Assembly: GCA_021781965.1 (NCBI GenBank)
Contig: JAJXVU010000003.1
Span: 15,880-79,879, forward strand
Source of the DNA: Pseudomonadota bacterium
GTDB lineage: Bacteria > Pseudomonadota > Gammaproteobacteria > UBA1113
Length of the DNA: 64,000 nt
Direction of reading: 5' to 3'
Shown here: positions 1-64,000 of the stretch, one piece after another
Numbering within the stretch: position 1 is the first letter of the stretch
Layout of the letters: each line of letters starts with the position of its first letter
The notes under the pieces: model-generated
Told to the model about the DNA's origin: nothing
Seen by the model: the letters and a program-made list of their open reading frames with translations, nothing else
Database searches by the model: none
Made by a program: the position numbers and the translations under genes

Positions 1-311
1 TAATCAATTAGAAAATCATTAGTACCTAGCATAATAATTACCAAATCTAACGGATAATTCATCTCCAAAATTAATGGTAGCGTTGCTAATCCATTGCGCG
101 ATGGACCAACAAATCTAGTTTTATCAAAAGAAGTATTACGACCATTTAGCCCACCCTCAATAACATAAAAATCACTGCCCAATAACTTTTGTAGAACTCC
201 AGTCCAGCGCACATTTCTATCAAAACGCTGAGCCAGCATCAATTCAACATTGCTTGAACCGGCAACCTTGCCCCAAGTATTGGAATCACCATAACATAGA
301 ATATTTTTCAT
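1..311 (-). CDS. SGNH/GDSL-family lipase/acylhydrolase, partial (C-terminus cut by window edge)
   Basis: Manual translation of the minus strand from the ATG at 311 gives MKNILCYGDSNTWG..., containing the GDSxT/N block I of SGNH hydrolases. It is absent from the ORF track because no stop codon lies inside the window. Confidence 0.55.
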   Translation of the reverse strand, partial: MKNILCYGDSNTWGKVAGSSNVELMLAQRFDRNVRWTGVLQKLLGSDFYVIEGGLNGRNTSFDKTRFVGPSRNGLATLPLILEMNYPLDLVIIMLGTNDFLID

Positions 312-408
312 TATTGTCTTCCTTAATAACCACGCAGGAATTCCCAGCAATTGATGCACCCACCAGTGCAATTTTCTTCACAACCAATAACCGCTGATTA
401 AATTATTA

Positions 409-1128
409 CTATAAGCTAGCACCACCGTCAATATCAATAATTGCACCCGTTACGTTTTTATTGAGTGTGGCAAATAAAATAGCGCTTGCGATTTCTGCTG
501 GCTGTGCAACACGTTTTAAAGGTAGAGCGCTTGCCATATCTTGTAACATTTGATTTTTATTAGAAAATTGATTATAAAGCGGTGTATCCGTTATGCCTGG
601 TGAAACTACATTAACCCTAATTGGCGCTAATTCTATAGCAAGCGTTTTGCCCATTTCATTAAGAGATGAAGCCATCAATTTTAAACTTACAGTTCCGGGC
701 ACATTATTTTTAGCTATAGCACCTGAAACCAAGGTTATAGACTCAAGCATTAGTAGTTTATTGGCAGCATACTTTATAATAGATAAATAGGCCCAAACTT
801 TCTCAAATGATGTTTTTGCCTGTGCTAGATTAATATCACGAACCATTTCAAATTGTAATGGCATACTTGTTGATAAAATAATATGTTTTGTTTGCAGTTC
901 GGAAAAGAGATGCTGTAGGGCATCACTATTAAATATGTCAAAATCTTTGCCATCAATTCCATGAGTCTTTAACTCATGGTTATTTTCAGCATTACGGCTA
1001 AGGACTAACACCTTTAATCCTTGATCCTTAAAGGCAATACTGCTCGCTAATCCAATTCCAGATGACCCACCAAATACAACCACATCATAATAATTGTTAA
1101 CTGAACTCATAGTTGCATTCTTATTCAT
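409..1128 (-). CDS. SDR-family short-chain dehydrogenase/reductase
   Basis: 239 aa with the N-terminal glycine-rich Rossmann motif VVVFGGSSGIGLA, typical SDR length and C-terminus. Confidence 0.75.
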   Translation of the reverse strand: MNKNATMSSVNNYYDVVVFGGSSGIGLASSIAFKDQGLKVLVLSRNAENNHELKTHGIDGKDFDIFNSDALQHLFSELQTKHIILSTSMPLQFEMVRDINLAQAKTSFEKVWAYLSIIKYAANKLLMLESITLVSGAIAKNNVPGTVSLKLMASSLNEMGKTLAIELAPIRVNVVSPGITDTPLYNQFSNKNQMLQDMASALPLKRVAQPAEIASAILFATLNKNVTGAIIDIDGGASL

Positions 1129-1315
1129 TTATTTACACCTCTTTAATTAAAAATGCTCCTAGACCTAAAATATAACGCTATACAGCTTTTACGCCTAAAA
1201 CTCCAGATTGCAACTGTTTAACCTGCCCCTTCCAATTAGCCTTCTCCTGCGATACGAACATATAATCGTCACCTAAAGCACCAATCTTATCCTCTGCTGC
1301 AAACAAAACCTTCTG

Positions 1316-1708
1316 CTACAAATCATGCGCTTTTTTTGTGGCTTCTAAATCGTAAATACTGCGCAACTCATACAAAAGACCATTATAAATCTTACCTAGA
1401 ACTGCCTCATATACACTACTGCCGTTTTTGGTGTGATACTGTAAAATAATAGAAAAAGCCGTACCGTCTAAAGACTTAAATTTTATCACGGGATCAAATT
1501 TTACAATATTCTTTAAAGCCGTTTCCTGATACACCGTTGAATGCTTAAATTTATCTATAAATGCTTGGCGGGTATTACTGCTCCAAAATGGTGAAATAAA
1601 TTGGAAATTATCGGCTAAAAATTCAGTGTTTAGATCACCTTGGATTAACCAAGTTTCCGCAAAATCGATAATTTCTTCTAACGTAAATTTCTTTTTCATC
1701 AATAACAT
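1316..1708 (-). CDS. hypothetical protein (possibly NTF2/SnoaL-like fold)
   Basis: 130-aa ORF co-directional with the downstream reductase cluster. No diagnostic motif was recognised. Confidence 0.35.
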   Translation of the reverse strand: MLLMKKKFTLEEIIDFAETWLIQGDLNTEFLADNFQFISPFWSSNTRQAFIDKFKHSTVYQETALKNIVKFDPVIKFKSLDGTAFSIILQYHTKNGSSVYEAVLGKIYNGLLYELRSIYDLEATKKAHDL

Positions 1709-1784
1709 CTCCTAAAATTATAAACCAATGGTCCCAAAATAGAGCCTTCAGTCTCGTCATTGCTATCAGAATCTATTTCCCAGG

Positions 1785-2861
1785 TTAACCCAAATCACTA
1801 TGTTCAGCTTCTTTATACCGCGGATAATCGTTATACCCGTGATTGCCACCTACATAAAAAGTTTCCGCATCAGGTTTATTCAATGGTGCTTTTAAGGCAA
1901 ATCGTTCCGGTAAATCAGGATTAGCAATGAATAACTGGCCAAAAGAAACCGCATCGGCTCTTCCTGTTTCAATTAAGTTTTCTGCCGTTTCCTGTGTTAA
2001 TTCTTGATTGGCAATGTACACACCACCAAAAACCTTCTTGAGTTGATCGCCTATATACCCTTCTCCTTGACGCTCGCGCGCCAATATAAAAGCGACTTTA
2101 CGCTCAGCCAATGCTTTGACTGCATACGAAAAAGTTTCTAAAGGATTTGAATCGCCCATGTCGTGTGCATCACAACGTGGTGCCAAATGTACGCCTACTC
2201 GTCCAGCACCCCAGACCGAAATAACCGCATCTGCCACTTCTAACAAAAGGCGTGCGCGGTTTTCTAAACTGCCACCATAACGATCAGTACGATGATTGGT
2301 ACTGTCTTGTAAAAATTGATCGATGAGATAACCATTGGCTGCATGCAATTCAACGCCGTCAAAGCCCGCTTCTTTGGCATTTTGTGCTGCTTGCTTGTAA
2401 GTTTCTACAATAAGAGGTATTTCTTCTGTAGTTAAAGCACGTGGCGTTACAAACTCTTTTTTGGGTCGTACCAAACTGACGGTTCCTTTAGGTGCAATCG
2501 CACTGGGTGCTACCGGCAGTTCGCCGTTTAAAAACATGGGGTCAGAAATTCTGCCTACATGCCATAGTTGCAAAAAGATATGTCCCTTTTTTTCATGCAC
2601 TGCAGCCGTTACCTTTTTCCAACCTTCAATTTGTGCTTGAGACCAAATACCTGGCGTGTCTGCATAACCCACCCCCATAGGACAAATAGAAGTAGCCTCA
2701 CTGATGATTAAACCAGCGCTCGCGCGATCGCTGTAATATTGTGCCATCATGGCATTAGGCACACGATTCTCCCCTGCTCTGGAGCGCGTCAATGGTGACA
2801 TCCACACACGATTGGGTAAAGTTAAATCGCCAACCTTAAGTGGCGTGAATAAATTTGACAT
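1785..2861 (-). CDS. NADH:flavin oxidoreductase / alkene reductase (Old Yellow Enzyme family, NemA-like)
   Basis: 358 aa with OYE-family length and motifs (GFDGVELHAANGYLIDQFL, HLAPR). Confidence 0.85.
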   Translation of the reverse strand: MSNLFTPLKVGDLTLPNRVWMSPLTRSRAGENRVPNAMMAQYYSDRASAGLIISEATSICPMGVGYADTPGIWSQAQIEGWKKVTAAVHEKKGHIFLQLWHVGRISDPMFLNGELPVAPSAIAPKGTVSLVRPKKEFVTPRALTTEEIPLIVETYKQAAQNAKEAGFDGVELHAANGYLIDQFLQDSTNHRTDRYGGSLENRARLLLEVADAVISVWGAGRVGVHLAPRCDAHDMGDSNPLETFSYAVKALAERKVAFILARERQGEGYIGDQLKKVFGGVYIANQELTQETAENLIETGRADAVSFGQLFIANPDLPERFALKAPLNKPDAETFYVGGNHGYNDYPRYKEAEHSDLG

Positions 2862-2886
2862 AGAATTTTCTCCTCGTTTTTAAAAA

Positions 2887-3192
2887 TTATCGCATTAAAT
2901 CGGCCAAAGCTTGCCTAAACTGTGGTCCGTAAAAAACACCGCCTACTGGCACTTTACCTTCTAAGGCTTCTGTAACTTTATACGCCCATTCTGGACCAAA
3001 ACCACCGCACAATTCAAGCATTTGATAGCCTTCTGTGGCCAATGCTTTGGCCACATCTATAACTTTGCTTTTATCGGCCATATCGATGCCTACCGCTTTA
3101 AAGCGATAACCATTTTTTTCCGTCATAATACTATTTTCTTCAGCGCTAAAGCCGGGGGTTAAAAATATAAATGCAAATGAATTAAACTTCAT
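2887..3192 (-). CDS. small hypothetical protein
   Basis: ORF lying between the SDR and OYE genes on the same strand. The real start may be the internal Met (MTEKNGY...). Confidence 0.35.
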   Translation of the reverse strand: MKFNSFAFIFLTPGFSAEENSIMTEKNGYRFKAVGIDMADKSKVIDVAKALATEGYQMLELCGGFGPEWAYKVTEALEGKVPVGGVFYGPQFRQALADLMR

Positions 3193-3222
3193 GATAATCT
3201 GTTTCTCCTATTTATGTTTATA

Positions 3223-3822
3223 TCACACTACCCAATAGGTTTGCCCAGTCTGCAATCCTTCCACGCTTTTGCTGTATGCTAATGCCACACGCGCTGCAGG
3301 GACAGATTCAAACCCTCTGAAATAAGCCGCATAGTCCCCCATCGATTCAGTGATAACCGTTGGACTGACACTGTTAATCCTAAGCCCTCTGGGTAATTCC
3401 AATGCCGCACTCTTAATAAAAGCATCTAGTGCGCCATTTACCATGGAAGCAGAACTGCCATATTGGATGGGATCACGACTTAACACACCACTGGTTAAAG
3501 TAAAAGAACCGCCGTCATTCAAATATTTCATGCCCGCTAAGACTACATTGACTTGCCCCATTAATTTGCTGTTTAAGCCTATGGCATACTCTTTTTCAGT
3601 CATATCTAATAAACTGCCAAAATGCACTTGACCCGTAGCTAACACAACTGCATCGATGTTTTTGACTTGTTGATACATCGCTTCTATAGATTTCATATTA
3701 CTAATATCAACTTGTATATCGCCGCGGCTATGGCCTGCAGCAATAACTTCGTGTCGTTGACTTAACTCTTTAGCAATAGCCCGCCCTATCGTTCCCGTTG
3801 CGCCGATTACAATTACTTTCAT
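3223..3822 (-). CDS. SDR-family oxidoreductase
   Basis: 199 aa with the motif MKVIVIGATGTIGRAIAKEL. Confidence 0.75.
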   Translation of the reverse strand: MKVIVIGATGTIGRAIAKELSQRHEVIAAGHSRGDIQVDISNMKSIEAMYQQVKNIDAVVLATGQVHFGSLLDMTEKEYAIGLNSKLMGQVNVVLAGMKYLNDGGSFTLTSGVLSRDPIQYGSSASMVNGALDAFIKSAALELPRGLRINSVSPTVITESMGDYAAYFRGFESVPAARVALAYSKSVEGLQTGQTYWVV

Positions 3823-3841
3823 AATGCCTCTCCTAATCTAT

Positions 3842-3861
3842 ATATCGAAAATAGTCGATAT
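3842..3861. promoter_or_regulatory. 20-bp palindrome ATATCGAA-N4-TCGATAT, candidate ArsR-family operator upstream of the SDR-OYE operon
   Basis: The sequence atatcgaaaatagtcgatat sits 20 bp upstream of the SDR start codon. A near-identical palindrome occurs at 4201-4220. Confidence 0.4.
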
Positions 3862-3889
3862 GTATTGTTATAAAAAATAGCCCCTTGGA

Positions 3890-4189
3890 TTACAAAGAAG
3901 CCGCCAATTTTGCAATAAATCGTGCTATCTCAACTTCATTGCGTTTATAGAACGTCCATTGACCGGAGCGGGTCGTAGTGACCAAACCTGCTTGTTCCAA
4001 AAGCCCTAGATAATGGCACACCGTGGATTGAGCTAGTCCTGCTTTTTGCTGGATTAGCCCGCAACACACGCCATCGCGAATGACGTCAGACTGCGCGGTT
4101 GGAAAATGCTGTTTGGGCTCTTTCAACCAAGCTAGAATTTGCCGCCGTGTATCGTTGGCCAGTGCTTTAAATATCAATTTTTCGTTCAT
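3890..4189 (-). CDS. ArsR/SmtB-family transcriptional regulator
   Basis: Winged-HTH metalloregulator-like sequence (FKALANDTRRQILAWL). The start is placed at the internal Met MNEKLIF so that the palindromic operator falls in the promoter region rather than in coding sequence. Confidence 0.7.
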   Translation of the reverse strand: MNEKLIFKALANDTRRQILAWLKEPKQHFPTAQSDVIRDGVCCGLIQQKAGLAQSTVCHYLGLLEQAGLVTTTRSGQWTFYKRNEVEIARFIAKLAASL

Positions 4190-4200
4190 GGTGTTATTAT

Positions 4201-4220
4201 ATATCGAATTAGTTCGATAT
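4201..4220. promoter_or_regulatory. 20-bp palindrome atatcgaattagttcgatat, candidate autoregulatory operator of the ArsR-family gene
   Basis: Perfect inverted repeat (ATATCGAA / TTCGATAT) 12 bp upstream of the proposed start. It is the second copy of the motif found at 3842-3861. Confidence 0.4.
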
Positions 4221-4303
4221 GTCAATGCTCTGTGGTAAAAAAATAGAATTTTTAAATTTTTATTTTAAATCAACGGGTTATGATGTATTTTACAGAACGA
4301 TAA

Positions 4304-5134
4304 TCAAGTCTCATTTATAAGCAAATTATAATAAGCTGTTTTTAAGCGCTGAACTTGTTCCTGAATAGATCGAATCCCCTTAGGGATAGCCGATAGCTCA
4401 TTCGCTTTTAATGCCGCGTATAGATCTTGAACCGCTTTTTCCAATGCCGGCGTACCGCTATAATTCAAAGCACCGCTGAGCTTATGAAGAATTTGATTCA
4501 TATTTATGCGATCGCGTTTAGCTTCTGCCTTTTTTAACAGGACTAAATCTTGTGGTAACGATGTCATTAATAATTCTAGGGCGTGAATAGCTTTTTCTTT
4601 GCTGTCTACGCCGATGCGCTCCATACCTAATTTCAAGTCAATTACAGGCTTTTCTATCATTTGCATGTCATGCTTAAATACATATGGTTCCCAATAATTT
4701 TCTAAAACCATTCTAGCGCGTTCTTCTGTAAGCGGTTTAGTGATAACTATTTTAAATCCTACCGCTAATGCTTCTTGATGTTTATCTATATCATGATATC
4801 CCGTGACGGCTATAAAAGGTGTATTTTTATTTTTGGACCAAGATTGTGTTTGTGCTTCAGAAATAAGATCTATAGCACTATCTTCTGCTAAGCACAGATC
4901 GGATACTACTAAATCATATCGATTGAGCTTAAGCTTTTGTGCTGCATCAATGGCTGTTTTAGCGGTGTCGATTTTTCCGCTGGTTAAACGCGATAAAATT
5001 TCATATCCTACAAATAAACACAGGCTATCATCTTCAATGAGCAATATATCCTGTGAAAATGGTTTTTCCCCTCTGCTTTTTTGTACGATTTCAATAAGTT
5101 TTGCCGTGGTGTCAATAATATATTCGTTAGCCAT
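4304..5134 (-). CDS. response-regulator receiver domain fused to a C-terminal HPt (histidine phosphotransfer) domain
   Basis: REC residues are present (LLIEDD, VVSDLCLAE, AVTGY, KP). The C-terminus carries an HPt-like HKLSGALNYSG motif (HxxKG-type). Confidence 0.55.
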   Translation of the reverse strand: MANEYIIDTTAKLIEIVQKSRGEKPFSQDILLIEDDSLCLFVGYEILSRLTSGKIDTAKTAIDAAQKLKLNRYDLVVSDLCLAEDSAIDLISEAQTQSWSKNKNTPFIAVTGYHDIDKHQEALAVGFKIVITKPLTEERARMVLENYWEPYVFKHDMQMIEKPVIDLKLGMERIGVDSKEKAIHALELLMTSLPQDLVLLKKAEAKRDRINMNQILHKLSGALNYSGTPALEKAVQDLYAALKANELSAIPKGIRSIQEQVQRLKTAYYNLLINET

Positions 5135-5465
5135 TTTTCATATTCCTCATCTATAATCCCCTTATGCATGGAGCATAGTAGAAATATAGAGGTATCTCAA
5201 GGATGAAGACGTATAGTGAACATCAGGTTGTGTTAAAAATGACCATTTAAATCAGCGCCTTGTACCTTTTTTCTGTAAAATGCGCATAGAGTTTTCAGAA
5301 ATTTCGTACAAAAAAGAGCTTTAATATTAATTTACACGTCTACTTGCAGTTATATCCCGAGCTCAACATTATAACTCACTGCTCGCCAGACCCTGCCAGC
5401 AATGAACTATAACAACTTCTCCCGAAGTCCCATCATATTAAGATACCGAAAAAAGCGCTGTTAAT

Positions 5466-6047
5466 TTACCGCCCCGCCCGCCATGAACTGCGTACAAAAG
5501 CTGCTACTAGCATGAGCTTAACTGCTTCCATTGGCAAAAAGGGTGCTACACCTAGCGTCCAAGCGGCTTTGATGCCTACGAATAGGCTCAACACACTCGC
5601 ACCACAGATGAAAATAATACTGGCAGCCAAAACACTGGCAAGCCAAGCTAAGGACCAATGACGTGCTGCGCCTTTTTGAAATAAGTAGCCTGCACAATAG
5701 GCCGCAGGTAAAAAGCCTAAAAGATAACCCGCCGTAGGTCCCATGAACACGTGAAACCCAGCCGAAAATTCAGCAAATACGGGCACCCCGCAAAATCCAA
5801 GCATCAGGTAAGTCACAATACTGCTGGCAGCCAAAGAGGGTCCTAAAAGAGCTGCCAAGAAAATGACCGTTGCACTTTGTAAGGTCAACGGCACTGGCAC
5901 CAAAGGAATCACACATTGTGAGGCTAAGGCCAGTAAACCGGCTCCTAAAACCACCCAAGCCACATTATGCCAAGTCTTGTGGCTCTTACGCACGGCATAA
6001 CTGTATAAATTATTATCGGTTAGACTATAGTTCATTGTTTTCTCCAT
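5466..6047 (-). CDS. bioY: biotin transporter BioY (ECF S-component)
   Basis: 193-aa polytopic membrane protein with BioY-like length and hydrophobic profile. Confidence 0.6.
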   Translation of the reverse strand: MEKTMNYSLTDNNLYSYAVRKSHKTWHNVAWVVLGAGLLALASQCVIPLVPVPLTLQSATVIFLAALLGPSLAASSIVTYLMLGFCGVPVFAEFSAGFHVFMGPTAGYLLGFLPAAYCAGYLFQKGAARHWSLAWLASVLAASIIFICGASVLSLFVGIKAAWTLGVAPFLPMEAVKLMLVAAFVRSSWRAGR

Positions 6048-6621
6048 TGGTTTCTATTGTATTAGTGTAAGGCACAGTGGCCAGATAAGGCAAGAGAAAT
6101 TCGGTAATTAATAACGGCCGATTTTGCCATAAGAAAATGGAGCGTCGCGCCAGCCACGGTTGAGACTCTGCACGAGGCTTCACCAATTCAAAGAAGGCTT
6201 GTGCATACAAAGAAGCATCATCAAAACAGGCGAATTCAAAGGGTTGACGCACCACCTCTTTATTATTGAACAATAAATTGTCACCAATAAATTGTCGTCC
6301 CAGCCCAGAAAATTGCTGTGCATATGCCTCATAAGTATCATCCGCAATAACGACTCGCGCATAACTTAAGCGATGGCCGTCTTTTGTGGCAATCACAATT
6401 TGGCGTATATGCGCTTCTTTATCTTCTAATTGTAAAGCAGCTTGTTCATCCGCAAAGAGCTTATTACGCCCTTCTTGCAACGCTTCTATCTGCACCTCTC
6501 CGAGATTGGCTTTAAAAGCCTGCACCAAGCGGCTAGCGCCCGATAACCATTGTTTACGTGCATCGGAGATGGCAATCGCATCTATATCTTTGTGCCACTG
6601 GCTTGCATTCATTACGCTCAT
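6025..6621 (-). CDS. ubiC: chorismate--pyruvate lyase UbiC
   Basis: The C-terminal RRSIFLWQNRPLLITEFLLP matches the E. coli UbiC C-terminus ([20 protein letters not shown]). Confidence 0.6.
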   Translation of the reverse strand: MSVMNASQWHKDIDAIAISDARKQWLSGASRLVQAFKANLGEVQIEALQEGRNKLFADEQAALQLEDKEAHIRQIVIATKDGHRLSYARVVIADDTYEAYAQQFSGLGRQFIGDNLLFNNKEVVRQPFEFACFDDASLYAQAFFELVKPRAESQPWLARRSIFLWQNRPLLITEFLLPYLATVPYTNTIETNGENNEL

Positions 6622-6663
6622 TTCCTACAATAGGCCATATTCAGTTTTCACGAGTCTACCGCT

Positions 6664-8034
6664 ATGACCATCAGTCTATTCGATTTATTTTCCATCGGTA
6701 TAGGACCTTCCAGCTCGCATACCGTAGGCCCTATGCGCGCGGCCAAAGCATTTGTAGATAGTTTATCACAAATGCCCGCGGCACAGTTGTGCCAGCGCAT
6801 ACAAATAGATTTGTATGGCTCACTGGCCTTAACCGGCAAAGGTCATGGCACCGACAGCGCCATACTCAATGGTTTAGAAGGTTACACCCCCGAAGGTGTT
6901 GTTCCTGCAGAGGTAGGCCCACGAGCCTATTCTATCATCGAAGAAAAACGATTACAGCTCCCTCAATTAGGAACCATACCCTTCGATAACAAAAGTGATT
7001 TATTGTTTCACTATGAAGAAACATTGCCCCTACATGCCAATGGTATGCGCCTTAGTGTTTTTGATAAAAATGATACCCTTCTTCTAACCCAAACTTATTA
7101 TTCTATAGGTGGTGGTTTTATCCTAACAGACGCTGAAATGGAACAACCTTTACAGAGTACAGAAAAACAACCCTACCCTTTTTCTACTGCCGCCGAATTA
7201 TTGGCTTTATGCAAAAAGCACAAGCTTAGCATTGCCGAATTAATGCTGGCCAACGAAAGTGCCTTACGCAGTGAAACTGAAGTTAAAGAGCGCTGTTTAA
7301 AAATAGCGTCCACTATGTCTACCTGTATAGAAGCGAGTTGTTACAGTACAGAAAAGCAATTACCAGGTAGTTTGAAAGTTAGGCGCCGCGCGCCAGCCTT
7401 ATATAAAAAATTAATGGAAAAGGGTAAAAAAGAAGATTTTTCCGATATTTTAAATTGGCTAAATCTATATGCATTAGCCGTTAATGAAGAAAATGCTGCT
7501 GGCGGACGCATCGTCACCGCGCCTACCAATGGCGCTGCCGGAATTTTACCCGCGGTATTACAATATTACCGTGAGTTTTGTCCTGAATATACAGAACAAG
7601 GTGTAATCGATTATCTACTCACCGCCGCCGCTATTGCCATTCTTTATAAAAAAGGTGCTTCCATTTCCGCAGCCGAAGTAGGTTGTCAGGGTGAGGTCGG
7701 CGTGGCATGTTCTATGGCCGCAGGCGCTTTAACGGCAGTATTAGGTGGCAGTCTAGAACAAATTGAAAATGCCGCTGAAATTGGCATGGAACATCATTTA
7801 GGATTAACGTGCGATCCTATCGCAGGCTTAGTGCAAATCCCCTGCATTGAACGCAACGCGATGGGTACTGTACAAGCCGTCAATTCCGCTAAATTGGCAT
7901 TAATGGAAAGCGGTGAACACACCGTATCATTAGACACAGTCATTAAAACTATGTTAGAAACTGGCCGCGCAATGCAAACGCGCTATAAAGAAACCTCATT
8001 AGGTGGTTTGGCCGTCAATCATCCGGAGTGTTAA
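6664..8034 (+). CDS. sdaA: L-serine dehydratase (Fe-S, single-chain)
   Basis: 456 aa with the N-terminal [24 protein letters not shown] signature of SdaA/SdaB. Confidence 0.9.
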
Positions 8035-8036
8035 TT

Positions 8037-8546
8037 ATGGCGAAAGTTCGTATTCTGTCTTACCCTGATATCAAATTAAAACGTGTGGGTAAAAAGGTCA
8101 ATGTCGTTGATGATGAAATCAAAAAAATAATTGCCGATATGTTTGAAACCCATTATGCCACAGAAAATTGTGCCGCCCTAGCCGCTACGCAATTAGATTT
8201 TGTCGATCCTCCCGCTATTACGGTCATCGACTTCTCAGAAGAAAAAAACAAACCACTTTGTTTCATCAATCCTGAAATCATTCACAGCGAAGGCGAACAA
8301 ACTGAATATGAAGGCTGTATGTCGGTTTATCCTGATCACATACACGAGAAAGTTAAGCGCGCAGAACGCGTTACCGTAAAAGCTTTAAATGAAAAAGGTG
8401 AAGCTATAGAATTTGTCGCCGAAGGTTATATGGCCAAATGCTTGCAACATGAAATTGATCACCTCAATGGCCTAACTTATCTGGACCGTTTATCGCCCTT
8501 AAAGCGTGAACGTATTGTGGAGAAAATCCGTCGATTGAGGAAATAA
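8037..8546 (+). CDS. def: peptide deformylase
   Basis: Contains the three Def motifs (GCxS = EGCMSVYP, HEIDHLNG). The start is taken at MAKVRIL; the ORF track begins 3 codons earlier. Confidence 0.9.
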   Translation: MAKVRILSYPDIKLKRVGKKVNVVDDEIKKIIADMFETHYATENCAALAATQLDFVDPPAITVIDFSEEKNKPLCFINPEIIHSEGEQTEYEGCMSVYPDHIHEKVKRAERVTVKALNEKGEAIEFVAEGYMAKCLQHEIDHLNGLTYLDRLSPLKRERIVEKIRRLRK

Positions 8547-8727
8547 TATAAGGAACATACTCATGATCATAGATATCAGCCTAAAACCAGTCATACTTAC
8601 GATGAGAAATCAGAAGCGGATCTGCCGTGGAAAGTAGATATTGTTGACTGGGCTAATACCAGCGCATCCTTTAGAGGATTAATTGAAGAAAAAAAGGTGG
8701 TACTACAAACCGCCGTGTGGATTATTA

Positions 8728-8804
8728 TGGTGCGCCCGGAGAGATTCGAACTCCCGACCGCCTGGTTCGTAGCCAGGTACTCTATCCAGCTGAGCTACGG
8801 GCGC
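8728..8804 (-). tRNA. tRNA-Arg (anticodon ACG)
   Basis: The reverse complement folds as a 77-nt cloverleaf: GCGCCCGTAGCTCAGCTGGATAGAGTACCTGGCTACGAACCAGG...TTCGAATC...CCA. Confidence 0.85.
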
Positions 8805-8954
8805 ACATTAATCCATACTCTTCGCATTTGCTTCTTAAGCTTTGTTGCCTTCGCCCATCTCGCACCAGTATATGACAGAGTATGTCACTCCTAACGCTCG
8901 AGGACTAGCCTTCTCGCCTAAAAACCAACTGCTATGAGCATATCACTCTAAACG

Positions 8955-9047
8955 TGGTGGAGAGAGAGGGATTCGAACCCTCGATGAGGCTATAAACCCC
9001 ATACTCCCTTAGCAGGGGAGCGCCTTCGACCACTCGGCCATCTCTCC
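8955..9047 (-). tRNA. tRNA-Ser (anticodon GCT), long variable arm
   Basis: The reverse complement reads GGAGAGATGGCCGAGTGGTCGAAGGCGCTCCCCTGCTAAGGGAG...GGTTCGAATCCCTCTCTCTCCACCA, 93 nt. Confidence 0.85.
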
Positions 9048-9166
9048 TCGTGAAGAGGGGGCCAGTATAACACTGTTATTTCATTAATAGGAAGAGATTT
9101 TATGTGGTTTGCAAAAAAAAATGCGCCCTTACAGGCGCATTATTATTTAATCTAAAAAGATGGCTT

Positions 9167-9367
9167 TTAGTTGTCTAAATCTTCGCCTTCATCAGGGCCT
9201 TGTTTTTCTTGTTGGATCCTTAAATAGATCTCTTCACGATGCACAGAAACATCTTTGGGGGCGTTGACACCGATCCGCACTTGATTACCTTTAACACCTA
9301 GTACGGTTACAGTAACATCGTCACCAATGATGAGCGTCTCACCGACGCGTCTCGTTAAAATTAACAT
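9167..9367 (-). CDS. csrA: carbon storage regulator CsrA/RsmA
   Basis: [48 protein letters not shown] is canonical CsrA. The start is taken at the internal Met of the ORF-track call. The csrA-tRNASer-tRNAArg context is conserved. Confidence 0.9.
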
Positions 9368-9728
9368 TCCAGAAACCTCCTTATCCGTGCCTTGCAGCAC
9401 ATTATACTTTAGAACTCTAAATATGCTTATGAGGTACGACCCACAAACACCCTATTATTATACATGAAAATCCTTAAGATATTCTTAAGGATTTAATAAT
9501 AGCACAAATTTTAATTTTTGCCTTTAAGGCCATTTTCAAGATTTATTCATTAAAATCAAATGCTTACAATAATAAAATGAATGGTATAGCCTGATAAAAA
9601 ATAATTAGATATACCCCTAATTTTAAGCGCCATAAGCCAATAGAAAGGACCATTGGCCTTATAAATAGCGATCTTCTAAAAACCATTTACAATGTCGTTT
9701 GTGAAGTCATCGGTATGAATTAGCGTGT

Positions 9729-20363: not shown

Positions 20364-21086
20364 ATGACCGTAACCATGCTAGAACCGTTGCAATTACGCG
20401 CTAGCTTGTTTCCATTGACTATACTGCCGTTAAAAGACAATAATTTAAACGCCTTGGCGCTAGCCCTAGATGCTAAGATCAATCAGGCACCCCAATTCTT
20501 TAACGGCACACCTATTGTATTAGACCTACATTCCTATACTCTGGAAGCTTTGCCCCCTTTTAGAGACATTAAAGCCTTGCTAGATAGTAGGGGCTTAAAA
20601 TTAGTGGGGGTTGCCACTGGCAACGAGTTGTATAAAAAAGAGGCGTCTGTTCAGGGTTTGGCTTTAATGGATCCTAAACAATCCTCTAACAATACTCAAA
20701 ATAGCAAAAAAATGGCTCCTAGTGTAGAAAACAATAGCTCAGCCGCACCCCAGTCCCAGCCGCCCAGTAAAATGATCTTGCAATCCATACGTTCAGGACA
20801 ACAAGTCTATGCAGAGAATGACTTAATCATCCTAGGCATGGTTAGCCCCGGCGCTGAAATCATTGCTGGCGGTAATATTCATGTCTATGGCAAACTGTCG
20901 GGGCGTGCATTGGCTGGTATTCAGCAGCAATCACAAGCACGCATCTTTTGCCGGGAATTCAATGCGGAGCTCATCGCTATCGCGGGCGTCTACCAAGTCA
21001 AGGAAGACTTTGATTTGGCTAAATTAACCCGGGGGGCAACCCAGATTTATTTAGAAGATAATCACTTAAAAATAGTTCCCCTCTAG
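20364..21086 (+). CDS. minC: septum site-determining protein MinC
   Basis: N-terminal LDAKINQAPQFFNGTPIVLDL and C-terminal beta-helix GGNIHVYGKLSGRALAG match MinC. No minD/minE follow. Confidence 0.8.
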   Translation: MTVTMLEPLQLRASLFPLTILPLKDNNLNALALALDAKINQAPQFFNGTPIVLDLHSYTLEALPPFRDIKALLDSRGLKLVGVATGNELYKKEASVQGLALMDPKQSSNNTQNSKKMAPSVENNSSAAPQSQPPSKMILQSIRSGQQVYAENDLIILGMVSPGAEIIAGGNIHVYGKLSGRALAGIQQQSQARIFCREFNAELIAIAGVYQVKEDFDLAKLTRGATQIYLEDNHLKIVPL

Positions 21087-21154
21087 CCAAAAGCTCTTTT
21101 TTGCGCTAAAATAGGTCAAAGTAAATGTATAAAATTGTATAGGTCTTTGAATAA

Positions 21155-22120
21155 ATGGAAAAAAACTTTGTTGCTGCCGCTAAACGTGTCATTGATTTAG
21201 AGTGTCAGTCTATACAAAGACTCGTTGATTATATAGACCAAGACTTTATACATGCTTGTAAGATCATACTCGCTTGCCAAGGACGTGTAGTCGTGCTCGG
21301 CATGGGTAAATCTGGGCATATAGCAGCCAAAATCGCAGCCACTCTAGCCAGCACCGGCACGCCTGCTTTTTGTGTGCATCCGGGTGATGCAAGCCATGGG
21401 GATTTAGGGATGATCACTCCGCATGATGTGGTTTTGGCCATTTCTAACTCCGGTGAAACCAGCGAAATTTTAACCTTATTACCGCTATTAAAAGAATTGC
21501 AGGTAAAATTAATTGCCATTTGCGGCCATGATAAATCTACTCTAGCGCGTTTTGCCGATGCACTACTCAATACACATATAGATAAAGAAGCTTGCCCGCT
21601 AGGCTTAGCACCTACCACCAGTACCACCGCAGCCTTAGTCATGGGCGATGCCCTGGCCGTAGCCATATTAGAAGCACGCGGTTTTACCAAAGAAGATTTT
21701 GCACGTTCACACCCCAGCGGTTCTTTAGGTCGGCGTTTATTAACGCGCGTACGAGATATCATGCGTACAGGAGATAAAATTCCACGCATACACAGCTCTG
21801 CTATGGTCAGTGATGCCTTATTAGAAATGACCCAAAAGTTATTGGGTATGACGGCTGCTATCGATAATCAAGGTAAGCTTGTAGGTATTTACACCGATGG
21901 CGATTTACGACGAACCTTAAATCAAGGTATTTCTATACATGAAACACCACTCCATCAAGTGATGACTACGGCCTATAAAACTATCACTGCCGAACTCCTC
22001 GCTGCCGAAGCGCTGGAAATCATGGAAAATTTTAAAATTACATCATTGCTAGTAGTCAATGAGGCCGCAACATTAGTAGGCGTCATTAATATCCACGATG
22101 TTATGCAGGCTGGACTATAA
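21155..22120 (+). CDS. kdsD: arabinose-5-phosphate isomerase (SIS + tandem CBS)
   Basis: 321-aa KpsF/GutQ-family protein, placed upstream of kdsC-lptCAB. Confidence 0.9.
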   Translation: MEKNFVAAAKRVIDLECQSIQRLVDYIDQDFIHACKIILACQGRVVVLGMGKSGHIAAKIAATLASTGTPAFCVHPGDASHGDLGMITPHDVVLAISNSGETSEILTLLPLLKELQVKLIAICGHDKSTLARFADALLNTHIDKEACPLGLAPTTSTTAALVMGDALAVAILEARGFTKEDFARSHPSGSLGRRLLTRVRDIMRTGDKIPRIHSSAMVSDALLEMTQKLLGMTAAIDNQGKLVGIYTDGDLRRTLNQGISIHETPLHQVMTTAYKTITAELLAAEALEIMENFKITSLLVVNEAATLVGVINIHDVMQAGL

Positions 22121-22137
22121 CCCATAAGAGGAACACC

Positions 22138-22662
22138 ATGTCAGATATCCTATTAGACCGCGCAAAAAAAATTCGTTTAGCCATCTTTGACATCGATGGC
22201 GTGTTAACCGATGGTAAACTCTATTTATTAGATGATGGCCAAAACCTGAAGGCTTTTCACTGTCATGATGGCTTAGGGATTAAATTATTGGCTAGAACCG
22301 GCATCATTACAGCCGTTATTACCTCTCATCGCTCTGCTTTAATAGACAAACGCATGGCACAATTACAAGTGCACCATGTTTATCAGGGCATTGAAAATAA
22401 AATCACGGCCTATGAAGAATTGATTGCTAAATTGAATATACCTGATGAGGAAGTCGCCTATATGGGCGATGATTTACCCGATATCGCTATCATTCGTCGT
22501 GTGGGCTTAGGTATAGCGGTCGCTAATGCTGCTGATATGGTCAAAAAATTTGCCTATTATACTACAAATCGTAACGGTGGCGAAGGTGCGGTACGCGAAG
22601 TCTGTGAATTGATTCTACACGCACAAAATACGTTTAAAGATGTACATGAGGCTTTCTTATGA
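22138..22662 (+). CDS. kdsC: 3-deoxy-D-manno-octulosonate 8-phosphate phosphatase
   Basis: 174 aa of HAD subfamily IIIA, with the FDIDGVLTDG motif. Confidence 0.85.
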   Translation: MSDILLDRAKKIRLAIFDIDGVLTDGKLYLLDDGQNLKAFHCHDGLGIKLLARTGIITAVITSHRSALIDKRMAQLQVHHVYQGIENKITAYEELIAKLNIPDEEVAYMGDDLPDIAIIRRVGLGIAVANAADMVKKFAYYTTNRNGGEGAVREVCELILHAQNTFKDVHEAFL

Positions 22663-23252
22663 TAGTGTCTAAAAAATATTATTTTATAAATGCGCTGCTA
22701 CTGCTGTTAGCCATTCTTTCCTTTTTGGGATGGTATCACTACACAGCCAAACCCAAGCACACTGAAACAACAAACGTTATTGATGCTTTTGCCATTGGCA
22801 TAGACGGTACACAGTTCGACATTATGGGTCAGAAACAAGGCGAATTGAAAAGCCCTAAGTTATTGCATTTTGCCAGTGATGATTCCAGCCTATTAACGAC
22901 TCCTTACCTCACCCTGTATTCAAAAGACAATAAAGCCCCTTGGACCATTACATCCAAAACAGGGAAAACATTCAATGGTACAGAAAAAGTAGATTTAATA
23001 GATAATGTTGTCATTCATCAGTCCATAAGCGCACAGACTCAAGATACTACCATCAGCACGTCTTTATTGCATATTTTTCCAAAACAACAATTGGCAAATA
23101 CTGATAAGTCTGTGACACTGGTGCAATCTGGAGTTAAAATAACGTCTATAGGCATGAATGCGTATTTAGACCAAAAGCATGTTACCCTATTATCACAAGC
23201 ACGAGGTTTCTATGATCCAACTAAAGCGCAACCTACTCATTCTTTGTCTTAG
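22659..23252 (+). CDS. lptC: LPS export protein LptC
   Basis: 197 aa with an N-terminal TM anchor, positioned between kdsC and lptA. Confidence 0.7.
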   Translation: MIVSKKYYFINALLLLLAILSFLGWYHYTAKPKHTETTNVIDAFAIGIDGTQFDIMGQKQGELKSPKLLHFASDDSSLLTTPYLTLYSKDNKAPWTITSKTGKTFNGTEKVDLIDNVVIHQSISAQTQDTTISTSLLHIFPKQQLANTDKSVTLVQSGVKITSIGMNAYLDQKHVTLLSQARGFYDPTKAQPTHSLS

Positions 23253-23733
23253 CTGCCTTATTTCTGTAAGCTATGCCTTAGACAGCGATCAACAACAACA
23301 ACTGCTGATTTCTTCAGATACGGCCGATCTAAACAGCCAAACAGGTATTGGTATTTACACCGGAAATGTAACCATCGATCAAGGAACAACCCATGTGCGT
23401 GGAGACAAAGTCACCTCCTACAGCGAGAATAATAAGATCACTCAAATTGTTGTGGAAGGGGGGCAAAAGCAACAAGCTCGCTATGAAAGTACCATCGATC
23501 CAAACAAACCGCCGTTGATTGCCACCGCCGATACCATCAAATTTTTTCCCGGTAAAAACTATGCCATTTTGTTGGGCCATGCTTACGTGCAGCAAGGAGC
23601 AAATAGCATTGCGGGCGAACACTTAGAATACGATGTGACCAATAAAATCTTAAAATCAATCACGGCTCCTAGTGACAAAGCCGTACGCACCCGGATCATC
23701 ATTGATCCCAACAACCTTCCTAAGGTAGATTAA
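23212..23733 (+). CDS. lptA: LPS transport periplasmic protein LptA
   Basis: Signal peptide plus OstA-like beta-jellyroll. The start is taken at [11 protein letters not shown], internal to the ORF-track call. Confidence 0.8.
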
Positions 23734-23738
23734 AAATC

Positions 23739-24470
23739 ATGACTCAGAAAACATTACGCGCCGTTGCTTTAGAAAAAAGTTACAAAAAACGTACTGTGGT
23801 TAAAAACGTTTCTATGGAAATAAACAGTGGTGAAATAGTCGGCTTATTAGGCCCAAATGGCGCCGGTAAAACAACCAGTTTTTACATGATCGTCGGTTTA
23901 GTAAGGCCCGATCGCGGTCAAATTTTTATAGATCAAGAAGAAATCACTCATCTGCCTATACACGAACGTGCACATAAAGGGTTAAGCTATCTGCCCCAAG
24001 AAGCCTCTGTATTTAGAAAACTAACGGTGTCACAAAATATTTTAGCTATATTAGAATTGCAAAAACATTTAACGGATGAAGAACGGCAACATCGCCTCAA
24101 GGAATTATTGAATGAATTTCACATTTATCACATACGGGATAATTTAGGCATTAGCCTATCGGGAGGTGAAAGGCGTCGTGTTGAAATCGCCCGTGCACTG
24201 GCAACCAGCCCTGCTTTCGTATTATTGGATGAACCTTTCGCTGGAGTGGATCCCATTTCCGTCGTCGACATTAAACGTATTATCACACATTTATGTAGTA
24301 AGAAAATCGGTATTTTAATTACAGATCACAACGTACGCGAAACTCTAGATATCTGCGAGCGCGCCTACATAGTCAATGAAGGCGAAATGATTTGCCAAGG
24401 CCCACCACAAGTGATTCTATCCGATCAAAAAGTGCGTGAGGTATACCTAGGCGATGAGTTTGACTTGTAA
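23739..24470 (+). CDS. lptB: LPS export ABC transporter ATPase LptB
   Basis: Walker [13 protein letters not shown] signature LSGGERRRV, Walker B LLDEP. Confidence 0.95.
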
Positions 24471-24536
24471 GTATCACTAGTATATTGGTAGAAAAAATGG
24501 TATATTTAACTTAATATCATTCATTCGGAGGCTATT

Positions 24537-24815
24537 ATGCAAATCACATTCACTGGCCATCATTTAGAGATTACCCCCCCTCTAAAAGACTTTACCATGA
24601 AGAAATTGGACCGCTTAGAACGCCATTTTAGTGATGTTATTAGCATTGCTATCACCTTTAAAGTTGAAAATTTGAACCAAATTGCGGAAGCAACGGTACA
24701 TGTTCCAGGTACACATATACATGCCAGTGAAAAAACCGATGATATGTACAGTGCTGTAGATGGCTTAATCGACAAATTAATGCGTTTATTAAAAGAACAT
24801 AAAGAAAGATCTTAG
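24537..24815 (+). CDS. hpf: ribosome hibernation promoting factor
   Basis: 92 aa of the sigma-54 modulation protein family. It lies directly after lptB with no rpoN between them. Confidence 0.85.
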   Translation: MQITFTGHHLEITPPLKDFTMKKLDRLERHFSDVISIAITFKVENLNQIAEATVHVPGTHIHASEKTDDMYSAVDGLIDKLMRLLKEHKERS

Positions 24816-24865
24816 AGAATCAGCTCTCTGACGGTCTACACTCGGTTACAAACGAATAAACTAAA

Positions 24866-24918
24866 CGCGACCGTTAGGGAGCGGAATTTAACCGAGCCGC
24901 GACCATTAGGGAGCGGGG
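24866..24918. repeat. REP-like element, two direct copies (reverse orientation) of the core CCGCTCCCTAACGGTCGCGGCTCGG
   Basis: Copies read cgcgaccgttagggagcgg and accgagccgcgaccattagggagcgg. The same core recurs at 42824, 51003, 53492, 53593, 56581 and 56668. Confidence 0.5.
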
Positions 24919-24954
24919 TTTAACATAGTTACGATTTTTTACTTTAGGAAATAA

Positions 24955-25806
24955 GTGAAAGAAATGCGTGTTATCATTGTGACCGGACGGTCTGGCTCTG
25001 GAAAAAGTATCACCCTACACCTATTAGAAGATCTAGGTTATTACTGCATTGACAATTTACCCGCAAGCTTGTTACAAAGCTTGACCGAGCATGTGCAAAA
25101 AACATACCAAAAAATAGCCATTGGCATTGATGCCAGAAACCCTATTACTGATTTAGAAAGCTTTCACCATTGGATTGAAAGCTTTAGAACTTCCGGGCTA
25201 CGCTGTGAAATACTGTATCTAGATGCCAGTGATGATGTCTTAATCAAGCGTTTTAATGAAACTCGTAGGCGTCACCCTCTAAGTTCCGATCATCGCTCAT
25301 TACAAGAAGCCATTGCCTATGAGAAAAAACTATTAGACCCCTTAGCCCATTTAGCCGATCTGGTCATAGATACAAGTTTATTATCACAACATAAATTGCG
25401 AGATATTATTTCCAATCGCATTGAACCCAAAGCACAAGGATTATCTTTATTGATACAATCTTTTGGCTTTAAATTTGGCGTGCCTGTAGACAGTGACTTT
25501 GTTTTTGATGTACGCGTACTCCCTAACCCTTATTGGCACAGCGAATTGCGCCCTTATTCAGGATTAGAAGAGCCTATACAAAAGTTTTTAAATGAAAAAC
25601 CAGAAACTCATGCTCTATTAATGGATATCGAGCATTTTCTAATGAATTGGCTGCCAAAATTTGAAAACAATAATCGAGCTTACATGACAGTGTCTATAGG
25701 CTGCACCGGCGGTCAACATCGTTCTGTCTATATTGCAAAAATGCTGTATGATGCTCTTAAACAAAAACACAAAACGGTATTACTGCGCCACCGAGAGTTG
25801 ACCTAA
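24955..25806 (+). CDS. rapZ: RNase adapter protein RapZ (YhbJ)
   Basis: 283 aa with the P-loop GRSGSGKS. Confidence 0.9.
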   Translation: MKEMRVIIVTGRSGSGKSITLHLLEDLGYYCIDNLPASLLQSLTEHVQKTYQKIAIGIDARNPITDLESFHHWIESFRTSGLRCEILYLDASDDVLIKRFNETRRRHPLSSDHRSLQEAIAYEKKLLDPLAHLADLVIDTSLLSQHKLRDIISNRIEPKAQGLSLLIQSFGFKFGVPVDSDFVFDVRVLPNPYWHSELRPYSGLEEPIQKFLNEKPETHALLMDIEHFLMNWLPKFENNNRAYMTVSIGCTGGQHRSVYIAKMLYDALKQKHKTVLLRHRELT

Positions 25807-25808
25807 TT

Positions 25809-26075
25809 ATGTTGGTAGAAAATATTACTCTCAACAATAAATTAGGTCTACACACCCGAGCCGCCGCTAAATTGGTTGAACTATCCAGTCGTTTCAGCAG
25901 TCAGATTGAACTCAGTCTAGACGCCAAAAAGGTCAATGCCAAAAGCATTTTAAATGTGATGTTATTATCTGCGGGCAGTGGTTCCCAAATGACAATCACC
26001 ATAGAAGGTACAGATGAGAATGAAGCCATGACAGCATTGAAAGCTTTATTTCACAGCAATTTTGGTGAGGAATAA
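25809..26075 (+). CDS. ptsO: phosphocarrier protein NPr (HPr-like)
   Basis: 88-aa HPr fold (LGLHTRAAAKL with His), located downstream of rapZ. Confidence 0.8.
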   Translation: MLVENITLNNKLGLHTRAAAKLVELSSRFSSQIELSLDAKKVNAKSILNVMLLSAGSGSQMTITIEGTDENEAMTALKALFHSNFGEE

Positions 26076-26123
26076 TGTAATTGCTTGAGCGAAAACAACA
26101 AAGCCTAATGATCAAATGTGAAG

Positions 26124-26376
26124 AGTATACTCACAGCAGTTGGTTTTTAGGCGCGGCGCCGAGCTCGCGAGCACCAGGAGTGTAGTACTCTACATGACTG
26201 GTGCGAGAGGGCGAAGGCAACAAAGCATAAAAATAAAATGCGAAGAGTATACTCATAGCAGTTGGTTTTTAGGCGCGGCGCCGAGGCCTCGAGCACCAGG
26301 AGTGTAGTATTCTACATGACTGGTGCGAGATGGACGAAGGCAACAAAGCATAAAAATCAAATGCTATGAGTATACT
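26124..26376. repeat. two tandem copies of a ~122-bp structured repeat element bounded by AGTATACT palindromes
   Basis: AGTATACT occurs at 26124, 26246 and 26369. Each unit contains the GGCGCGGCGCC palindrome and a nested hairpin GCACCAGGAGTGTAGTACTCTACATGACTGGTGC. The last palindrome overlaps the pmbA stop codon. Confidence 0.6.
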
Positions 26377-27697
26377 AGTCTTTTCCTGCCACCATCATCT
26401 CAGCCACCAATACAGAGCCACTTTCTATATAATTACGATCATTCACATCGTTACCTATGGCGACAATATTGGCAAATATATCTTTTAAGTTACCGGCGAT
26501 AGTCACTCCTTCAACGGGATATTGGATTTTGCCATGCTCTACCCAAAAACCACTCGCCCCTTGTGAATAATCCCCCGTGACTAAGTTAACGCCCATGCCC
26601 ATAACTTCTGTGACTAACAAGCCCCTATCCATTTTTTGCAATAGTGCTTGTTGATCTTCGCCGGTAGAATGCACCAAAATATTATGCGGGCCGCCGGCAT
26701 TGCCGGTTGTTTCTAAGCCCAAGCGCCGTGCAGAATAACTATTTAAAATATAACCTTGCAAAACTCCTGCTTTTACTAAATCGCGCTTTTGTGTAGCCAC
26801 CCCTTCTTTATCAAAATAACTGCTCGCCCAAGCGCGCTGTATGTGTGGGTCTTCGATTATAGTAACACACTCATTCAGAATGGCTTTTCCTACAGTGCCT
26901 TTCAAAAAAGAAGCATCGCGGTATAAATTACCCCCGCTGATCGCGGCTAATAATTCTCCCCATAATCCTGCCACCATGCGTTGACTGAAAATAATAGGCA
27001 TTTTTCCTGTAGAAATGCTTTGTGCACCCAATTTTTGCACGGTATATTCAGCTGCGCGTTTGGCAACTTGACCAAAATCATCTAAAGTTTTTGCATCGCG
27101 GCTGTGTGTATATTCATAATCGCGCTGCATAGCGCCACTTTTATCCGAGGCCAATAAAACACAACTAAAAGCATGCGAGGTAGAACGTACCGTACCACAA
27201 AATCCATGTGAATTGGCATAGACATAATCGGATTGATGCGTATTGAGATTAACCCCTTCTGAATTGCTAATACGCTTATCACTCGCTATGGCCACCGCTT
27301 CAGCTTCTTTTAATAAGGGGATGGCTTCTTCGGGCGTGATTTGCCAAGGATGATATAGATCCAATTCTATTGCTTTTTGTGCCATGCGTTCTTTAGGCGC
27401 TAAGCCTGAAGCGGGATCCTCATCGGTATATTGCGCAATGGTCCATGCTTTATCTAAGCAATGATTTAAGGCTTCTTCTGATAGATCGGAACTACTGACT
27501 ATACCCTGCCGTTGGCCACAATAGACCGTTAAAGTTAAACCTTTATCACGATTAAATTCGACGGTATCAACTTCACCTTTACGCACGTTAACAGTAAAGC
27601 CTTCGCTAAACGTAGCATTGGCTTCCGCCGCACTAGCGCCTTTTTGTTTAGCTTTATTCAATAAAGCTAAAATCGTAGATTCAATATCATCTCTCAT
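26375..27697 (-). CDS. pmbA: metalloprotease PmbA/TldE
   Basis: 440-aa TldD/PmbA-family protein. Confidence 0.85.
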   Translation of the reverse strand: MRDDIESTILALLNKAKQKGASAAEANATFSEGFTVNVRKGEVDTVEFNRDKGLTLTVYCGQRQGIVSSSDLSEEALNHCLDKAWTIAQYTDEDPASGLAPKERMAQKAIELDLYHPWQITPEEAIPLLKEAEAVAIASDKRISNSEGVNLNTHQSDYVYANSHGFCGTVRSTSHAFSCVLLASDKSGAMQRDYEYTHSRDAKTLDDFGQVAKRAAEYTVQKLGAQSISTGKMPIIFSQRMVAGLWGELLAAISGGNLYRDASFLKGTVGKAILNECVTIIEDPHIQRAWASSYFDKEGVATQKRDLVKAGVLQGYILNSYSARRLGLETTGNAGGPHNILVHSTGEDQQALLQKMDRGLLVTEVMGMGVNLVTGDYSQGASGFWVEHGKIQYPVEGVTIAGNLKDIFANIVAIGNDVNDRNYIESGSVLVAEMMVAGKD

Positions 27698-27786
27698 AAC
27701 CTCTCCAAAGGAAATTTAATCCTGATAAAGCAAAAGAGCGGCTCATGAGCCGCCCTATAAAAACCATCCATAACGAATGCAACAAT

Positions 27787-29517
27787 TTAGAAATAAGCGT
27801 CTAGCTGTAAGAAGACACCATTCCCCGAACCTCCATCGGAATTAAAGACTACTCCATTATTACCGCCAGCCGTATCATTTGAACTATAATTGATATAATG
27901 TTGCAACTCCAAATTCAGAACAGTGTTTCTCAAAATAGAAGAACTGATTGTCGCCATGTAGGCCCGTTTGGGTACGCCCAAAGCTAAAGCCTGACTACTT
28001 TGGTCAAAGCCTAAACCGAAGGCAGAGGGTCTACTATAAATTTTAAAGTTATAGTCGCCTTCCAAGTGCGTAGCGGTCGGCTGGGCGCCTTCACCATTGT
28101 ACATTAAATCCTGCGAACTAAAAGACTGCGTCGCCAGACCATGTTCACCGATAAACTCAAAATCATAAGAGGTAACATCGAAACGCAGATCTGCGCCGGG
28201 CACATTATGTTTCAATACTTCAGTTTGCGATGATTCACCAAAACCCTGAAATTGATCGCTAGAAAGAGGCGTAGATTGCATACCACTACTATCAGCTACA
28301 TTGCTTATACCACTCACAGATAAACCAACATTGGTGTTGCTACTGAATGCAAAATGATACGTTAAATCTCCACCATAGGTGTTTAGAACTACATTATCAT
28401 TTGGCATCGTATCATCATCGGACGAGTTAGGATTTACATCCCCTGTTTGTACCGCCCCATTAAAGCCATAAATCGATGCATCTAATCCCGTAGATTGAGT
28501 AGAATTATAACCCAAGATCAACGCTCTGCCCTTAGTACGGAACAAAGTTTTTGTAAATGGATCGGTGACTCCATACGTTCTGTAAGAACCAAAAGGCACA
28601 TACAACTGACCTACCGTGCCGTAATAATGGGATTTATCAAAATTTCCAATATTAATAAAAGCATTATCTAAATAAAGATTGGAGTTGCTTATTGGATTAC
28701 CGCCACTTGATGGGCCAGAATTATACGCAAACGACATAAAGCCCGAAGTCCAGGTATTAATGCGTGCCTGCATATCTAATTCTGCGTTACTTAAGTTTAG
28801 ATTACCCGCACTGTTAGGGCCGCTTATATGCATACCTAATGCCTCGATATTGCCACTTAATTCTAGCAATGGATAGTTGGGAAGCGCTAAGCCCAGCGAG
28901 GTCATCTCATTTACAAAGTTTTTATCCTGCTGCATGATTGCAATGTTCTTTTTCACACTAGAATAGTTGACTATTAAGTCATAGCCACCGAACTGTCGAT
29001 CTGATTTTATGAACGGCGCGGTAATTACGGCTGTACCACCAAGATTGGCTAAATCTCCCCGCCCGCCATAGGGTTCAGCCGCTAAATTAGTACCTGATGG
29101 GGGTAATAATGCTTGTTTCGCATCGTCCGAAACCGGAGTTGTAGTCACCGAGGTCACACCATCGGCTGCTACGACGGCGTTAGCATTCGCCTTAGGCGTT
29201 GATTTAGAGGATTGGGTTGCAACCGTTGCGGATTGGCCATTCTTAGCTGTTGCGTTAGAAGAAGGTTTTGCAGCAGGCACTGTTGCTGCTACCGGTGTTG
29301 CCACAGGAGCCGCTTTTGCAGTTTTTAATTCTGCAATTTGTTGTTGCAATTGTTGCACTTGTTGTTGTAGCGCTGCAGTTTGTTGACTTAATAATTCTAC
29401 TTGTTTGTCTACATTATCATTTGCAGAGGAAGCAGCCCAACCATCAGAAACCACGCCGCCACCTAGGACGACCGCCAATGCCATACTGATTTTCTTAATG
29501 CGCAAAAAATTTACCAT
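27787..29517 (-). CDS. outer-membrane beta-barrel protein, Legionella-MOMP-like porin with N-terminal coiled-coil and Ala/Thr/Val-rich linker
   Basis: Signal peptide, Q-rich coiled coil (LQQQVQQLQQQIAELK), a low-complexity linker, then Gly/Asn/Tyr-rich amphipathic beta-strands ending in ...LQLDAYF (C-terminal Phe). Confidence 0.6.
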   Translation of the reverse strand: MVNFLRIKKISMALAVVLGGGVVSDGWAASSANDNVDKQVELLSQQTAALQQQVQQLQQQIAELKTAKAAPVATPVAATVPAAKPSSNATAKNGQSATVATQSSKSTPKANANAVVAADGVTSVTTTPVSDDAKQALLPPSGTNLAAEPYGGRGDLANLGGTAVITAPFIKSDRQFGGYDLIVNYSSVKKNIAIMQQDKNFVNEMTSLGLALPNYPLLELSGNIEALGMHISGPNSAGNLNLSNAELDMQARINTWTSGFMSFAYNSGPSSGGNPISNSNLYLDNAFINIGNFDKSHYYGTVGQLYVPFGSYRTYGVTDPFTKTLFRTKGRALILGYNSTQSTGLDASIYGFNGAVQTGDVNPNSSDDDTMPNDNVVLNTYGGDLTYHFAFSSNTNVGLSVSGISNVADSSGMQSTPLSSDQFQGFGESSQTEVLKHNVPGADLRFDVTSYDFEFIGEHGLATQSFSSQDLMYNGEGAQPTATHLEGDYNFKIYSRPSAFGLGFDQSSQALALGVPKRAYMATISSSILRNTVLNLELQHYINYSSNDTAGGNNGVVFNSDGGSGNGVFLQLDAYF

Positions 29518-29764
29518 AATATCCTCTTATTCAAATTACAGCAGCCAGCCAGTTTGACCAAAAATAAGTCAAACTATTATTTTTTTATGATTTAAAAATC
29601 GTCTAGGAAAAATCATATCACAGCTACTTTAGAAAATACCAGTTATTTTAGCCTCATTTAAAAAATATTTTTAACTATTTTAATGACAATGATACTATCC
29701 TGATCTGTGAAATCAAAAATGCGCTATAATTGATTATCCATGATACAATAGGCCACTCTAAACA

Positions 29765-38366: not shown

Positions 38367-38971
38367 TACAGCACGTCTGCATTACCAGACAAATAAGCGC
38401 TCACACCTTCGGAAGTAGGTTTCATCGCTTTTTCGCCTTTTTGCCAGCCTGCAGGGCATACTTCACCGTGTTTGTTGGCAAATTGAATGGCATCGATCAA
38501 ACGTAATATTTCATCTATATCGCGACCGATAGGTAAATCATTGATGATTTCGCTACGTACCAATCCTGTAGCATCCACCAAAACCGCTGCACGGAATGCA
38601 ACGCTAGCCGTAGGATGTTCTATGCCGTAACCCTGGCAAATGCTGTGATTCACATCCGCTACCATCGTATATTTTACAGCACCAATACCGCCCTTGTTGA
38701 TAGGGGTATTGCGCCAAGCAGCATGTGTAAATTGTGAGTCTATAGAAACCGCTATAACTTCTACATTACGCGCTTGAAATTCAGCCATGCGTTTGTCCAG
38801 GGCAATCAGCTCCGTAGGACAAACAAAGGTAAAATCTAAAGGATAAAAGAATATTAAGGCTTCCTTACCCTTGGTGCGCTCAGCAAAATGGTAATCGCTA
38901 ATGATTTCACCATTAGCCAACACCGCGCTAGCTCTAAAATCTGGCGCATTACGCCCTACTAATACCGTCAT
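38366..38971 (-). CDS. ahpC: 2-Cys peroxiredoxin (AhpC/Tsa family)
   Basis: 201 aa with FTFVCPTE (peroxidatic Cys) and the resolving Cys in HGEVCPAGW. Confidence 0.9.
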   Translation of the reverse strand: MTVLVGRNAPDFRASAVLANGEIISDYHFAERTKGKEALIFFYPLDFTFVCPTELIALDKRMAEFQARNVEVIAVSIDSQFTHAAWRNTPINKGGIGAVKYTMVADVNHSICQGYGIEHPTASVAFRAAVLVDATGLVRSEIINDLPIGRDIDEILRLIDAIQFANKHGEVCPAGWQKGEKAMKPTSEGVSAYLSGNADVL

Positions 38972-39011
38972 ATCGAACTCCTCATAAATTATAAAAACAC
39001 AGGGTAAACAA

Positions 39012-39338
39012 CTACCCTAACTTTTTGTCAAACAAAGCTTTTAACTCGCCGCTTTCGTACAGCGATAATAAGATATCGCAGCCGCCTATGAGTTCGCCCT
39101 TAACGAAAATCTGTGGGAATGTTGGCCAGCTGGAGACTTGGGGCAAAGTTGCCCGTACTTCTGGATCGGCCAGAATATCAACAAAAGCAAAGGGTTGCCC
39201 CATGGCCTTTAACACCGATACTGCCTGTGCAGAAAATCCACACTTAGGTGCATCGGGGGTCCCTTTCATGTAAATTAACACGTCATGTTCTGCTATTTGT
39301 GCTTTTAAACGTTCTACTATGGTCATTTTTCGCTCCAT
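39012..39338 (-). CDS. grxD: monothiol glutaredoxin Grx4
   Basis: 108 aa with the CGFS active site. Confidence 0.85.
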
Positions 39339-39434
39339 ATTACATATGGCCTATATTTTAACATGCTTGCTAAAATAGCGCCAGCGCCTTACACTATACT
39401 CACAAATCTGTACTATTTTACAAGGAGAATTATC

Positions 39435-40019
39435 ATGATTGAGCTACCTCCCTTACCCTACGCTATGGATGCCTTAGCCCCTTATATTTCTCAAGAAACT
39501 CTGGAATATCATTATGGCAAACACCATCGCGCTTATGTAGATAATCTTAACAAACTGTTGGTCGATAATCCTTTAGCGCATGAAAATTTAGAAACCATCA
39601 TCAAAAAATCATCTGGCGGTATTTTCAACAATGCAGCACAAGTATGGAACCATACTTTTTATTGGCATTCTTTAACGCCTAAGGCTAGATCCACTCCAGA
39701 AGGCGCTTTAGCCGCTGCGATTAATGCCAAGTTTGGCTCTTTTGAAAAGTTTAAAGAAGAATTTACCAAAGCAGCCGTTACCTTGTTTGGTTCAGGTTGG
39801 GCTTGGTTAGTCAAAAATCCCCAGGGCGAAATCGAAATTCTACAAACGCAAAATGCAGCGACCCCAATCACTCAAAATGGCTTTATACCTTTATTAACCT
39901 GTGATGTTTGGGAACACGCCTATTACATAGATACCCGTAATGCGCGACCTAAATATCTAGAAAATTTCTGGGCTGTGGTCAATTGGGACTTTGCTGAAAA
40001 TAATTTCAACCGTGGGTAA
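39435..40019 (+). CDS. sodB: Fe/Mn superoxide dismutase (SodB-like)
   Basis: N-terminal [31 protein letters not shown] and C-terminal DVWEHAYY. Start at the ATG 7 nt downstream of AAGGAG. Confidence 0.9.
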
Positions 40020-40027
40020 TTACTATC

Positions 40028-41188
40028 ATGGCATCACCTTTAATGTCGACCGATAAAGCTTTACCAGTTTCTTTTAGTTATGGTAAAGGCGCGTGGTTAT
40101 ACGATAATAATGGTGATGCCTACTTAGACGCATTAACCGGCATTGCGGTTTGTGGCTTAGGGCATGCTCATCCTAAAGTCACCGCTACCATCACGGCTCA
40201 AGCACAAAAATTATTGCACACCAGCAATGGATATCATATCGAAAACAAAGAACGCTTAGCGGCGTGTTTAACGAAGTTATCCGGCATGGACAATGCATTT
40301 TTTGTCAATTCTGGTGCTGAGGCAAATGAAACGGCTTTAAAATTGTGTAGATTGTGGGGGCGTGAAAAAAACATTAGCTTACCACATGTCATTGTTACAG
40401 AGCGTGGTTTCCATGGCCGTACTTTGGCTACCTTAAGTGCTTCGGGTTCACGTGAAATTCAGGCGGGCTTTGAACCTTTAGTGCAAGGCTTTATACGCGT
40501 GCCATTCAACGATGTCGCCGCCATACGCACTGTTCTAGAAAATCGTAACGATGTGGTTGCCATCATGGTCGAGCCTATACAGGGCAATGGCGGCATTCAT
40601 ATCCCCGATGAAGATTATTTAGTACAACTGCGTCAATTATGTGATGCCCACGATTGCTTGTTGGTATTAGATGAAATCCAAACTGGCATAGGCCGTACCG
40701 GAAAATGGTTTGCGTATCAACACACGCCTATCATGCCCGATATACTCACTTCAGCTAAAGCCTTGGGCAATGGCATTCCAATTGGTGCTTGTTTGGCTAG
40801 GGGGCGCGCCGCAGAATTATTTCATCCAGGGCAACACGGCTCGACCTTTGGTGGCAATCCTTTTGGCTCTGCAGTGGCTTTAACCGTATTAGAAACTATC
40901 CAAGAAGAAAACTTATTGCCACATATCGTTCAAATGGGACAATTGTTACAACAAGGTTTAAATAAAACTTTGCTTGATCACCCTAAGGTCAAGGCTATAC
41001 GCAGCAAAGGTTTAATATCAGGCGTGGAGCTATCTGCTCCTTGCGGTACTTTACCGGCCATAGGTTTAAAAGAACGGCTTTTGTTTAACGTTACCGCCGA
41101 AAATGTAATCCGCCTATTGCCGCCCTACATCATCAACGCGGATGAAGTAGGACAAATCGTGGCTAGATTGCAAAAGGTTATAGCGTAG
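40028..41188 (+). CDS. argD: class-III aminotransferase, acetylornithine aminotransferase-like
   Basis: 386 aa with PLP-lysine context (SAKALGNGIPIGA) and the ArgD/AstC family N-terminus. Confidence 0.75.
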   Translation: MASPLMSTDKALPVSFSYGKGAWLYDNNGDAYLDALTGIAVCGLGHAHPKVTATITAQAQKLLHTSNGYHIENKERLAACLTKLSGMDNAFFVNSGAEANETALKLCRLWGREKNISLPHVIVTERGFHGRTLATLSASGSREIQAGFEPLVQGFIRVPFNDVAAIRTVLENRNDVVAIMVEPIQGNGGIHIPDEDYLVQLRQLCDAHDCLLVLDEIQTGIGRTGKWFAYQHTPIMPDILTSAKALGNGIPIGACLARGRAAELFHPGQHGSTFGGNPFGSAVALTVLETIQEENLLPHIVQMGQLLQQGLNKTLLDHPKVKAIRSKGLISGVELSAPCGTLPAIGLKERLLFNVTAENVIRLLPPYIINADEVGQIVARLQKVIA

Positions 41189-41377
41189 TTTTAAAAATAT
41201 TCTCATTTTCTTTTCTTGCGCAGTAAGCTGCGGCAGTTGCAGCTTGAGTTACTTCAGTTAAGGTTAAACCCTAGGCTCTTAAGCGTCTGCAGTGTGCTAA
41301 GAGGCATATTCTCGTACCCCAAGGAAAATTCACTGAGATATCGGCACTGCCATGGCTAAAATACCTGTGCATAGAAC

Positions 41378-42769
41378 TTATTTCCTATAATGCCGTATCA
41401 TCCGTTTTCGCTTCTGCTGCTGGCCCGGTGTTAAAACATTCTTTTTTCCTTCATAAGGATTGCTATCGGTTTTAAATTGTAAGCGTATGGGTGTACCGAC
41501 AATTTTAAGCGCTTTATGATACACATGCATCAAATAACGCTTATAAGTTTCGGGCAAGGCTTCGGTTTGTTTACCATGAATGACGATGATGGGTGGTTGA
41601 TGACCGCCCGCATGCGCCAAACGCAATTTGATGCGCCGTCCATGTACCATGGGTGGTTCATGACGCGTCGTTGCATCTTGCAAAATTGTCGTTAAACGAC
41701 CCGTAGTGAGCTCCATGCGCGATGATCGATACGCTTGTTTGATATAGGTGTATAAACTGCCTACGCCCGTGCCATGCAAGGCTGAAATGCACTGAATTTT
41801 GACATAGTCTACAAAGTGAAATGAATCTAGCAACGCACCCCGCACATTTTTTTTGGTTTCAGTGTCCAGGCCATCCCATTTATTAACCGCGATGACCACC
41901 GCACGACCCGCATCGATAATATAATTAAATAAACGTTGATCTTGCCCCGAAATTTCTTCGCGTGCATTGAGCACCAGAATAGACACATCAGCAACTTCAA
42001 TGGCTTGCAAGGCTTTGATCACTGAGAAGGTTTCCACTGTTTCGGTCACGTGCGATCGTCGTCTGACACCCGCGGTATCGATAAAAGTATAATCTACACC
42101 TTGATGTTCATGCGCAATATAAATGCTGCTGCGTGTGGTTCCAGGCATATCATAAACAATGGTGCGCTCTTCTCCCAATAAACGATTGATCAAAGTGGAT
42201 TTGCCCACATTAGGCCGACCTACTATAGCAACTTTAATGCTGTTGTGTTTAATGTCTTCTTCTAGTACTTCTTCCGGCTTAGGCAACTCGCTTAAAACGG
42301 TTTCCAATAAAGCATTGACACCGCGGCCATGGCTGGCAGCAATGGCATGTACATCTGTAAAACCCAATTGATAAAAGTCGGCTACAACCTCATCTATGAC
42401 TTTACCATCGACTTTATTCACCACTAAATGTACTTTTTTATTCAAGCGCCGTAATTCATTGGCCACGTCCACATCAGCACTGGTAACACCTGATTTGGCA
42501 TCGACCATAAACAATAGTATATCGGCTTCTTGCATCGCTAAACGAGATTGCGCTTCGGTTAGATGTTCAATATCCAACGTAGCCTCGCCTATACCACCGG
42601 TATCGATAACGATAAAGCGTTGCTCGTCTATACAGACTTCACCGTATTGGCGATCGCGCGTCACGCCCGGTTCATCCACAATTAAAGCATCGCGCGTACG
42701 CGTCAAACGATTAAACAAGGTGGATTTGCCCACATTGGGTCGACCCACAATAGCAATAACAGGTAACAT
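41378..42769 (-). CDS. der: ribosome-associated GTPase Der (EngA), tandem GTP-binding domains
   Basis: Two G-domains (GRPNVGKST appears twice) plus a KH-like C-terminus. The start is taken at MLPVIAIVGRP. Confidence 0.9.
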   Translation of the reverse strand: MLPVIAIVGRPNVGKSTLFNRLTRTRDALIVDEPGVTRDRQYGEVCIDEQRFIVIDTGGIGEATLDIEHLTEAQSRLAMQEADILLFMVDAKSGVTSADVDVANELRRLNKKVHLVVNKVDGKVIDEVVADFYQLGFTDVHAIAASHGRGVNALLETVLSELPKPEEVLEEDIKHNSIKVAIVGRPNVGKSTLINRLLGEERTIVYDMPGTTRSSIYIAHEHQGVDYTFIDTAGVRRRSHVTETVETFSVIKALQAIEVADVSILVLNAREEISGQDQRLFNYIIDAGRAVVIAVNKWDGLDTETKKNVRGALLDSFHFVDYVKIQCISALHGTGVGSLYTYIKQAYRSSRMELTTGRLTTILQDATTRHEPPMVHGRRIKLRLAHAGGHQPPIIVIHGKQTEALPETYKRYLMHVYHKALKIVGTPIRLQFKTDSNPYEGKKNVLTPGQQQKRKRMIRHYRK

Positions 42770-42810
42770 AGTAACTACTCGCCTCTTTTTAAGAAAAGCC
42801 CATATTGAGT
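42770..42810 (-). promoter_or_regulatory. conserved ~40-nt leader motif ending at the der start codon
   Basis: Sense sequence AATATGGGCTTTTCTTAAAAAGAGGCGAGTAGTTACT-ATG, near-identical to the motifs at lysC and hisS. Confidence 0.35.
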
Positions 42811-42823
42811 GCATTCAATTCAC

Positions 42824-42849
42824 CCGCTCCCTGGCGGTCGCGGCTCGGT
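42824..42849. repeat. REP-like element copy (CCGCTCCCTGGCGGTCGCGGCTCGG)
   Basis: Lies between the bamB stop and the der start; variant of the core found at 24866 and elsewhere. Confidence 0.5.
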
Positions 42850-42857
42850 ATGTCGTT

Positions 42858-44003
42858 TTATAAACTATAAGCAGCCACAGCACCTTTGCTGGACATAACA
42901 AAAACAGTATTTCCATCGGCGACTGGGTTTGAAGCTATACCCTTTTTATCCATCTGTACACGTGCAACAAAATGGCCATCCGCTTGGCTCAGCCAATGCA
43001 CATCACCCATATTATCGGCAACAACTATATTATCGCCCACAATCACCGGTGCCGTTAAAGTACGGTTAAATAATTTATTTTGGCGCCACAACACTTTGCC
43101 CGTGCTAGGGTCAAAAGCCCACACCCGACCTTTAGTATCAGTAACAAACAGCGCATTGCCAGACAGCGCTAAACCACTGCGTGTAGAAAGGCGATGCTCC
43201 CAAATAATTGCGGCTTTAAACTTATCTAATGCGACTAGACTACCTTGATAACTGCCTACATAGATCACATTGTTACTGATCAACGGATTAGCATCGATGT
43301 CTACCATACGCGAAATGTCGGAGACACCATTAGGCTCTACCGCTGCACGCTGCCATAATAGCTGACCCTTGTCTAAAGTGACTAAAGTAACTTTGCCATC
43401 GGCGCTACCTTGAATGACAATGCCCTCATTGATAACGGGCGAACTGCCCCCTTGCAAAATCATGTTGGGCACATTGCCTTGATAGGTCCAGATTTGACTG
43501 CCATCGTTAGAATGGAAAGCCAACATTTGTTCATCGATGGTCTTTGCTATCACGATGCCGCTGCTATAAGCGGGTGCCGCAAAACTTCTATTGGGTAAGG
43601 ATGCTGTATATAGTTTAGCGCCATTGCTCGCGTTAAAAGCCAACAATTCACCCTGACTGTCATTCACAAATAGCTTGCCATCGCCTACCGTAGGTCCTGA
43701 AGTCAAGCGTATACCTGCTTTTTGCTGCCATACTATGTGGCCATTTTGCGCATTGTAAGCAACCATAGTGCCATTTTCACTGACGGTATATAGCTGTCCA
43801 TCAGCCAATACCGGCGCATAATTAACAATATTTTTACCATTACCATCGCCTGTATGACCGCGCCATACCATCTTAAGCGTGGATGGGTTTTGTACCGTGG
43901 CTAAAGGCTTGGCCTCCACTTTGTCTTTATCGCTGCTACAAGCAGTCAAACCGAGCAACAATAAAGTTCCTACTAAAACGGTTTTTATTGTATTTTTATT
44001 CAT
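42858..44003 (-). CDS. bamB: outer membrane protein assembly factor BamB (PQQ-repeat lipoprotein)
   Basis: Lipobox LLGLTACSS, beta-propeller repeats, conserved position downstream of yfgM and upstream of der. Confidence 0.85.
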   Translation of the reverse strand: MNKNTIKTVLVGTLLLLGLTACSSDKDKVEAKPLATVQNPSTLKMVWRGHTGDGNGKNIVNYAPVLADGQLYTVSENGTMVAYNAQNGHIVWQQKAGIRLTSGPTVGDGKLFVNDSQGELLAFNASNGAKLYTASLPNRSFAAPAYSSGIVIAKTIDEQMLAFHSNDGSQIWTYQGNVPNMILQGGSSPVINEGIVIQGSADGKVTLVTLDKGQLLWQRAAVEPNGVSDISRMVDIDANPLISNNVIYVGSYQGSLVALDKFKAAIIWEHRLSTRSGLALSGNALFVTDTKGRVWAFDPSTGKVLWRQNKLFNRTLTAPVIVGDNIVVADNMGDVHWLSQADGHFVARVQMDKKGIASNPVADGNTVFVMSSKGAVAAYSL

Positions 44004-44017
44004 AATGTCCTCGCTCC

Positions 44018-44659
44018 TTATGTCATTTGCGTCAGTTGTGGATCACTTAATTTCATTTGCAACATACTGGCCAAGCCAGAAAATTGGCTGGCCCCATTAA
44101 GTGCAGATTCATAAGCACTTTTTGCTTTATCATATTGTTTTTGCGTTAAGTAGATATCCCCTGTTACGGTTTCAATTAATGGCATATACGTTTTATCATC
44201 TATTTTCTTTAACACCGTTTCAGCATCACCTATTTTTTGTTGTTGCAACAATATTCTTGCTAAACGAATACGCGCAATTTGGCGAAAGGAGGTGACGGAG
44301 CTGTGATCTATAACCCATTGCAACTGGCTATCTGCCTTATCGTATTGCGCCGCATTAACTGCAACCTGTGCCGCAAAGAATTGTGCCATGCTAGCATAGG
44401 GTGTTTTAGGATAATTTTTAACGATGTCGTTAGCGATATCTGTAATTTGTGGGTTATTGGCTATAGCCGTTGCGTTCAATAAAACGATATAAGCCTCCGC
44501 CGCTTTCTGGGACGCTGCGGCCTGTTTGCCCTTAAACATTTGTATGGCATAAAATAAAGCGATGCCTAAAATCAGACCTATGACGATAGAGACACCGTAT
44601 TTTTTTAACCACGCTTTAACCGCTTGTGCCTGGTCATCTGCATTGTAATATTCTTCCAT
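44018..44659 (-). CDS. yfgM: YfgM-like TPR membrane protein (UPF0070)
   Basis: 213 aa with a single TM near the N-terminus, located between hisS and bamB as in E. coli. Confidence 0.65.
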   Translation of the reverse strand: MEEYYNADDQAQAVKAWLKKYGVSIVIGLILGIALFYAIQMFKGKQAAASQKAAEAYIVLLNATAIANNPQITDIANDIVKNYPKTPYASMAQFFAAQVAVNAAQYDKADSQLQWVIDHSSVTSFRQIARIRLARILLQQQKIGDAETVLKKIDDKTYMPLIETVTGDIYLTQKQYDKAKSAYESALNGASQFSGLASMLQMKLSDPQLTQMT

Positions 44660-44661
44660 TG

Positions 44662-45939
44662 TTAAGAGCTCCTAAGCTTTTCTAAAAAAGTGAATAATTC
44701 TGTTATGGCTACTTTAGTCTGCGGCAAATGTTCATCGCGCAAATGCTTGAACGTTACGCTTTTTTCGGCACATTCTTCGTCGCCGATGATTAAAGCCCAT
44801 CTTGCGCCGGATTTGTCGGCTTTTTTAAATTGATTTTTAAAACTGGCTTCGCCGCAATGCGTTATTACACGCCAATCTTTAAATTGTAACCGTATACTAC
44901 GCGCTAATTCTAATGCCGCCAATCGCGGCGCACCGATTGTGCTGATTACATAAATATCTGCAGGTTCGCTCATTTCATGTTGTTGCAATTGCAATAATAA
45001 CAATATGCGCTCTAAACCCAGCGCAAAACCAATAGCGGGCACAGACTTTCCACCCATTTGCTCTACCAAACCATCATAACGGCCTCCAGCGCATACTGTT
45101 CCCTGTGCGCCCAGTTCGTTGCTAACCCATTCAAAGACGGTGTGCGTGTAATAGTCCAAACCGCGCACCAAAGCAGGGTTAATTTGATAAGCAATGCCTA
45201 AGGCATCTAAACCAGCGCAAACTTCATCGAAATGCGCTTTGGAAGCATCATCTAGATAATCACCTAGCTTAGGTGCGTCATGAATAATTTTTTGTGTTTG
45301 TAGATCTTTACTGTCTAAAATACGCAAAGGATTGGTATGTAGACGTCGTTGGCTGTCTTCATCCAATTCATGACGATAGCGATTTAAATACTCCACCAAT
45401 TTTTCTTTGTGCGCCTTACGGGCAACCGAAGTTCCCAACGTATTAATTTGCAACACCAGTGATGCTTGTAAGGATAAATTACGCTTTAGTGTTTCTGTTA
45501 ATAAAATAATTTCTAAATCTATATCGGCGCTCATGACGCCAAAAGCTTCTACCCCTAATTGGTAAAATTGACGATAGCGCCCTTTTTGCGGCCGCTCATG
45601 TCTATACATAGGGCCCATATACCACCAACGTTGTATCCCTTGCGTTAATAATCCGTGCTCTAAACCTAAACGAACCGCACTGGCTGTACCTTCTGGCCGT
45701 AAAGCCAAGCTGTCACCATTTCTATCGTCAAACACATACATTTCTTTTTCAACAATATCGGTCGCTTCACCTATATTGCGTTTAAACAATTCTGTCTTTT
45801 CTAAAATGGGTGTGCGGATTTCATCATAGCCGAATGAATAAACTGTCTGACGTATAATATTTTCAACATGGCGCCACAAAGCGCTGTCGCTAGGCAGTAC
45901 ATCATTCATGCCGCGTATTGCTTGGATATATTCCGCCAT
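44662..45939 (-). CDS. hisS: histidine--tRNA ligase
   Basis: MAEYIQAIRGMNDVLP matches the HisS N-terminus, with class II aaRS motifs. The start is taken at the internal Met of the ORF-track call. Confidence 0.9.
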   Translation of the reverse strand: MAEYIQAIRGMNDVLPSDSALWRHVENIIRQTVYSFGYDEIRTPILEKTELFKRNIGEATDIVEKEMYVFDDRNGDSLALRPEGTASAVRLGLEHGLLTQGIQRWWYMGPMYRHERPQKGRYRQFYQLGVEAFGVMSADIDLEIILLTETLKRNLSLQASLVLQINTLGTSVARKAHKEKLVEYLNRYRHELDEDSQRRLHTNPLRILDSKDLQTQKIIHDAPKLGDYLDDASKAHFDEVCAGLDALGIAYQINPALVRGLDYYTHTVFEWVSNELGAQGTVCAGGRYDGLVEQMGGKSVPAIGFALGLERILLLLQLQQHEMSEPADIYVISTIGAPRLAALELARSIRLQFKDWRVITHCGEASFKNQFKKADKSGARWALIIGDEECAEKSVTFKHLRDEHLPQTKVAITELFTFLEKLRSS

Positions 45940-45980
45940 GGTAACTACTCGCCCCTTTTTCGACAAAAGCCCATATTAAT
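45940..45980 (-). promoter_or_regulatory. conserved ~40-nt leader motif ending at the hisS start codon
   Basis: Sense sequence TAATATGGGCTTTTGTCGAAAAAGGGGCGAGTAGTTACC-ATG. Confidence 0.35.
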
Positions 45981-46881
45981 TTTCATCTAAGCGTGGTGCA
46001 GGGCCACCTACCACGGGATCATGCGCACCGCTCAAATCGGATTGGGATTGGACATGCTTTCTTTTGGGTTTAAACGTTGGCGTAGTAGTATTTGTGGTGG
46101 CGGTACTATTCGCTGTAGTTCCCGGTGCTGGCGATTCTGTAGCATTGCTTGCAGGTACCGTTGTTGTTGGGGTTGCCGCTGTATTAGCATTGTTTGCAGG
46201 AACGACGGCCGCAGGAGTTGCTGGCATTGCAGTCGTATTTTGTGCGGAAGTGGCTGTGGATGTAGATGAATTAGGCGTAGTGGTGTTATTCAATAAATCC
46301 GCACTCGCTCCTAAGGCACCACCTACTTGATCGGGCCCAGCTGCCGCAGACGCAGTGGGGGTTTGCGCTGTTGTATTTTCTGCTTGTAAAGTTTTTTGCA
46401 AAGTAGACACTTGCGACAATGTTGTATCTACCGAGGTATTCAATGTCTTTATGTTAGAGTTATAATTTTGCCACCACAAGACTAGAGAAATAGCTATAAA
46501 TACGATTACACCCAAGCCCATCCAACGCCAATAACGATCACCTTGACGGCTATCGCGAGTAATATATTTAGGCACCCCGGTGACAACTTTATCTTGCAAG
46601 GACAGTTGATTGAATAATTGCATCACGTCTACTTCAGAAATGCCAACCAATTTAGCGTAGCCACGCAAATAACCGCGCACGAAAGCTAATGATGAAAAAG
46701 CGTCAAAGTTATCAGCTTCTAAATCTAAGATATATTGGGTTTGCAAACGCATTTCGCGAGCGATATCCCATTCATTTAAGTTCAATGCCAAACGTCTATC
46801 GCGTAGTAAAGCGCCCGGGCTCATAATCGCCGCCTCATCATGTCTTAAATCAGAAAATGCTTCCTGTGAGTCTGCCTTCAT
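45976..46881 (-). CDS. rodZ: cytoskeleton protein RodZ (XRE HTH + TM + low-complexity Thr/Ala/Asn linker + C-terminal DUF4115)
   Basis: N-terminal HTH (LNEWDIAREMRLQTQYILDLE), a TM segment and a C-terminal conserved domain, in conserved position next to pilW. Confidence 0.75.
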   Translation of the reverse strand: MKADSQEAFSDLRHDEAAIMSPGALLRDRRLALNLNEWDIAREMRLQTQYILDLEADNFDAFSSLAFVRGYLRGYAKLVGISEVDVMQLFNQLSLQDKVVTGVPKYITRDSRQGDRYWRWMGLGVIVFIAISLVLWWQNYNSNIKTLNTSVDTTLSQVSTLQKTLQAENTTAQTPTASAAAGPDQVGGALGASADLLNNTTTPNSSTSTATSAQNTTAMPATPAAVVPANNANTAATPTTTVPASNATESPAPGTTANSTATTNTTTPTFKPKRKHVQSQSDLSGAHDPVVGGPAPRLDEN

Positions 46882-47690
46882 GCCACACCTCGTGTTGTTG
46901 CTAAGTATTGACGGTATTGTACCGAATTAGGATATAGTGTTTTTAATTGTGTTGCTAAATTCATTGCTTTTTCTTTATCTCCCAGTGCTTGCGCGCTTTG
47001 AATACCCAGCCACAAAGCATCCGGTGATTGTTCTCCTGTTGTCGCATATTGCGTTAAATAGTTTTGTGCTGCTGGCCAATCTTTGGCATTCGCGCTAATC
47101 TCTGCCATCTGTAACAATGACGTTGCTAATCTAGGATCGATGCGCAATGCCTTTAAAAAATAATCTTTAGCCACCGCCGCATCTTTTTGTTCCAAATGGC
47201 ACAAGCCTAAATTTTCATAGGTCTGCGCCGTACTTACATAATTGGGATCATCAATGGCTTTTTGAAAATATCGATAAGCCGCGGCATAATTTTTTTGCTT
47301 ACACAAGAAAACACCGTAATTATTGGCCGCATCGCCCTTTTCGGTTGCTGAAGAATAGGCACGTTTATAATAACGCTCCGCTTCTTTAGCGTTACCAATC
47401 TTGTCATAATAGTAAGCCATGCTAGCAGCAACTATACTAGAATCGGGATCTTGCTTTTGCGCCATCAACAATTTCGTTTTAGCCCGTTCTATATCGCCTT
47501 GTTGTAAATAGCCTACCCCCAATTCGGCATTAATGGCCGCTGCCTTGGGGTTATAACTCAAAGCACTCAGGGGTACTCCGCTGTCGGTCGTAGCATCGTC
47601 ACTATTTTGGGATACACATCCGGCCACAGCCAACAAGAGCATTATGCCCGTCAGATACCTACAAATAACCCTCATTTTTGCCATTATCAC
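46878..47690 (-). CDS. pilW: type IV pilus biogenesis/stability TPR lipoprotein PilW (PilF-like)
   Basis: Lipobox LLAVAGC, multiple TPR repeats, and conserved rlmN-pilW-rodZ synteny. Confidence 0.7.
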   Translation of the reverse strand: MIMAKMRVICRYLTGIMLLLAVAGCVSQNSDDATTDSGVPLSALSYNPKAAAINAELGVGYLQQGDIERAKTKLLMAQKQDPDSSIVAASMAYYYDKIGNAKEAERYYKRAYSSATEKGDAANNYGVFLCKQKNYAAAYRYFQKAIDDPNYVSTAQTYENLGLCHLEQKDAAVAKDYFLKALRIDPRLATSLLQMAEISANAKDWPAAQNYLTQYATTGEQSPDALWLGIQSAQALGDKEKAMNLATQLKTLYPNSVQYRQYLATTRGVA

Positions 47691-47805
47691 TATGCCAATC
47701 AGCTTAAAGCGCCATTATACGGCAGTCTAGGGTATAAATAAAGAGTGGAGTTTGTGTTTAGTAGATGTACAGATAATGGATTTTTTGTTTAACTCCTGCT
47801 CATTT

Positions 47806-48486
47806 CTACCATGTTAATTTACTGCCATCGTAACGCATAAAAGTACCGCTATCCTCTGGGCTTAATTTAGCCAAAAGCTTTCTAATACTGTGAACACTGT
47901 CTGTGGGTGTCAGCGTGGCATTAGGGCCGCCCATATCCGTTTGTACCCAGCCTGGATGCAAAACAACTATTTTAATACCATGAGGCTTTAAATCAATCGC
48001 CATACTTTTGGTTATGGCATTTAAAGCAGCTTTAGTACTGCGATAAGCGTAAGAGCCGCCAGAGCTATTTTGATCGATCGAGCCCATAACGCTGCTCATA
48101 TTGGCTATGACCTTAAGATTACTTGCTGCAATATTTTTAAATAACCCTTCCGCTAAAATAAACGGCGCCACTGTATTTATCTTAAAAGTATCGATTAATA
48201 ATTCAGCTTCAATCGTACCGAAAGCTTGATCTTCCGGCAAAACCCCCGCGTTGTTTAACAAAATATCAATGGGTTGATTGCCCACATGATGGAGCAAATC
48301 CTTGATGCTATGCGTATCACTCACATCCAATTGTAGAATTTTAACGGTATTGCCTAGTTTTCCTAACGCATGAGCTTGCTCTGGATTCCTACAGCAAGCA
48401 ATCACCCGCCAACCATCCGCAGAATATTGCTTCGCCATCTCTAAGCCCAGGCCCCTATTAGCGCCGGTGATTAATACTGTATACAT
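47806..48486 (-). CDS. SDR-family oxidoreductase
   Basis: 226 aa with the motif MYTVLITGANRGLGLEMAK. Confidence 0.75.
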   Translation of the reverse strand: MYTVLITGANRGLGLEMAKQYSADGWRVIACCRNPEQAHALGKLGNTVKILQLDVSDTHSIKDLLHHVGNQPIDILLNNAGVLPEDQAFGTIEAELLIDTFKINTVAPFILAEGLFKNIAASNLKVIANMSSVMGSIDQNSSGGSYAYRSTKAALNAITKSMAIDLKPHGIKIVVLHPGWVQTDMGGPNATLTPTDSVHSIRKLLAKLSPEDSGTFMRYDGSKLTW

Positions 48487-48699
48487 GTTTTAGTCCTATT
48501 TTAGTTTGTTTGAGATCTGAACTCATTAATGCTTACTTATATAAATAGTTGATTCTATTATAAAATATTGCTAAAATAGCTTGCTCTTGGCTAGCCTATT
48601 CTAATAAATCATCAATTGTAGCATGAAATAGATTTCCGCAGCGTGCCACAAAGATTCATAAACAATATAACGCTTGGAGGTAAGTAAAAAAGCACTTAA

Positions 48700-48888
48700 G
48701 ATAAGATTAACGGTAAAAAATACCTTACTGATATCGCAAATACCGAGACTCTGCTACGCCTTGTTCAATCTATACCTGGTCCCAAAGCCGAACCCATCAA
48801 ACTTTGGGTTGCCAAAGTAGGCTATGAACGTATTGACGGCGTGTTTGACACAACGACAGCGATAGGGCCTATTCAGCTCAAAATTTAA
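48700..48888 (+). pseudogene. orphan 3' gene fragment (62 codons, no start codon; possibly phage antirepressor/BRO-N-like C-terminal piece)
   Basis: The open frame ...DIANTETLLRLVQSIPGPKAEPIKLWVAKVGYERIDGVFDTTTAIGPIQLKI* starts immediately after a TAA and has no ATG/GTG. KAEPIKLWV weakly recalls the BRO-N KAEPFKKWV block. Confidence 0.3.
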
Positions 48889-49026
48889 GATATCATTCCA
48901 CAAATCCATTGGATAACTTTGTCAAAACTGTCATTTTTTGACAGTTTTATGCTATAACACCACTATGCACGCTATACTTGAACGAAAATTTCACAAGAAC
49001 AGTTAAAATAAGCATAGAGATCCCCC

Positions 49027-49848
49027 ATGAAACAAGATATATTCTGGACTCCATCAAAAGCTCGATTGAAACGACTTGATGTAAATAATCGTGAAAATTA
49101 CAATTGGTTATTTCTTCCTGGCGGCCCTGGCTTAGGATCAGAATCACTCCGTGATCTAACTGGCATGCTTTCTTTACCTGGGACTATATGGTCTGTAGAT
49201 CTTCCCGGAGATGGTTCAAATTTTACGGAAAATGACGGCGAAAGTTTTTCAAAATGGTCAAATGGACTCATCGAAGCCGTTAATGCATTGGATAAGGTTA
49301 TACTAGTCGCACATTCATCAGGAGGAATGTTTGCACTCGCAACACCAGAGCTAGAAAAAAACTTGCTAGGCTTAGTACTAATGGACTCTGCTCCTAATGC
49401 AAATTGGCAAAATGCTTTCGCAATCTATGTAAAAACACATCCTATACCTGAAGCAGAAAGATTACAGGACCTTTATGAGAGCAATCCATCTAATCCGTTA
49501 TTAAAAGCACTCACGATTACTTGCGCGCCCTATCTCTCCATGAAAGAAAATAGAGAGAAAATGATTCTCTTGCTTGATTCATTACCATTTAATTATAGAA
49601 GTCATCTATGGGCAGAAATGCATTTCGATAAAACATACCAAGCGCTATGGGTTCCTCAAACCATACCCACTTTGATTTTTGCAGGTGACAACGATCACAT
49701 TACGCCACTCAATTTATTTTCTCAGTCCAAAGAATTTCAACGAAATAATATCATGATACGAGAAATTAAAAATGCGTCTCATTTCCCTTGGATTGATCAA
49801 CCTGAAATAGTTCGAGAGCTATTTGCAACCTTTTTAGAGCAACTATGA
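49027..49848 (+). CDS. alpha/beta-fold hydrolase (proline iminopeptidase-like)
   Basis: 273 aa with a nucleophile elbow VAHSSGG and a candidate catalytic His at NASHFPW. Its 3' end converges on rlmN with a 6-bp overlap. Confidence 0.7.
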
Positions 49849-50946
49849 CTCCACAACCACCTTGTCACGCAAGAATCTTTCTTTACGTCGAGTTCGGTCG
49901 CTAAAATCACCGACTAATTGTCCGCAAGCACCGTCTATGTCTTCGCCGCGAGTTTTACGCACCATGGTTTGCAAACCTGAACGCATGACTATTTCTTGGA
50001 AGCGACGAATGGTATCTTCATCGGAACAAACATAACTGGTTTTAGGGAAAGGATTGAACGGAATTAAATTAACCTTAGCTGGGACACCTTCTAATAAGCG
50101 TATTAATTGTTTAGCACATTGTGGCGTGTCGTTCACGCCTTTTAACATCACATATTCAAAGGTCACTTTACGGTTAGAGTCTTCTGGAAAATGTTCTTTA
50201 CAGGCCTTCATTAATTGCGCCAAAGGATATTTGCGATTGATAGGCACCAATTCATTGCGCAATTCATCGTTAGGTGCATGCAATGAAACTGCCAGCGCTA
50301 CATCGCTGACACGCGCTAACTCAATCATCTGCGGCACTACACCAGAAGTGCTTAAGGTCACGCGGCGTTTAGCCAAACCATAGGCTAAATCATCCATCAT
50401 CAAAGACATCGCGGAAACGACATTATCAAAATTCAGCAAGGGCTCGCCCATGCCCATCATCACCACATTGGTGATCATTCTATCGTGACGTCCGCTATCG
50501 GTAGACAAAGCACGTACGGCAAAAAAGACTTGGCCTATGATCTCCCCTACCGTCAAATTACGCGAAAAGCCCTGCGTTGCCGTAGAGCAAAAAGTGCAAT
50601 TCAACATACAGCCTACTTGTGATGACACGCACAAAGTACCGCGCGTTTTTTCCGGTATGTACACCGTTTCGATACAATTACCGTCTTCCAAACGCAATAA
50701 CCATTTATGTGTACCGTCTTTGGCGACTTGATCAAGTGCTGGAGTTAACTGCTTGATTTCAGAAACCTCAGCTAATTTTTGTCGCAATTTCTTACTGAGA
50801 TTAGACATAGCCTCAAAGTCGGTTACACCATATTGATGTACCCATTGTAATAACTGATGCGCGCGATAAGAAGGCTCGTTTTGTGTTACAAAAAAAGCCT
50901 CCATCGCGGCACGGTCTAAATCCAGTAAGTTGATCTTTGTGGACAT
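49843..50946 (-). CDS. rlmN: 23S rRNA/tRNA adenine C2 methyltransferase RlmN (radical SAM)
   Basis: 367 aa with the CxxxCxxC motif [12 protein letters not shown] and the C-terminal Cys. Confidence 0.9.
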
Positions 50947-51002
50947 AATTTTTGTTTACCATGAAAATCTTTATTAGACGTATTAAAGTATATCTCATTC
51001 AT

Positions 51003-51066
51003 CCGCTCCCTAACGGTCGCGGCTCGGTATTGTATTTATAACAGCCCCAACCGTCAGGGAACGGAT
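51003..51066. repeat. REP-like element: core CCGCTCCCTAACGGTCGCGGCTCGG plus inverted partial copy (hairpin)
   Basis: ccgctccctaacggt ... accgtcagggaacgg form an inverted pair lying between the rlmN start and the ndk stop. Confidence 0.5.
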
Positions 51067-51083
51067 AGAAAGAGTAATTACCT

Positions 51084-51506
51084 TTAATGCGCTACTTCTG
51101 CTGCATCAAAAAAGAAAGCGATTTCTCTCGTTGCTGCAGTTGCGGAATCTGAACCATGTACGGCATTTTCATCTATGCTGTCAGCAAAATCAGCACGAAT
51201 CGTACCAGGCGTGGCTTTTTTAGGGTCGGTTGCACCCATCAATTCACGATTCTTTAGAATAGCATTGGGGCCAGCCAACACTAATACCACCACTGGACCG
51301 GAAACCATAAAACGCACTAAATCGCCAAAAAAGCCCCGTTCTTTGTGCTCAGCGTAAAAGGCTTCAGCCTCAGCCTTGGTCAAATGCTTCATCTTCATGG
51401 CCGCAACTTTTAGGCCATCAGCCTCGAATTTGGACAAAATTTGTCCGATAACGTTTTTACGAACGGCATCTGGCTTGATAATAGATAATGTTTTTTCTAC
51501 AGACAT
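51084..51506 (-). CDS. ndk: nucleoside diphosphate kinase
   Basis: 140 aa with the NAVHGSDS active-site His motif. Confidence 0.95.
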
Positions 51507-51721
51507 GGTTTTCCTCTAAATTAAAAAAGTACTACAAGGGCGACATTATAGCGAAATGCGCAGGAAAATGCCAATAGGAGCGTCAAAATAAGTATACATT
51601 ACCTTTCGGTCGATAAAATACTATATATTTTCACCAATTTCCTTGTCATTCTTGTCCCAGTCACCCAAAACCACTTGTTTTGTCTTTTTTTTATACTATA
51701 GTTGAGGTTGAGGGGTAAATT

Positions 51722-52459
51722 ATGAACAATAACAATACACATTTTCTGACTTGGCGCCGCAGCGCTGCCAAGGTCGTAGGCAGTCTGATAGTCAGCACGG
51801 CCTTACTACTGTGGACGCAGCCCGTAGCAGCAGCCAGCCAACGGTACGGCGAAAAACTGTGTAAAGATCCGGACTATACTTGTATAACCGTAAAAAGTGG
51901 CCAAAGTTGGACTTCTTTATTTCCAAATAGCTATGATCGCGAAGTCGTGCAACGCTTGAACCGCACAGGTAATGCCTTGTACAGCGGCATGCGTATTGCT
52001 GTTCCAGTTAATTTATCTCATACCGATTTACTCAATATTTCTCCATTTCCGGCAACAATTGCCTCGCCCGGCCGTAAAACCATTATCGTAGATCCAAAGA
52101 AATTAGCCTTTGGTGCTTATGATAGCAATGGTAATTTAGTACATTGGGGCCCTGTTTCGGCAGGAAAAAATTATTGCCCTGATTTAAAGCGTCGCTGTCA
52201 TACGATTACGGGAACCTATACTATCTACACTAAACAAGGTGCAGGTTGTAAGTCTAAGAAATTTCCAATCGGCAAAGGCGGTGCTCCTATGCCCTATTGT
52301 ATGTTTTTTCATGGCGGCTATGCGTTGCATGGTTCGCCCAATGTTCCTGGATACAATGCCAGCCACGGTTGCGTACGTCTGGTGACTGAAGATGCGAAAT
52401 GGTTAAATACACAATTTGTGAATGTAGGTAGTACAAAAGTGATTATTCGTCCTTATTAG
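51722..52459 (+). CDS. L,D-transpeptidase (YkuD family; EnhA-like), secreted
   Basis: Signal peptide and catalytic HGSPNVPGYNASHGCVRL motif. Confidence 0.8.
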   Translation: MNNNNTHFLTWRRSAAKVVGSLIVSTALLLWTQPVAAASQRYGEKLCKDPDYTCITVKSGQSWTSLFPNSYDREVVQRLNRTGNALYSGMRIAVPVNLSHTDLLNISPFPATIASPGRKTIIVDPKKLAFGAYDSNGNLVHWGPVSAGKNYCPDLKRRCHTITGTYTIYTKQGAGCKSKKFPIGKGGAPMPYCMFFHGGYALHGSPNVPGYNASHGCVRLVTEDAKWLNTQFVNVGSTKVIIRPY

Positions 52460-53385
52460 GCCGTCGTCACCTGTTCCAAAGCTTGCAAAATGATTTTTGG
52501 ATTATCCTGCCCCGTCCCGCTTAATAGCCGCCGCCATAGGCGGCCTTTAGGCTCTCCTAAAAATAAGCCCAACAAAGGTTTTAGCAAAGGATAAAGACGC
52601 GAACCGTTAGCCAACTGTTCACTGGCATAATGATAATAACGACGCACGATTTCAGTGCGTTGAGGTAAGGGAGTACTCGTTGGATATAAGGCACGTTCCG
52701 CTTTAGCTATTAAATAGGGATCATGATAAGCCGCGCGCCCTATCATCACACCACTAAACTGCGGCGCCAAACGGACTATGTCTTCCAAGTTTTGCACACC
52801 ACCATTCAACACAAAAGATAATTGGGGGAAATCTCGTTGCAACTGATGTACCGCGTCGTAGTTTAAAGGCGGCACCGTGCGGTTTTCCTTGGGGCTTAAG
52901 CCTTCTAGCCAGGCATTCCGCGCATGTATAACGAAGGTATTCACTTTAGCTGCTGCCAACTTTTCAATCAGCGGATACAATAATTCCGCTACTTCGGCGC
53001 GACCTATGCCTAAGCGTGTTTTAACGGTAACGGGTAAAGCACTCGCTCCTTGCATGGCTTGAATGCACTCTACTACTAAGTCTGGCTCGGCCATTAAGCA
53101 AGCGCCAAAACGCCCTTCTTGTACTCTAGGGCTAGGACAGCCTACATTCAAATTCACCGCATCGTAGCCATATTCAGCAGCTAAGCGCGTTGCTAGTGCT
53201 AATAACAGTGGATCGGAACCACCCAATTGCAACACCAGTGGATGTTCTGCCTTATCGAAAGCAAGTAAGCGCTCTACATCGCCATGCGCCAATGCCATCG
53301 CCGTTACCATTTCCGTATACAGCAATACTCGGGGACACAATAAGCGCATCAAATAACGATAGTGCCTATCGGTATAGTCCATCAT
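52456..53385 (-). CDS. dusA: tRNA-dihydrouridine(20/20a) synthase DusA
   Basis: MMDYTDRHYRYLMR matches the DusA N-terminus (APMLDWTDRHCRY), with a TIM-barrel flavoenzyme body. Confidence 0.85.
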   Translation of the reverse strand: MMDYTDRHYRYLMRLLCPRVLLYTEMVTAMALAHGDVERLLAFDKAEHPLVLQLGGSDPLLLALATRLAAEYGYDAVNLNVGCPSPRVQEGRFGACLMAEPDLVVECIQAMQGASALPVTVKTRLGIGRAEVAELLYPLIEKLAAAKVNTFVIHARNAWLEGLSPKENRTVPPLNYDAVHQLQRDFPQLSFVLNGGVQNLEDIVRLAPQFSGVMIGRAAYHDPYLIAKAERALYPTSTPLPQRTEIVRRYYHYASEQLANGSRLYPLLKPLLGLFLGEPKGRLWRRLLSGTGQDNPKIILQALEQVTTA

Positions 53386-53431
53386 TGGCGCTATAGATAA
53401 TATGGGATCTTTTTTTATGATGATTCTCCGA

Positions 53432-53620
53432 TTAATACCGTTAAATTGCCATGGCGCGGATAGAGCAAGCCTCGAACAAACCCCTCTTTATCCGCTCCCT
53501 GACGGTCGCGGCTCGGTATATATATCTACTCTTTAATACCGTTAAATTGCCATGGCGCGGATAGAGCAAGCCTCGAAGAAACCCCTCTTTATCCGCTCCC
53601 TGACGGTCGCGGCTCAGTTA
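53432..53620. repeat. two tandem ~95-bp units, each ending in the REP-like core
   Basis: The unit ttaataccgttaaattgccatggcgcggatagagcaagcctcga(a/c)(c/g)aaacccctctttatccgctccctgacggtcgcggctc(g/a)gt is repeated twice. The second copy overlaps the lpd stop codon. Confidence 0.5.
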
Positions 53621-55056
53621 CTTCGTTTTTTAGGCATATACAAGTCTGTTACGGTGCCCTCGAAAATTTCTGCTGCCATCGCCACGCTTTCAGATAAGGT
53701 CGGATGCGGATGTATCGTTAAAGCGATATCTTCCACATCGGCGCCCATTTCTATTGCCAAGCACAACTCGCCGATCAACTCACCCGCATTAGGCCCTACA
53801 ATACCGGCACCAATGACTTTATGATTGTCATTATCGACAATCAATTTAGTTAAGCCTTCATCACGCGCCATACTCAAGGCACGGCCGCTGGCCATCCAAG
53901 GGAAAGTAGCAGTACCATAATTCAAACCTTGTGCTTTAGCTTGTTCTTCGGTCACACCTGTCCAGGCCACTTCGGGATCAGTATAAGCCACTGAAGGAAT
54001 ACAGGTTGGTGTAAAATAATGTTTTAAGCCGGAAATAACTTCTGCTGCTACTCGCGCTTCGGCAACCGCTTTATGCGCCAACATAGGTTGACCGACGATA
54101 TCGCCTATAGCGTAGATATGAGCAACATTGGTTTTCAGTTGTGTGTCTACCTCTATAAAGCCGCGTTCATTCACTTTAATAGTGGTTTTGTCTAAGCCTA
54201 AACCATCGCTGTTAGATCGTCGACCTACTGCCGATAAAATTTGATCAAAGCGTTGTGGCTCACTAGGCGCGCCGTCGCCTTCGAAAGTGACCCATAAGCC
54301 GTCTTTTTTAGCTTCTACTTTTGTGACTTTTGTTTTCAATAGAATTTGCTCGTATTGTTTAGCAACAAATTTATGGAAAGGTTTGATTAAGTCTCTGTCT
54401 GCACCCGGCATTAAACCATCCATTAATTCCACTACAGTGATCTTACAACCCAGCGCTCTATAGACCGTCGCCATTTCCAAGCCGATGATGCCACCCCCTA
54501 TGACCAACATATTGCCATCGACTTTAGCTAATTCCAAGGCACCAGTTGAATCTATGATGCGTGGATCGTCTGGCAAGAAAGGTAGTTTTACTGGTCTAGA
54601 ACCAGCAGCGATGATGACATCATCAAATTGCACCGTTTGCTTGCCTTCTGCTGTGGTAACGGTAATCGTTGTATCATTTTCAAATTGTGCTACACCTTGC
54701 AAAATTGTTACACCGCGTTGTTTGGCCAGTGCTTTTAAACCACCCGTTAAACGGCCTACGACTTTATCCTTAGCCGCTTTCAAGGTTTGTGTATTCACCT
54801 TAGGTGCAGCAAACTCTATACCCCAGGATTTAATATCGTGCGCTTCATCTATAACTTTAGCGCTATGTAATAAAGCTTTAGAAGGAATACAGCCTACGTT
54901 TAAGCATACACCACCTATCGCTGCATATTTTTCTATTAATAATACTTTTAAACCTAGATCGGCGGCTCTAAATGCCGCGGTGTAACCACCAGGGCCACTA
55001 CCAATAACGACCAAAGGAAAATGTAATTTATTTTCTGTACTCATTGCTGTCTCCAA
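53614..55056 (-). CDS. lpd: dihydrolipoyl dehydrogenase (E3)
   Basis: 480 aa with the FAD motif GSGPGGY and the redox disulfide GGVCLNVGCIPSK. Confidence 0.9.
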   Translation of the reverse strand: METAMSTENKLHFPLVVIGSGPGGYTAAFRAADLGLKVLLIEKYAAIGGVCLNVGCIPSKALLHSAKVIDEAHDIKSWGIEFAAPKVNTQTLKAAKDKVVGRLTGGLKALAKQRGVTILQGVAQFENDTTITVTTAEGKQTVQFDDVIIAAGSRPVKLPFLPDDPRIIDSTGALELAKVDGNMLVIGGGIIGLEMATVYRALGCKITVVELMDGLMPGADRDLIKPFHKFVAKQYEQILLKTKVTKVEAKKDGLWVTFEGDGAPSEPQRFDQILSAVGRRSNSDGLGLDKTTIKVNERGFIEVDTQLKTNVAHIYAIGDIVGQPMLAHKAVAEARVAAEVISGLKHYFTPTCIPSVAYTDPEVAWTGVTEEQAKAQGLNYGTATFPWMASGRALSMARDEGLTKLIVDNDNHKVIGAGIVGPNAGELIGELCLAIEMGADVEDIALTIHPHPTLSESVAMAAEIFEGTVTDLYMPKKRSN

Positions 55057-55144
55057 TTTATATTAATATCTACGTTTATTCAAAGATGAGTGGCTCGCGA
55101 GCCACCCATTGCAGAAGATCCTCGTACTTACCATACATCATTTA

Positions 55145-55273
55145 TATACTCCAGCAGTTGGTTTTTAGGGTAGAAGACTAGCCCTCGAGCACCAGGAGTG
55201 TAGTACTCTACATGACTGGTGCGAGATGGGCGTAGGCAACACCCCCTAAAAATCAAATGCGAAGAGTATATTA
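55145..55273. repeat. single copy of the ~125-bp structured repeat element, intercistronic between aceF and lpd
   Basis: tatactccagcagttggtttttagg...cgagcaccaggagtgtagtactctacatgactggtgcgagatgggcgtaggcaaca...aatgcgaagagtatatta. The terminal palindrome abuts the aceF stop codon. Confidence 0.55.
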
Positions 55274-56512
55274 GAAGCTAAGCGGAACACCTTCGATATA
55301 TTCCACTAATTGCTTACAAAAGCGCGCACCATCGGCGCCATCAATCACGCGGTGATCATAAGATAAAGACAAAGGTAACATTAAACGTGGCACAAAACTG
55401 CCTTTGTCGTACACCGGTTTATAGCTGGACTTAGACACACCTAGAATCGCCACATCAGGAGCATTGATGATAGGTGTAAAAGCCGTACCACCTATGCCGC
55501 CCAAACTAGAAATGCTGAATGAACTGCCTTGCAATTCAGGCGTTTTTAACGCTTTATTCCGCGCGCGTTCACTGATGCTGGCCAATTCCGCTGCCAATTC
55601 CAACACGGATTTTTTATCTACATCACGCACTACTGGCACTACTAAACCATTCGGTGTATCTACCGCCACACCCAAATGTATATATTGTTTCAATACAATA
55701 GAGGCGCCATCAGCTGACAAAGAAGAATTAAACTGAGGCATCTTTTTCAATGTTGCTGCAACCGCTTTCATGATAAACACCAAGGGCGTTAACTTAAAGC
55801 CTTGTTTTTCGACTTCAGCTTTATGCTCGGCCCTAAAGATCTCTAAATTCGTAATGTCGGCTTCGTCAAATTGAGTCACATGCGGAATAGTGACCCAATT
55901 GCGATGTAAATTCGCGCCTGACAATTTTTTAATTTTGGATAAAGACTCTATGGTAATAGGGCCAAATTGGGCAAAATCAATTTGTGGCGCGGGAGGAAAT
56001 GCAAAACCGCCACCGCCGCCTTGCATACGTGATTGCACATACGCTTTCACATCTTCTTTTGAAATACGACCCTTAGGCCCAGTTGCTGGAATTTGCCTTA
56101 AATCTAAATCCAACTCACGCGCTAATCGTCTAACCGCAGGACCTGCATGCAGATTATCGGCAATAGTGGGTTGCGCCGTTTCTTTAACCGCAGCAGCTAC
56201 AGGTGCTGTTCTCGCGCCCGTTTCTTTTTTATCAGCAACTTTTTCTTCTTTTGCAGGTTTTTCGACGCTGACTTCGGTCTTTAACAATAAAATAACACTG
56301 CCTTCAGTAACTTTATCACCTACTTTAGCACTGACGCTTTCTACGAGGCCCGCATAAGGGCTAGGCACATCCATACTGGCCTTATCAGATTCTAAGGTGA
56401 TAATCGGATCGTCTACGGCGATTGTATCGCCTGCCTTTACTAATACTTCAATGACATCAACCGCCTCACTCTGTCCAATGTCCGGAACTTTTACTTCTAT
56501 TACGTTTGACAT
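55271..56512 (-). CDS. aceF: pyruvate dehydrogenase E2 (dihydrolipoamide acetyltransferase), single lipoyl domain
   Basis: Lipoyl-Lys context ESDKASMDVPS, an Ala/Pro linker, and the catalytic DHRVIDG motif. Confidence 0.9.
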   Translation of the reverse strand: MSNVIEVKVPDIGQSEAVDVIEVLVKAGDTIAVDDPIITLESDKASMDVPSPYAGLVESVSAKVGDKVTEGSVILLLKTEVSVEKPAKEEKVADKKETGARTAPVAAAVKETAQPTIADNLHAGPAVRRLARELDLDLRQIPATGPKGRISKEDVKAYVQSRMQGGGGGFAFPPAPQIDFAQFGPITIESLSKIKKLSGANLHRNWVTIPHVTQFDEADITNLEIFRAEHKAEVEKQGFKLTPLVFIMKAVAATLKKMPQFNSSLSADGASIVLKQYIHLGVAVDTPNGLVVPVVRDVDKKSVLELAAELASISERARNKALKTPELQGSSFSISSLGGIGGTAFTPIINAPDVAILGVSKSSYKPVYDKGSFVPRLMLPLSLSYDHRVIDGADGARFCKQLVEYIEGVPLSF

Positions 56513-56544
56513 CTTAACCTCTTACATAATACATTTTTAATAAC

Positions 56545-56698
56545 ACCCATATTACATGAATTCGAGACTATTACACCCATCCGCTCCCTAACGGTCGCGG
56601 CTCAGTTATCTTGTATAATACATTTTAACAAAACCGATATTTCACGAATTCGCGATTATTATAGCCATCGGCCCATTACGGTCGCGGCTCGGTTATAA
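56545..56698. repeat. two direct copies of an extended (~65-bp) REP-like element between aceE and aceF
   Basis: acccatattacatgaattcgagactattacacccatccgctccctaacggtcgcggctcag, followed by aaccgatatttcacgaattcgcgattattatagccatcggcccattacggtcgcggctcgg. Confidence 0.5.
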
Positions 56699-56699
56699 A

Positions 56700-59360
56700 T
56701 TAACACTTTACAGGATTCTCTTTATTGGGATTAATTCCTAAATCTTTCATCGCTTTTTGCAGTACTTTTAGCTCGATCGACTTTTCATCGTACAGTGCTT
56801 TTAAGCTGGCATAGGCAATCGTATTGCTATCCACTTCAAAGAACTGACGCAAAGCACGTCGCGTATCGCTGCGACCAAAGCCATCTGTACCCAACACCGT
56901 ATAAGAGCGATCGCCCAAATAAGCGCGTATGGGTTCGGCATAAGCACGCACATAATCGGTTGCCGTTAAAATGGGGCCTTTGGTAGTCGCCAAGCATTGC
57001 GTGACATAAGGCACTTTAGCCGTTGCTTCAGGATGCAAACGATTATCGCGTTCTATAGCCCAAGCTTCTCTATATAATTCATTAAAGCTGGGGGCGCTCC
57101 ACACCTGCGCTTCTACACCATAGTTTTGCAATAGCGCTTTAGCCGCAATCACTTCGCGCAGAATAGTACCGGAACCTAATAACTGCACTGTAGGCTTTTG
57201 TGTTGCTTCTATTTTTTCCAAACAATACAAACCACGTATAATGCCCTCGCGTGCACCTTCAGGCATAGCTGGGTGCAGATAGTTTTCATTCATCACCGTG
57301 ATGTAATAATAAACATCTTCATTTAAGCCATACATACGATGCAGTCCCTCTTCAATAATGACAGCTAATTCATAATGAAAAGTAGGATCGTAACTGATGC
57401 AATTTGGTATTAAGCCTGCCATGACATGGCTATGGCCATCTTCGTGTTGTAAGCCTTCACCGGACAAGGTCGTACGGCCCGCGGTAGCGCCTATTAAAAA
57501 ACCACGCGCTTTTTGATCGCCAGCAGCCCAGGCCAAATCGCCAATGCGTTGAAAACCAAACATGGAATAATAAATATAAAAAGGCAACATCGCCAATTGA
57601 TTGGTGTTGTAAGACGTAGCTGCCGCCAACCAGGAAGAAAAAGCACCCGCTTCTGTCAAACCTTCTTCTAAAAGTTGTCCTTTGACATCTTCTTTGTAAT
57701 ACATCAATTCGCCAGAATCGACGGGTTTATATAATTGGCCTTCTATTGAATAAATACCCAATTGACGGAACAAACCTTCCATACCAAAAGTACGTGATTC
57801 ATCGGCCACAATCGGTACAATTCTATCTTTGATACCTTTATCTTTTAACAAACTACTTAAGATACGCACAAAAGCCATGGTGGTAGAATATTCTCTATCG
57901 TGACTCCCCTGCCAATGCGCCTCCCACAGCGCTGCTTCGGGCAATGTTAAGCTACCTTCTGTTAGTTTGCGTTTAGGAAAATCACCGCCTAGGGCTTTAC
58001 GCTGCTGTTGCAAATAGTTTAATTCAGGAGAACCTTCAGTAAATTGCATATAAGGTACTTCTGCTAACTCTTTGTCCCCCACTGGGATCTTCAAACGATC
58101 ACGCATATAGGTCACATCTTCTAAAGCTAATTTTTTCTGGTTGTGGGCTGTATTCTGCGCTTGACCTACTGGACCTAAACCGTAGCCTTTAACACTTTTA
58201 GCCAGGATAACCGTAGGCCGACCATTGTTTGCGTCCACTGCTTGTTTATAAGCGGCGTAGACCTTTTTGCGATCCAACCCACCATAGCGCATTTCAAAAA
58301 GCGTTTCATCCGATAAATGCTCGACCATGGCCAATAAACGTGGATCACCACCAAATAACACTTCTCTAACCACCGAGCCATCTTTAGCTTGGCATAATTG
58401 ATAATCGCCATCGACCATATCCATAATGCGTTGATGCAATAAGCCTTCCGTATCACGAGCAAATAATTCATCCCATTCGCTGCCCCAAATGACTTTAATC
58501 ACGTTAAAGCCTACGCCGCGAAAATGACTTTCTAATTCTTGGATGATCTTACCATTGCCACGCACCGGGCCATCTAAACGCTGCAAATTGCAGTTGATCA
58601 CAAAAATAAGATTATCCAACTGTTCTTTTTGCGCGATATGCAATGCGCCTACCGATTCTGGTTCATCCATTTCACCATCGCCACAAAACACCCATACTTT
58701 ACGGCCAGAGGTATCTTGCAAACCGCGATTCTGCAAATATTTCAAAAATCGCGCTTGATAGATCGCTTGTATAGGACCTAAACCCATCGATACCGTTGGA
58801 AATTGCCAAAAATCCGGCATTAGCCAGGGATGCGGATAAGAAGAAATACCTTCACCACCCACTTCTTGACGGAAATGGTCTAGTTGTTTAGCGGATAAAC
58901 AACCCATTAAATAAGCAAAAGCATATATGCCTGGAGACGAGTGTCCCTGCATATAGACGCAATCGCCATGTGAAGCATCGTCTACGCTGCGAAAAAAGTG
59001 CAATAACCCTACTTCATATAATATAGCCGAAGATGCAAAGGTTGAAATGTGACCGTCCACACCCGGAGCATTACGCGAAGCGCGTACCACCATGGCCATA
59101 GCATCCCAGCGCATAAAAGCATCGATACGCTCTTCCAAAGCGAGATCGCCTGGATAAGCAACTTCGTCTTCTATTGCGATGGTATTGATATAGTCCGTAG
59201 TCGTTAAGGGTGCATTCACACCCAAACGCCGTGCTTTGTCTAATACCCGCGTTAAAATGTAATCGGCACGTTCAACCCCTTCTTCACGAATCAGGGAATC
59301 CACTGCATCTACCCACTCCTGTGTCTCTGTAGGATCAACATCGATTAAATTCTTTTTCAT
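56700..59360 (-). CDS. aceE: pyruvate dehydrogenase E1 component (homodimeric type)
   Basis: 886 aa; the N-terminus MKKNLIDVDPTETQEWVDAVDSL parallels E. coli AceE. Confidence 0.95.
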   Translation of the reverse strand: MKKNLIDVDPTETQEWVDAVDSLIREEGVERADYILTRVLDKARRLGVNAPLTTTDYINTIAIEDEVAYPGDLALEERIDAFMRWDAMAMVVRASRNAPGVDGHISTFASSAILYEVGLLHFFRSVDDASHGDCVYMQGHSSPGIYAFAYLMGCLSAKQLDHFRQEVGGEGISSYPHPWLMPDFWQFPTVSMGLGPIQAIYQARFLKYLQNRGLQDTSGRKVWVFCGDGEMDEPESVGALHIAQKEQLDNLIFVINCNLQRLDGPVRGNGKIIQELESHFRGVGFNVIKVIWGSEWDELFARDTEGLLHQRIMDMVDGDYQLCQAKDGSVVREVLFGGDPRLLAMVEHLSDETLFEMRYGGLDRKKVYAAYKQAVDANNGRPTVILAKSVKGYGLGPVGQAQNTAHNQKKLALEDVTYMRDRLKIPVGDKELAEVPYMQFTEGSPELNYLQQQRKALGGDFPKRKLTEGSLTLPEAALWEAHWQGSHDREYSTTMAFVRILSSLLKDKGIKDRIVPIVADESRTFGMEGLFRQLGIYSIEGQLYKPVDSGELMYYKEDVKGQLLEEGLTEAGAFSSWLAAATSYNTNQLAMLPFYIYYSMFGFQRIGDLAWAAGDQKARGFLIGATAGRTTLSGEGLQHEDGHSHVMAGLIPNCISYDPTFHYELAVIIEEGLHRMYGLNEDVYYYITVMNENYLHPAMPEGAREGIIRGLYCLEKIEATQKPTVQLLGSGTILREVIAAKALLQNYGVEAQVWSAPSFNELYREAWAIERDNRLHPEATAKVPYVTQCLATTKGPILTATDYVRAYAEPIRAYLGDRSYTVLGTDGFGRSDTRRALRQFFEVDSNTIAYASLKALYDEKSIELKVLQKAMKDLGINPNKENPVKC

Positions 59361-64000: not shown

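Follow-up and report, generated by a model that had tools for sequence, protein, structure and literature searches.

Along the 64-kb stretch of uncultured gammaproteobacterial DNA analysed here (the window), hairpin-rich repeats recur beside the stop codons of genes, which raises the question of what these elements are and why they lie where they do. An earlier note on this DNA described units of about 125 bp and named Correia/NEMIS-, ERIC- and RUP-type elements as possible relatives, with roles as a MITE, a 3' UTR stabiliser or terminator, or a small RNA. From that list we retain the ERIC-type MITE, on the evidence of reciprocal covariance-model searches and of a genomic habit like that of ERIC. 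Our data indicate that the repeat is very probably a divergent subfamily of ERIC (IRU, RU-1), a non-autonomous MITE. We also consider the fuller reading likely, namely an ERIC subfamily in a distant lineage of uncultured Gammaproteobacteria with a proposed action at the RNA level. Described as early as 1990-91, ERIC serves worldwide for ERIC-PCR typing. The element is 127 bp long, with terminal inverted repeats (TIRs), TA termini and duplication of TA (PMC2229807; PMC2759123).

To describe the copies we used two covariance models, R1 built from 70 copies of the window family and R2 built from 11 enterobacterial ERICs only. The window holds seven full copies and one 3' fragment, with six full copies on the + strand and one on the - strand. 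Two 21-nt core patterns occur six and five times, compared with 0.01 and 0.00 occurrences expected from shuffles. The six copies of the earlier note are all present, on the + strand, with boundaries that we refined slightly (U1 to U6 below). Its count of six was short by a seventh full copy, U7, and by the fragment.

The first locus is a tandem array of 2.4 units, headed by the fragment (26086-26130, +), a 3'-terminal piece of ~45 nt found as a partial nhmmer match, with a weak longer R1 match over the region (26045-26129, 19.4 bits). The fragment starts 10 nt past the stop codon (26073-26075) of the HPr/NPr gene, and is followed by U1 (26126-26251, +; R1 112.8 bits; R2 41 bits, E = 1.1e-9) and U2 (26248-26374, +; R1 138.5 bits; R2 62 bits, E = 3.5e-16), which overlap by a common TATA at their junction. 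The 3' end of U2 reads GAGTATA and is followed by CTA, the TAG stop codon (26375-26377) of the converging pmbA gene (26375-27697, -), in whose product a Pfam scan found PmbA domains. A second pair comprises U3 (36988-37116, +; R1 113.6 bits; R2 24.1 bits, E = 1.8e-4), a copy with an apical-hairpin variant TGAC...GTCA that begins 9 nt beyond the stop of an 82-aa ORF (36730-36978), and U4 (37115-37240, +; R1 139.1 bits; R2 57.5 bits), which has a TA in common with U3 at the junction. The 3' end of U4 leads straight into AAGGAG, and a response-regulator gene called as 307 aa starts at the ATG at 37254.

The remaining three full copies are single. U5 (38236-38365, +; R1 91.8 bits; R2 29.7 bits, E = 3.4e-6) is the most diverged, and it abuts at its 3' end the TTA that forms the TAA stop (38366-38368) of converging ahpC (38366-38971, -). 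U6 (55145-55270, +; R1 141.1 bits; R2 61.7 bits, E = 4.5e-16) separates aceF from lpd and runs antisense to the aceEF-lpd operon; the earlier note had already placed one copy inside that operon. Directly next to its 3' end stands TTA, which is the TAA stop (55271-55273) of aceF (55271-56512, -), and its other end lies 88 nt from the lpd start. U7 (8814-8942, -; R1 115.8 bits; R2 26 bits, E = 4.6e-5) lies between tRNA-Ser (8955-9047) and tRNA-Arg (8728-8804), all three in the same direction. The units had been described as always abutting a stop codon: this is exact at pmbA, ahpC and aceF, and fails where the 82-aa ORF ends 9 nt away, where U4 meets a ribosome-binding site and where U7 sits between tRNA genes.

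An alignment of 70-76 copies gave a consensus of 127 nt. The consensus quoted earlier, and the hairpin nested in it, proved correct; its unit boundaries did not hold. The octamer AGTATACT, taken for a delimiter, is a product of the head-to-tail overlap of units (GAGTATA + CTC) at the first locus only, and units at other loci end in GAGTATATA, GAGTATATT or GAGTATGG. The true termini are the inverted repeats TATACTC...GAGTATA, whose pairing (alignment columns 1-7 with 131-137) is preserved in 93.9% of cells. We mapped the consensus minimum-free-energy (MFE) fold onto the trimmed alignment, which replaced an uninformative RNAalifold run on the first alignment, where flanks and gaps had been kept and only 10 pairs were returned. 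In place of several separate hairpins, the whole unit folds as a single 127-nt hairpin (consensus MFE -70.9 kcal/mol). Paired cells amount to 90.3%, compared with 33-42% when the partners are slid, and 24 pairs carry double changes where shuffles give 11.5, with none of 500 shuffles attaining 24. Folding and covariance across copies, which the earlier note had put forward as a check, thus show a conserved structure with compensatory changes: one rod-like hairpin has been maintained through compensatory substitutions. Folds of single copies have z-scores of -8.9 to -10.5, and that of the most diverged copy, U5, is -3.4.

The hairpin has a polarity. On the sense strand its energy ranges from -46 to -64 kcal/mol, and in 66 of 70 copies it is this strand that folds more stably (mean -55.9 vs -44.4 kcal/mol) because of G-U pairs. 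We had also scored the 3' arm (GCGAGATGGGCGAAGGCAACA) as more conserved than the 5' arm, a comparison that we dropped, as the same 21-mer had fetched the loci. Because this 21-mer was the fetch pattern, we redid the count of G-T against A-C pairs without the fetch columns and obtained 86:34; the corresponding ratio in enterobacterial ERIC is 40:9.

We compared the family with ERIC in both directions. R1 matched the E. coli ERIC of the ybhJ-ybhI spacer over positions 1-127 (54.5 bits, E ~1e-10), compared with 18 bits on the opposite strand and at most 11.5 bits in 50 kb of E. coli DNA. Reciprocally, R2 recovered all seven window copies at full length and on the correct strand (E = 3.5e-16 to 1.8e-4), and found nothing better than E = 0.06 in the rest of the 64 kb; its next two matches are two of the copies read on the reverse strand. 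The E. coli element has the same length and ends as the window consensus, and aligns to it better in sense than in antisense. Enterobacterial copies in E. coli, Citrobacter, Salmonella and Klebsiella measure 125-128 nt, compared with 127 nt here, and E. coli and Salmonella ERIC have exactly the same termini, TATAC[T/C]C...G[A/G]GTATA with TA ends. Both families fold as a single rod with the same layout of helices and bulges at the hairpin base (bracket pattern in E. coli ERIC), and in both the sense strand folds more stably and has more G-U pairs. They also have in common a core of CCAGGAG, a small hairpin and then TGACTGGnGnGAG, and the sequence relationship to the ERIC consensus takes in the core on which the ERIC1R and ERIC2 primers are based. 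ERIC likewise lies between genes, within operons and at gene ends, in an equal relation to stop codons.

The families differ in sequence and in density. Identity to E. coli ERIC is only 77 of 127 positions (61%; z ~7 vs shuffles), and seven copies in 64 kb compare with about 30 ERICs in all of E. coli K-12 (PMC10969869). At this distance covariance models were needed: a plain HMM of the window family (nhmmer) gave no match to the E. coli ERIC locus, and a blastn search of 72,556 plasmids with the consensus gave none either. Rfam at gathering thresholds reported two tRNAs only across the whole window. In the element loci, Rfam searches at E up to 1 (up to 10 for one copy) gave no meaningful match; the sole permissive match, a plant miRNA hairpin at 21.5 bits, we judged spurious.

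Other known families fit less closely. The Correia/NEMIS elements of Neisseria are likewise small MITEs (~100-160 bp) with TIRs, TA ends and TA duplication, and are co-transcribed as a long hairpin with an effect on mRNA processing; they differ in their 24-bp TIRs, IHF site (long form), promoter elements and RNase III cut (PMC2229807; PMC10969869). We set Correia/NEMIS apart by description, and it is the ERIC models that match the window family. The hallmark of RUP is similarity to the ends of IS630-Spn1 (PMC2229807). QMITE1 and QMITE2 of Coxiella burnetii are MITEs of another non-enteric gammaproteobacterium, and QMITE2 lies mainly in 3' UTRs, at times overlapping a gene end by 1-10 bp (PMC5896051). 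QMITE1 (300-400 bp, 21-28-nt TIRs, IHF site) and QMITE2 (150-190 bp, with direct repeats of 7-11 nt and a GTAG REP core that IS1111 targets) have features absent here (PMC5896051); the window unit, compared with QMITE by description only, has 127 nt, TA ends and no 7-11-nt direct repeats.

A separate REP-like family is also present in the window. REP units depend on a RAYT gene. REP and BIME elements resemble the window repeat in being extragenic, transcribed, hairpin-forming and multi-copy, and have been proposed as barriers to mRNA decay. REP differs in consisting of small G-C-rich stem-loops, which are classed separately from TA-ended MITEs (PMC3184786).

The host is a freshwater uncultured gammaproteobacterium far from Enterobacterales; it is not enteric, since its AceE and Lpd are only 57% and 58% identical to the E. 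coli proteins. The search for more copies proposed in the earlier note returned at least 70 further ones in six metagenome-assembled genomes (MAGs) of uncultured Gammaproteobacteria (JBIPMB01, VFJV01, VFJT01, JAJYCX01, JAJXUV01 and JAJNBM01). Of these, JBIPMB01 comes from Lake Mendota. A 2024 review records ERIC in Enterobacteriaceae and Vibrionaceae (PMC10969869), and reviews treat it as restricted to these two families. The window host lies outside this described range, which is a record of occurrence and no molecular criterion of membership. The novelty is modest: a known element in a new host range.

Comparison of orthologous spacers shows that the family has moved. The site filled in L009 (2949-3076) is empty in L055, where a TA stands exactly at the junction; in this pair, the only clear one of its kind, the 3' copy of TA is degenerate and reads TT. 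The same spacer received two independent insertions, in opposite orientations and 18 nt apart. Two further sites are filled in L008 and L092 and empty in the window, and relative to the window the filled L008 site carries 34 extra nt and an 8-bp duplication. Insertion polymorphism at empty sites in relatives, which the earlier note had suggested looking for, is thus seen. These data show that insertion occurred independently in related genomes and that mobility is later than the divergence of the lineages. Tandem units have TA or TATA in common, and the flanking positions show a preference, with A in 46% at -1 and T in 55% at +1; the filled and empty sites would fit a TA target. An autonomous partner was looked for: none of 29 window proteins gave a transposase match to Pfam, no multi-copy sequence of at least 250 bp is common to the loci of any one MAG, no solo half-elements flank a gene as a pair, and the DNA analysed yielded no longer element with these ends.

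Such mobility is what one would expect if the family were purely selfish DNA, with hairpin and termini kept for transposition (for example through a single-stranded DNA or hairpin intermediate), no host function, and clustering at gene ends because insertions elsewhere would be lethal in a compact genome. We regard this explanation as possible, if fairly unlikely. It accounts for the recent independent insertions and empty sites, and for units that stand in tandem or survive as truncated pieces. Between orthologous copies, internal variants switch back and forth in a manner that resembles conversion among copies, which also suits selfish DNA. Nor is the strand asymmetry proof of action as RNA, since G-T is the most stable mismatch in single-stranded DNA too. 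Against selfish DNA, orthologous copies persist across MAGs in flanks that are 84-93% identical; U7 has an ortholog in L041 and U6 one in L071.

The position of the elements relative to genes also weighs against selfish insertion. The stop codon of a converging gene lies exactly at the 3' end of the element in 12 of 20 cases, and 11 exact abutments were observed where about 3 are expected from uniform placement in the spacer. At the 5' end, co-directional genes have their stop 0-3 nt before the element in nine cases and inside it, at +11, +18 or +25, in 11 cases, so that 11 of 28 ORFs at this end read into the element. No converging ORF ends at an in-element stop at +18 or +25, though two of three frames have one. 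The abutting stops across the family include TAA, TGA and TAG. We asked if the TTA or TCA after the 3' end could be a stop supplied by the element, and rejected this for pmbA and ahpC because L092, which is element-free there, has the same PmbA and AhpC C-termini and stops. The elements occupy short, presumably transcribed spacers and keep a fixed geometry to stop codons, and this geometry is not explained by symmetric TA-targeting insertion alone; a selfish element that inserted symmetrically and was then tolerated would leave the exact 3'-end abutments, and the difference between the two ends, unaccounted for. The same geometry appears in six enterobacterial ERICs with annotated neighbours, plasmid ERICs included, which also counts against purely selfish DNA.

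One explanation of this docking is that the elements are 3'-end structures, terminators or exonuclease-blocking stabilisers that mainly serve the gene whose stop they touch. The very stable sense-strand hairpin would suit such a role, as would the 19 of 72 copies between convergent genes, where a bidirectional barrier would be useful, and a part in blocking decay has been suggested for REP and for ERIC in some orientations (PMC2229807). We nevertheless think it improbable: the hairpin is not followed by a T-run, and the two element loci scanned gave no terminator-like site inside them. A further 25 + 10 copies lie between co-directional genes, often with the next start only 11-36 nt beyond the 3' end, and many copies are placed after a stop codon and just ahead of the ribosome-binding site of the following gene. 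Obligatory termination is also a poor fit to the copies inside aceEF-lpd and between two tRNA genes.

The same scans bear on the idea, raised earlier together with the intrinsic terminator, that some or all copies are independent small-RNA genes comparable to the QMITE-derived sRNAs of Coxiella. The fold is stable and strand-biased, and MITE-derived sRNAs do exist in Coxiella (PMC5896051). The Rfam model V_AS5, a Vibrio antisense RNA family, scores E. coli ERIC at 46 bits, and therefore ERIC-like sequences have been seen as transcripts; searched against two window loci, V_AS5 gave no match. In the two element loci scanned there is no promoter-like site inside the element or facing into it, and no terminator was found, so that neither the terminator nor the small RNA of the earlier list is borne out. 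The copies also occur in both orientations to their neighbours and occupy the narrow gap that separates a stop from the ribosome-binding site after it. We consider small-RNA genes a very improbable explanation.

We instead propose, by analogy with Yersinia ERIC, that the element may act as a co-transcribed hairpin that modulates the decay of the mRNA, with its folding under the control of terminating ribosomes, a mechanism to which we give about even credence. De Gregorio et al. reportedly described, in 2005, an orientation rule for Yersinia ERIC. In Yersinia, ERIC destabilises the upstream transcript in a manner that depends on RNase E and on translation (PMC10969869; PMC2229807). In our model, the element would be moved in trans by a TA-targeting transposase, as proposed for ERIC, and surviving copies would be co-transcribed with their neighbours. 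With the base of the hairpin at the stop codon in the RNA, or at most 3 nt from it, a terminating ribosome could hold the base open and leave the distal arm within reach of RNase E or of 3' exonucleases. This access would adjust how much of the upstream cistron is present compared with the downstream one. Copies farther from a stop would fold freely and might then serve as decay barriers.

The assignment to ERIC fully explains the repeats of the window, and no new element is needed. It widens the host range of ERIC, and thereby raises the question of ancient vertical descent as opposed to horizontal transfer. It also provides new genomes in which an autonomous partner can be sought; with independent insertions in MAGs whose flanks are ~90% identical, these genomes could reveal the enzyme that moves ERIC. 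The family also offers a second, independent set of sequences that conserve structure, strand polarity and stop-codon geometry together, and so strengthens the case that ERIC acts as RNA. More speculatively, and we hold this to be rather doubtful at present, ERIC might be an ancient structured element across Gammaproteobacteria that has kept its 127-nt hairpin, its polarity and the exact docking of one particular end to native stop codons, whether TAA, TGA or TAG, over very deep divergence. If true, this would point to a conserved mechanism coupled to translation termination, and not to the mere tolerance of junk.

All six plus-strand units of the ~125-bp hairpin-rich repeat claimed in the earlier note are present on inspection of the sequence. 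Two conserved 21-nt cores have six and five occurrences in the window, where dinucleotide-preserving shuffles predict 0.01 and 0.00, and the core search turned up a seventh full copy, U7, located between tRNA-Ser and tRNA-Arg. With unit boundaries refined by a covariance model, U7 occupies 8814-8942 on the minus strand, and the plus-strand copies U1 to U6 lie at 26126-26251, 26248-26374, 36988-37116, 37115-37240, 38236-38365, and 55145-55270. A profile search added a 45-nt 3′ repeat fragment at 26086-26130 on the plus strand. The octamer AGTATACT, proposed as a general unit delimiter, proved to be the product of two units overlapping head to tail; the true repeat termini are the inverted repeats TATACTC...GAGTATA. 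The underlying observation is real, but its copy number, its delimiter, and its statement that units always abut a stop codon needed correction.

The repeat's central motif, CCAGGAG followed by a small hairpin and TGACTGGnGCGAG, is reminiscent of the ERIC primer region. Taking the ERIC from the E. coli ybhJ-ybhI spacer as a reference, we found that both elements are 127 nt long and end in TATACTC...GAGTATA. The repeat consensus (from 70-76 copies; TATACTCACAGCAGTTGATTTTTAGGCGAGGCGCCTAGCCCTCGAGCACCAGGAGTGTAGTACTCTACATGACTGGTGCGAGATGGGCGAAGGCAACAAAGCCTAAAAATCAAATGCGAAGAGTATA) has the same base as this ERIC at 77 positions out of 127 (z about 7), with an alignment score of 86 in the sense and 53 in the antisense direction. 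A covariance model built from 70 copies of the repeat matched the E. coli ERIC over all 127 positions with 54.5 bits (E about 1e-10), compared with 18.2 bits on its opposite strand and a best score of 11.5 bits on 50 kb of E. coli control DNA. For the reciprocal test, we collected nine enterobacterial ERICs, two from the E. coli chromosome and seven plasmid-borne (Citrobacter (two), Pantoea, Salmonella, Lelliottia, Klebsiella, and E. coli), and added two published 127-nt references, the E. coli consensus and the Salmonella copy SeRU-1 (PMC2759123). The model trained on these 11 sequences matched each of the seven window copies over its full length and in the right orientation (E = 3.5e-16 to 1.8e-4); no other match in the 64 kb was better than E = 0.06, and the next two were the reverse strands of two copies.

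The consensus is predicted to fold, as sense RNA, into one rod-like hairpin of 47 pairs (-70.9 kcal/mol). Individual copies reach folding z-scores of -8.9 to -10.5 against shuffles, with weaker folding of the most diverged copy, U5 (z = -3.4). The hairpin is kept as a single structure across copies: standard pairs fill 90.3% of pair cells among 70 distinct copies, compared with only 33-42% when partners are slid by 1-3 columns as a control, and both-sided changes occur at 24 pairs versus 11.5 in shuffles, a value reached by 0 of 500 shuffles. Compensatory changes are seen in the upper stem (ACC/GGT, CCC/GGG, ATC/GAT, AAC/GTT, and AAA/TTT) and in the lower stem (GGCG.../...GCC versus GGGT.../...ACCCC). 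At its base, the E. coli ERIC is predicted to fold in the same arrangement: a terminal stem of 7 bp is followed by an internal loop of 3 nt, 3 bp, a bulge of 1 nt, and a long stem, and a small apical hairpin sits within an upper stem. Both also share a strand bias: 66 of 70 repeat copies fold more stably as the sense strand (mean -55.9 versus -44.4 kcal/mol), and so does the E. coli ERIC (-52.3 versus -38.2 kcal/mol). G-T pairs outnumber A-C pairs by 86 to 34 in the repeat alignment, a count that omits locus-fetching columns and uncertain apical columns, and by 40 to 9 in the ERIC alignment. This G-U bias suggests that selection has acted on a single strand, be it RNA or a single-stranded DNA intermediate.

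Based on length, ends, identity, reciprocal model matches, fold, and strand bias, we file the repeat family as, with high confidence, a divergent ERIC subfamily. Within the candidate list of the earlier note, an ERIC-type MITE was therefore the right answer, as the reciprocal matches indicate. Searches with blastn, with a plain HMM, and with Rfam all miss this distant relationship; V_AS5, an Rfam family, did not match the two window loci tested, though it scores 46 bits on the E. coli ERIC. This family (RF02818, “Vibrio RNA AS5”) matches the E. coli ERIC at L115:109-232 over its full length with 46.4 bits (gathering score 96), and is probably itself an ERIC copy. The Coxiella elements QMITE1 and QMITE2 are set apart from our repeat by their described size, repeats, and core.

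Many further copies exist outside the window. We scanned a 21-nt core against one genome per species: among the matches listed, at least dozens of loci come from six uncultured MAGs labelled “Gammaproteobacteria bacterium” or “Proteobacteria bacterium” (JBIPMB01 from Lake Mendota, VFJV01, VFJT01, JAJYCX01, JAJXUV01, and JAJNBM01), and the remaining matches listed are chance hits in GC-rich organisms. A profile search of fetched loci gave at least 83 full-length copies, the window's included, and at least 15 partial ones, both lower bounds biased by the locus-fetching pattern. The window is ordinary chromosomal DNA with housekeeping genes (rapZ, the HPr gene, pmbA, ahpC, sodB, aceEF-lpd, hisS, der, bamB, and rlmN), and its proteins are also present in metagenome assemblies and similarly labelled NCBI MAGs. 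Its AceE and Lpd are only 57% and 58% identical to those of E. coli, placing the host far outside Enterobacterales. No transposase was detected by Pfam among the 29 window proteins scanned. The family itself is a known one, ERIC; what is new is a divergent member and a new host lineage.

As judged from aligned sequences, filled and empty sites in related MAGs are direct evidence of mobility. A JBIPMB01 locus (L009) carries an element at 2949-3076 where a JAJYCX01 locus (L055) with about 90% identical flanks is empty, reading AAAGA-TA-TTTCC with TA exactly at the junction. A few hundred bases away, one spacer is occupied in both loci, but the two elements are oppositely oriented and their positions differ by 18 nt; these are two independent insertions. 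The window is empty at 17107-17114, where another fetched locus (L008) is filled, and at 38980-38988, where a VFJT01 locus (L092) is filled; L092 in turn has no element beside the pmbA stop, a site that holds two and a half units in the window. ERIC insertion is reported to duplicate TA (PMC2759123). Adjacent tandem units of our repeat have TA or TATA in common, and A is favoured at flank position -1 and T at +1; these sites are consistent with the same duplication, although it is not cleanly demonstrated in the repeat.

The L008 element separates two genes whose window counterparts share an ATGA overlap (17095-17120); its filled site has an additional 34 nt (L008:780-813) with a GGGAGGGG ribosome-binding site, and an 8-bp duplication (AAAAATGA) gives the downstream gene its start back. 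The 34-mer has no second occurrence in the window and fetched loci. About 7 kb of the window (31430-38365), with genes for a solute-binding-like protein, a hybrid sensor kinase, and a response regulator, an ORF of 82 aa, and three of the ERIC-like copies, is missing between orthologous flanks in L092. In E. coli K-12, the aceF-lpd spacer holds a 127-nt ERIC (L117:5256-5382) that is oriented in sense and lies about 30 nt upstream of the start of lpd, whereas the window copy (55145-55270) is antisense and touches the aceF stop; this spacer was therefore hit independently in two very distant lineages. Orthologous copies, recognized by common flanks and derived end mutations, show the same multi-base internal-loop switch (GGCGCC versus GAAGAC or GAAGGC) in three of four pairs: 8814-8942 versus L041:6199-6325, 55145-55270 versus L071:3569-3694, and L067:3949-4072 versus L032:1441-1563. 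The apical hairpin variant is also swapped in one orthologous pair (TGTAG...CTACA versus TGAC...GTCA). These switches suggest either that copies convert one another or that a new element entered a site already used.

The window also holds a second repeat family unrelated to the ERIC-like one, with a core of about 28 nt (ATCCGCTCCCTRACGGTCGCGGCTCRGT) that is at times paired with an inverted partial copy, REP-like. It occurs at 42820-42850, 51001-51029 (inverted partner 51048-51069), 53489-53517, 53590-53618, 56579-56606, and 56665-56695. Two segments bearing it, 53403-53627 and 56524-56700, are missing from the orthologous JBIPMB01 locus L071 and therefore resemble insertions, one into the spacer that follows lpd and one into the aceE-aceF spacer. 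About 3.9 kb at 9569-13443, encoding a 1201-aa protein (9729-13334, minus strand) with an internal repeat in its gene (12123-12265, period about 42-45 nt), is missing from the otherwise collinear JAJYCX01 locus L041. In a 576-aa protein (27787-29517, minus strand), the N-terminus resembles a signal peptide, a glutamine-rich stretch a coiled coil, and the C-terminal part an outer-membrane beta-barrel. Neither protein has a Pfam match.

Among 72 full copies, co-directional ORFs flank 25 in sense and 10 in antisense orientation, convergent ORFs flank 19, and divergent ORFs 12. Scoring ORFs of at least 100 codons, we found that a stop codon is not always abutted, but that the geometry is striking and orientation-dependent. 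Of the 20 ORFs running into the 3′ end, 12 have their stop codon (TAA, TGA, or TAG) precisely at the boundary, three more stop within 1 nt, and none reads into the element; uniform placement within each spacer predicts about 3 exact abutments, versus 11 observed. At the 5′ end, nine ORFs stop 0-3 nt before the element and 11 read in, ending at its TAG (+11), TGA (+18), or TAG (+25). L092, which is element-free at the pmbA and ahpC sites, has the same C-termini and stop codons for both genes, so these stops are native. Co-directional genes after the 3′ end typically start 11-36 nt away, with a ribosome-binding site directly after GAGTATA. Enterobacterial ERICs at six loci with annotated neighbours have the same habit: a converging stop lies at 0 nt in Rahnella, 1 nt at E. 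coli ybhI, and 4 nt in Pantoea, where an upstream stop also abuts the 5′ end; a converging stop overlaps the 3′ end in Klebsiella, the Salmonella ptsG stop lies inside the 5′ end, and in Citrobacter an upstream stop lies 3 nt before it. De Gregorio et al. reportedly noted in 2005 that stop-proximal ERICs favour one orientation. Purely selfish DNA would agree with mobility and with the apparent conversion among copies but leaves the asymmetric stop-codon geometry without account, and we consider it a rather unlikely explanation.

The element is a mobile, TA-ended, structured ERIC-family repeat wedged into short, presumably transcribed spacers. Two functions suggested in the earlier note fit it poorly. 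An obligatory terminator or 3′ stabiliser is unlikely, since the elements have no T-run and often lie inside operons; none of the elements scanned at two loci contains an intrinsic-terminator-like site. The same scan found no promoter-like sites within elements, and since the elements are also packed tightly between genes, an independent small-RNA gene is unlikely too. In Yersinia, ERICs are co-transcribed with an outcome set by orientation; at a gene's 3′ end, a ribosome terminating beside the hairpin base blocks folding, so that RNase E gains access to a site in the far arm and the ratio of upstream to downstream transcript falls (PMC2229807, PMC10969869). By analogy, we give an even chance to an RNA-level, ribosome-gated mechanism in the repeat family. 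Copies would be co-transcribed with their neighbours, with orientation-dependent effects; a terminating ribosome would keep the hairpin base open, exposing a far-arm RNase E site, and cleavage there would leave less upstream transcript in proportion to the downstream one. The observed geometry puts the first hairpin base 0-3 nt from the stop codon, as this mechanism needs. The exact 0-nt docking of one end on any of the three stop codons could reflect a target preference for T-R-A then TA together with purifying selection; alternatively, the ribosome-gated arrangement may itself have been selected.

The repeat family extends the range of ERIC and independently reproduces its structural polarity and stop-codon docking, and its host genomes are a place where ERIC's mobilising enzyme might be found.

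Follow-up and report, generated by a model that had tools for sequence, protein, structure and literature searches.

The window analyzed here, a stretch of 64,000 nucleotides from an uncultured gammaproteobacterium, carries copies of a short palindromic repeat in the spacers between hpf and rapZ, bamB and der, ndk and rlmN, lpd and dusA, and aceE and aceF; these gene identities had been given in the preliminary description and were borne out by Pfam lists and translations. A Hamming scan of the 64-kb window (at most 8 mismatches in 25 positions) revealed 10 copies or remnants of the core at six intergenic sites, compared to 0.13 in shuffled sequences (Table 1). With at most 3 mismatches to the 25-mer, 6 matches were left, compared to 0 in 100 shuffles, and the 11-nt center of the core, GGTCGCGGCTC, occurs exactly 7 times in the window, where 0.41 occurrences are expected. 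Six window copies have E values of at most 2.5e-5 with a covariance model derived from copies in other genomes. Every copy located before was found again, and one degenerate copy, directly after hpf, had been missed; taken alone this match is weak, and only its context speaks for it. The preliminary description had also placed all copies in intergenic DNA, which holds for nine that lie between ORFs but not for the tenth (53591-53617), whose foot overlaps lpd and supplies its stop codon. The strand that forms the structure is complementary to the one written in that description, and it is this GNNA hairpin strand that has the sense of the flanking genes at all six window loci.

Table 1. Repeat copies and associated features in the 64-kb window
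Position	Strand	Feature	Support
24819..24845	-	Degenerate inverted copy, directly after hpf stop	19/25 positions; absent from covariance model matches
24860..24886	+	5'-truncated REP without foot, in tandem with 24892-24918	Covariance model 21.1 bits, E 0.03
24892..24918	+	Intact REP, loop ATTA, one stem C changed to A, hpf-rapZ spacer	Covariance model 36.1 bits
42795..42816	-	3' extension module (GAATGCACTCAATATGGGCTTT), also in both aceE-aceF units (56542-56563, 56630-56651)	Alignment
42822..42848	-	Intact REP, GCCA loop, 9 nt past bamB stop, upstream of der	Covariance model 40.8 bits
51001..51027	-	Intact REP, consensus copy, ndk-rlmN spacer	0 mismatches; covariance model 41.6 bits
51040..51066	+	Degenerate inverted partner of 51001-51027, REPIN-like dimer	6 mismatches; covariance model E 7.6 (near threshold)
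53432..53618	-	Two 101-bp tandem units, lpd-dusA spacer	98% identical over 86 nt
53490..53516	-	Intact REP, second 101-bp tandem unit, lpd-dusA spacer	0 mismatches; covariance model 42.9 bits
53591..53617	-	Intact REP, CTGA foot contains lpd stop TGA (53616-53614)	Covariance model 40.9 bits
56522..56699	-	Whole 178-nt aceE-aceF insertion, two tandem ~87-nt units	Filled versus empty site comparison, spacer lengths, alignment
56579..56605	-	Intact REP, CTGA foot, GTTA loop, proximal 87-nt unit, aceE-aceF spacer	1 mismatch to consensus; covariance model 39.5 bits, E 5e-6
56666..56692	-	REP with degenerate 3' arm (CCGAGCCGCGACCGTAATGGGCCGATG), distal 87-nt unit, aceE-aceF spacer	Covariance model 13.4 bits, E 1.2 (near threshold)
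8815..8942		Second repeat family	
26074..26381		Second repeat family	
36987..37247		Second repeat family	
38235..38367		Second repeat family	
55143..55277		Second repeat family	

The inserted DNA is longer than the repeat itself (128 to 220 bp, compared to a 27-nt REP). At least three unrelated subfamilies can be told apart by their flanks: one of the two aceE-aceF units and bamB-der, one of the two lpd-dus units, and one of ndk-rlmN and hpf-rapZ. The 27-nt core alone is invariant between loci. An extension shared by the extended copies (gaattc..atatggg), as pointed out in the preliminary description, is real but is present in three copies only. In the aceE-aceF spacer, the insert directly adjoins the stop codon of aceE (TAA, 56700-56702) on one side and the ribosome-binding site of aceF (GAGGTT) on the other, and TAA is found at both junctions. 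Each of the 101-bp units between lpd and dusA contains one REP, a spacer, and a second, inverted REP that is heavily degenerate. Closer inspection of this junction showed that the lpd stop codon TGA is made by the CTGA foot of the repeat (53614-53617), whereas lpd of the sister species ends with its own TAA, 9 nt before dusA; at 53385-53410, the window has ATA where the sister species has the dusA start codon ATG, and the ORF starts six codons downstream. At two of the six window loci (ndk-rlmN and hpf-rapZ in Table 1), the only inverted partner is a degenerate one, and the flanks of the last two subfamilies carry such degenerate partners; dimers are frequent in other genomes.

The core reads CnGA-G-CCGC-GA-CC-GNNA-GG-GA-GCGG, with CCGA or CTGA as the foot in the window copies and CnGA elsewhere, and folds into an 8-position hairpin in which six Watson-Crick pairs are broken by a tandem G.A/A.G mismatch and capped by a four-base GNNA loop. 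Covarying positions in over 100 independent copies outside this genome support the fold. The covariance model was derived from 108 distinct copies, of which 104 belong to other genomes and four to the window. In the alignment of these copies, 95.5% of the cells are Watson-Crick or wobble pairs, compared to 31 to 52% with the partner columns slid as a control, and 32 cells carry changes on both sides, compared to 5.3 in shuffles (a value of 32 was reached in 0 of 500). Among 172 copies in other genomes, none of them a search seed, the two inner pairs changed from CG to GC in 35, and changes from CG to TA (UA) were found as well; the G.A position is near-invariant, the neighboring A.G is jointly replaced by C.A in 44 of the 172, and the middle bases of the GNNA loop are free. 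The coordinated exchange of A.G for C.A (alignment columns 11 and 20), seen in about one-quarter of the copies and mostly in Planctomycetota-type variants, is not a Watson-Crick compensation and may be due to protein contacts. A 30-nt RNA of the hairpin folds with −12.1 kcal/mol (z −2.3); as DNA, single copies do not fold more stably than shuffles (z −0.4 to −0.7). For the dimer at 51001-51066, values of −46.7 kcal/mol (z −8.8) as RNA and −16.1 kcal/mol (z −4.0) as DNA were calculated.

A repeat of this form has been described before. Quentin, Siguier, Chandler and Fichant (2018, BMC Genomics 19:475; PMC6006769) delineated a small "class 3" of HUH-Y1 proteins (TnpA_Y1) in Planctomycetes, Acidobacteria, and Proteobacteria, and their Table S1 lists CCGAGCCGCGACCGTAAGGGAGCGGA, with the fold .....((((..((....))..))))., by class 3 genes of five L. 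pneumophila strains and CAGAGCCGCGACCGTTAGGGAGCG.. beside class 3 genes of Solibacter usitatus. They noted "atypical secondary structures with a CnGA foot", counted about 600 copies in S. usitatus, and termed the arrangement REPtron-like; half of the published class 3 proteins have no catalytic motifs, and, according to the authors, experiments on class 3 HUH-Y1 REPtrons are still needed (PMC6006769). The window copies have the form given in that Table S1, a CnGA foot followed by CCGCGACC-GNNA-GGGAGCGG, and five of them differ from the published hairpin by 0 or 1 mismatch. The entry in Table S1 is the window motif, with the fold that we had derived independently; the window thus carries the REP family already reported with class 3 TnpA_Y1, in a new host. 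The preliminary description, which proposed a REP- or BIME-like element with a possible link to a REP-associated tyrosine transposase, was right about the kind of element. As a refinement, the repeat is no canonical GTAG-headed REP of a class 2 RAYT: in the published work its partner is class 3 TnpA_Y1, it has a CnGA foot, and its stem includes a tandem G.A mismatch. The influence on mRNA stability or termination and the role as an IS target that were named in that description are putative for this repeat.

Other known repeats were compared and set aside. The GTAG REP superfamily has a GT[AG]G foot, which is missing here, and the motif sequence gave no match to it; the QMITE1 and QMITE2 REPs of Coxiella are GTAG headed, and the window host is not C. 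burnetii. The description of the CGTC-tagged REPs (Di Nocera et al. 2013), with a CGTC head, an 8- to 9-bp stem that begins with A-T pairs, and a tail of CCA, disagrees with the motif found here. A literature search with the literal motif sequence returned no relevant match. At the gathering threshold, Rfam reported two tRNAs only for the whole window, and the best hit in the focal region was a chance match to a miRNA with an E value of 0.49.

The preliminary description had named confinement of the core to this window as the observation that would speak against a repeat family. The core was found in at least 120 genome stretches (in a scan with one genome per species), in 71 viral contigs, and in Legionella records. 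Among the matches listed, most are from Bryobacterales/Solibacteraceae (Acidobacteriota) and Planctomycetota, others from Legionella and another gammaproteobacterium, and a few from Chloroflexota and Binataceae, a range that includes the published host phyla of class 3. Across phyla, only the core is shared, and in other genomes it often forms inverted dimers with a 10- to 40-nt spacer. The only matches in the plasmid database were intergenic copies of Legionella adelaidensis, with no transposase near them. Clustering of the ORFs around the copies gave no enriched family in cellular loci and phage structural genes only in viral contigs; ORFs bracketed by two copies were spurious and without a Pfam match.

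Several arrangements in these genomes deserve mention. In related phage fragments from IMG/VR (L150, L159, L161, L164, L174, L177, and L187), the motif lies 30 to 200 nt downstream of the major capsid gene, with the hairpin strand always antisense to that gene. In Bryobacterales and another Acidobacteria MAG (L010 at ~3045-3085, L023, L024 at ~5050-5095, and L091 at ~175-225), a full copy is followed by two or three tandem partial repeats that correspond to one half of it (GGTCGCGGCTCGGTAAA-like), which suggests slippage or repeated partial copying. A metagenome contig with 33% GC (L220, positions 1-190) has three antisense copies in tandem, with a period of ~55 nt, and then a single copy in sense orientation, which together make up a BIME-like cluster in a host rich in AT.

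Comparison with relatives dates the copies in the window. The closest relatives are MAG contigs 99.1 to 99.5% identical to it (L121 to L123), and the nearest other lineage is a sister species (L125) with 90.5% nucleotide identity and 95% identity in AceE. In the sister species and in L129, the spacers are short: 9 nt between aceE and aceF (187 bp in the window), 26 and 25 nt, respectively, between aceF and lpd (214 bp in the window), and 9 nt between lpd and dus (229 bp in the window); for ndk and rlmN, where the comparison covers L125, the spacer is 9 nt, compared to 137 bp in the window. No REP copy was found in the syntenic 20.5 kb of the sister species, where the window has seven, and none in the syntenic loci of L128 and L129; L126/L127 has one copy, at a site different from those in the window. 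Furthermore, the lpd-dusA spacer has one 101-bp unit in strain L121 (99.5% identical) and two in the window and L122. Because the junctions of the sister species are empty and even almost identical strains have unequal numbers of the 101-bp unit (one or two), the window copies are recent insertions; insertion was followed by local duplication, and this change is ongoing.

The same junctions of the pyruvate dehydrogenase operon carry other GC-rich palindromic repeats (e.g., tgtcatccctgcgaaagcagggat...) in two more distant relatives, L126 (12662-12793, 14063-14328, and 15760-15936) and L128 (5424-5695 and 6941-7095); the spacers of this operon are repeatedly colonized by small repeats in this clade. 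The window itself contains a second, unrelated repeat family of palindromic, MITE-like units of about 122 to 135 nt with the ends TATATACTC...GAGTATATA, which are sometimes arranged in tandem (Table 1). The DNA fold of 55140-55280 has a z score of −6.1; this copy is located between aceF and lpd and is missing in L125 and L129, and another lies between two tRNA genes (8731-8804 and 8958-9047). A further observation concerns an ORF of 1,201 amino acids (9729-13334) without an assigned family, in which internal repeats of ~45 nt (12123-12265) encode an acidic, serine-rich stretch. Relatives have large proteins with DnaJ and ankyrin domains near this position, which suggests an intracellular lifestyle.

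What moves the repeat was sought among the genes nearby. A regular expression search for the motifs of RAYT and of class 3 genes (for the latter NHVH ... YV[VI]xEQ in about 178 amino acids) retrieved no Y1/HUH gene from the 64-kb window or from 2.1 Mb of related loci, and Pfam gave no transposase among the unassigned window ORFs. When metagenomes were scanned for the REPtron variant of L. pneumophila, 64 stretches were retrieved, none of them with a class 3 gene. Since no Y1/HUH gene was found in the window or in these 2.1 Mb, it is from the literature that we connect this genome with a class 3 enzyme; together with the insertion polymorphism, the published association leads us to infer that such an enzyme mobilizes the repeats here. 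We consider it likely that the copies are non-autonomous, REP-type repeats of the class 3 HUH-Y1 family that spread recently into short intergenic gaps.

A mechanism can be outlined along the following lines. One DNA strand of each copy forms the short hairpin CCGC-GA-CC / GNNA / GG-GA-GCGG behind the CnGA foot. This hairpin would be bound in single-stranded DNA by a Y1 enzyme whose gene is located outside the window; the enzyme would then, by analogy with TnpA of IS200/IS605 and TnpA_REP of E. coli, cut and rejoin the DNA beside the foot, by which the repeat would be copied to new sites. In this lineage, the repeats recently entered very short gaps between cotranscribed genes, where insertions are tolerated, and were then duplicated locally. 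An effect on mRNA, for example by the hairpin as a barrier to 3' exonucleases between cistrons, would be a by-product. We know of no biochemistry of class 3 enzymes. Simple copying of a REP does not explain the inserts, because they are far longer than the 27-nt REP and have unrelated flanks. A more far-reaching reading is that a single near-invariant REP in at least four phyla and in phages reflects a REPtron that is active now and moves between phyla, with a burst in this lineage after its split from the REP-free sister species at ~90% identity; we regard this as possible but rather doubtful.

Other explanations of the repeat have to be weighed against mobile REPs of class 3. In RNA, GNNA loops and tandem G.A pairs occur widely as modules, and a hairpin kept by selection in transcripts across phyla, as a 3' exonuclease barrier or a processing or protein-binding site, would fit with the stable GNNA strand in the gene sense at all six window loci, with the folding energy of the 30-nt RNA, and with the recurrence of the motif right downstream of the major capsid gene in phage contigs. 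However, single copies in cellular genomes and metagenomes are without orientation bias (8 sense versus 9 antisense), the motif in the phage contigs is antisense, so that the weaker complement would be transcribed, and the orientation relative to GC skew disagrees between the window and other genomes; for these reasons, the orientation in the window is not taken as a sign of RNA function. Moreover, the flanking genes are unrelated, the sister species has no copies at the same operon junctions, and Rfam has no match, all of which makes a functional RNA element unlikely. That GC-rich hairpins stand directly past stop codons could also point to intrinsic terminators or attenuators between cistrons, a reading that we find scarcely credible: no T-run follows the hairpin at any inspected window copy, no terminator-like site was predicted in 56450-56760, single copies fold as DNA like shuffles, and some copies are inside operons that need read-through downstream (aceE-aceF-lpd).

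The foot, the imperfect palindrome, and the inverted dimers common in other genomes are also features of canonical REPs or REPINs served by a class 2 RAYT (TnpA_REP), and passive landing pads of IS110/IS1111 have a precedent in the Coxiella REPs, which are known IS1111 targets (PMC5896051). Against both, the foot is CnGA instead of GT[AG]G, neither the GTAG nor the CGTC superfamily matches, class 3 genes are the published partners (PMC6006769), and neither an IS nor a RAYT is present within the window; we hold this origin to be quite improbable. The mobile unit could, in turn, be a longer MITE of about 90 to 130 bp, with the REP as just one part of it and a conventional DDE transposase as its mover, as the length of the inserts, the 3' module common to three copies, and the TAA at both aceE|aceF junctions might indicate. 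Comparison of filled and empty junctions uncovered no terminal inverted repeats apart from REP dimers and, at most, TAA at both ends of one insert; in addition, the flanks differ by locus around an invariant core, the only part shared across phyla, so that a MITE is very unlikely. Mobilization as a class 3 REP therefore remains the reading that we prefer.

That the repeat is real and its family known, and that a new host and a recent spread are what is added here, is well supported. Selfish repeats of this kind are known, and its place in a published but barely studied class 3 HUH-Y1 REPtron family is now assigned to what had been an unannotated sequence. The window adds pairs of filled and empty sites in essential operons, a duplication polymorphism at the strain level, and the same hairpin in several phyla and in phage contigs. 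Should an active REPtron indeed be at work, the clean filled/empty pairs could reveal the insertion rule of an uncharacterized class of transposases. For annotation, the repeats account for the swollen operon spacers and for the repeat-supplied stop codon of lpd, and such repeats should not be called terminators or small ORFs.

The window repeat can be compared with four known systems. It resembles the class 3 repeats (PMC6006769) in sequence and predicted fold (CCGAGCCGCGACCGNNAGGGAGCGGA), CnGA foot, high copy number, extragenic location, and host phyla; it differs in that its host, an uncultured gammaproteobacterium, is outside that study, that the window copies are mostly single or in tandem instead of flanking a gene, and that the inserted DNA extends beyond the hairpin. 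With the QMITE2/GTAG REP of Coxiella burnetii (Wachter et al. 2018, PMC5896051), it has in common small GC-rich palindromes in 3' untranslated regions and intergenic DNA of an AT-rich, intracellular-type gammaproteobacterium, but QMITE2 has the sequence GTAGGTTGGGC..., a GTAG head, and a role as an IS1111 target. The subterminal hairpins of IS200/IS605 elements (IS608 and ISDra2) are likewise 20 to 25 nt long, have a 5'-foot guide tetranucleotide, and are recognized in single-stranded DNA (PMC6006769), a recognition that may by analogy apply to the window copies; the latter, in contrast, are dispersed, are not paired as left and right ends, and have no transposase or cargo between them. Like canonical REP/BIME/REPIN elements with RAYT (class 2 TnpA_REP, in E. 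coli and Pseudomonas), finally, the repeat is a short, imperfect, extragenic palindrome with a 5' tetranucleotide foot, often an inverted dimer, and presumably a single-stranded DNA substrate of a Y1 HUH enzyme. Its foot, however, is CnGA where the canonical one is GT[AG]G, its stem has a tandem G.A mismatch in place of the canonical bulge, and its core is common to several phyla, whereas canonical REPs are, according to the REPIN/RAYT papers, lineage specific.
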